Assembly (NCBI GenBank): GCA_963740015.1
Contig: CAVUCM010000021.1
Location: forward strand, 1 to 40,000
Direction of reading: 5' to 3'
Source of the DNA: an uncultured Acidobacteriota bacterium
Lineage (GTDB): Bacteria; Acidobacteriota; Terriglobia; Acidiferrales; UBA7541
DNA length: 40,000 nucleotides
Shown: piece by piece, positions 1 through 40,000 of the stretch
How positions within the stretch are numbered: the first letter of the stretch is position 1
Layout: every line of letters begins with the position of its first letter
Notes under the pieces: generated by a model
Seen by the model: only the letters and a program-made list of their open reading frames with translations
The model's database searches: none
What the model was told of the DNA's origin: nothing
Translations under genes and position numbers: made by a program

Positions 1-48
1 CAATTTTTTTTTTTTATGTTCACCTACTTGGTTCATCTGTATGCCTCG

Positions 49-2752
49 TTAATTTCCATGCTCAAGCGCGTCAGCACATTTTGATTCTGGATGAAATTCA
101 TACTCAGTGACAACATCTCCGTATGTTTTAACTCGCGCGATATCTCTTGATCCGTAATGACCGCGCGTCGTGATGCGAAACCTTTTCCGGGTGTATTGAT
201 CAACCCACTCCTTTTCGAGCCATTTCCGAGGATCAGGATCGTAGGGGGAAATGAGATGGCATTTTTCGGGATCAACACCCTCCGGATGGCCGAAAGGGCT
301 GATTTGGCTAGTCTGAAGGAAATTGAATGGCTTGATTTGTTCGGCGTACGGTTTTCCGGCATTGAGAGATTCGAGGCACTTCATTAGCGACGGACTGCTG
401 ACCGTGGTTCGACCGATTGCTGGGAGATTTGCAAATACTGGCTGCTTGGCAGATAGACCCACGGCTTTGCGAATGATTGCGTTCCACACAGCGCAAGTCC
501 AATTTCGATCAGAGGCCTCCGGATCGGTCGGGTTTAGCAAGTGTCCAAGACCATGGCGCGACCATCTATCTTTCTTGTTGTTGGTTTCTTCGCGAAGTAA
601 TACGGGTTTTTCGTTCTCTGACATTAGAAAAAGTGCGTAACGCTTTGCAGAAATCGCCAGGCAATAAAGTTGTCGCCGCTTTCCTGTCTTTGGATCGCGG
701 TTGTCATCCTCGATTTTCAGAACGGAGCCAGAGATAACACTCCGGTCGTACGGGTTTAGAGCTTCAAACCTCGCAACTATCTGGTCGACTTGCTTCCATG
801 TGAGAGCTTGTATCCTCTCCTCTACCGTTTTGCGAACGATGCTCCCCACCCTTGCAAGGAATGAATCCGCCGCGCTCCGTCGCGACAATTGCCATGGAAT
901 CCGTGTCTTCCATCGCATAGGTTCCACTAAGCCCTGTAACAGAATGTTCGAGCAAGGCGAGCATCAATCGCGCGGCCCCTGTGATTAGCGACGCTAACGG
1001 CGGAAAGCAATACTGGCCCGCTTGCTCGGGGTGAAGAACAGAACATTCGTATGGTTCCGGATCGAGCCCATGGCACTGGACTTTGATTCTTTTCTCTGAT
1101 TCTTGCCGGTTCATTTCCGCGAAGATTCCGTAACTCGTGGCATTTGCTAAAACTTTCAGAGACTTATCCAAACGGTCCACATCTTTTTCAGATAGCTCTT
1201 TTCTTCTGTTTAAGGATTTCCGCTGTTCGATGAGCGTCCGGAACAAGTCCTGATTTTTGGGATTAACTTCAACTTCGCCACCGAAACGGACCGTCTTGAG
1301 ACCCGCCAGCTTTCCGACTGGAACGAGCTTGAAAGCATCGACGATCAACGGAATCTTCCTTTTAATAAGAACCGACGCCGCTACGTCGGGAAGTGAAAAC
1401 CACAAGCCTTCCGAGGGCGCGTTGTCCGATGGGTAGAGATAATTGAGAGCTACTTGCCAATCGTTACTCGCAGCGCTGTACTTGGCTCGCGACGGTAAGA
1501 GGTCGCCGTTCGGTATTAGCTTTACGAACGCGGGAAGTCGCATCCAAGTTTTTGGAGAAAATAGTTTTTCAGAGGTCCAAGGTACTGAGAAACCTCTTGA
1601 TCTCTGCTTGGCAGTGTTCGACCACCCTCACTTCACGCGCAATGAGAAATCGTCGCAAATCCATCAGGCCATTAACGGTCGGATACATCGAGAGAAAATC
1701 CACATAAGTAACCGGGACAGGGACTTTTCGAATGTGAGCGCTCGTTCTTCCGCCAAAAAACGCCGTCTGCGCAAACCCTAAGTAAGCTGCGGGGAAATCA
1801 GGTTGCCGTTCCAGAATTGGATTGATTCCCATCGCCCGCAAATAGGCTTTGCCAATTGATGCGGGCGAGAACGCCTTTGTGGGCTGTAGGTTAATCGGAT
1901 GTTTTGCGTACTCAGCGAGAAGTTTGATCGCCAGTTCCGACGTGGCTAGAACGTCTCGACGGTTATAGTCGATATATTTCTTCGTGACGATACCGTGGCG
2001 AGTAACATGTTGCTTTCCATGCTCAACGCCGAAGGCACGGCAGGCGCTGTCCAATGAATAAGCTCGATCAGTAAGTGCAAAGGCCAGCGTTCGTAAGTCG
2101 AGCATGTGCCCGCGAAATTTGTATCCCTTCTCAGGCTGCCCTGTCGCAGAATTTTCAGGGATCAGATCGGAATCGTCGGGCCCGAAACGAGCAGTGAAAC
2201 CCTTTAAGGCCCGCTTGGAGTCGATGTGCTTGATACCAATGCTGGGGCGACGGGTTGAGGGTCTTTCCACTCCGGATTTTATATACGACCAAATGGCCAG
2301 CGAGAATCCGCCCGCAAACCGTCCTCGCGCTGGACGTGAGGTGAAGGCAATTCGAGATAAGTCGAACGGGCAGATTGAAGCCCACCAAGAGAGCGCGGCT
2401 TTTGTAGACCGCCTTGTACAACTTCTTGAGAAATTCGCGACGAGTTAACAGAAGGAGCCGGGTTCCTCGGCTGTTCGTGGGCGGCTACATACTTTTCCAG
2501 CGTCTTGCGGTCCTTGGATGGCAAGTCGTCGGCATAGAAGAGGCCCTCTTCGCGCAACTCATTGTCGACGAAGAATCGATAACTTCCGAACGTTAAACGC
2601 TGGCTTGCGTCCGTTCGCGTCTCAGTATCGAACACGAACATGGCGCGAGGCAGACGCCATATTTTGTTCTTGTGACTTTTGGGCTCGGTGGATTTGAGCG
2701 CCGGAAAAACTCGAATCGCCACGGGCAGCAGAGACGGGTTTGTTTTCACCAT
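49..2752 (-). pseudogene. Family B DNA polymerase (3'-5' exo + pol domains), ~900 aa when re-joined; frame broken by four +1 frameshifts
   Basis: Minus-strand fragments 2279..2752, 2155..2421, 1569..2270, 764..1543 and 49..927 carry the motifs in canonical order. ExoI is FVFDTETRTD (~2629-2600). ExoII is GFNLP|FDLSRIA (~2380-2345, split at ~2367). ExoIII is YIDYNRRDVLAT (~1976-1941), followed by FFGGRT. Motif A is VDFLSMYPT (~1700-1677), motif B is KVLANATSYG (~1156-1127), motif C is YAMEDTDS (~919-896), and KxY is AISAKRYAL (~654-628). Each junction requires skipping one nucleotide. Confidence 0.75.
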
Positions 2753-2994
2753 CCTTGCCTAGCGCTTGGGTTTGCGTTTCGTGCATAAACTCCTCCATCT
2801 TCGTTCCCATCCACCAATCGGGCCCAAGACGTCTCCCGCAATGTTTCGTCGAGTGCTTCAAGCAACCTTACGACCCGAAGTAAAAGCCGATCAACAAGAT
2901 AGGCATTCGTTTCGCAGTAACCTCGGATGCAAGCAGCACCTGCGAGCAACGGGCTTCGTTCCCGATTCTCCCAAGTCTCTGTTGGGCCATTCAT
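2746..2994 (-). CDS. Hypothetical 82-aa protein, overlaps the polymerase start
   Basis: The ATG at 2994 follows an in-frame TGA at 3007-3009. Its stop overlaps the polymerase start as ATGGTGA (2752..2746). No recognisable motif, and it is not Cas2-like. Confidence 0.35.
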   Translation of the reverse strand: MNGPTETWENRERSPLLAGAACIRGYCETNAYLVDRLLLRVVRLLEALDETLRETSWARLVDGNEDGGVYARNANPSARQGW

Positions 2995-3266
2995 ATTGCT
3001 TGTCGGTCAGGACACCGCATGATCGTTCGCTGGAATTGGCGTCGTTGTCGGGTCGTTTGCCTCGCCTGCAGGATGGTGATCATCCAACGAAATTTCCAAA
3101 TTTCTTCGCGCTGGCAATTCGCGCAAATTGTCGGATTGCTTCCCCGGAATCAATGCTAGGGGGCGATCCTCACCGCACTGATGCACCGGTTACCTTGGCC
3201 GACTCTGTCTGGCTGCCCTGGCCTCTCGTTCAAACGCTGCAATCGGATCACGCGGTAGTTTCCTCT

Positions 3267-3899
3267 TCATCGCGTGCCACCCGCGTACATCGACTCGAAC
3301 CTCAACACTCCAGCCGAACCCAGTCTTTCCAACTCTTTCAAGTCTGTCAGCAAGCGATAGCGCTTGCCGCGTGCATCGACAATCCGCTTTTTTGCAAACT
3401 TCAAAAGTGCGGAATCGTCTCCCGTTTGAAGAAACTTCTGGACCGCTGCCCAATGGCCGCCAACGAGGCTGGCCTGTCGAGAATCGCGTGTTGCAATCTC
3501 TTTTCTGCCCTCAGTAGTTAATGCATTCACAATGCGTAATAGTTGGTCCTCTTTTTTGGCGACGTATCGCCCGTTTTTTCGTTTTCTTAGTGCGGAGCGG
3601 CCAAGAGAGATAGCAGTCTTGGAGGAAAGACCAAATTCTTTAGCCGCCTTGGGAAGAGTCATCCCCTCTCTTATTTTTGAAATGACATGTCCAATCGAGT
3701 CCCAAGCATCCTGATTCTTGCGAGAGAGCGAGAAATACTGTCTCGCCGTGGTTGGTTTTTTGAAAGGCAGCGCATTTCCTCTTTTCTTTCGCACGACGCG
3801 TTTGCGTCCCTTCCCTCTCGGTTGCGGTTGGTGTCGACGGGTCTTCCTTTGAACTTCTCTTCTCGATTTGCGCTTCATGGCTGATTTTCCCCTGTTCAC
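3267..3899 (-). CDS. Basic HTH DNA-binding protein (210 aa), first gene of the polymerase-side operon
   Basis: The N-terminal ~45 aa are extremely Arg/Lys-rich (RKSRREVQRKTRRHQPQPRGKGRKRVVRKKRG). An HTH-like segment follows: MTLPKAAKEFGLSSKTAISLGRSAL. It is divergent from the cas1-side operon. Confidence 0.6.
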   Translation of the reverse strand: MNRGKSAMKRKSRREVQRKTRRHQPQPRGKGRKRVVRKKRGNALPFKKPTTARQYFSLSRKNQDAWDSIGHVISKIREGMTLPKAAKEFGLSSKTAISLGRSALRKRKNGRYVAKKEDQLLRIVNALTTEGRKEIATRDSRQASLVGGHWAAVQKFLQTGDDSALLKFAKKRIVDARGKRYRLLTDLKELERLGSAGVLRFESMYAGGTR

Positions 3900-3989
3900 A
3901 CGGCCCGTCCGGGCCGAATTGAGTTCGCTTCAGGGAGGAAGGTAAACCTGATTTGCGAAATCACCCCGAAAGGCGCTATGAATGGAGAA

Positions 3990-4077
3990 TCGAAATCTGT
4001 GGCAATCAGCGTTGGGCGTCGAAATCAATTAGGTGCAATGAGCGTCGTGGCTTTCGTCAATATATGGCAATCGGCGT
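3990..4077. repeat. Three imperfect direct repeats (iteron/operator-like) in the divergent intergenic region
   Basis: Units are TCGAAATCtgtGGCAATCAGCGT (3990..4012), TCGAAATCaattagGTGCAATGAGCGT (4019..4045) and TCGTCAATatatGGCAATCGGCGT (4054..4077). The core GCAATnnGCGT starts at 4002, 4035 and 4067, a spacing of 33 and 32 bp. Confidence 0.55.
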
Positions 4078-5091
4078 TTGCAGAAAGGGCTTGACGTGAA
4101 TTTGGAAAATTCCTCCGCGAAACGTCGAGGTCCGCGAACAGAGTTCAGCGATCCTCAGCTGGGTAATCGCAGAGACCAGCTGGTACAAGTGTTCGAGGGT
4201 GCTTGGGGGGAAATCGGCTGGGAACTCTCGCATTGTGAAGACCCGGATGAGCTTGCAACTGTTTTAGGCCCATTGTTGCAGACCTACGCACGAGAAATGC
4301 TTTTGGCGTTCTGCTACCCGAGTCCACGGACGAGTGATTGGGCAGCGTTGCGGAAAGTTCGAAAGAGACGGCGGGCCTTGGTGCCACGGAGCTACAGCCT
4401 TGCAGAAGCGAGTCGCCGAACTTATGACAATCTTCACTTACTGGACGGCGTTTTGACGCAGAAGCCCGATCGTCGAAGTTTGAAGCGAGAACAGAAAAAG
4501 AGGCGCAAAGAATACTCAGAAGCAGAGCAAGAAGCCCGAGCGTTCCGTGGTGAGTGGCGTGAACTTGAAGAGGAGGAGAGAGCCCTCGAAGCCAGTGTTG
4601 CACGACAGGAACTTTTTAGATTCCTTAAAAGTAAGCGATACGAACTGACACCTTTAAGTCTTGCCAACGCGCTAGCGAACGTTCCCTATTCCGGTTGGCG
4701 ACAATCCATGCGGCGCTGTATCAAATTGCCGTGCGCGTTCGCGAATGGTCAGACGTACCAACTTTTCAAGGCGATTCGATATCTTGCTGCTAAAGCCCGT
4801 AAAGGAACGGAGCGAGTCCTCGTTGCAGATTTCAGAGCTGGAATTCTATTGCTTCCCAGCCGTCACAGCAAAGCCAAGGCTAGTTTGGTCGAAGATTGGT
4901 TTTATATAGAGCGCGCGATTAAGCAGGTCTTCCGCACAAATCCAATCGTGTCTGCCATACCGTTTAAGATTCTCGACCAGTACCTCAAGCATCTTCAGCA
5001 ACGGAGTCGGGCGGATATGGTGTTGGCTGCACAGAGAAAGATTGAACTGCCGAAACACATAAGGGCTGCATCAACCCGTCGGATACAGTGA
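4078..5091 (+). CDS. Hypothetical 337-aa protein (basic patches + central coiled-coil), directly upstream of cas1
   Basis: Long ORF beginning at TTG 4078. An in-frame GTG at 4096 is preceded by AAAGGG (4084-4089) and may be the real start. Basic runs are KVRKRRR and KREQKKRRKE. A Glu/Arg-rich helix reads WRELEEEERALEASVARQEL. No catalytic motif recognised. Confidence 0.6.
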   Translation: MQKGLDVNLENSSAKRRGPRTEFSDPQLGNRRDQLVQVFEGAWGEIGWELSHCEDPDELATVLGPLLQTYAREMLLAFCYPSPRTSDWAALRKVRKRRRALVPRSYSLAEASRRTYDNLHLLDGVLTQKPDRRSLKREQKKRRKEYSEAEQEARAFRGEWRELEEEERALEASVARQELFRFLKSKRYELTPLSLANALANVPYSGWRQSMRRCIKLPCAFANGQTYQLFKAIRYLAAKARKGTERVLVADFRAGILLLPSRHSKAKASLVEDWFYIERAIKQVFRTNPIVSAIPFKILDQYLKHLQQRSRADMVLAAQRKIELPKHIRAASTRRIQ

Positions 5092-5134
5092 CCGAAGCCC
5101 CCACGAGTAGTAAAATAGAGTTAATTAAAGTCAC

Positions 5135-5168
5135 GGGCCTGTCGTCTGTTATAGCAGACGACAAGCCC
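5135..5168 (+). promoter_or_regulatory. Strong stem-loop between the 337-aa ORF and cas1
   Basis: GGGCCTGTCGTCTG (5135-5148), loop TTATAG, CAGACGACAAGCCC (5155-5168). 13 of 14 positions pair. No U-tract follows. It ends 10 nt before the cas1 RBS GGGAGG (5179-5184). Confidence 0.5.
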
Positions 5169-5194
5169 TAACCACCAAGGGAGGTTGATCTCCA

Positions 5195-6685
5195 ATGGCA
5201 GCTATTCAGACCGTACCTCAACATCTTCAGCACTGCAATTTTGTTCCAATCTCACCTCGGCATGGCGTCGTAACTCTCTTCGGCTACGGAACAAGTATTT
5301 GCGTTGACCGTGGTCACTTAACGATTGAAGACGGGATCGGCAAGCAGAGGCGCTATGCTCGCTTTCCTCGCGTTGGGCATGGACTGAAACGGCTTGTCGT
5401 AATCGGGTCGGATGGGCTCGTTTCCTTGGCTGCGCTTAGATGGTTGGCCGATCAAGGTGCCGCGTTTGTCATGCTCGACAGGCTCGGAGAGGTTCTGGCC
5501 ACCACTGGCCCTGTGCATCCTTCTGACGCTCGTTTGCGGCGTGCACAATCGCTCGCTGAAAGTTCGGGAGTGGCTTTGCGCATTGCGATAGAACTAATCA
5601 AGCGAAAGCTGCTAGCGCAAGAGCGGCTCGTTCGAGATCAATTTCAAGACGATGCATCGGCAGAAGTAATCTCCGGTCAGCGGCACGCCTTGATGAAGGC
5701 AACCTCCAGGGAAGAAATCCGACGTTGTGAAGCATACGGGGCTCTCGCATACTGGCGCGTCTGGCACACACTGGTTTTGCAGTATCCACGATCTGACTCA
5801 CAGCGTATTCCTGAACACTGGCGCGTTTTTGGAAGCCGCATTTCACCTCTCACCAAATCGCCACGACTCGCGGTCAATCCCGCAAATGCAATGCTCAACT
5901 ATTTGTACGCGATTCTGGAATCGGAGGCGAGACTGGCAATCTCTGAACTCGGCCTCGATCCCGGCCTTGGAGTTCTTCATAGCGACACGCGCACGCGAGA
6001 CAGTTTGGCTTGCGATCTAATGGAACCGATTCGTCCGCAAGTGGACGCGTTCCTGTTGAATTGGTTGCGCAGTGGATCATTACAACGAAAATGGTTTTTC
6101 GAGGAGAGAGATGGGAATTGTCGGCTGACCGGCGAGTTCGCCGCCCAACTCTCGGAAACCTCCAAGCTTTGGAAGCAAGCTTTGGGACCTTTCGCTGAGT
6201 GGATGTTGCGTGCTTTTTGGTCCGGTAGCTCAAGTACCTCAAAGATAGAGGCTCCTGCCACACGTTTGACGCAAGATCGAAAGCGGGAAGCAAAAGGGAT
6301 TCCCACACAACCCTTATCAGAGTCCGGAGTCGCACCTCGGACTCCGTTTACGAAGACCCTGTCCAACGACTCTCCAATAATTCCAAAACTGGCACGGTTG
6401 GATAGATTTGACCCGGTCGCACAGTCACGCCGTGCAGAGAGCCAAAGGCGGCAAGTTGCTGCGCAGAATGCGTGGAATCCGAACGAAAAACCGGACTGGC
6501 TAGACAAAAAGACTTATAGAGAGCGAGTGCAACCACAACTACTAAGAATTGCTGCTCCAAAGATTATGTCCACACTTTCGATTTCAGAGCCATATGCACT
6601 AAGAATTCGCGGAGGCCGTTGTATTCCGCATCCGAGGCACTGGCAAAATCTTGCGATGCTAGTTGGAGTCTTGTCAGCTCAGTGA
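5195..6685 (+). CDS. cas1: Cas1-family integrase (Cas1-solo / casposase-like), 496 aa with a long C-terminal extension
   Basis: The N-terminal beta-domain pattern is VTLFGYGTSICVDRGHLTIEDG...LKRLVVIGSDGLVSLAALRWLADQGAAFVMLDRLG. The catalytic helix domain reads CEAYGALAYW (E179, ~5729) and NPANAMLNYLYAILESEARLAISELGLDPGLGVLHSD (H262, ~5978). It continues DSLACDLMEPIRPQVD (D274/E277, ~6014-6025). RBS GGGAGG is 10 nt upstream of the ATG. Confidence 0.88.
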   Translation: MAAIQTVPQHLQHCNFVPISPRHGVVTLFGYGTSICVDRGHLTIEDGIGKQRRYARFPRVGHGLKRLVVIGSDGLVSLAALRWLADQGAAFVMLDRLGEVLATTGPVHPSDARLRRAQSLAESSGVALRIAIELIKRKLLAQERLVRDQFQDDASAEVISGQRHALMKATSREEIRRCEAYGALAYWRVWHTLVLQYPRSDSQRIPEHWRVFGSRISPLTKSPRLAVNPANAMLNYLYAILESEARLAISELGLDPGLGVLHSDTRTRDSLACDLMEPIRPQVDAFLLNWLRSGSLQRKWFFEERDGNCRLTGEFAAQLSETSKLWKQALGPFAEWMLRAFWSGSSSTSKIEAPATRLTQDRKREAKGIPTQPLSESGVAPRTPFTKTLSNDSPIIPKLARLDRFDPVAQSRRAESQRRQVAAQNAWNPNEKPDWLDKKTYRERVQPQLLRIAAPKIMSTLSISEPYALRIRGGRCIPHPRHWQNLAMLVGVLSAQ

Positions 6686-6757
6686 AGAGGTTACGCGCAC
6701 AGCCCATCGCGTAAAAAAATCTAGACTTGCTATGTTTGCGTTAGCCTTGACGCCACT

Positions 6758-7735
6758 TCATCGCTGTTCGTTAGACACGATGTCAAAGGATAGGGTCTGC
6801 TCTTTTTCTTTACCAATTTTATGCCCGGTTAATTCGATCTTGCCCTTTTTGTACTCGAACGGAAACATATCGCCGGGCACAAGTGAACTGCACTTGCTGA
6901 AAGCCCAATTTCTGGTGCAAGCGATTACCATTCGCGCGTCGGAAGATTCAACGAGAATGTAGACGGTGACATGCTGCCAGTTGACTGGGACGGTTTGCGA
7001 CGGTGTGTATTGAGTCGAGCATGAGGAGTTTCCCTGCCAGATGTTACCGCTCCAACTCCCGCTACCTGTACATTCTGTGTTCGCGCTGCCTTGCGTTTGA
7101 TAGTAACTGGTCGTCACCCACGGTACCGCCCGCCATGCGATAGCTTTAATCATGTTCTGTGGAACCGAGGGCCGCGAAACCTCGTCACTATTCTGCCCAG
7201 ACGCGGGAGTAGAAACTGCAGCTGAAGCAGGTTTAGGCACAAAGAAATCAGACAAATAGCCGACCGTTCCATCCAGCGTTCGGACCTTGTCCCAAGGTTC
7301 CTGCTCTTTCAGAACAAATATTTCTGACCCACATCTGACTTGCATAAGCGGATGACTATCACCGGGCGCTGGTAATAATGGGACTTCCTTCGCAGCTAGA
7401 CATGTGACCTGTACCGTCCGGATGATTGCTTCAGACTGTGGTGAAATCTTCGGGGTAGTCGGAGCCTTTACCATCGCCAGGATGACCTCGTCGGGCACTC
7501 TTGCGTTCTTAAGAGCTTTGAGTTCATCAGGTGACGTATCGAAATCACAATGTGAAGAGGTGATCTTTGCGATGACGATTTCGCCAGTCAGTCCTGCACT
7601 CAACATATCAAGAACATCTTTGTTTCTTAAGGCGACTGGTAAAGAGTCCGCAGACTGTTGGTCGCTGGCCACCGACGGTCCGTTGGGCGGGGGACAAATT
7701 GGCGCGAATAGCAGGACCAAACAAGATATGAACAT
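6758..7735 (-). CDS. Exported protein with SH3b-like domain (325 aa)
   Basis: Hydrophobic N-terminus MFISCLVLLFAPIC. Helical repeat DVLDMLSAGLTGEIVIAKITSS...LKALKNARVPDEVILAMVKA. SH3b-like VRCGSEIFVLKEQEPWDKVRTLDGTVGYLSDFFV. The C-terminus is Cys/Trp-rich and beta-rich. GGAG lies 5 nt upstream of the ATG. Confidence 0.6.
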   Translation of the reverse strand: MFISCLVLLFAPICPPPNGPSVASDQQSADSLPVALRNKDVLDMLSAGLTGEIVIAKITSSHCDFDTSPDELKALKNARVPDEVILAMVKAPTTPKISPQSEAIIRTVQVTCLAAKEVPLLPAPGDSHPLMQVRCGSEIFVLKEQEPWDKVRTLDGTVGYLSDFFVPKPASAAVSTPASGQNSDEVSRPSVPQNMIKAIAWRAVPWVTTSYYQTQGSANTECTGSGSWSGNIWQGNSSCSTQYTPSQTVPVNWQHVTVYILVESSDARMVIACTRNWAFSKCSSLVPGDMFPFEYKKGKIELTGHKIGKEKEQTLSFDIVSNEQR

Positions 7736-7865
7736 AGTAACTCCAGATACGGAAGCTTCTTTCCGTCATCTTATATGAAAAGAGGACGCTTGGCTCAGCT
7801 GCTCGCCAACATCTACTCTTTGTGAACGGTGTAGGCAGCCACATCTGCTCGCCATTGTTCAAGAC

Positions 7866-8891
7866 TCATGCGACTGCCCTCTGTACTTCCTCAACAAAAC
7901 GTTTGGTGTCCAAGAAATAGTTAGGATAGGCACGCCTGAGCGCTGCCATCGAGTCAACTGATACTAGAACCGCATCTCCAGAAGCAGTGGCAATTTCTTT
8001 CTCAGTCGTCAAATAATCGAGCTGCGCCTTTGTCAGCTCTCTCTTTGTGTACCCCAGAACGTTTACGCGCATCTTAGAGGTATCGAGTTCCAATAGATAG
8101 TATTCAGCATTTTTAACGGGTATCTCAACTGTTTGAAGTGCAGCCCCATAGGTGTGAAGTCGATTTGCAACGTCAAGTCTATTCGCATATTCACGAATTT
8201 CCTGCTTGAGTTCGTTTCGCTCCGTAGGTGTATTCGGCACGGGAGCAGTGTTTTCTCCTATAGCGATAGCAGTTCCCATCAATGCAAAAAATCTGAGCCA
8301 CTGGTCTTCCCCGACACTTGATTTAAGTGCTTGTCGAATGAATGTTCCAACAGTTTCAACCGCTGTCGCCCAAGCGTGCTGCAGTTGTGACCTCATCTGT
8401 ACTTCGATTCGAAGTCCGTTGTGAGTGGCTTTTTTGTCGCTATAGTATGCGTAGATCAGATGATAGCTGCGGTATCCCGAGTTTTTGGGGTTTGTAATGT
8501 AGTCGTCTTCACGCAGCAATTTGTGCTTCATATCGCTCGCTTTATAATCCTTAACCAATTTTTCTACGAGATCATTTGAACTAACGACGGCGCGGCACCC
8601 TCCAATATCGTGCATTCTCGAAAGTTTCATTCCGTGTGCGAGCCTCAATTTAAGAGAGATGGACGATAGCCTCTTGATTCGCTGAGCGACCAAGGCGCTT
8701 TCGTCGACCTTCTCGGCATGTCGGCGTAGTCCCAAACGAAATGTATATAGAGGCCGACTATGCGAAGCACGCCAGTTGTTGATAATAGTGAGTGCCTCAT
8801 CAAATTTCGCCGAATCAGGCTGGTCTGAAATCAGGAGCTCGCCAGCCCAATCCACACGCGACCGTGAGTATTGTGGGCATACCCATTCCAT
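7866..8891 (-). CDS. Stand-alone RelA/SpoT-family nucleotide pyrophosphokinase (small alarmone synthetase / toxSAS-like), 341 aa
   Basis: Synthetase-fold motifs are AQRIKRLSSISLKL, MHDIGGCRAVV, GYRSYHLIY and RIEVQMRSQLQHAWATAVE (aa ~65-185, nt ~8699-8336). It has no hydrolase, TGS or ACT domains. A ~150-aa C-terminal domain has unknown function. Confidence 0.8.
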   Translation of the reverse strand: MEWVCPQYSRSRVDWAGELLISDQPDSAKFDEALTIINNWRASHSRPLYTFRLGLRRHAEKVDESALVAQRIKRLSSISLKLRLAHGMKLSRMHDIGGCRAVVSSNDLVEKLVKDYKASDMKHKLLREDDYITNPKNSGYRSYHLIYAYYSDKKATHNGLRIEVQMRSQLQHAWATAVETVGTFIRQALKSSVGEDQWLRFFALMGTAIAIGENTAPVPNTPTERNELKQEIREYANRLDVANRLHTYGAALQTVEIPVKNAEYYLLELDTSKMRVNVLGYTKRELTKAQLDYLTTEKEIATASGDAVLVSVDSMAALRRAYPNYFLDTKRFVEEVQRAVA

Positions 8892-8964
8892 ATTCCTCTA
8901 ATATACGACGTTTTCTCAAAACGACTCATGTCGTTGCCTGCGGAATCAGAATGGGGTCGCGCTC

Positions 8965-11514
8965 TTAAGACTCTGCCTGGGTTTCTATACTTGAACTTGG
9001 TTTCGAAACCAAACCCAGATCAATTAAAGTGGAAATGGCCCTCGAAACTAGATTGGGTGTTAGATCGAGATCTCGCGCTATCGTCTTGTGAATGCCTTGT
9101 GGCCAATGATCTTTTGGAAGTGCGGCCTGCACGCGGCCCAGCAGAACTTCATCGCGGATTGGCGCTCTGAACTTATATTCTGCATTAGGGGGGAACTTAC
9201 TTAGTAGTATCGATTCAAGTATTTCGCGACTTGGCCTATCGAGTTTGTCGAAAATACCCAATTGGAGTAAGGAGCGATAAACCGTACTCCGGAATTCATT
9301 TACTAGCACCGGCTTGGTTTGCCCAATCAATCTATCCCTAGATACGTCAAACACTACGCTGCTGTCTGGCTGGACTTCGATATCGAACGCCAACGGCAGA
9401 ACTATCTTGCCCGCACTATGGAGTCTTTTCTGGCCTTTCAAGGTCATCTTGAATCCATTTACAGTGACGCGATTCCCTTCGTATCCGTCAAAAATTAATT
9501 CTGGAGTTAGGTCGTGAAACCATCCTTTCTTTTTCGTTGGTCCAACCAATGAAAGCCCATCAGGAGACTTGCGAAGAATCAGGAATGCTATCCCCGAAAT
9601 TATTTGGCTTAAACCCTCAAGCGGAATCGAAATGATTTCCAGCCCCAATGAGTCGGCCACAGCCGTCGCCGTCTTATTAAGCCTCAGCCATGATTTTCGA
9701 TTGACATCGAACGGTCTCCCAATAAGATTGACGGTCGTGTTTACTTTGGGTCGTACCACAACGGTTCGAAGATACCGACGAACGTCGATCAGAAATTGCT
9801 CAACGTTGTTTTGGATATCCGGTCGCAAACGGACTCGAATCCGTGTTCCGGCGTCCCATTCCAAGTTCTCCTCGACAAAAACCAAGCCTCCCATTCGCTC
9901 GATCCGCACAAGCCTGGCGATAGAATCGAGCCTCGGGGATTTTGAGGCTCGCGTCAATACCTCCACAACATCCCCGATCATAAACAGTGAGGCAACTCCA
10001 ATTCCAAACCTTGCAATCGGGACAAATGGCGTACCTTGACTGCTTGTTTTAGACAACCGGAAGAATTCGGCTGAACGATAATAGCTATTTCCGAGTTTGA
10101 GAAAGTATTCGCTGAGGACATGCTCGTCCATTCCGATGCCATTGTCTGTTATTTCGATCCAAACGGCCTTCATCGCGTCAGTGTATAGACCTAATTTCAC
10201 TGCAGGTTTGTAGTCAGGGCCTGACGAAAGTTCTGCCTGCGCGACGCATGCATCTACTGAATTCTGAATAAGCTCCCTAAGGGCCACCCCCTTCTGGGAA
10301 TATAGGTGTTCGCCCATCAAAAGCGACATGATCGCTACTTGATTCATAACAAGAGACATTTCCTTATAAATGTACCCTACCGATGTAACTTGAGGTCTCA
10401 CCACGACGGGCAACTGGAGTTTGTAAATGCCAGCGATCTCGCCTGTGTTATGCGCCAGAACTGTACTTGTGTCTCGAACTTCTCGCTCAATCAGCTGGCA
10501 GAATTCTCGAATTGATTTTTCAATTGCCGGATGTTTAGACTCGGCAGCGATAACTATCTCGTCTTTACGGATGTCGAGACTATGTACCGCCATGTGCTTC
10601 TGCCACTCTTGCAGGCTAACTTCAGCTCCTGGCAGCGCACGGGAAGAAATACCCAAACTCTCAAACAATACTCTGGGTGTGCGTTCACGGTCGAAATCAA
10701 GCACGTCGGTGATTCGCAATACGGAGGCACAAAATTGTGAATTGAGTCGCTGGCTACTCAGAACAAGTTGACGGGGGAATCGTTCGTCATTGGACGCTCT
10801 TACTTCCGCAAGTACTCCCGCGTCCAAATTGTGGCTCGCGCAGATATTTATTAAGTGTTGTTCAAATGAGACTCCTCTGAATTCGAACAAGTCGTTCCGA
10901 CCAGATGATTTCTTTAAGAGTGAAATCAGCTCACGATACCTTTGTTCAGTAGCATGCCTTGGTCTGAGATAGGTCACGAATGCAGCTTCCTGTAGCTGAA
11001 AGAGTTCGCCTTCGATTCTGAGGCGTTCTGCTTCTACAGCTGCTGCACCCAACTTCGGACTCTCAGGACTGTCCCCCAGTTCGACGATCTCTTGAAGCCG
11101 TTTTCGTGATCTTTGGAATGCCTCCGATAGTTCCGGCCATTCCGTAAGCACATCTTGAAAATCCTGGCTTTCAAGAATTCGCGCCCGCTCCTCAGGCGAA
11201 GTGATGGACATGCCAAGATCATGTAGATATGCAGAGTAAGCGATTACCAGAATTTCAAGCGCCGAAAGCGACTCCCGGGTGCTTGGGTCGATTACATATT
11301 CACAAAGATGCAGAAGCTTTTTGGCATGGTCCCTATTATGCAGAGTGAAATGCTTGAATGGCCCGGATATTATGGAATCCAAAAGAGGAGTAGCCTGCTC
11401 GACCAAGATGTCGAGCTTTTCTATGGCACCATCCCCCGGCGAACTCTTGTTCTTGAGTTGTCGATAGATCAAGCATTCGCGAAAGTCCATCGGAGCGGGA
11501 GGTATGGGTGTCAT
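8965..11514 (-). CDS. HD-domain phosphohydrolase fused to a GHKL (Hsp90/MORC-like) ATPase, 849 aa
   Basis: HD motifs are FTLHNRDHAKKL and AYLHDLGM (H98-D99, ~11223), with later LRITDVLDFDRERTP. Bergerat-fold motifs are LRELIQNSVDAC (ExxxNxxDA, ~10275), ITDNGIGMD (~10146) and ARFGIGVASLF. The C-terminal ~300 aa is unassigned and ends in an HTH-like TIARDLDLTPNLVSRAISTLIDLGLV. Confidence 0.75.
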   Translation of the reverse strand: MTPIPPAPMDFRECLIYRQLKNKSSPGDGAIEKLDILVEQATPLLDSIISGPFKHFTLHNRDHAKKLLHLCEYVIDPSTRESLSALEILVIAYSAYLHDLGMSITSPEERARILESQDFQDVLTEWPELSEAFQRSRKRLQEIVELGDSPESPKLGAAAVEAERLRIEGELFQLQEAAFVTYLRPRHATEQRYRELISLLKKSSGRNDLFEFRGVSFEQHLINICASHNLDAGVLAEVRASNDERFPRQLVLSSQRLNSQFCASVLRITDVLDFDRERTPRVLFESLGISSRALPGAEVSLQEWQKHMAVHSLDIRKDEIVIAAESKHPAIEKSIREFCQLIEREVRDTSTVLAHNTGEIAGIYKLQLPVVVRPQVTSVGYIYKEMSLVMNQVAIMSLLMGEHLYSQKGVALRELIQNSVDACVAQAELSSGPDYKPAVKLGLYTDAMKAVWIEITDNGIGMDEHVLSEYFLKLGNSYYRSAEFFRLSKTSSQGTPFVPIARFGIGVASLFMIGDVVEVLTRASKSPRLDSIARLVRIERMGGLVFVEENLEWDAGTRIRVRLRPDIQNNVEQFLIDVRRYLRTVVVRPKVNTTVNLIGRPFDVNRKSWLRLNKTATAVADSLGLEIISIPLEGLSQIISGIAFLILRKSPDGLSLVGPTKKKGWFHDLTPELIFDGYEGNRVTVNGFKMTLKGQKRLHSAGKIVLPLAFDIEVQPDSSVVFDVSRDRLIGQTKPVLVNEFRSTVYRSLLQLGIFDKLDRPSREILESILLSKFPPNAEYKFRAPIRDEVLLGRVQAALPKDHWPQGIHKTIARDLDLTPNLVSRAISTLIDLGLVSKPSSSIETQAES

Positions 11515-11712
11515 TCGCGCAATCCAACCTAGAGTTGACGCCCTTCAACGTAACACATCAGATAGCGTTCGTGTTATTGCGTCATACGAATGGAACCTCC
11601 AACGCTACGCTAAATGCTGTCCATGAATCGCTGCCGATATCTACCGGACAATCACTCCGTCAGCACAAATAGGGCAGTTTCGCTCTAGCCTATCCCCTAT
11701 CCCCCAACCGCG

Positions 11713-11741
11713 TTGACAGGCGAAGAAAAGGCGGCAATACT
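11713..11741 (+). promoter_or_regulatory. Putative sigma70-type promoter of ruvA
   Basis: TTGACA (11713-11718), a 17-nt spacer, then AATACT (11736-11741). The ruvA ATG at 11750 is only 8 nt downstream of the -10 and has no SD. Confidence 0.45.
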
Positions 11742-11749
11742 GGCCTTCC

Positions 11750-12373
11750 ATGATTGGCCAGCTTCGCGGACGCCTCGACGAAAAACGCCCGAATCAAGTG
11801 CTCGTCGATGTCGGCGGCGTGGGCTATCTTGTTCAAGTCCCGCTTTCCTCCTACGCAGCGCTCGGCGAGCTCCACACCGAAGTCACTCTTCTCATTCACA
11901 CACATGTTCGCGAGGATGCACTCGCCCTATACGGCTTTGTGTCTTCTCGCGAAAAGCATCTTTTTGAGTTGCTCCTCTCTGCTTCCGGCGTCGGGCCTTC
12001 TCTGGCCTTGAAAATTCTCTCTGGTATGAGCGTTGAGGAACTCGTCCCTGCCATTCGTGGCAACGATTTAGGGCGCCTAACGAAAATTCCAGGCGTTGGC
12101 CGCAAAACCGCCGAGCGCATGGTCGTTGAGCTAAAGGACAAGCTTGAGGCCGTCGTGTTGGAGACCCAGAAACCAGCAGTCGCCTCCCCTGCAGGCGCGG
12201 AAGCCGACGTTATCTCCGCGCTAATCAATCTTGGCTACGATGCGCGCGCCGCCGAAGCCGCGGCAGGCGAGGCCAAGCGCGAAGCTGGCACAACGAATTT
12301 CGAGAAATTGTTGCGTGCTGCCTTGCAATCGCTAGCCGCGCCCAAAGGTCGCACAACTCATGCCGGCGCCTAA
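11750..12373 (+). CDS. ruvA: Holliday junction branch-migration complex subunit RuvA
   Basis: MIGQLRGRLDEKRPNQVLVDVGGVGYLVQVP..., then the HhH region LTKIPGVGRKTAERMVVELKDK. The C-terminal domain III reads DVISALINLGYDARAAEAA. Confidence 0.95.
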   Translation: MIGQLRGRLDEKRPNQVLVDVGGVGYLVQVPLSSYAALGELHTEVTLLIHTHVREDALALYGFVSSREKHLFELLLSASGVGPSLALKILSGMSVEELVPAIRGNDLGRLTKIPGVGRKTAERMVVELKDKLEAVVLETQKPAVASPAGAEADVISALINLGYDARAAEAAAGEAKREAGTTNFEKLLRAALQSLAAPKGRTTHAGA

Positions 12374-12387
12374 TCTTGTAGTTGTAG

Positions 12388-12407
12388 GGCCGACCTTTAG
12401 GTCGGCC
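12388..12407. repeat. Perfect GC-rich hairpin between ruvA and ruvB (REP-like or attenuator)
   Basis: GGCCGACC-TTTA-GGTCGGCC, an 8-bp perfect stem with a 4-nt loop. No T-tract follows. Confidence 0.5.
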
Positions 12408-12437
12408 AGCGGTCTAAAATAAAGCGAAGCCTCAACA

Positions 12438-13493
12438 ATGCCCGACACTAGCGCAAAACGATCCATGGATCGAAACGAACAACACAGAATCGTCTCCGGC
12501 GCTTCCTATGATGAAGACGCCCGCATCGAAGCCAGTGTCCGCCCCAAGCGCCTCGACGAATACATTGGCCAAAAACGCGTAAAAGAAAACATCTCTATCG
12601 CCATCGAAGCTGCCCGCAGCCGCGGCGAGGCCCTCGATCACGTCCTCCTTTACGGTCCGCCTGGCCTCGGAAAAACCACTCTGGCGCAAATTATCGCAAA
12701 CGAACTTCAAGTCCCCATCAAGACGAGTGCGGGGCCGCTGCTCGAGCGCAAAGGCGACCTGACCGCAATCCTCACCTCGCTCGAAGGTAAGGAAGTTTTC
12801 TTTCTCGATGAAATTCACCGCCTGCAACCCGCCGTCGAAGAAATCCTCTATCCCGCGATGGAGGATTTTCGCGTCGACTTGATCATCGGCCAGGGCCCCG
12901 GCGCCCGCATTCATCCATTTCAACTGGGACATTTCACACTCATCGGCGCCACCACACGCGCTGGACTGATCACAGCACCTCTGCGATCGCGCTTCGGCAT
13001 CGTCCACCGCCTCGATTTCTACGAGCCCGAGGATTTGCTGATCATTATTCACCGCTCCGCCAAAATCCTGAATATCCTGATGGACGACGGTGGCGCCGAA
13101 GAAATCGCCCGTCGCTGCCGAGGCACGCCGCGTATCGCCAACCGCCTGCTTCGCCGTTCTCGTGATTTTGCCGAAGTACGCGCAGCAGGCCGCATCACCC
13201 GCGCCGTGGCGCAAGAAGCCTTGGCCATGCTTGGCGTCGACGAAAGCGGCCTCGACGAAGTCGACCGCAACCTAATGCTGGCTCTTTTGGATAAATACGG
13301 AGGTGGCCCGGTAGGCCTCGGAACGCTCGCCGCAGCTCTTTCCGAAGAAGAGGACGCCATCGAAGAAATCTACGAGCCCTATCTTATGCAGATTGGTTTG
13401 ATTGACCGCACGCAACGCGGCCGCGTGGCCACTGCCCGCGCCTACGAATATTTCGGCAAAGAACTACCCAAGCGCCAGCCTCGCCTCTTCTGA
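12438..13493 (+). CDS. ruvB: Holliday junction DNA helicase RuvB
   Basis: Walker [15 protein letters not shown], Walker [30 protein letters not shown] and [13 protein letters not shown]. Confidence 0.97.
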
Positions 13494-13572
13494 GCCTGTC
13501 GGGAGGATTTCAATACCTCTATATCTGCCGCACCAGAATCCAACCGTCACTGTTTGCTAGAATGAATCGACT

Positions 13573-14073
13573 ATGAGCGTAATCGACGAAGTTCTTCAAG
13601 CTAACGAACTTTACTCTCGCACGCACGAACTGCGAAAACTCACGCCGCGCCCCGAGCGCCATCTAGCCATCCTGACCTGCATGGATACGCGGCTTTCGAT
13701 TCGCACTCTCGGTCTGAAAACCGGCGACGCCCACATCATTCGAAACGCCGGCGGCATCGTCACGGAAGATACCCTGCGCTCCTTGGTCGTCTCCCACTAC
13801 CTTCTGGACACCAAGGAATTCATGGTCATCAACCACACAGATTGTGGCCTGATGCTTACCTCCGAACAGGATTTGCGCAACAGGATCCAGAATCGTGCGG
13901 GAACCGCAGCGATCTCTCCCGCGTTCTTTTACGCCTTCCAGAACATCGACGAGAATGTTCGTCATCAATTGCAAAAGCTGCGCACGCATCCTTGGGTTCC
14001 CAAAGAGGTCACAGTGCGAGGTTTTGTATATGACGTGGCCACTGGCAAACTTCGCGAGATCGCAGCCAGTTAG
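13573..14073 (+). CDS. Beta-class carbonic anhydrase
   Basis: The zinc-ligand motifs are CMDTRL and NHTDCG. Length is 166 aa. Confidence 0.85.
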   Translation: MSVIDEVLQANELYSRTHELRKLTPRPERHLAILTCMDTRLSIRTLGLKTGDAHIIRNAGGIVTEDTLRSLVVSHYLLDTKEFMVINHTDCGLMLTSEQDLRNRIQNRAGTAAISPAFFYAFQNIDENVRHQLQKLRTHPWVPKEVTVRGFVYDVATGKLREIAAS

Positions 14074-14099
14074 CCGCGAAGCGCCTAGCGCCTATCAAA

Positions 14100-14585
14100 A
14101 TGCCCACGATCTATCTCTCGCTTGGTTCAAATATAGGCGACCGCCAATCCAACATCCGTGCGGCAATCGCCGCGCTTCCTTCCGCCGGCGTCCACGTCAA
14201 TCAGGTTTCGTCGCTATACGAAACCGAGCCCGTCGACTTTCTCGACCAACCGTGGTTTCTCAATTGTGTAGTGGAAACAGAAACGAGTCTGGAGCCCCAC
14301 GCACTGTTGCAGGCGTTACGCGCCATCGAAACGCAACTCGGTAGCAAAAAAGACTTCGCAAAAGGTCCACGCAAAATCGACCTGGACATTCTTCTGTACG
14401 ACGCCGAAACGATTGCCACCCCAGAGTTGCAAGTGCCCCATCCTCGAATGCTCCAGCGCCGCTTCGTCCTCACCCCGTTAGCCGAAATCGCTCCCGATCT
14501 CATGCACCCGTCCTGGCCAGCCACCGCCGCAGCTCTGCTCGGTCACGTCGCGGATAGCAGTCGAGTCATCCGCCTCAATCCGTAG
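14100..14585 (+). CDS. folK: 2-amino-4-hydroxy-6-hydroxymethyldihydropteridine diphosphokinase (HPPK)
   Basis: LSLGSNIGDR, YETEPVDFLDQPWFLN, GPRKIDLDILLYD, PHPRMLQRRFVLTPLAEI. Confidence 0.9.
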   Translation: MPTIYLSLGSNIGDRQSNIRAAIAALPSAGVHVNQVSSLYETEPVDFLDQPWFLNCVVETETSLEPHALLQALRAIETQLGSKKDFAKGPRKIDLDILLYDAETIATPELQVPHPRMLQRRFVLTPLAEIAPDLMHPSWPATAAALLGHVADSSRVIRLNP

Positions 14586-14633
14586 GGGCACGGCACGTTT
14601 ACCCTGAGCTTCGAAGGGCCGTGCCCTTCTTCC
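14586..14633 (+). terminator. Possible folK terminator hairpin
   Basis: GGGCACGGC (14586-14594) pairs perfectly with GCCGTGCCC (14618-14626). The loop is 23 nt and TTCTTCC follows. The long loop and weak T-tract keep confidence low. Confidence 0.35.
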
Positions 14634-14668
14634 TGCGTCCAGACAGTCTCCGTCTTAGGCGCAACGCC

Positions 14669-15838
14669 TCACGACGTCCGATGCAACAACAACCGATGTA
14701 AAGTCATCGCTCGCGGCGCAATCGATTCCAACTCAATCAAAGATAGTCTTCCCTCCGTAATCTCCCGCCAACGGTAAACCCCCGGCTCGCTTTCGACCAC
14801 CTCTCTCCCATTCAAATTCCGCAAAAACTCTCGCGCATCCGTAATCGCCGCCGTCTCCCGGTAACTCGGCCGCGCCAAAGCCTCCACCGCGTAACTCCGC
14901 AGCAGTTTGCTCCAATAATGCTCAAACAACTCTCCGGACGCAAAAATGTCGCTCCATGCGATATCTCCGCCATACGCCACGACTACGCCAACAACGCGCT
15001 CACCCTTAAGTCCAAGAGTCGCCCGGTCAAACCGTCTGCGCAATTCCTCGACAAACTCATCGACCGAGGCTCCTGCGCGGCTGTGCTCATAGATTCTTGC
15101 ATAGGACTGCGTAGGTGCCGACGTGGCAATCGCATCCCGGATGACATCGGCGCTGAGTGCTGCCGGGGGCGGTGGAGGGATAGCCGGCCGTCCCCCACCT
15201 CCAGAAGGTTCTGCTTTTGGCGCAGCCAAAGTTCCGGAGCGCACGGCATTCCACACCTCATTCTGGTTTTGCGCCACCGCCGCCTGCTCGCGCACGCTCG
15301 GATGCACAATCACCTTAGCTTCTCCAAATTGCGAGCTCGCTCCCGTCCACCGCCCATGCTCTACGCAAAAAACGTCCAGCGGCAGTGGTTCCGACCCAAC
15401 CGGCACAATCCTGTCCTTCCCAATAATCCGGTCCTGCTTTCCCCCACTCACCAACTCGCCTGCCAGCAAAAGCAACGGCCGCTTGCTGCGGTTGATCAAA
15501 ACAAGCTGATTGACGCTCGCGCCGCTGTTGTACTGCGGCATGGCCACCGGCCGCCCGTCTCGCGTCCGGGCCAAACCAGCCGCCCCCTGCTCGCTGACAA
15601 TCACCTCTCCGCTCGAAAGCCCCTCATCCAAAGTCAAAAATGGCGAAGTGTCCTGCGTGGAAGAACTTACGACCGGAAAGATTGCGATGTTTTCGTAAGC
15701 CACCGGATCCAATAGACGCCAATTTCCTTCCGGGTTCCCCGGCGCCGGATTCGGTGCCGCCCCAATAAGCGCCAATCCACCCAACGCGCTCACCCCAAAC
15801 AAACTCCCTAAAATGCTACCCAGCATAGATCGATGCAT
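14669..15838 (-). CDS. Exported conserved hypothetical protein (389 aa)
   Basis: Signal-like N-terminus MLGSILGSLFGVSALGGLALIGA. The pattern YENIAIFPV...LTLDEGLSSGEVIVSE...LLLLAGELVSGGKQDRI...VFCVEHGRWTG resembles, from memory, a DUF6569/ARPP-1-type family. GGAGG is 4 nt upstream of the ATG. Confidence 0.6.
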   Translation of the reverse strand: MHRSMLGSILGSLFGVSALGGLALIGAAPNPAPGNPEGNWRLLDPVAYENIAIFPVVSSSTQDTSPFLTLDEGLSSGEVIVSEQGAAGLARTRDGRPVAMPQYNSGASVNQLVLINRSKRPLLLLAGELVSGGKQDRIIGKDRIVPVGSEPLPLDVFCVEHGRWTGASSQFGEAKVIVHPSVREQAAVAQNQNEVWNAVRSGTLAAPKAEPSGGGGRPAIPPPPPAALSADVIRDAIATSAPTQSYARIYEHSRAGASVDEFVEELRRRFDRATLGLKGERVVGVVVAYGGDIAWSDIFASGELFEHYWSKLLRSYAVEALARPSYRETAAITDAREFLRNLNGREVVESEPGVYRWREITEGRLSLIELESIAPRAMTLHRLLLHRTS

Positions 15839-15975
15839 AAACCCTCCTTCGCGCGCCCCTTCCAGGACGCACCTCGGGCTTAGAACGACTATCCTTGATT
15901 TTCTTGCAGATTAAATTGCAGGGAAGGCTTGCAGAATCCAGGCCTCGCGAGAAGTTGCTCCGCCGCGTGCCCGCT

Positions 15976-16482
15976 TCAGTTCAAGAGGGTGGTTTCGTTT
16001 GACTGTCTTTCCAACGCCCGCTTCCAGGCGCTGCACGTACCGCTCAGATCCTCATCCACATGGTACCGCCGGATAGCAAGTGCCGCCAGATGCGTCGCTC
16101 GCTGGATCAGCTTCAATTCAAATGCCGTAGGTGTCCGCGGAATGCAGCAGTACATCTCGAAAGACCCCAATACGTCTCCGTCCCGCAAGGGAATGTCCGC
16201 GGACCAATAAAGATGAACTCCAAACTGTAGAGCTCCCTTCGCGATAGTCTTGAAATCACGCTCTGTGTCATTTGGCAGCAACATGACCGAAACGATGTTT
16301 CCTATCTGCAGATCGATGGCTGTGCACAAGTTATTGAGAACAGCGGCAAGCGGCGCGCCCACCGAGATCATATCCAGAATGTTCTTTTCTCCTAGCAAAT
16401 ACGCATTCTTATTGTTGGTGCCACGCCTCTGCGACCGTAATCGTCTGCTGACCCATTTGCTTCGGCGTCCGCCTTCTCTCAT
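15976..16482 (-). CDS. GAF-domain protein (168 aa)
   Basis: GAF-like pattern ILDMISVGAPLAAVLNNLCTAIDLQIGNIVSVMLL...IPLRDGDVLGSFEMYC. AGGAG is 8 nt upstream. It lies immediately downstream of the GGDEF gene. Confidence 0.65.
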   Translation of the reverse strand: MREGGRRSKWVSRRLRSQRRGTNNKNAYLLGEKNILDMISVGAPLAAVLNNLCTAIDLQIGNIVSVMLLPNDTERDFKTIAKGALQFGVHLYWSADIPLRDGDVLGSFEMYCCIPRTPTAFELKLIQRATHLAALAIRRYHVDEDLSGTCSAWKRALERQSNETTLLN

Positions 16483-16526
16483 AGCTGCTTCTCCTAATCC
16501 TGCCTGTCAAATCCGCTCAGCAGGTC

Positions 16527-17945
16527 TCACAACTTGCTGTTTGCCTGCTTCGCAGACTTGCCCACTTCGCGTTGCTCGGCTTTCATCGACACTCGCCGCG
16601 TGGGGCCAACCGGTTCGAAACTTATTCGTTTGCCCTTTATCTCATACAATGCGGCGTCCGCCGAATACAGCAGCGGTCCTACGGATTCTGCATCCCCGGG
16701 ATAGGCCGCCACTCCCACGCTCACCGAAAGCGCTGGCTCTTCCACATCCTTGGCGAGAAGCTCGCAGATTCGCTCGCCCACCAGCGCCGCATCGACCGCT
16801 CCCGTTTCCGGCAGCACCAGAGCAAATTCATCTCCGCCTTGTCTTGCAGCGGTGTCGATTGACCGGCAGCAGCTTCGCAATGCGTTCGCAAGACGGCAAA
16901 GCGCACGGTCTCCTACCAGGTGGCCGTACTTGTCATTGATATTTTTGAACTGGTCCACATCGAGCAGCATCAGCGCGAATTCGCGCCCTGTGCGTTTTGA
17001 GCGGCTGATTTCCGTGTGCAGCACTTCGAAAAGACGCCTGTGATTGGCCAATCCGGTCAGCGAATCGCTCTCGGCCTGCTCTCTAAGTCGCACTTCCCGC
17101 GCCTGCTGTTCTGTTACGTCTCCCACAATTATCTCGTAGCCGTCGAACGCTCTGTTTCCTGTGTAAACCGCGCGTCCGCTCATTCGCACCTTCACCGTCG
17201 CGCCGTCTTTCCGCAGGCACTCCATCTCGAACCCTTCGATCTCCGCGCCCACTTTCAGGCACTCACTCCAGCGTTCGCGCACTTCATCATCTCGAATCAC
17301 GTTCCCCGCAAAATCTTTTTTCAGGAATTCCTCTCTGGACGAATACCCCAGCATGCTCAGAAAAGCTGCATTGGCATAACCGAATTTCCCCTTGGCATCC
17401 ACGCGGCAGATTCCGTAAGTAGGGTTTTCAACCAGTGCGCGATAGCGCGCCTCCGCACTTGCGCTGGTTTTTTCCGCCTGCGCCAGCTCTTCACGCAGCT
17501 TCTTTTCTTCGAGCGCTCGTCGAGCTGCCATTGGCAAGTGCTCCATGTGTTCGGGTTCGATAAAATCGTAAGCGCCATTTGCTACTAATGCCGCCCTGGA
17601 CTCTCTTCGCAAACTGGTTGTCACGAAGACTAAAGGTACGCTCCGCACCATTTGGCGAAGCGCCTCCAATGCTTCGGATCCGCTCCAGTTGGGGCTTGGA
17701 TATTCCGCGACAATCAGGTCAAACGGCTCTTTGCGCAGTTGTTCGACGCATTGCCCCAGGGTCAAGACGATATCCGCGTGAACCGCGAATTCCGCTCTCT
17801 TCAGTTCCTGCAAACAAGAATCGATCTCATCAGCATCGCGATGAACAAACAGAACACGCAGGGACTGCCACCTATTTGCAGCTGCACGCCGGTTGGCACC
17901 GTCGTGATCATTTAGCCTGGGTTGGCTTCCGGACAGGGGAAACAT
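16527..17945 (-). CDS. Degenerate receiver-PAS-GGDEF diguanylate cyclase
   Basis: REC-like N-terminus. PAS segment RYRALVENPTYGICRVDAKGKFGYANAAFLSMLGY. GGDEF domain LTGLANHRRL...LLDVDQFKNINDKYGHLVGD...ARQGGDEFALVL. The track ORF starts at TTG 17951, and an ATG at 17945 is equally possible. Confidence 0.85.
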   Translation of the reverse strand: MFPLSGSQPRLNDHDGANRRAAANRWQSLRVLFVHRDADEIDSCLQELKRAEFAVHADIVLTLGQCVEQLRKEPFDLIVAEYPSPNWSGSEALEALRQMVRSVPLVFVTTSLRRESRAALVANGAYDFIEPEHMEHLPMAARRALEEKKLREELAQAEKTSASAEARYRALVENPTYGICRVDAKGKFGYANAAFLSMLGYSSREEFLKKDFAGNVIRDDEVRERWSECLKVGAEIEGFEMECLRKDGATVKVRMSGRAVYTGNRAFDGYEIIVGDVTEQQAREVRLREQAESDSLTGLANHRRLFEVLHTEISRSKRTGREFALMLLDVDQFKNINDKYGHLVGDRALCRLANALRSCCRSIDTAARQGGDEFALVLPETGAVDAALVGERICELLAKDVEEPALSVSVGVAAYPGDAESVGPLLYSADAALYEIKGKRISFEPVGPTRRVSMKAEQREVGKSAKQANSKL

Positions 17946-18174
17946 AAACAATACCCTTCGAACCCTACTTGAGCCGCCCCGCGGGAGGGGACATCGGCAT
18001 AAGCGATCGGCACACCCAAACCTTAGTAGGAATTAATCTCCGAGTCTGTCCTTTTTTAGACAGTACCTCCTCCGCTCACTTTGCTAAATTTCGAAACGTC
18101 TTCAACGGTTCACGCACAAGTTCCTATACGGCCCAGATATCGGTGCGACCGCAATGTCAGCAATGAGGGCCACC

Positions 18175-18369
18175 ATGTCCACGAATTGCCCTGTATGCCA
18201 AAGTCACCGAATCCATCGCTCAAAGCGTCGTGGAATTCTCGAATCCAATTTTCTTGCAGTCCTCTTCGTCCGTCCATTCCGTTGTTTGAAGTGCGATCAT
18301 CGCTTTTTCCGCTGGTCTCTCAACGCTAACCCCAGCCCGGTGCGGACCCAGGCTCTACCCCCTTCATAG
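18175..18369 (+). CDS. Small zinc-ribbon protein (CxxC...CxxC)
   Basis: MSTNCPVCQSHRIHRSKRRG...RPFRCLKCDHRFF. GAGGG (18165-18169) lies 5 nt before ATG 18175. The track ORF starts earlier, at 18154. Confidence 0.45.
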   Translation: MSTNCPVCQSHRIHRSKRRGILESNFLAVLFVRPFRCLKCDHRFFRWSLNANPSPVRTQALPPS

Positions 18370-18530
18370 CGTGGCTTACGCTATTGAAGCCAGAACAGAT
18401 CACTTAGCGCCATCGAATCAATCGCACCAAATAGCCACTGTTCACTTTTGCACAGTCCGGCGGCGAAGTCCTTGGTATTGTGGGTTTGTACTCTAAGCAG
18501 CTTCGAAGAGGCTGCATCTCCTAGCCCCCC

Positions 18531-19199
18531 ATGAAGAAAAAAAGCTCCAACGCCGGGAATCCCCGTCCCTTCGACCCACAGGCTTTTCTCGATACCGCTG
18601 GCGTATCAAGAAAAGTCGCTGAATTTAAGCGCGGTGAATCCATCTTTAGCCAGGGAGACGGTGCGAACACCGTCATGTACATTCAGAGGGGCGGCGTAAA
18701 GCTTTCCGTCGTAAATGGCTCGGGCAAAGAAGCCGTTGTCGCGATGTTCGGTCCGACAGACTTTTTTGGAGAAGGCTGCATGGCAGGCCAAACTCTGCGC
18801 ATGGCCACGGCGACCGCCATTGCTCCCACGACCCTTCTAGTCGTCAACAAAAACGAAATGCTCCGTGTGCTCCATGAAGAGCATGAGTTATCTGACCGTT
18901 TTATCGGGTATATGCTCGCCCACAACATCCGCGTGGAAGAAGACTTGGTCGATCAACTCTTCAATTCTAGCGAGAAGCGTCTGGCCCGAACTCTCCTCCT
19001 GCTCGCCCGCTATGGGGAACAAGATCGGCCAGACCGGAGCCTCCCCCAAGTCTCACAGGAAACCCTGGCCGAAATGATCGGCACCACGCGTTCCCGCGTC
19101 AATTTCTTCATGAATAAATTCAGAAAACTCGGCTTCATCGAATACAACGGCAAAATCAAGGTCAACAAATCTCTGCTGACTGTTGTCCTCCACGAATAG
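18531..19199 (+). CDS. Crp/Fnr-family transcriptional regulator
   Basis: cNMP-binding barrel (IFSQGDGANTVMYIQRGGVKLSV...FFGEGC...RMATATA). C-terminal HTH ETLAEMIGTTRSRVNFFMNKFRKLGFIEY. Confidence 0.85.
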   Translation: MKKKSSNAGNPRPFDPQAFLDTAGVSRKVAEFKRGESIFSQGDGANTVMYIQRGGVKLSVVNGSGKEAVVAMFGPTDFFGEGCMAGQTLRMATATAIAPTTLLVVNKNEMLRVLHEEHELSDRFIGYMLAHNIRVEEDLVDQLFNSSEKRLARTLLLLARYGEQDRPDRSLPQVSQETLAEMIGTTRSRVNFFMNKFRKLGFIEYNGKIKVNKSLLTVVLHE

Positions 19200-19426
19200 G
19201 CCAAACGCCATGCGAACTGTCGGCCCTCCTTGCCCTTGACCTGCCCTTTTTCCTTTCTTCTCTCTCGTACCTCAGCGAACTCTGCGTCCTCTGTGTAAAA
19301 AAACCGCTCTGCACTGACTCCCAAACGCACCGTTCCGCGAGACATTTTCAAGCAACACCTGCGAAATTACCCGGGCACACCCTTCCCAAGAAGCTCCCTA
19401 TCGCACCCGATCTGTCTTAGAACTGA

Positions 19427-21787
19427 CTATGGTTTGGGCGGACTCAACTCATACTCATGAGGCGGTTCCGCGCCGAGCAAATAGCGCACGAAGTAATCCC
19501 ACCGTCGCCGCGTCATATAAAGCGTCGCGCTCCCGTACCCGTGATGTTGGTTTGGCAAAAGCAAAAGATCAAAGTCCTTGTTGGCCTTGATGAGTTCGTC
19601 CACCACCAGCAGCGTGTTGTATGGCGGCACATTGTCATCCAGCGTCCCGTGTGCGAGCAGAAGATGTCCCTTCAGGTTTTTGGCCAAGTGTTGATTAGCC
19701 TGGTCATCGTAATTGGTCGTGCCATCCGCATTCTTAACCAGCAGTCCTTGATACCTTTCTCCCCAATCATCCTCATATTCACGATTGTCATGGTTCCCGG
19801 ATTCTGAAATGCCCACTTTGAAAAAATCAGGATAGCGAAACATGGCGTCGGCAGTAGCGTATCCTCCGCCCGAATGGCCGAAAATCCCCGCGCGCGCGAC
19901 ATCGATCCACGGATATTTCTGCGCCAACTCCTTCATCCCCGCAATCTGGTCTGGCAAAGTGTTATCACCCATATTCCCATAATAGAAGTCATGGAATTTC
20001 TTCGATCGCAAGGGATTGCCCATGCCCTCGATTTCCACTACTACGAAACCGAGTTCGGCGAGAGACTGCGCATCGCCGCGCCCAGGCGCGAAACCCCAAT
20101 AACCCACGCTGCCGCCCTGCGGGCCCGGGTAAATCCGATTCACGATCGGATATTTTTTTGCCGAATCGAGGTTTGTCGGTTTGTACATCAACCCATAAAG
20201 GTCGGTGACTCCGTCGCGCGCTTTCACGGTGACAGGAACCGGCGGTTGCCATCCCGCCGCAAGAAGCTTCGAGATATCTGTCTTCGCGACCGTCGAGATT
20301 AATTTCCCCGCATCGTCGCGCACCACGGCCATGGCGGGCACGTCAGGCTTGGAGTAGCTGTCGAAAAAATACCGTCCCGAAGTCGAAAAACTGATTTCGT
20401 GGTTTCCGCTTTCTGGCGTCAATGAAGCGAGATTCTTGCCGTCGAATCCGATGCGGTAGAGATGGGCGAAGTAAGGGTTCTCGCCTTTCTCACGCCCCAA
20501 GCCGATAAAATAAAGCGTGCGATTTCTTTCATCCACGCGCAGCAACTGCGTGACCACCCAATCGCCGGAAGTGATCTGGTTTTTCAGCTTGCCCGTCGCG
20601 AGATCGTAAAGATACAAGTGGCCCCAATTATCGCGCTCAGAAAACCAAATGATCTCGTTGGAACCAGGCAGGTAGCGCCAGTTCACTCGGCCCCAGCCTG
20701 ATTCGTACTGGGTAGCAGCCGTTTCTTCCAGAACGTCGCGCACAGTACCAGTCGTCGCATCGGCCACACGCAACTGCTCATGTTTATGGTCGCGCGAGGT
20801 CGAAACGAACGCTAGGTGCGCGCCGTCTGCGCTCCACTCCACGTCATCCCAGTCGCTGCCTCGGCATTCCACGTCGTCGCAAAGTGTCGTCCGGTGCTGA
20901 TCGGGCGGAAGCTGCAAACGAATCACTTTGTGCGTATCCAGATCAATCACCACGCGCTGAATGGTAGTGACAACGTCGTCGCCCGGCAGCGGATACTTCC
21001 ACGCCTGAAGCACCGGATGCCCAACTTTCGTTTCGACAAGATACATCTCGCCGACACCGCGTTGGTCCTGCTGAAATGTCGCGATTTTCTTGGAATCGGG
21101 CGACCACAAAAGAATAGGCCGGTCGCTGTGAATCCATCCGGCGTTATCGGTCGCGTAGCCGAAGTCCTTCACCCCGTCGGTTGTGAGCTGCGTTTCTTTG
21201 TTGCTGGCCACGTCACGTAGCCAGAGATTGAAATCGCGAATAAATGCCGCGCTCTTGCCGTCCGGCGAAATCTCCTCTTCAGGACGTTCCGCCGCAGGCT
21301 TGGCGGTCTTGGGTTCGGCGGTACACTTGCTTCCTTGCAAGTCACATGTCCACTGCTGGCCCTTCACCAGAAACGAAATCGATTTGCCGTCCGCGGAAAA
21401 CTCAAACGCCATAAACGGTAGGTGCGCCGCGTTGTAGGAAGCTCCGGCTGCCGCAGAAAGGGCAGCAGCAACTTTGGCGTGATCAAACGCCGGCTGCCGC
21501 GTGCCATGAGCAGCGTCAAAGAGTACGAATTCGCTCCCGTCGGGCCCCGTGTCGCGAAACAAATAGCGATCATCGGGCAGCCATTTGCCGTGCACATCAT
21601 GAAAAACGAGCGGCCGCACGTTATAAATCATGAATTTTTCAGCGTGCTTGTAATCCTCAGCGGTGAGAACCCGCCGCCCCCCGGAATCGGCTTGTTGCGC
21701 GGCCAACGGAATCAGAACGCAACCTACTAATGCCGTCAGGAAAGCAAATCGAAACAAGAGAAAATTCGTAGTCACTCGCAATCGCAT
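19427..21787 (-). CDS. Dipeptidyl-peptidase IV family serine peptidase (S9B), exported
   Basis: N-terminal DPPIV beta-propeller region. Catalytic GIFGHSGGGYAT, with later GTLDDNV and HHGYG. I prefer ATG 21787 (MRLRVTTNFLLFRFAFLTALVG signal, GAGGGA RBS) over the track start at 21850. Confidence 0.85.
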   Translation of the reverse strand: MRLRVTTNFLLFRFAFLTALVGCVLIPLAAQQADSGGRRVLTAEDYKHAEKFMIYNVRPLVFHDVHGKWLPDDRYLFRDTGPDGSEFVLFDAAHGTRQPAFDHAKVAAALSAAAGASYNAAHLPFMAFEFSADGKSISFLVKGQQWTCDLQGSKCTAEPKTAKPAAERPEEEISPDGKSAAFIRDFNLWLRDVASNKETQLTTDGVKDFGYATDNAGWIHSDRPILLWSPDSKKIATFQQDQRGVGEMYLVETKVGHPVLQAWKYPLPGDDVVTTIQRVVIDLDTHKVIRLQLPPDQHRTTLCDDVECRGSDWDDVEWSADGAHLAFVSTSRDHKHEQLRVADATTGTVRDVLEETAATQYESGWGRVNWRYLPGSNEIIWFSERDNWGHLYLYDLATGKLKNQITSGDWVVTQLLRVDERNRTLYFIGLGREKGENPYFAHLYRIGFDGKNLASLTPESGNHEISFSTSGRYFFDSYSKPDVPAMAVVRDDAGKLISTVAKTDISKLLAAGWQPPVPVTVKARDGVTDLYGLMYKPTNLDSAKKYPIVNRIYPGPQGGSVGYWGFAPGRGDAQSLAELGFVVVEIEGMGNPLRSKKFHDFYYGNMGDNTLPDQIAGMKELAQKYPWIDVARAGIFGHSGGGYATADAMFRYPDFFKVGISESGNHDNREYEDDWGERYQGLLVKNADGTTNYDDQANQHLAKNLKGHLLLAHGTLDDNVPPYNTLLVVDELIKANKDFDLLLLPNQHHGYGSATLYMTRRRWDYFVRYLLGAEPPHEYELSPPKP

Positions 21788-22077
21788 TCGATCCCTCGTT
21801 GATCTCGGTCCATAACCGCAACTCCACCGACAGCTTGGACGCGGTAGCATCTCCTTTGCATGTGGCCGAAGTCAAGCAATGCGCCCGTAGTAGCACAGGC
21901 GTACTCCTGCCTGTGCGCTTTCGCGGTCCTCAGCAAATGCTCTGCAAGCGACGCAAAGCCAAGATCGACAGAGCCGTAGCCAAACCAAATCCTATTCGTC
22001 CAGATTTTTAGAAAGGGGTATGCAACGAAATGGAGCCAGCAGAAGCAGCCAAAAGATAATTCTCAAAACCACACAAA

Positions 22078-22704
22078 CTACCGATCAGTCCCGCCCAAAT
22101 TAGTGCGAGGCTTGCTCCTACCGCTCTTAGAAGCCTCGCTCTCCTGTTTTTCGTACTCGGCGATTTCTTCGTCGCTATAAGAATAGGAGTCTCGTGAAGC
22201 AAACATCGAGTTGGACCGTCCCGCCTGCTTCTTTTTCTTCCGGATTGCACCAAACTCATGCCGCACCTGGCGTATCGGTCCTTCAATAGCCTTCACTTCC
22301 ACAAGCAGATCGCTGACTTTCTCGAGAAAATCGTGCAGATGGAAAGGCCGCACGACGTACTGAGCGCGGGCCAATTCGAGCGCCGCAACGTACTGGCTGC
22401 CGGTCATTTCCGGCACCAGATAAAGGGCACGGATGCGCCCTCCCTCTTCATAGGAGACGCCGGCCAATTCGCGAAGTGTGATGAAAATCGGGGTGTCAGT
22501 GCCGGCCAAAGCAATGTTGGCGATGACCAAAGACCATTCGCCGGACTTAAGCTCAGTAAGCAGCTGCTTAGGGTCCTGAACCAAGCGGACCCGCCAGCCT
22601 TCCGAATCCAGGATTTGACGCAGCGCACCCTGGTTGTTGTCGTCGTCATCCAGGATAAGAATGCCGACCTGCTGCGGCTGCACGGGAGTAGGCGTCGCCA
22701 TCAA
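22078..22704 (-). CDS. Receiver-like (pseudo-receiver) domain protein, 208 aa
   Basis: ILILDDDDNN matches REC beta1. The beta3 strand reads WSLVIANIAL, with Asn at the phospho-acceptor position. The C-terminal tail is charged and low-complexity. Confidence 0.6.
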   Translation of the reverse strand: MMATPTPVQPQQVGILILDDDDNNQGALRQILDSEGWRVRLVQDPKQLLTELKSGEWSLVIANIALAGTDTPIFITLRELAGVSYEEGGRIRALYLVPEMTGSQYVAALELARAQYVVRPFHLHDFLEKVSDLLVEVKAIEGPIRQVRHEFGAIRKKKKQAGRSNSMFASRDSYSYSDEEIAEYEKQESEASKSGRSKPRTNLGGTDR

Positions 22705-22787
22705 ATAAGTATAGCGCTGGGCCTAATCACCCCAGCCAGACAAGCAAGGGCCTGCCGCGTATCGGCCAATGCCGGACCAAATCAGTC

Positions 22788-23660
22788 CTAAAGGTGCGGC
22801 GGAGCTTCCGGAACCGGAGAAGTCGGCGTTTGACCCTTTTTCGATGTTGCCCGCGAAAGGGCTAGATGAACTCGAGCGGGATTGGCGATATCGGGGATGG
22901 TAGCCGCTTTGACGAGAACGAATAGGAGCTTTCCGTGCCCCGTGATGCTCGCAGAAACCACAAACGGAATCTTGCTAGTGGCTTTTGAAGGGTCAAACTT
23001 CAATGCAAAGGATATGGGGGCAGCTCTCCCGCCAATCGAGATTCTTTCCTCGGCAACAACGGCAGCCGGATCGTCAGAGTCATGGCTAGTATCTCTAAGT
23101 TGCACAATCAGAACAGCATCCGCAGGCAAGGGGGGAGCCGTCCCAAAGGTTGCCGTTCCATTGATTGATCCGGCGGTGGGCGCGGCTGGGGGGTACGAGC
23201 TTTGCAAGTGGCACTGTTCGGCCAGCATCTTTGGATGCGAGGCGTCCGCATTATCTACGAGGAAGCCATCTTCGCCAGTGCTCGACCAGACCACCATGCC
23301 CGCTGCGTATTTAGAGTCGGAGGCTGAGCCGGAGTCGGTTTCAACCTGCTTCATATTGTAGATGTGCCCGTTCAGCGTCAGCCGCGCCGCCTTGGTTTCC
23401 AGCAGAATCACAATTCTTGCGCCGCCGGCGCAGAGGTACTCGCGCCGCGGCAAAGCAAAGCGAAGCGAAGAGCGAGATGAGGAATGAGGCAGCGGAGCAG
23501 GAGTTTGCTGCGCGGGTTGTGGGGCCGCCGCCGCCGGTGCTTGATCCGGTGAAGATTGCTGTCCCCTTATGGAAGGATGCGGCAAGTTGAGTGACACCGA
23601 GGCTGCGATGGCGAGGAAAACAGCCGTCGCGCGGATTGCAGGCATGAACATACTGACCAT
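22788..23660 (-). CDS. Exported MliC-like + YbaY-like domain protein
   Basis: Signal peptide MPAIRATAVFLAIAASV and a Pro/Ala/Gln linker. MliC-like YLCAGGARIVILLETKAARLTLNGHIYNMKQVETDSGSASDSKYAAGMVVWSSTGEDGFL. YbaY-like LPADAVLIVQLRDTSHDSDDPAAVVAEERI. Confidence 0.55.
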   Translation of the reverse strand: MVSMFMPAIRATAVFLAIAASVSLNLPHPSIRGQQSSPDQAPAAAAPQPAQQTPAPLPHSSSRSSLRFALPRREYLCAGGARIVILLETKAARLTLNGHIYNMKQVETDSGSASDSKYAAGMVVWSSTGEDGFLVDNADASHPKMLAEQCHLQSSYPPAAPTAGSINGTATFGTAPPLPADAVLIVQLRDTSHDSDDPAAVVAEERISIGGRAAPISFALKFDPSKATSKIPFVVSASITGHGKLLFVLVKAATIPDIANPARVHLALSRATSKKGQTPTSPVPEAPPHL

Positions 23661-23689
23661 CCTAGCCCAGAAACTTGGCAGCGAGACTC

Positions 23690-25183
23690 TTATTGACCAA
23701 TCACAAGGTCATATCCGTCTAGCACCTTAAGCTGGCTGGTGCCGTCCCAGAACATCTTGTAAATCCCCAACGGCTTTGCCGATGACTCGCGGCCAGTGAA
23801 ATAGATCTGTAAGCCGTCGCGAGACCACTCAGCGAAAGAACTCGTCAAGTTTGCCGGACTCAAAAGGACGCGGCGCTTGGATTTAATCTCATAGAGGAAA
23901 ACCGCCTGCCCTGCCGGCGTCCCGGTAATTTTAGCGGCGTCTTTATTCGTAGCCTGGGCATTCTTCAAGTAGGCCGCTGCAGCTGCTGGCACTAATTCAG
24001 CTGAAACCAGTAGCAAGTCGGGATTAAGGGGATGAATGCGCACGGTATTCGCGCTGGACAGTCCGAATTGATCCTTGCCGTACAGGTCAGCGCTGGCAAG
24101 AGTTTGCTTCACAGTTCCATCATCCCCAATCCAAGAGAGAGTTTGCAGGTCGCCGGCTACCAGCGTTTGCACATCTGCCCAGCCCTGGAAATTAATGGCT
24201 TCGCCTTGATACACGAGAGCCGCTTTTTCAGGCGCATCCGCTGGCATGGTCCAAACCTGCCACTTGGAACCATCAAATTTCAGGAATGCGACGCGCGTAT
24301 CTTCAGGCGACCAAAACGCTTGCTGCAGGGGACCCCTGAGCAACTCGGTAGACTTGCCCGTAGCCCAGTCATAAACGGAAATCGTCCGCTCGGCCGCTTT
24401 TTCTGCGCCCTTTTCCTCGGTTGTGTAAAGCAGGCGCTTCCCATCATGCGACAGAGCCAGCTGGTCGCCGCCCTTTCCTGGGACGGCGCGGGCGACGCTG
24501 CCGCGTTTGACGATCAGCTTACCTGCACCATTGATGTAAGCCACCGCAACGGGCGCCTTAAAGTGGGTGATCGTCGGAGGCGCAGGCTTGTCTTTGGTGT
24601 CGTCATCGTCGTCGGTAGGCTGATTGTTGATCTTAGGGAAGAGCTCTGTGGCAACCCGGGCACAGCCTTGCATTCCACCGATCTGGGCGTGCTCCACCGA
24701 TGCAGTGAAGGCGAATTTCGTGGTTGAAGCCGGATCAGTGCAAGCTTCCCGGGTTATATGGACGGAAACCGCGGCGCCCGTCTGAGAGTCCTTGGCGTGG
24801 TAAGTCCATGAGTCTGTAACGCCTTCGCGAGCCACGTCGGTGGGTTCCAGCGGGATCGGGGGATAACCATTCCGATCAAGACGCTCCGGTCCTCGTAGGC
24901 CAATGCGAAGACTCCAGGATTGGTCGTTGCCTTGAACCAAAAGCAGGATGGGGTAGTGAGTTGATTGAGGGGCGGCTGGTCCGGCTGCGGATTTCTTGGC
25001 TTGAGTTGCTGCAGCAGGAGGCGGAGCCGACGCCTTCGGGGGAGGTTGTTGCGTTGGAGGCTGCTGTAGCGATTGGGGTTGCTGCGCTTGAGCAGAACAC
25101 AAATAGGCCGAGAAAACCACGGCGGACGCACCTAGAAGCAACCGTGCTAGTGGGGACTGTTGCACGCGGATCCTCCCGAACAA
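23690..25183 (-). CDS. Exported TolB-like beta-propeller protein (497 aa)
   Basis: Signal LARLLLGASAVVFSAYLCSAQA and a Gln/Pro-rich linker. PD40-like repeats include LALSHDGKRLLYTT, FWSPEDTRVAFL and EWSRDGLQIYFTG. TTG start, so the exact start is uncertain. Confidence 0.6.
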   Translation of the reverse strand: MFGRIRVQQSPLARLLLGASAVVFSAYLCSAQAQQPQSLQQPPTQQPPPKASAPPPAAATQAKKSAAGPAAPQSTHYPILLLVQGNDQSWSLRIGLRGPERLDRNGYPPIPLEPTDVAREGVTDSWTYHAKDSQTGAAVSVHITREACTDPASTTKFAFTASVEHAQIGGMQGCARVATELFPKINNQPTDDDDDTKDKPAPPTITHFKAPVAVAYINGAGKLIVKRGSVARAVPGKGGDQLALSHDGKRLLYTTEEKGAEKAAERTISVYDWATGKSTELLRGPLQQAFWSPEDTRVAFLKFDGSKWQVWTMPADAPEKAALVYQGEAINFQGWADVQTLVAGDLQTLSWIGDDGTVKQTLASADLYGKDQFGLSSANTVRIHPLNPDLLLVSAELVPAAAAAYLKNAQATNKDAAKITGTPAGQAVFLYEIKSKRRVLLSPANLTSSFAEWSRDGLQIYFTGRESSAKPLGIYKMFWDGTSQLKVLDGYDLVIGQ

Positions 25184-25294
25184 GCAGGATACCCTCTGGC
25201 ATTGAAGCGCACAATGCGCACGAATGTTCGGAAACAGCAGAGCGAACCAAGAGGTTAAGCCAGGAATTTAAGACGAATAAAAAGCGAAAACTGC

Positions 25295-25324
25295 TTGACA
25301 ATGGCGAACGAAAAGCGAAATACT
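25295..25324 (+). promoter_or_regulatory. Putative promoter of the radical-SAM gene, resembling the ruvA promoter
   Basis: TTGACA (25295-25300), an 18-nt spacer, then AATACT (25319-25324). The spacer and flanks resemble the ruvA promoter. The direct repeat AAAAGCGAAA occurs at 25280-25289 and 25311-25320. Confidence 0.35.
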
Positions 25325-25346
25325 TGGCCGTGCTTCGAGGTGGGCT

Positions 25347-26708
25347 ATGTCTCCAGTTCTTTCCTCCACGGCTCGGACTTTTGGTATCCGACGCCGCCGC
25401 GCAAGACAATCCACAGCGACTCTCTTTCCTGTTAGCCCCTATGCGACAAGCCCAACACCAAAGGCCGGTGATTCGCCAGGTAGCAGCCACAATGTCCAGG
25501 ACAATGTCAGCGACAAAGTGGGAGCTGCAGCGAGCCCCGGCTTAGGCGGCAGCACTTCGGGTTACACCACGGCGGATTGCCCCCCGCCGACCTCGCAAGA
25601 GGCGGTCCCGCATGGCTTAGAAAGCCGCGCCGGTCACCGGACCCAGGACGCAGCCGTACCGCTGGTGGGCATTGCCCGCCTCGCAGCATGCTCTCCGCCC
25701 GCGGAGAGCCACCGCAAATCCGCCGAGCGACCGGAGTATTTCCTGCTTCCGGTGAAGTCCATCTTGAACCGCTGCGACTCGGCGCGCGTCCCGTTCGACT
25801 GGACGATCAATCCATATCGAGGTTGCGAATTCGGCTGCCTCTACTGCTACGCCCGCTACACGCACGAGTACATGGAACTGGACGGCGGCGAATTCGAGCG
25901 CAAGATTTTTGTGAAAAAAGATGCCGCCCCATTGCTGGCCTACGACGTCGCCCACAAATACTCGTATGAGTCCGAAAGCTCGGGCGGCGAAAAGCCCGAA
26001 CACATTGCGATCGGCACCGCGACCGATCCTTATCAACCGGCAGAACGCGAATATGGAGTGACCCGCGCCTGCCTCAAAGAGTTGTCGAAGCGCGAAGGCC
26101 TAAGCATTTCCGTAATCACCAAATCGAACCAGATCGTGCGCGATATCGATATATTTAAGAAGATTGCCGAACGCTCCGAGCTTTCCCTCAACATTACCAT
26201 CACAACGCTGCGCGCAAGATTGGCGCGATTGCTCGAACCTCGCGCCCCACGCCCAGATTTGCGAATTGCCGCCGTGAAGCAATTGCGAGAAGCCGGCCTT
26301 CGAGTAGGAGTCTCCGCCTCACCTCTAATCCCCGGCATCACCGATCGCGAAGGCGAACTCGAAGCAGTAGCCGAAGCCGCCCACAAAGCCGGCGCCCAAT
26401 GGTTTTTCTCCGGCGTCCTCTTTCTAATGCCATCCTCCGCCAAACAATTCCTGCCATTCATACGGGAAAAATTCCCTCGCCTCATAAAACAATACGAGGA
26501 GTGGTACACAAAAGAAGCCTACGCCCCCGAGAAGTACCGAAAGCAAATCGCCGACCGCGTAGCACGCCTAAAACAAAAGTACGGCTTCGAGTCGCGCCTG
26601 GCCCGCGACACTCAACGCACAACGCCATGCGCGCAAATGAAACTAGGCTGGGGCGCCACAACCGCCACCGCGGACTTGCAAGGCATGCGCTCCTGCGCCG
26701 CAGGGTAG
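25347..26708 (+). CDS. Radical SAM enzyme, SplB / DNA-repair-photolyase-like family
   Basis: NPYRGCEFGCLYCYARY provides the CxxxCxxC cluster. A TIM-barrel-like body follows. RBS GAGG is 6 nt before ATG 25347. The first ~130 aa are Ser/Pro/Thr/Ala/Gly-rich low complexity. Confidence 0.8.
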   Translation: MSPVLSSTARTFGIRRRRARQSTATLFPVSPYATSPTPKAGDSPGSSHNVQDNVSDKVGAAASPGLGGSTSGYTTADCPPPTSQEAVPHGLESRAGHRTQDAAVPLVGIARLAACSPPAESHRKSAERPEYFLLPVKSILNRCDSARVPFDWTINPYRGCEFGCLYCYARYTHEYMELDGGEFERKIFVKKDAAPLLAYDVAHKYSYESESSGGEKPEHIAIGTATDPYQPAEREYGVTRACLKELSKREGLSISVITKSNQIVRDIDIFKKIAERSELSLNITITTLRARLARLLEPRAPRPDLRIAAVKQLREAGLRVGVSASPLIPGITDREGELEAVAEAAHKAGAQWFFSGVLFLMPSSAKQFLPFIREKFPRLIKQYEEWYTKEAYAPEKYRKQIADRVARLKQKYGFESRLARDTQRTTPCAQMKLGWGATTATADLQGMRSCAAG

Positions 26709-26723
26709 GGAATCGAACAAACT

Positions 26724-27596
26724 CTAGGAATTCCCCGCTCTCTCAATGAGAGCCCGCAGCACGGTTTCCAGGCTGACACTTCCTTTGCGCGAGCCAGCTT
26801 CGCCATTCTCGAATTCAATCCAACCTTCGTTGAAGCCGTCGAGCATTCGCGCTCGTGGCTCGGGGTACTTCATGCCCTGCGATTTGAAGAGCGGCTCCCA
26901 AGTTTCGCGGGGAACCACTTCCATTCGGACCGGCCGGCCAAGCAGACGGGCGAAAGTAGCTGCGATCTCGTTTGGAGTTACGCGATGTGGACCTTCCAGC
27001 TCGGCGACGCGATGATCCGTCCACGTTTCGCGGAGCAGTTCGGCGGCGACGCGCCCGATGTCCGCAGTCGCAACCATGGGAAAGGGTTTGTCGAGTGGCT
27101 GGAGAAAGCTCGGAACCACGCCGCTGCTGGTTGCTGGAGCGACGTCCCAGGCCGCGTTCTCCATGAACCATCCGGGCCGCAGAAACGTAATGGGTACGGG
27201 CGACGTTCGCAGCTCTTGCTCGATGAGCGTGTGTTGCGAAAGCAGGTTCGATTGGATTGCCTGCGCTCCGATGGTCGACAAGTAGACGACTCGATCTGGA
27301 CGCGCCGCGTCCAACGCCACGCGCAGTGCCGCAGCTATGGCACGAGCCTCGGGGAATTCCGGCAAGGGATCAAAGCTCGGCGGAACGAGCACAAAAACTC
27401 CTTCCGCCCCTTTGAATGCCTCGGCGAGTGCAGCCGCGTCATTTATATCCGCTGTCGCAAGCTTACAGCCGCACTGCGTCCAAACTTTGCCCCTGCTAGC
27501 GTCGCGCACAACCGCACGGACGGGCAGTTTAGCCCCCAATAGGTTGCGCGCTACTTCACCACCTACGTTCCCGGTAACGCCCATTACTGCAAACAT
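26724..27596 (-). CDS. NmrA-family NAD(P)-binding protein
   Basis: MFAVMGVTGNVGGEVARNLL is a Rossmann GxxGxxG variant. The overall length is NmrA-like at 290 aa. Confidence 0.8.
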   Translation of the reverse strand: MFAVMGVTGNVGGEVARNLLGAKLPVRAVVRDASRGKVWTQCGCKLATADINDAAALAEAFKGAEGVFVLVPPSFDPLPEFPEARAIAAALRVALDAARPDRVVYLSTIGAQAIQSNLLSQHTLIEQELRTSPVPITFLRPGWFMENAAWDVAPATSSGVVPSFLQPLDKPFPMVATADIGRVAAELLRETWTDHRVAELEGPHRVTPNEIAATFARLLGRPVRMEVVPRETWEPLFKSQGMKYPEPRARMLDGFNEGWIEFENGEAGSRKGSVSLETVLRALIERAGNS

Positions 27597-27801
27597 TTTC
27601 CGCTCTCCTCTTTAGGGCATCAAAGGCGCTGCTGTTTGGATCGCAAAGCGCAAAAGAGTTCGATGATTTTCCCTAGTTACTCGGGTGTACTGTACTTCGG
27701 CTCTCGGAGCCTCTAGACAAATACTGTTTGCCAGTGGTGTTTTCTATTTCGGTTCACAGCGATTGCGTCGAACTTCCTCAGCCTCAATGACGCTCGGCTA
27801 G

Positions 27802-30147
27802 CTACGGCGCCGGTGGCAGGTGAGCTTCGAAGTAGCCGAGAATGTTTGTATAAACGTCCATGCTCGTACCCTGGCCCTCAAAGATGCCATGGGTGCGGCC
27901 AGGGTAGACGCGCATATCGAATTGTTTGCCGAGCGAGATCAATCTGTTGACCAGCAGCTCGAAACCCTGGAAATGCACATTGTCGTCGCCGGAGCCGTGC
28001 ATCACCAATAAGTCGCCGTGCAGGCCACCCGCAAAATTAATGGCCGAGCTCTGTTCGTAGGCCTTCGGACTATCCTGCGGCAATCCCATATAGCGCTCCT
28101 GATAGATACTGTCGTAAAGCCGCTGGTCGGGCACAGGCGCGACAGAAACTCCAACGCTGTAAACTTCTGGATAGCGAAACATCAGATTGAGCGTCTCCGT
28201 ACCGCCGCCACTCCAACCCCACACTCCGACGCGCTTCGCATCGATATACGTATGAGTTTTCTCAAGCGATTGAAGAGCGGCCGCTTGCTGCTGAGACGAA
28301 AGCGGCCCAACATTTCCGTAGACGACCTTGCGCCACTCGCGCCCACGCGGAGCGGGTGTCCCCTGATTGTCAAAGCTCGCCACAAGATACCCGGCGCTAG
28401 TAAGTGCGCGGTCGAACATGGACGGCCAGCGATCCGCAGTGGTTTGTCCGGCGGGTTCGGAATAGACATTCACAATGAGCGCATATTTCTTCGCAGGATC
28501 GAAATTAGGCGGCTTCATCAACCACGCGTCGACCGTCAGTCCGTTACCCGCGTCCACTCTCACAAATTCCGCTGGCCCGCTCGATAGCGGTTTTACACGC
28601 TCGGCAAGCACGGAATTGTCTGCGGTGTTTCGCATAACGCGATGATCGGGCAAGTGCACCACTTCAGACATAAGCGGTTCATTAAAGGATGAGAAGTTGT
28701 GGAAGGCCCATTCGCCATTCGGCGAAATAGTGTACGAGTGCGTCCCGGGCGTATTCGGTGGTGTGACGCGCTCAGGCGTAGCCGAGCCGTCCAGCCGCGA
28801 GCGATACAGATACCGCTGCGTGGGATTGTCCGGCGATGCGTTAAAATAAACCCACTTTTCATCCGGGCTGACACGGTCGACGTTTACCACGTCGAACTCG
28901 CCGCGCGTAACAAGCTCGGCTTTGCCGGATTCGCGCGCCACACGATACAAATGTCGCCAGCCATCGCGTTCGCTCAGCACCAGGAATTCGCGGCCCTTGT
29001 TGACCCACAAAACCGACGCATTCACATCCACCCAGGCGCGGTCTTCGTCAACGAACACGGTTCGCGCTACGCCCGAACTCGCATCCGCGAGCAGAAACTC
29101 ATTCTTATTCTGCAATCGGTTCATGTGTTGCAGGAGCACATGGCCGGAGTCAGCCCAGCCTATCTGCGGAATATAGAAATTGTTCGCATCTCCAGCGGTC
29201 TGCATCCAAACAACTTCCCCTCCAGCCGCGCTCGCGACACCCACGCGGACCGTCGAGTTGTGCGTACCCGCAAGTGGATACGGATATTGCAGCGTCTGCG
29301 GATACGGACCTGTGCCGGGATAAGGAATTCCAGTGACGATCTCGCCGCGCGGCGCGCCAAGATCGTAGATCAACGTATAGTTCCCCACGCCAGTCGTATT
29401 AAATTGCCAGAAAGCAATGGCGCGGCTATCGGGACTCCATTCGAACCCATCGCGGATATCAAACTCTTCTTCGTTCACCCAGTCGGAAGTGCCGTTAATG
29501 ACGGTGTCTGATCCGTCGTGCGTCAATTGTGTGATTTTTCCACTGGCCAACTCTTCGACGTAAACATTGTTGCCGCGAACGTAGCCAACTTTGCTGTTAT
29601 CGGGTGAAAACTTGGCAAACATCAAGCTCGATGCAGGAGCATCGCCGCCAAGTTTGCGCAGCGAACCGCTCTTCAAATTAAGAGCCCAATAATCGCCCCG
29701 CGTGTTCTGCCGCCAAACGGTATGCGAATTCGTGAACACCAGAACCTGCTGTCCGTCGGAGGACATTGTGTAATCCTCGAGAGGCAGCGGCGCTTTCTCG
29801 CCAGCCGGAATCAGACGGTTTGCCGCAACTAGAATCTCTCGAGCTCCAGTCGACGTTTGATAACGCACAATGTCGCTGCCGCCACCCGAGGCCGCAGCTT
29901 CTATCGCCAGATAGAAATCCCCGTTCCCCAGCCATTCTCCTCCATGAAAAGTCTTCACGTGGAATTCCGGATTAAACATGGTACGGGCGACGAGTTTAGC
30001 GGCGGACTCCCGCTCATCCCCGCGAGCTCGAACCGGCGCCGCAAATGCTGCCGCAATGCCAAGTGCCGCCAACGCAGCTGCCGAGAAAAACGCACTCGTC
30101 CTAATTGCTCGTCTCGATGTACCTCTTCCCAGCTTTCCGTTTGACAT
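27802..30147 (-). CDS. Dipeptidyl-peptidase IV family serine peptidase (S9B), exported; paralog of 19427..21787
   Basis: DPPIV N-terminal propeller. Catalytic GVWGWSGGG, with later GSGDDNVH and THG. I prefer ATG 30147 (signal SAFFSAAALAALGIAAAFAAP, GGAGG 6 nt upstream) over the track start at 30225. Confidence 0.85.
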   Translation of the reverse strand: MSNGKLGRGTSRRAIRTSAFFSAAALAALGIAAAFAAPVRARGDERESAAKLVARTMFNPEFHVKTFHGGEWLGNGDFYLAIEAAASGGGSDIVRYQTSTGAREILVAANRLIPAGEKAPLPLEDYTMSSDGQQVLVFTNSHTVWRQNTRGDYWALNLKSGSLRKLGGDAPASSLMFAKFSPDNSKVGYVRGNNVYVEELASGKITQLTHDGSDTVINGTSDWVNEEEFDIRDGFEWSPDSRAIAFWQFNTTGVGNYTLIYDLGAPRGEIVTGIPYPGTGPYPQTLQYPYPLAGTHNSTVRVGVASAAGGEVVWMQTAGDANNFYIPQIGWADSGHVLLQHMNRLQNKNEFLLADASSGVARTVFVDEDRAWVDVNASVLWVNKGREFLVLSERDGWRHLYRVARESGKAELVTRGEFDVVNVDRVSPDEKWVYFNASPDNPTQRYLYRSRLDGSATPERVTPPNTPGTHSYTISPNGEWAFHNFSSFNEPLMSEVVHLPDHRVMRNTADNSVLAERVKPLSSGPAEFVRVDAGNGLTVDAWLMKPPNFDPAKKYALIVNVYSEPAGQTTADRWPSMFDRALTSAGYLVASFDNQGTPAPRGREWRKVVYGNVGPLSSQQQAAALQSLEKTHTYIDAKRVGVWGWSGGGTETLNLMFRYPEVYSVGVSVAPVPDQRLYDSIYQERYMGLPQDSPKAYEQSSAINFAGGLHGDLLVMHGSGDDNVHFQGFELLVNRLISLGKQFDMRVYPGRTHGIFEGQGTSMDVYTNILGYFEAHLPPAP

Positions 30148-30224
30148 TTGCAACCTCCGTGAACCAATTGCGGAAGAAAACACTATCAGATTCCAGCGCC
30201 GTCGCGTCTCCGAGCGGAGCCGCA

Positions 30225-30863
30225 TTACGGCACGATGATTCGGGATTCTTCGCGCTTGAGTTCCGGCGCAGCAGGGAACTGCCCGCGAAGGAATTCAATG
30301 TAGCGCCGGGCGCGCGGACGGCCGTTGGTTCGCAGCAGTCCCATCCGATAGAGGAAAACGAGCAGAGTAAAAACTTCGGAGTCCTTTGCCGGCGGCGCAT
30401 CGGCGCGTTCTGCGTTGTGCTGCTTGGATTCATTCAGAAATGCCGAGAGTGCAGCGTAAAGCTCGCGCGGCAGCGTGGCATCCGGAGGCTTCTCGTAAAG
30501 AATTCCCGAGCCCAGCGTTTTGTAGGTTTCGGCGAGAGCGCGCAGCGCGTCAAGAACATCCGGATCGGTCGTAGCGGGATGCGCGGCGGAAAATTTAGCC
30601 GCAGTAAACGCCAGCCCGGAAAGAACATTTTGGTGAGTGTAGATCACGTCTTGCGGGACTTTAACGTCGAGGAGTGGTGTGTTCTCCGGCAGCGAACGCT
30701 GATGCTGATCCTCGTACCGATGCGCCGCGACTAGGTAGGCGCAGTCCGGCGGGCAGTCGATGGAAACTTCCCGCTCCTTACCGCAGCAAACGGCGCAGAT
30801 TTTCTCGCCCTTCGCTGGACAGAATCTTTCCGCTTTGCGTTTTTCACAGATTGGACAGGACAC
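30225..30863 (-). CDS. Cys-rich (zinc-finger-like) hypothetical protein, 212 aa
   Basis: The N-terminus MSCPICEKRKAERFCPAKGEKICAVCCGKEREVSIDCPPDCAYL has 10 Cys in 42 aa. The remainder is helical. Confidence 0.55.
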   Translation of the reverse strand: MSCPICEKRKAERFCPAKGEKICAVCCGKEREVSIDCPPDCAYLVAAHRYEDQHQRSLPENTPLLDVKVPQDVIYTHQNVLSGLAFTAAKFSAAHPATTDPDVLDALRALAETYKTLGSGILYEKPPDATLPRELYAALSAFLNESKQHNAERADAPPAKDSEVFTLLVFLYRMGLLRTNGRPRARRYIEFLRGQFPAAPELKREESRIIVP

Positions 30864-30929
30864 AGCGGCCCCCAGTGATACAATGGGAAACCAGCAGAGT
30901 ACTCTGCCAACGGTGAAAAGACAAAATCG

Positions 30930-33218
30930 CTAGAAAACAAAACTTTTGCGCACCATGGTTTGATCGCCGGAGTGTATCGGCATGGAATCAGCCGGCCGCG
31001 GAGGAAAATTCGCTCCCGGAATGGTTGGAAGCCCGCTGGAGCGGTCTACCAACACGATAGTGACGGGCCCCGCAGCTTGTACCCGGAGTTGCACATCAAT
31101 TCCCTCAGCCGGCGGATTGGCGTAATCGAATCCCCAGTGGCCGGTTTGGTGCCAACGCGCGTCGGACGGCCTGCCAATATCGTGTCCATTGACGCTCGCG
31201 CTCAAAACTTCTGCTTGTGCGACGCCGACGTGAAATGTGCGCGCGCGCCGCGGCGTGGTGATGCGGAGATGCAGCGTGCGAGTCACGCCGTCGCTCGAGT
31301 TTTCAATCAGGTCCGCTTGTGGGGGCGCTACTGCGATGGAAGGCGCTTCGTGCTGAAGAAAATCGATGGGATACCAATCGGGAACAAAACCAGCAAGCTT
31401 TCCGCGAGAGGGAGAATTGCCAAGATATTGAGCGGTCCACGAGTCCACGCGGTTCGTGGAGCTTGTCCAAAGAGCTTTGCCTGTATCGGCGTCGAGAGCA
31501 TAGGCGAACAAGCTCGGTTTCGGATGAGTCGAAGAATAACGCGTTGTTCTTGCTGCGATGATACACAGAACGAGCGCGATGCTAAACGCGAGAACTGCAA
31601 GAAGTTTACCGGCAGATTCGAGGACTGGATCGAGATAAGGGAACAGGAAGAAGAAGAACACGCCGAGAGTTAAGCTTAGGAGCTGAGCGCCTATAGAAGT
31701 AAAGCCAAGAGCAGTGTAAAAGCCTTGCAGAAGCGGTACAAAGAAAATCACGGCGGGCATACTCAACACGCAGAGAAGCAAAATAGCTAGAAGCAAAAGA
31801 CGGCCCGGGCGAAAAGCTGCCGTAATGAACGCAACGAGACCGGCCAGCAGCGGCCAGACGAAAAGATAGCTCCCGCCTGGAAGCCATTTCGTCGTCACGA
31901 GGATGAGGACAAAAATCAAGAGCCCGCCGCCAAGAAAAAACGCGGGCGGCTTAATCCTCTTGCGAAACAGCAAGTAAACCAAAATCAGAACGGCAGCCAG
32001 CAAAGCGTATAGACTGAATGCATACAGCGCACTTTGTTCGAGTCCGCCCTCCTGAAGCGCATGGAGGTGAAGCCAGTGCACGCCGAGGACAAATCCTAGT
32101 CCGACCATCAACAACACAAGAAGAATGACAAAGTGCACGAAGAATCCGGCCAATATGGATAGCAGACTCGTTTGCCAGGCGCCTTTCGCATAAAAGATTG
32201 CGCCGAAGAGCAGGACGCCGGAAAGAAGTGCGAGAGGCCAAAGAAAACGGCTCGAATAATGCACAAAGAAATTTCCGGGTAATGAAAAATACACCGAGTC
32301 GCGGTCCTGAAGCTGACTGAGGTCCGTGTTGCCAAGGTTGCGAGCGAGAGACAACGCATTTTCCCCGTGCTGCTGCAAGCTGCCGCGATCGAGCATTTGC
32401 GGATTGTCGAGTGGCGTGTGATAAGCCTCCCAGTGACCAATAAATGCAAAGTTCAGGCCAGCCGCGCCGGACTTCTTGAACACGGTCATGTCCGTGTCGT
32501 TCGGCATGTGCTTATAAATCTCATAAGTCAGCGAAGAACCCGAAGGATGCGGCGCAGCCTGCGCGAAGAGTTCCACGAGCCGGCCGTTGCCTGCGCTCGT
32601 TTCAAACATTTGCGATTCGCCGGTGTTTCCACGTGCTTCGAAGTTGACCACGACGCGCACATCTTTAGCCGCTGGATTTTCCGCAACGAACGCGGAAGCG
32701 CCGAGCAGCCCGTCTTCTTCGCCGTCAGTGATCACAAAAAGAATGTCATTGCGCAATGGTGGGCCGGCCCGCAAGGCGCGAAGCGTTTCGAGCAAAGCAG
32801 CCACACCCGCACCATCGTCACCCGCCCCAGGACCAGCGGGAACGGAGTCATAGTGCGCGACCAGCGCGACGGCATCCGTCGCACCGTTCGTGCCCTTCAA
32901 TCGGGCAACGATATTTTCCACAGTTCCCGCGACTTCGTAGCGAGGCGTGACGCCCGTGGCTCGCTGTACTTCGGTAGTGAGCCCGAGTTCCGTGAACTGC
33001 TGCACCAGGTAATCGCGCACCCGGTCGTGCTCTGCCGAACCGAGGGGATGAGGCGCGGTCGCGAAGGCATTCAGATAAACGAGGGCTCGATCTGCGGAAA
33101 AAACATCTTGCGGTGCAGTAGCGGCTACGGGTCCGGGAACTCCGTCGTGCACCGCACACACGCCCGCAACCAGCAAAATAAACAAAAGTATGACCCAACC
33201 AGAAAAGCGATTGTCCAC
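30930..33218 (-). CDS. M28-family metallopeptidase fused to a polytopic membrane domain (762 aa)
   Basis: LVAHYDSVPAGPGAGDDGAGVAALLE and LFVITDGEEDGLLGA are the M28 zinc ligands. About 8 hydrophobic helices span aa 320-560. GTG start with GAGGG upstream. Confidence 0.8.
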   Translation of the reverse strand: MDNRFSGWVILLFILLVAGVCAVHDGVPGPVAATAPQDVFSADRALVYLNAFATAPHPLGSAEHDRVRDYLVQQFTELGLTTEVQRATGVTPRYEVAGTVENIVARLKGTNGATDAVALVAHYDSVPAGPGAGDDGAGVAALLETLRALRAGPPLRNDILFVITDGEEDGLLGASAFVAENPAAKDVRVVVNFEARGNTGESQMFETSAGNGRLVELFAQAAPHPSGSSLTYEIYKHMPNDTDMTVFKKSGAAGLNFAFIGHWEAYHTPLDNPQMLDRGSLQQHGENALSLARNLGNTDLSQLQDRDSVYFSLPGNFFVHYSSRFLWPLALLSGVLLFGAIFYAKGAWQTSLLSILAGFFVHFVILLVLLMVGLGFVLGVHWLHLHALQEGGLEQSALYAFSLYALLAAVLILVYLLFRKRIKPPAFFLGGGLLIFVLILVTTKWLPGGSYLFVWPLLAGLVAFITAAFRPGRLLLLAILLLCVLSMPAVIFFVPLLQGFYTALGFTSIGAQLLSLTLGVFFFFLFPYLDPVLESAGKLLAVLAFSIALVLCIIAARTTRYSSTHPKPSLFAYALDADTGKALWTSSTNRVDSWTAQYLGNSPSRGKLAGFVPDWYPIDFLQHEAPSIAVAPPQADLIENSSDGVTRTLHLRITTPRRARTFHVGVAQAEVLSASVNGHDIGRPSDARWHQTGHWGFDYANPPAEGIDVQLRVQAAGPVTIVLVDRSSGLPTIPGANFPPRPADSMPIHSGDQTMVRKSFVF

Positions 33219-33295
33219 CGAAGATACCCTCTACTCTGGACTGGAGCGGCGATAGTAATTTGTCTCAGCTCTGAAGAGCAAGCCGAGATTCCCGT

Positions 33296-34417
33296 CTACG
33301 CCATGATGACTTTATTCCGGAAGCGCCGCGCAGCCATGACGAGCAAGAACGTGCCCATTGCGAATAGCGCCAGCCCGTCCAGCCATAAATGTTGAAGAGT
33401 GGCTCCGCGAAGGATGATGCCGCGAGTGATGTTTATGAAATAGCTGGCAGGAACAAAGTAGCTAAGGACACGAAAGACTAGAGGCATCGTTTCGCGCGGG
33501 AAAATGTACCCAGAAAAGAAAATGCTCGGAAGAATAGTGAGAAAAGCCATCTGCATCGCTTCTCCCTGCGAGTTTGCTTTGCTGGAAATCAAAATCCCCA
33601 GAGAGAGCGAAACAAATAAATAAGGCAGCGAGAGAAACGCGAGCAGCAGCACGCTTCCGTGAATGGGAACGCGGAAGGCGAAGCGCATGGCTGTTACGAT
33701 GAGGCACAACTCGAAGAAGCCGATCGCGTAGTAAGGAAGAATTTTCCCCAGAAGTAGTCCGAACGGCCGCACCGGCGTTACGAAAAGTTGTTCGAGTGTG
33801 CCGCGTTCTTTTTCGCGAACGATGGCGAACGCAGTAAGAAACGTTGTGACGTTAAGCAGCAGGATAGCCGTCAGCCCCGGAAGGAAAAAATTTGGCGAGC
33901 GCGAATCGGGATTGAAAAGAAGCTGGGGACGAATGTCGATGGCAAAAGTAGCGCGATCCGGCAGAACGCGGCGAAGCGATTCATCCAGTCCAATGGAAGT
34001 AGCCACCTGAATCGCCGAGCCGGCCACGGAGGAATCCGATCCGTCGATTAGCACCAGCACTTGAGCGCTCATGTTATGCAGCAGCCGGTCCGAATAATCG
34101 ACTGGGATTTTGATGCCCACACGCGCGTGGCCGCTGATAATCGCGTCATTCATATCGTGATCGCTTTCAACGTAGCGAACGATGTGAAAGGTGTCGGAGT
34201 TCTTCAGACGGTCCAAGAACTCGCGGCTTTCGCGGCGCCCGTCGGCGTTAAAAACCACGGTGTTAACCTGGCGAATGTTGGTATCAATGCCGAAGCCGAG
34301 AAGCACCATCTGCAGCAGCGGGATGATCAACGAAAAGAAAAGCGTCCCAAAATCGCGCCGGACGTGTAAAACCTCTTTGTAAAACACCGCGCCGAAGCCC
34401 CGAAAAGCGTCAAACAC
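33296..34417 (-). CDS. ABC-2 type transporter permease
   Basis: An N-terminal TM helix and large periplasmic loop are followed by 5 TM helices (YbhS/YbhR-like layout). It overlaps the ATPase gene by 8 nt. Confidence 0.8.
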   Translation of the reverse strand: MFDAFRGFGAVFYKEVLHVRRDFGTLFFSLIIPLLQMVLLGFGIDTNIRQVNTVVFNADGRRESREFLDRLKNSDTFHIVRYVESDHDMNDAIISGHARVGIKIPVDYSDRLLHNMSAQVLVLIDGSDSSVAGSAIQVATSIGLDESLRRVLPDRATFAIDIRPQLLFNPDSRSPNFFLPGLTAILLLNVTTFLTAFAIVREKERGTLEQLFVTPVRPFGLLLGKILPYYAIGFFELCLIVTAMRFAFRVPIHGSVLLLAFLSLPYLFVSLSLGILISSKANSQGEAMQMAFLTILPSIFFSGYIFPRETMPLVFRVLSYFVPASYFINITRGIILRGATLQHLWLDGLALFAMGTFLLVMAARRFRNKVIMA

Positions 34418-35393
34418 GCGATGCCTCCAAAAGCGCTTGCTGTTTGTAGGTCAGCTCGACGAATACGTCCTCGAGGCTCGGTGCGAGCGGTCGAATCTCC
34501 GCCACGGCAATGCCGTTCTTTAGAAGCTGCTTTTGAAGATTGTGAAGATCCAGGTGGTCATCCACGAGCGCATGGATCGATTGGCCAAAAATCGTCGCGC
34601 TGCGTATGCCGGTCATTTGGCGCGCGAAACGCAGCGCGCGCGTTACTTCCGGCGTCGTAATCTCCACGCGTATCGTTCCCGCTGGCTGAACGTCCGGCAA
34701 TTCGCGAAGCGAATTGGGTGTGCCATCCGCGATGAGCTTGCCGTAATAAATGTAAGCCACGTGGCTGCAACGCTCCGCTTCGTCCATGTAGTGTGTGGTG
34801 ACGAAAAAAGTGATGCCATGCCCCGAAAGTTCAAACAGCAAGTCCCAAAGTTGGCGGCGCGCCACAGGATCGATTCCGGCCGTTGGTTCGTCGAGAAAAA
34901 GAAGTTTGGGTTCATGAAGCATGGCACAGCCGAGTGCGAGGCGCTGCTTCCATCCGCCGGAAAGCCTCGAGGACAAGCGGTCCATGTATGGCCCAAGCCC
35001 GTTGAGCTCCACGATTTCCGCGATGCGTCGTTTCAATCGAGCCGGTTCGAGGCTGTATATCCGGCCATAGAACTGCAGATTCTCCGCGACGGTAAGATCA
35101 TGATAGAGACTGTAATTCTGCGACATGTAGCCGATGCGCTCGCGCACCGCTTCGGAATCCACGCGAACGTCCAGGCCCTCGACATAAGCTGACCCACTGC
35201 TCAGCGGCAGAAGACCAGTAAGCATTTTGATGACGGTGGTTTTGCCGCTGCCGTTGGGGCCGAGAAAGCCGAAAATTTCGCCCTTCTCGACCCGAAAGCT
35301 CACGTCATTGACGGCAGTGACTTGGCCGAAGTGCCGCACAAGATGTTCGGCGGAGATGGCAGGTTCGGCGGGATTTTGCAGACCGGTAGCCAC
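34410..35393 (-). CDS. ABC transporter ATP-binding protein
   Basis: Walker A GPNGSGKTT, signature LSGGWKQRL, Walker B LLFLDEPTAGID. Confidence 0.9.
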   Translation of the reverse strand: MATGLQNPAEPAISAEHLVRHFGQVTAVNDVSFRVEKGEIFGFLGPNGSGKTTVIKMLTGLLPLSSGSAYVEGLDVRVDSEAVRERIGYMSQNYSLYHDLTVAENLQFYGRIYSLEPARLKRRIAEIVELNGLGPYMDRLSSRLSGGWKQRLALGCAMLHEPKLLFLDEPTAGIDPVARRQLWDLLFELSGHGITFFVTTHYMDEAERCSHVAYIYYGKLIADGTPNSLRELPDVQPAGTIRVEITTPEVTRALRFARQMTGIRSATIFGQSIHALVDDHLDLHNLQKQLLKNGIAVAEIRPLAPSLEDVFVELTYKQQALLEASRV

Positions 35394-35396
35394 GTG

Positions 35397-36494
35397 TTAA
35401 TTTCCCACTTTCAATTTCACATCTGCGGCCATGCCTGCAAGAACATGTCCGGCGGGATCGTTAATACGGATTTTCACGCCGAACATCTGATGAACGCGTT
35501 CTTCGCGCGTCTGCACGTTCCGCGGAAGAAATTCTGCTTGCTGGTTGATCTGTTCCACCACACCATCAAAAACCGTTTTCGGGAAAGAGTCGACGCGCAC
35601 TTCCGCTTTTTGCCCCACCTGCACGCGGCCGAGCTCCGTCTCCGGAATATAGATTCGCACGTAAATCTGATCCTGCTCCAGGAGTGTCGCTACAGGCGTG
35701 TTCGGAGCGATGATATCTCCCGGGCGCACATCAAGAACTTCGACAATAGCGGCGGATGGCGCGGTCACTTCGCGTTCGCGGAATCGCGCTTCGTCATAGG
35801 AGTAAGCCGCTTTTGCAAGATCAACATCCTCGCGGCGATTCCCGCGCTCGAATTTCTCGAGGGTTGCTTGCGTCTCGCGATAGTGCGCCTCCGCCGAGGC
35901 GATTTCCTCGGGGCGGTAGCCGCGCTTCAGTACATCGAGTTTGTGCTGGTAGTTCTGTTGCTGCGCCAGCGCCATTTTCCAGTTGGCCTCGGCCGTGTCG
36001 CGCTGCTGTTTCGAAACCAGGTCTTTCTCCGCCAGCGCTTGGTAACGCTGAAAATCCAGGCGCGCGCGCACTTCGTCCGCGGTAGCTCGCTCGACGTCGG
36101 ACTGCGCTGCCGCGATATCTTCTTTTCGGTAGCCATTCTGGCGCAATTCGTAATCGGCCTTCGCCTGCGCGGCAGCCGCACGGGCTTCAGCGATTTCTTC
36201 GGGCCGATAGCCACGCTGCGCTTTCTCGGCTGCGGCGCGAGATTGATCGAGCGAAGCCAGCAATTCCTTGTCGTCGAAGGTGATCAGAGTCTGGCCAGGC
36301 TGCACGCGATCGCCTTCGCGCACCAAAACCTTGTCGATGCGCCCTCCCACTTTCGACCCCACGCGAATGTTCCGAGCTTCAACTGTGCCCGAGCCTTGCA
36401 GCGCGTTATCGCGCCGGAACCATGTGGCGTAAACCGTCGTGCCGCCCAATATGAGCGCTACGAGAATCAGGATGAACACACGCTTACGAGTCAT
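35397..36494 (-). CDS. HlyD-family periplasmic adaptor (YbhG-like)
   Basis: N-terminal anchor ILILVALILGG. Lipoyl-like GTVEARNIRVGSKVGGRIDKVLVREGDRV. A long coiled-coil and a beta-barrel C-terminus follow. Confidence 0.85.
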   Translation of the reverse strand: MTRKRVFILILVALILGGTTVYATWFRRDNALQGSGTVEARNIRVGSKVGGRIDKVLVREGDRVQPGQTLITFDDKELLASLDQSRAAAEKAQRGYRPEEIAEARAAAAQAKADYELRQNGYRKEDIAAAQSDVERATADEVRARLDFQRYQALAEKDLVSKQQRDTAEANWKMALAQQQNYQHKLDVLKRGYRPEEIASAEAHYRETQATLEKFERGNRREDVDLAKAAYSYDEARFREREVTAPSAAIVEVLDVRPGDIIAPNTPVATLLEQDQIYVRIYIPETELGRVQVGQKAEVRVDSFPKTVFDGVVEQINQQAEFLPRNVQTREERVHQMFGVKIRINDPAGHVLAGMAADVKLKVGN

Positions 36495-36497
36495 GAA

Positions 36498-37226
36498 TCA
36501 ATCTCCACAAGTAAATAAAGGAACTCCGGTTAATACGGTCTCCACCCTCGCGGTTTCCGGTTGCGAAACTCCATCGTTTCGCGGAGCCAGGCCGGACCAC
36601 AGCACGTTGAACGCGGATTCCATGCGCGCGTGCAATGTACCGTCACCATTCAACGACCAGAGCAATAGAGTTCCGAAAATAGTTTGCCGAAAAACATGCG
36701 CGATCTCCGAGGCCGGAAGGTCCTTGCGAATTTCGCCTCGCTCCTGGCCGATGCGAACAATTTCCGTATGCAGGGCGTGCACGCGCTTTTGTAAATTGAG
36801 CATTGCCGCACGGACGGGAGTGGTCGAGAGATATGCCTGAAGCAAAGTCCGGATTATGCCGGGATGCCGAGTGGGTTCCTGAGTCATACGGACACCCAGC
36901 GAACGCAGAAACTTGGGCATGGACTCCCCGGTGTTGCGGGCCTCCTCGACGGCAGACTCCAGTTTCGCGAGTTGCATCTCTCCAAAGGCCAGCAGGATGT
37001 GATCCTTGCTGGGAAAGTAGTTAAAAAAGGTGCCTTTGCCGACGTCCGCGGATTCGGTGATATCTTCCACCGTTGTCTCGTTAAAGCCTTTTCTGGCAAA
37101 GAGATCCAACGCCGCGCGAAACAAGCGTTCGCGGGTTTCAGCTGTACGGCGTTCGCGGCGGCCATGGGAAGCCCGGGTAGGTGAACGGGGAACAGTTAAT
37201 GTCGTCGGCTTGGTTTTCTTGACCAT
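36498..37226 (-). CDS. TetR-family transcriptional regulator
   Basis: RERLFRAALDLFARKGFNETTVEDITESADVGKGTFFNYFPSKDHIL. It is the first gene of the tetR-hlyD-ABC operon, with 3-nt gaps between genes. Confidence 0.85.
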   Translation of the reverse strand: MVKKTKPTTLTVPRSPTRASHGRRERRTAETRERLFRAALDLFARKGFNETTVEDITESADVGKGTFFNYFPSKDHILLAFGEMQLAKLESAVEEARNTGESMPKFLRSLGVRMTQEPTRHPGIIRTLLQAYLSTTPVRAAMLNLQKRVHALHTEIVRIGQERGEIRKDLPASEIAHVFRQTIFGTLLLWSLNGDGTLHARMESAFNVLWSGLAPRNDGVSQPETARVETVLTGVPLFTCGD

Positions 37227-37236
37227 TGTTCATAAG

Positions 37237-37249
37237 TGACCATAAGTCA
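37237..37249. promoter_or_regulatory. Candidate TetR operator
   Basis: Palindrome TGAC-cataa-GTCA lies 11 nt upstream of the tetR ATG. It is embedded in the direct repeat CATAAGTgac/CATAAGTcag (37231-37250). Confidence 0.3.
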
Positions 37250-37290
37250 GAAATCGTGCGATGTCAATATCTCTTTCCCTCTTTTTCCGC

Positions 37291-37330
37291 CGCAAAAACA
37301 CAAAGGCCCCGGCGCAATCTCCGGGGCCTT
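37291..37330 (-). terminator. Rho-independent terminator of the SYLF gene
   Basis: AAGGCCCCGG (37303-37312) and CCGGGGCCTT (37321-37330) form a 10-bp perfect stem with an 8-nt loop. On the minus strand TTGTGTTTTTG follows. Confidence 0.65.
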
Positions 37331-37355
37331 CGCGCTTCCTTACTGATTGTCCAGC

Positions 37356-38075
37356 CTATTCCTTCAAGGAGTTCGGATCGGACATGTTCTTGGGAGTCTT
37401 CAGGTTGAGAGTGCTGACCAATTTTTGGGCCGGCGGCGGCACCGCCACTGCGCCCTTGAAAATAATATCCTCCGCCGTCAACTTTTTTCCGTAAACGCGC
37501 TCGTTGGCATCATTGTCAGGACGAACCGTCGAGCCCTCAAGAGAGATGCCGGCAAATAGCCCGCGCGAACGCGAATAGCTGAGTACCTCAGCTCGCAACG
37601 TCACATCCGATTCGGCGCTCGCTGTTCGGCCCTTTGGCCCCGCGGCCACCGAAGCGTCCCCACCGAGCTTCACTTTGCTCTTGATCATGGAGTGAGCTCC
37701 CCGCGGATTCATCACTAGCAGAACGAAATCGGTGGCTTGTCCGCCGATTTGCAACCCCACGCTGCCGCCTTCCAATGCCATCATCGTCGGTGCGCTCCAT
37801 GGTCCGGTGAAGTGTTCGCCCGTGCGGCAAGTCATCGCGCCGCGGCCATAGCTGCCTCCGACAACGAAGGCGCCCTTTAAGACCGAGGGATAAATAACGA
37901 CGCACTCGGCTTTGTCGATGAGATCCTGAGGAATGTCATCGGGGATATCCATAATTTCCTTCATAACGGTGCCGCAATTTTCAAGTCTATCCGCTTCCTT
38001 TTTGTCTGCCTGAGAGAGCAGTGGCGGAGCAATCATCGCCAGTGCCATAAGGCAGGAACTAATCCTCTTAATCAA
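37356..38075 (-). CDS. SYLF (Ysc84/DUF500) lipid-binding domain protein, exported
   Basis: VVIYPSVLKGAFVVGGSYGRGAMTCR...LEGGSVGLQIGGQATDFVLLVMN...KLGGDASVAAGPKGR...YSRSRGLFAGISLEGS. TTG start with GAGGTG upstream. Confidence 0.75.
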   Translation of the reverse strand: MIKRISSCLMALAMIAPPLLSQADKKEADRLENCGTVMKEIMDIPDDIPQDLIDKAECVVIYPSVLKGAFVVGGSYGRGAMTCRTGEHFTGPWSAPTMMALEGGSVGLQIGGQATDFVLLVMNPRGAHSMIKSKVKLGGDASVAAGPKGRTASAESDVTLRAEVLSYSRSRGLFAGISLEGSTVRPDNDANERVYGKKLTAEDIIFKGAVAVPPPAQKLVSTLNLKTPKNMSDPNSLKE

Positions 38076-38273
38076 ATTTCACCTCGTTGAAATCTATTTG
38101 TCCGGATAAGGAATGATAGGTTGTCCGGAGCCTGTACGCAACCGCCAGCTTATCAGGACAGTTTATGTGGGCCTGTTTCATTCGATACATCTGAGTAGAT
38201 GCGAAGCACGGAACAAATGTTGTGCGGGCTTTCGACTATACTTTCACCTGCGGAGATTAAGGGCAAAGAAGAC

Positions 38274-39911
38274 ATGCACTCACGAAGATCGTGCGCATCG
38301 CCGGCTGTTGCATTGGCACTGACAGTGGCCCTCTACGTTTTGGCCGCAACTAGCAGCCGCGCGCAGTCCAATCAGACTCTGGAAAAAGCTTGCTGCGCGG
38401 CGAAGGACGACGGGAACCGGAAAGAGCTCTCTACCAAGCGGACTGCCGCCGCGGCTCGGTTTGACACGCGTGCCGAGACGCTGCTCGGAGCTTCGCCTTC
38501 CAGCAAAGGCGATTGGGGACTCCTGATCGTTGATGCGCAAACGGGAGAAACGCTCTTCACGAAAAACTCTGACGGCTATTTTGTGCCCGCTTCAAACATG
38601 AAGCTTTTTACCACAGCGCTGGCGCTGGCCAAGCTGGGGCCGGACTACAAGTTTCACACTACGCTTGAAACACGCGGCACGATTTCACCGGACGGCAAGC
38701 TTTCCGGTGACGTGGTGCTTGTCGGTCGCGGTGATCCGAATCTCTCCAACCGCAAATTTCCTTATGAACTAAAGGAAGAGTTTGACGGGCAGCCGGAAAG
38801 AGCCCTGGCCGAGCTTGCGGATGCGCTAGTAGCGCGCGGCGTGAAAGAAATTTCCGGCGATGTGATCGGCGACGACAGTTACTTTCCCCGTGAGCGTTAC
38901 CCGGACGGCTGGGAAATCGACGACATGGTCTGGGAATACGGCGCTGCGATTTCTGCGATCGTTGTAGATGACAACACAGTGGCGGTAACGTTGACGCCGG
39001 GCGAGAGACCGGGAGACCCAGTGCAGGCGGTGGTCGCGCCGCTGACTCCGGACTTTGCATTGCAGAACGATGTGACGACATCGATGCCAGGGCTGAAATC
39101 GGATTTGACGCTGACGCGCGAACCGGGCGCGAACCTCGTGGCAGTGCGTGGCACGCTGCCGGCAAAGAGCACGCCGCGCAAACTGGTGCTGGCGATTGAA
39201 GAGCCTGCGCAACACGCGGCGTCGTTGCTCGCGGCATTTCTAGCGGAGCGTGGTTTGAAGATCGATGGGAAAATCCGCGCGGTTCATATTCCCGAAGCGG
39301 ATGTGACGCCGCGCACTATCCTCGCGGAACATGTGTCCGTGCCGCTGGGAGATTCCGTGAAGCTCGTCAACAAAATCAGCCAGAACTTGCATACGGAGAT
39401 ATTGCTGCGAACCGCGGCGCGACAAAATGGTTTGTGGAGCACTTCCGAAGAAATGCTGAAAACTCCTCAGGGTTTTTATGCCACCGTGGGAATTGCGCCC
39501 GACGACGTAATTCAAACGGATGGCTCAGGTCTCTCGCGCCACGACCTGGTTACGCCGCGAGCGATCGTAACGTTGCTGAAGTATGCGCAAGGCCAGACGT
39601 GGTTCGCTCCCTACTATGCGTCGCTGCCAGTCGCAGGCATCGATGGCTCGCTGCAAGAACGCATGAAGGGCACAGTCGCCGCCGGAAGAATTCATGCGAA
39701 GACGGGCTCAGTGGAACATGTGCGGACGCTTTCCGGTTTTGCGGAAACGCCGAGTGGGCGCCGTCTGATCTTTTCGTTCCTTAGCAACAATCAGGGTGGA
39801 AAAGGTCACGAAGCTGTCGAAGCACTGAACGGACTGTGTGTTGCGATGATTGAAGAATTTGACGAGGCGGGAGTTGCGACTACGCCGCAGCATGCCCCTG
39901 CGAAACAGTAA
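38274..39911 (+). CDS. dacB: D-alanyl-D-alanine carboxypeptidase/endopeptidase, PBP4 family (S13)
   Basis: SxxK is ASNMKLFT, SxN is SQNLH and KTG is AKTGSVEHV. The signal peptide follows ATG 38274. The track ORF begins at 38199. Confidence 0.85.
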   Translation: MHSRRSCASPAVALALTVALYVLAATSSRAQSNQTLEKACCAAKDDGNRKELSTKRTAAAARFDTRAETLLGASPSSKGDWGLLIVDAQTGETLFTKNSDGYFVPASNMKLFTTALALAKLGPDYKFHTTLETRGTISPDGKLSGDVVLVGRGDPNLSNRKFPYELKEEFDGQPERALAELADALVARGVKEISGDVIGDDSYFPRERYPDGWEIDDMVWEYGAAISAIVVDDNTVAVTLTPGERPGDPVQAVVAPLTPDFALQNDVTTSMPGLKSDLTLTREPGANLVAVRGTLPAKSTPRKLVLAIEEPAQHAASLLAAFLAERGLKIDGKIRAVHIPEADVTPRTILAEHVSVPLGDSVKLVNKISQNLHTEILLRTAARQNGLWSTSEEMLKTPQGFYATVGIAPDDVIQTDGSGLSRHDLVTPRAIVTLLKYAQGQTWFAPYYASLPVAGIDGSLQERMKGTVAAGRIHAKTGSVEHVRTLSGFAETPSGRRLIFSFLSNNQGGKGHEAVEALNGLCVAMIEEFDEAGVATTPQHAPAKQ

Positions 39912-39951
39912 GGGAGCTCTGTAGAGAATATTGAAATAGCAAAAAAGGAAA

Positions 39952-40000
39952 ATGTCGCGGACAGCACAAGACGTACTCGAATTTGACAAGCTGCGGGAGC
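39952..40000 (+). CDS. 5' end of a CDS running off the window (MutS2-like N-terminus?)
   Basis: AAGGAAA precedes the ATG. MSRTAQDVLEFDKLRE resembles the usual MutS2 N-terminal LEFxKl pattern. Only 16 codons are visible. Confidence 0.3.
   Translation, partial: MSRTAQDVLEFDKLRE

Follow-up and report, generated by a model that had tools for sequence, protein, structure and literature searches.

Casposons are self-synthesizing transposons that are driven by Cas1 and carry their own family-B DNA polymerase (PolB) (Krupovic et al. 2014, PMC4046053). In casposon family 1, the polymerase is protein-primed and a conserved small gene is located just upstream of it, and family 3 is bacterial (PMC4046053). 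Indels that fragment genes are, for their part, established in nanopore assemblies and in low-coverage bins (Sereika et al. 2022, PMC9262707; Kastor, PMC12007338). The window analyzed here, that is, the whole stretch of 40,000 nucleotides, is the opening 40 kb of contig C21 of a metagenome-type assembly of 6.07 Mb in 63 contigs. The following features are found at its left end:

Positions 1 to 61, no strand: contig-terminal stretch, unrelated to the polymerase continuation (no significant similarity).
Positions 52 to 2752, minus strand: predicted family-B DNA polymerase gene of a putative Cas1-PolB (casposon-like) element (motifs, relatives).
Positions 2775 to 3270, minus strand: small Cys-rich gene with CxxC...CxxC, HHPAGEAND and NDH motifs (conserved position in relatives).
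Positions 3267 to 3899, minus strand: open reading frame of 210 aa, same operon, intact, at the inner edge of the error patch (single-frame match to relatives).
Positions 5195 to 6685, plus strand: cas1, casposase-like, 496 aa, intact, divergent from the polymerase operon (PF01867, E = 1.4e-41).

As in casposons, a solo Cas1, here with a C-terminal extension, adjoins a PolB operon, and a conserved small gene lies directly upstream of polB. Judging from the linkage of Cas1 (PF01867) to PolB and from conserved synteny, the window element is classified as casposon-like, because the polymerase family is linked to solo Cas1 across phyla, namely in loci of Acidobacteriota, Actinomycetes and Gemmatimonadota. 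The synteny of Cas1 and the polymerase operon is kept in L001-L005, L010, L018 and L024. The contig stops inside the element and does not reach its left end. The window also carries an island of defense-type cargo at 7.8-11.5 kb. In L024, which holds the closest intact element, an OLD-like TOPRIM/AAA_15 gene and TIR-domain and YaaC genes flank the Cas1-PolB core (998-3214 and 12213-14489); these flanking genes are defense-type cargo as well, like the window's own island.

The motifs ExoI-III (DxE, NxxFD, YxxxD), A (DxxSxYP), B (KxxxNxxYG), C (DTDS) and KxY are all found on the joined reading path of the polymerase, in columns that do not vary among 40 diverse relatives, and by these motifs the protein is assigned to family B. 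At 50% identity, this large family counts 1610 representatives. Finer classification gave mixed signals. The match to PF03175, the only pointer to the protein-primed subgroup, is weak (E = 2e-4; 20.8 bits, under the cut-off of 25.8), and sequence searches of the PDB with the single protein and with a profile returned no match. An AF2 model was poor (pLDDT 53, shallow alignment); its top 50 Foldseek matches were all PolBs (50/50; best E 4e-7, TM ~0.15-0.2), of the Pol II and Pol alpha types, on this unreliable model. The locus thus differs from described casposons in that its host is bacterial and its polymerase combines a sub-threshold PF03175 match with Pol II/Pol alpha fold matches on a poor model.

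Six-frame translation of the minus strand follows the polymerase through frame 0 (2758 to ~2478), frame 1 (~2476 to ~2369), frame 2 (~2365 to 1579), again frame 0 (1576 to ~824) and finally frame 1 (~822 to 52), that is, through four +1 shifts, without a single stop on the joined path. DNA alignments against A1, L024 and L030-L033 revealed exactly four 1-nt insertions in the window polymerase:

Position 2477, minus strand: extra base 1, C in CCCA[C]GAAC; frame +1 after codon ~91 (L024 and L030-L033 are without it, flanks conserved).
Positions 2366 to 2368, minus strand: extra base 2, one C of CCC (CC in relatives), inside the ExoII motif, NLP/FD (relative alignments).
Positions 1577 to 1578, minus strand: extra base 3, one G of GG (CTTGAC in relatives); junction STL/TSEKLF (relative alignments).
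Position 823, minus strand: extra base 4, A in GGT[A]GAG, placement 822-823; junction QNG/EER (relative alignments).

Five intact relatives (L024 and L030-L033), at 87-94.5% nucleotide identity, are all without the four bases; relative to L030 (94.5% identity over 2648 nt), these bases are the sole gaps. A joined product, made by skipping the four bases in script only, is 899 aa long and 94.7% identical to the intact protein P0151 (1009 aa), with identical amino acids over every junction. It retains 38 of the 38 residues that are invariant among the 40 diverse relatives, covering ExoI-III, motifs A, B and C, and KxY. Neither nonsense codons nor frame-breaking indels longer than 1 nt were seen on the joined polymerase path, and dN/dS relative to the nearest relative, L024, is 0.157.

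An earlier, sequence-only reading of this locus had claimed that the polymerase is readable solely via four +1 frameshifts and that the re-joined path contains neither a stop nor a damaged motif. Six-frame translation and the alignments with relatives confirm the former, and the complete set of invariant residues confirms the latter. The homologue alignment proposed at the time places each indel as a single extra base. The first junction of that reading (~2485 to ~2455) is now pinned to the C at 2477 and its fourth (~826 to 811, following QNG) to the A at 823. At the second (2370 to 2361), the shift within ExoII stands, but the base to be skipped is more simply one C of CCC at 2366-2368 than the G originally chosen. 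Likewise, the third shift is real, but it lies at 1577/1578, between STL and TSEKLF, rather than at ~1570; the D-L-stop reported there is out-of-frame read-on.

The relatives comprised 21 loci from species genomes, P0151 on contig L024 (from a protein search), and 80 loci from metagenome contigs. The polymerase is a single frame in 13 of the 21 genome loci and in 67 of the 80 metagenome loci. In most relatives, this open frame spans ~1000-1050 codons; intact relatives encode a continuous protein of 970-1050 aa in which all window fragments are covered in order, and each of the four sites is crossed in one frame by 66-75 of the 80 metagenome loci. At 94-95% identity, the closest relatives do not belong to the same strain. 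A search for an independent assembly of this population was negative: no record has the exact Cas1 product, and an exact-pattern scan across junction 2 in the metagenome contigs was empty. Nucleotide alignments with relatives at ~65% identity were too noisy for indel placement, L009 alone being usable. In this copy from a long-read metagenome-assembled genome (MAG), the frame breaks are elsewhere, at codons 195 and 552.

Broken copies also occur among the short-read metagenome loci, 13 of 80 (16%) having a frame break or rearrangement, with 1-2 breaks each and often larger deletions or insertions in addition. Inherited single-base shifts are found in short-read relatives at codons ~720 and ~764. 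In four short-read contigs from different samples (L071:5080-5160, and L072, L074 and L075 at the same coordinates), the polymerase frame breaks at one codon, ~764, the context of which (...GGTCTCCCTTGAAGGAA) has been kept although SNPs surround it. In this clade, the upstream frame ends in TGA, and the homologous C-terminal ~250 aa run on in the -1 frame; the break is an inherited frameshift, a split gene or possibly a true recoding site. In L041 (4960-5030), L042 and L046, a single extra base is present at codon ~720, GAGAAT[G]AATAATAAAAAAGAC, and this clade has a second break near L041:5590-5700 (codons ~930-947). Matching truncated proteins of 721 aa and 770 aa recur across several sources (P0175, P0177, P0243, P0247).

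Frame breaks in the window are not limited to the polymerase. Directly upstream of it, relatives have a conserved small gene of 169-190 aa. The window copy runs through frames f1-f2-f1-f2-f1-f3-f1-f2, requiring at least seven one-base shifts, both + and -, between ~3207 and ~2830, with a scrambled stretch near 2876-2846. Its in-frame blocks are identical to L024 at 107 of 128 amino acids, with a dN/dS of 0.066. In total, the patch holds at least 11 one-base indels between 3207 and 823 (2.4 kb). Their density is uneven, with at least seven in 0.5 kb followed by four in 2.7 kb and no steady rise toward the contig end; in a first count, insertions outnumber deletions 9:3. Because the shifts in the small gene go both ways, the uniform +1 direction does not characterize the locus. 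The option of indel errors confined to the polymerase, raised before, does not hold, as the adjacent small gene has at least seven more, in both directions. Similarly, the neighbors had been described as intact, which is true of the long genes and not of the small upstream gene, with its at least seven frame changes.

The small gene (window 2775-3270, minus strand; L024:6459-6968) contains two CxxC pairs and HHPAGEAND/NDH, has no Pfam match, and occupies the slot of terminal proteins or HNH-like partners of casposon polymerases. The region is a mosaic: the polymerase (62-2740) shares 94-95% DNA identity with L024, L030 and L031 (dS 0.16), the small gene (2740-3300) ~70-80% (dS ~1.6), and the switch point is the polymerase start. 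This distribution of identity suggests that recombination took place where the two genes meet. The small gene and the polymerase abut in the window and in L024. In L001-L004, ~450 nt lie between the small gene and the polymerase start (L001:4358-4813, L002:4276-4830), and the ending ...TEMERFAPKRK... occurs twice, which may reflect a partial duplication.

As a whole, the assembly resembles one made from long reads. Repeats of ~1.5 kb (taken as IS copies) and the 16S gene are contig-internal, and many contig ends reappear in other contigs, over 2-28 kb and with 96-99.9% identity. Haplotig-like twins, such as C1:2024-30535 and C2:1-28526, C55/C56, C31/C32 and C33/C58, differ mainly by 1-nt indels and SNPs; such twins inflate genome size and contamination. 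Over 12 twins (112 kb), 244 gaps were counted, 217 of them 1 nt, 22 of them 2 nt and five of them 3 nt long, a pattern that is unlike strain variation in coding DNA. For each indel, it was then determined which copy keeps the open frame. All 33 frame-breaking indels fall in C31 (12.7 kb) while its twin C32 is intact, C27 (144 kb) has 33 in its first 8.9 kb, and C58 has 18 relative to C63. A patch at C14:249-259 kb is one-sided, with 12 insertions and no deletions.

Searching the genome with its own long open reading frames (tblastn) yielded ~190 junctions where the frame switches (+1 in 82, -1 in 108), and these are clustered; C35, for example, has 11 in 6 kb, and C36 is intact. Assembly-wide, deletions outnumber insertions 130:80. 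Within 5 kb of a contig end lie 63 of the 190 breaks, a strong overall enrichment with a count biased by overlaps, and breaks detected via distant paralogs show no contig-end enrichment (9/68). Two adjacent AcrB-type transporter genes are in at least seven pieces at C23:87-93 kb (L025 = C23:86000-94500), in the interior of a 513-kb contig; this split pair is an interior error patch (or decaying island). On the other hand, no such breaks affect rpoC, the two dnaE genes, ~30 TonB-receptor frames or 14 of the 17 AcrB genes, and open frames of at least 200 codons account for 84% of the genome. Errors in this assembly are patchy, at 1-4 per kb within patches, matching the start of C21. Contig C27 contains 194 consecutive G (30050-30243, outside the window), an obvious sequencing or assembly artifact.

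At the contig end, homology of the polymerase to every relative stops at base ~62 while the contig stops at base 1, leaving the gene incomplete by ~110 C-terminal codons, and these codons were not found on any other contig of the assembly. A shuffle test revealed no significant similarity between bases 1-61 and the homologous polymerase continuation, and the idea that the last ~60 nt are a garbled continuation was dropped. According to a homopolymer census, the T12 at 4-15 exceeds every other A/T run of the 6-Mb assembly. After it comes a weak match to what we take to be the core of the nanopore ligation adapter, a hint only. Under strict scoring, this match is not significant; under lenient scoring, the full-adapter score was reached by 13 of 5000 background windows and the core score by 52 of 5000.

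Taken together, the broken polymerase is most likely not a feature of real biology, and we assign a probability of roughly 0.8 to the four extra bases being consensus errors of the assembly that are absent from the organism's DNA. Bases 1 to ~3.2 kb would then be one of many error-rich patches in a long-read-like assembly. The location of the patch, at a contig end that runs out into unrelated bases, also speaks for this reading. The reads behind this stretch may have been few or heterogeneous, as could be the case for a mobile element present in part of the population, and the consensus caller would have left single-base insertions and deletions that shatter both the small gene and the polymerase. 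We infer that the patch in the window shares its cause with the other error patches, and likewise that it originates from low or mixed coverage. The true gene, if so, would be an ordinary intact polymerase of ~1009 aa. Previously, three explanations had been left unranked except for recoding; assembly indels emerge as the best supported, shorn of the notion that they are restricted to the polymerase.

In bacterial pseudogenes, substitutions are far more common than indels, and deletions are of varied length. In the window, indels far exceed other damage, as there is no nonsense codon, no longer indel, no loss among the 38 invariant residues and no elevation of the low dN/dS. This excess is the reverse of natural mutation spectra and favors error. 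Neither gene carries the mixed damage of a pseudogene: dN/dS is 0.157 and 0.066, respectively, and the frame-breaking indels are all of 1 nt. Against an artifact weigh the uneven indel density, the lack of contig-end enrichment among breaks detected via distant paralogs, the insertion bias of the patch (9:3) as opposed to the deletion bias of the assembly (130:80), and the natural breaks in 13 of 80 relatives.

The main alternative is a true and very recent decay, in which single-base indels in a burst, together with a 3' truncation, inactivated the replication module (small gene and polymerase), with cas1 and cargo left intact. The breaks are, after all, present in the deposited sequence, the last ~110 codons are absent and found nowhere else in the genome, Cas1 and the 210-aa open reading frame are intact, and the 16% of related short-read contigs with a frame break or rearrangement indicate that copies of the element do decay. 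Decay nevertheless appears unlikely, because the frame-breaking indels, at least 11 of them, are all of 1 nt and are accompanied by no nonsense codon, lost invariant residue or raised dN/dS. Moreover, in relatives broken by nature, 1-2 breaks are seen, often together with larger indels, rather than four plus seven; the same indel signature recurs wherever the assembly covers a stretch twice, one twin always being intact; and the gene appears truncated exactly where the contig ends in unrelated sequence. Should the breaks be real, which we likewise consider improbable, the locus could represent a minority copy of a bacterial casposon that is losing its small gene and PolB by an indel burst while keeping Cas1 and defense cargo, a snapshot of domestication.

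Programmed +1 recoding, with the ribosome or a special tRNA skipping one base at each of four sites, would account for the common direction of the four polymerase shifts and the perfect conservation of the joined product, and a rare AGA codon at site 4 and a stop soon after the shift at site 3 fit such a scheme. Like programmed +1 frameshifting of the prfB, antizyme and Euplotes types, the locus needs a +1 shift to yield a conserved product. In contrast to these systems, however, a single gene has four sites, none of them is conserved, they have no slippery or stop context in common, and -1 shifts are needed next door. None of the relatives is shifted at any of the sites, which 66-75 of the 80 metagenome loci and the 13 intact genome loci cross in one frame. 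The contexts CAC/GAA, CCC/GTT, TTG/GAC and GGT/AGA have no motif in common, and P-site re-pairing in +1 is possible at one only. In addition, the neighboring small gene needs -1 as well as +1 shifts, and other long-read MAG copies break at other codons, as L009 does at 195 and 552. Recoding is therefore very improbable, in agreement with its earlier placing as the least likely of the three explanations, its shift sites being unconserved and without common context. Even more remote is the idea that the five fragments are separate, independently conserved genes. Open reading frame calls alone would suggest it, but relatives encode one continuous protein and the catalytic motifs are spread over the fragments, and the homologue alignments rule this idea out.

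These results call for caution. The polymerase and the small upstream gene should not be annotated as pseudogenes or cited as evidence of lost replication, nor should the all +1 pattern be taken as recoding. More generally, genes in contig ends, in short duplicated contigs and in certain interior patches of this assembly require a check at the read level before decay is claimed. If the breaks were true after all, a casposon that is losing its polymerase while keeping Cas1 would be of moderate interest for element domestication.

The locus thus resembles the long-read consensus errors described previously (PMC9262707, PMC12007338), in that single-base indels split conserved genes while relatives and same-assembly twins are intact, and in that the errors occur in patches and are most severe in contigs that are short or duplicated and at some contig ends. 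It differs from the classic homopolymer error of nanopore assemblies in that most of the indels occur in runs of 1-3.
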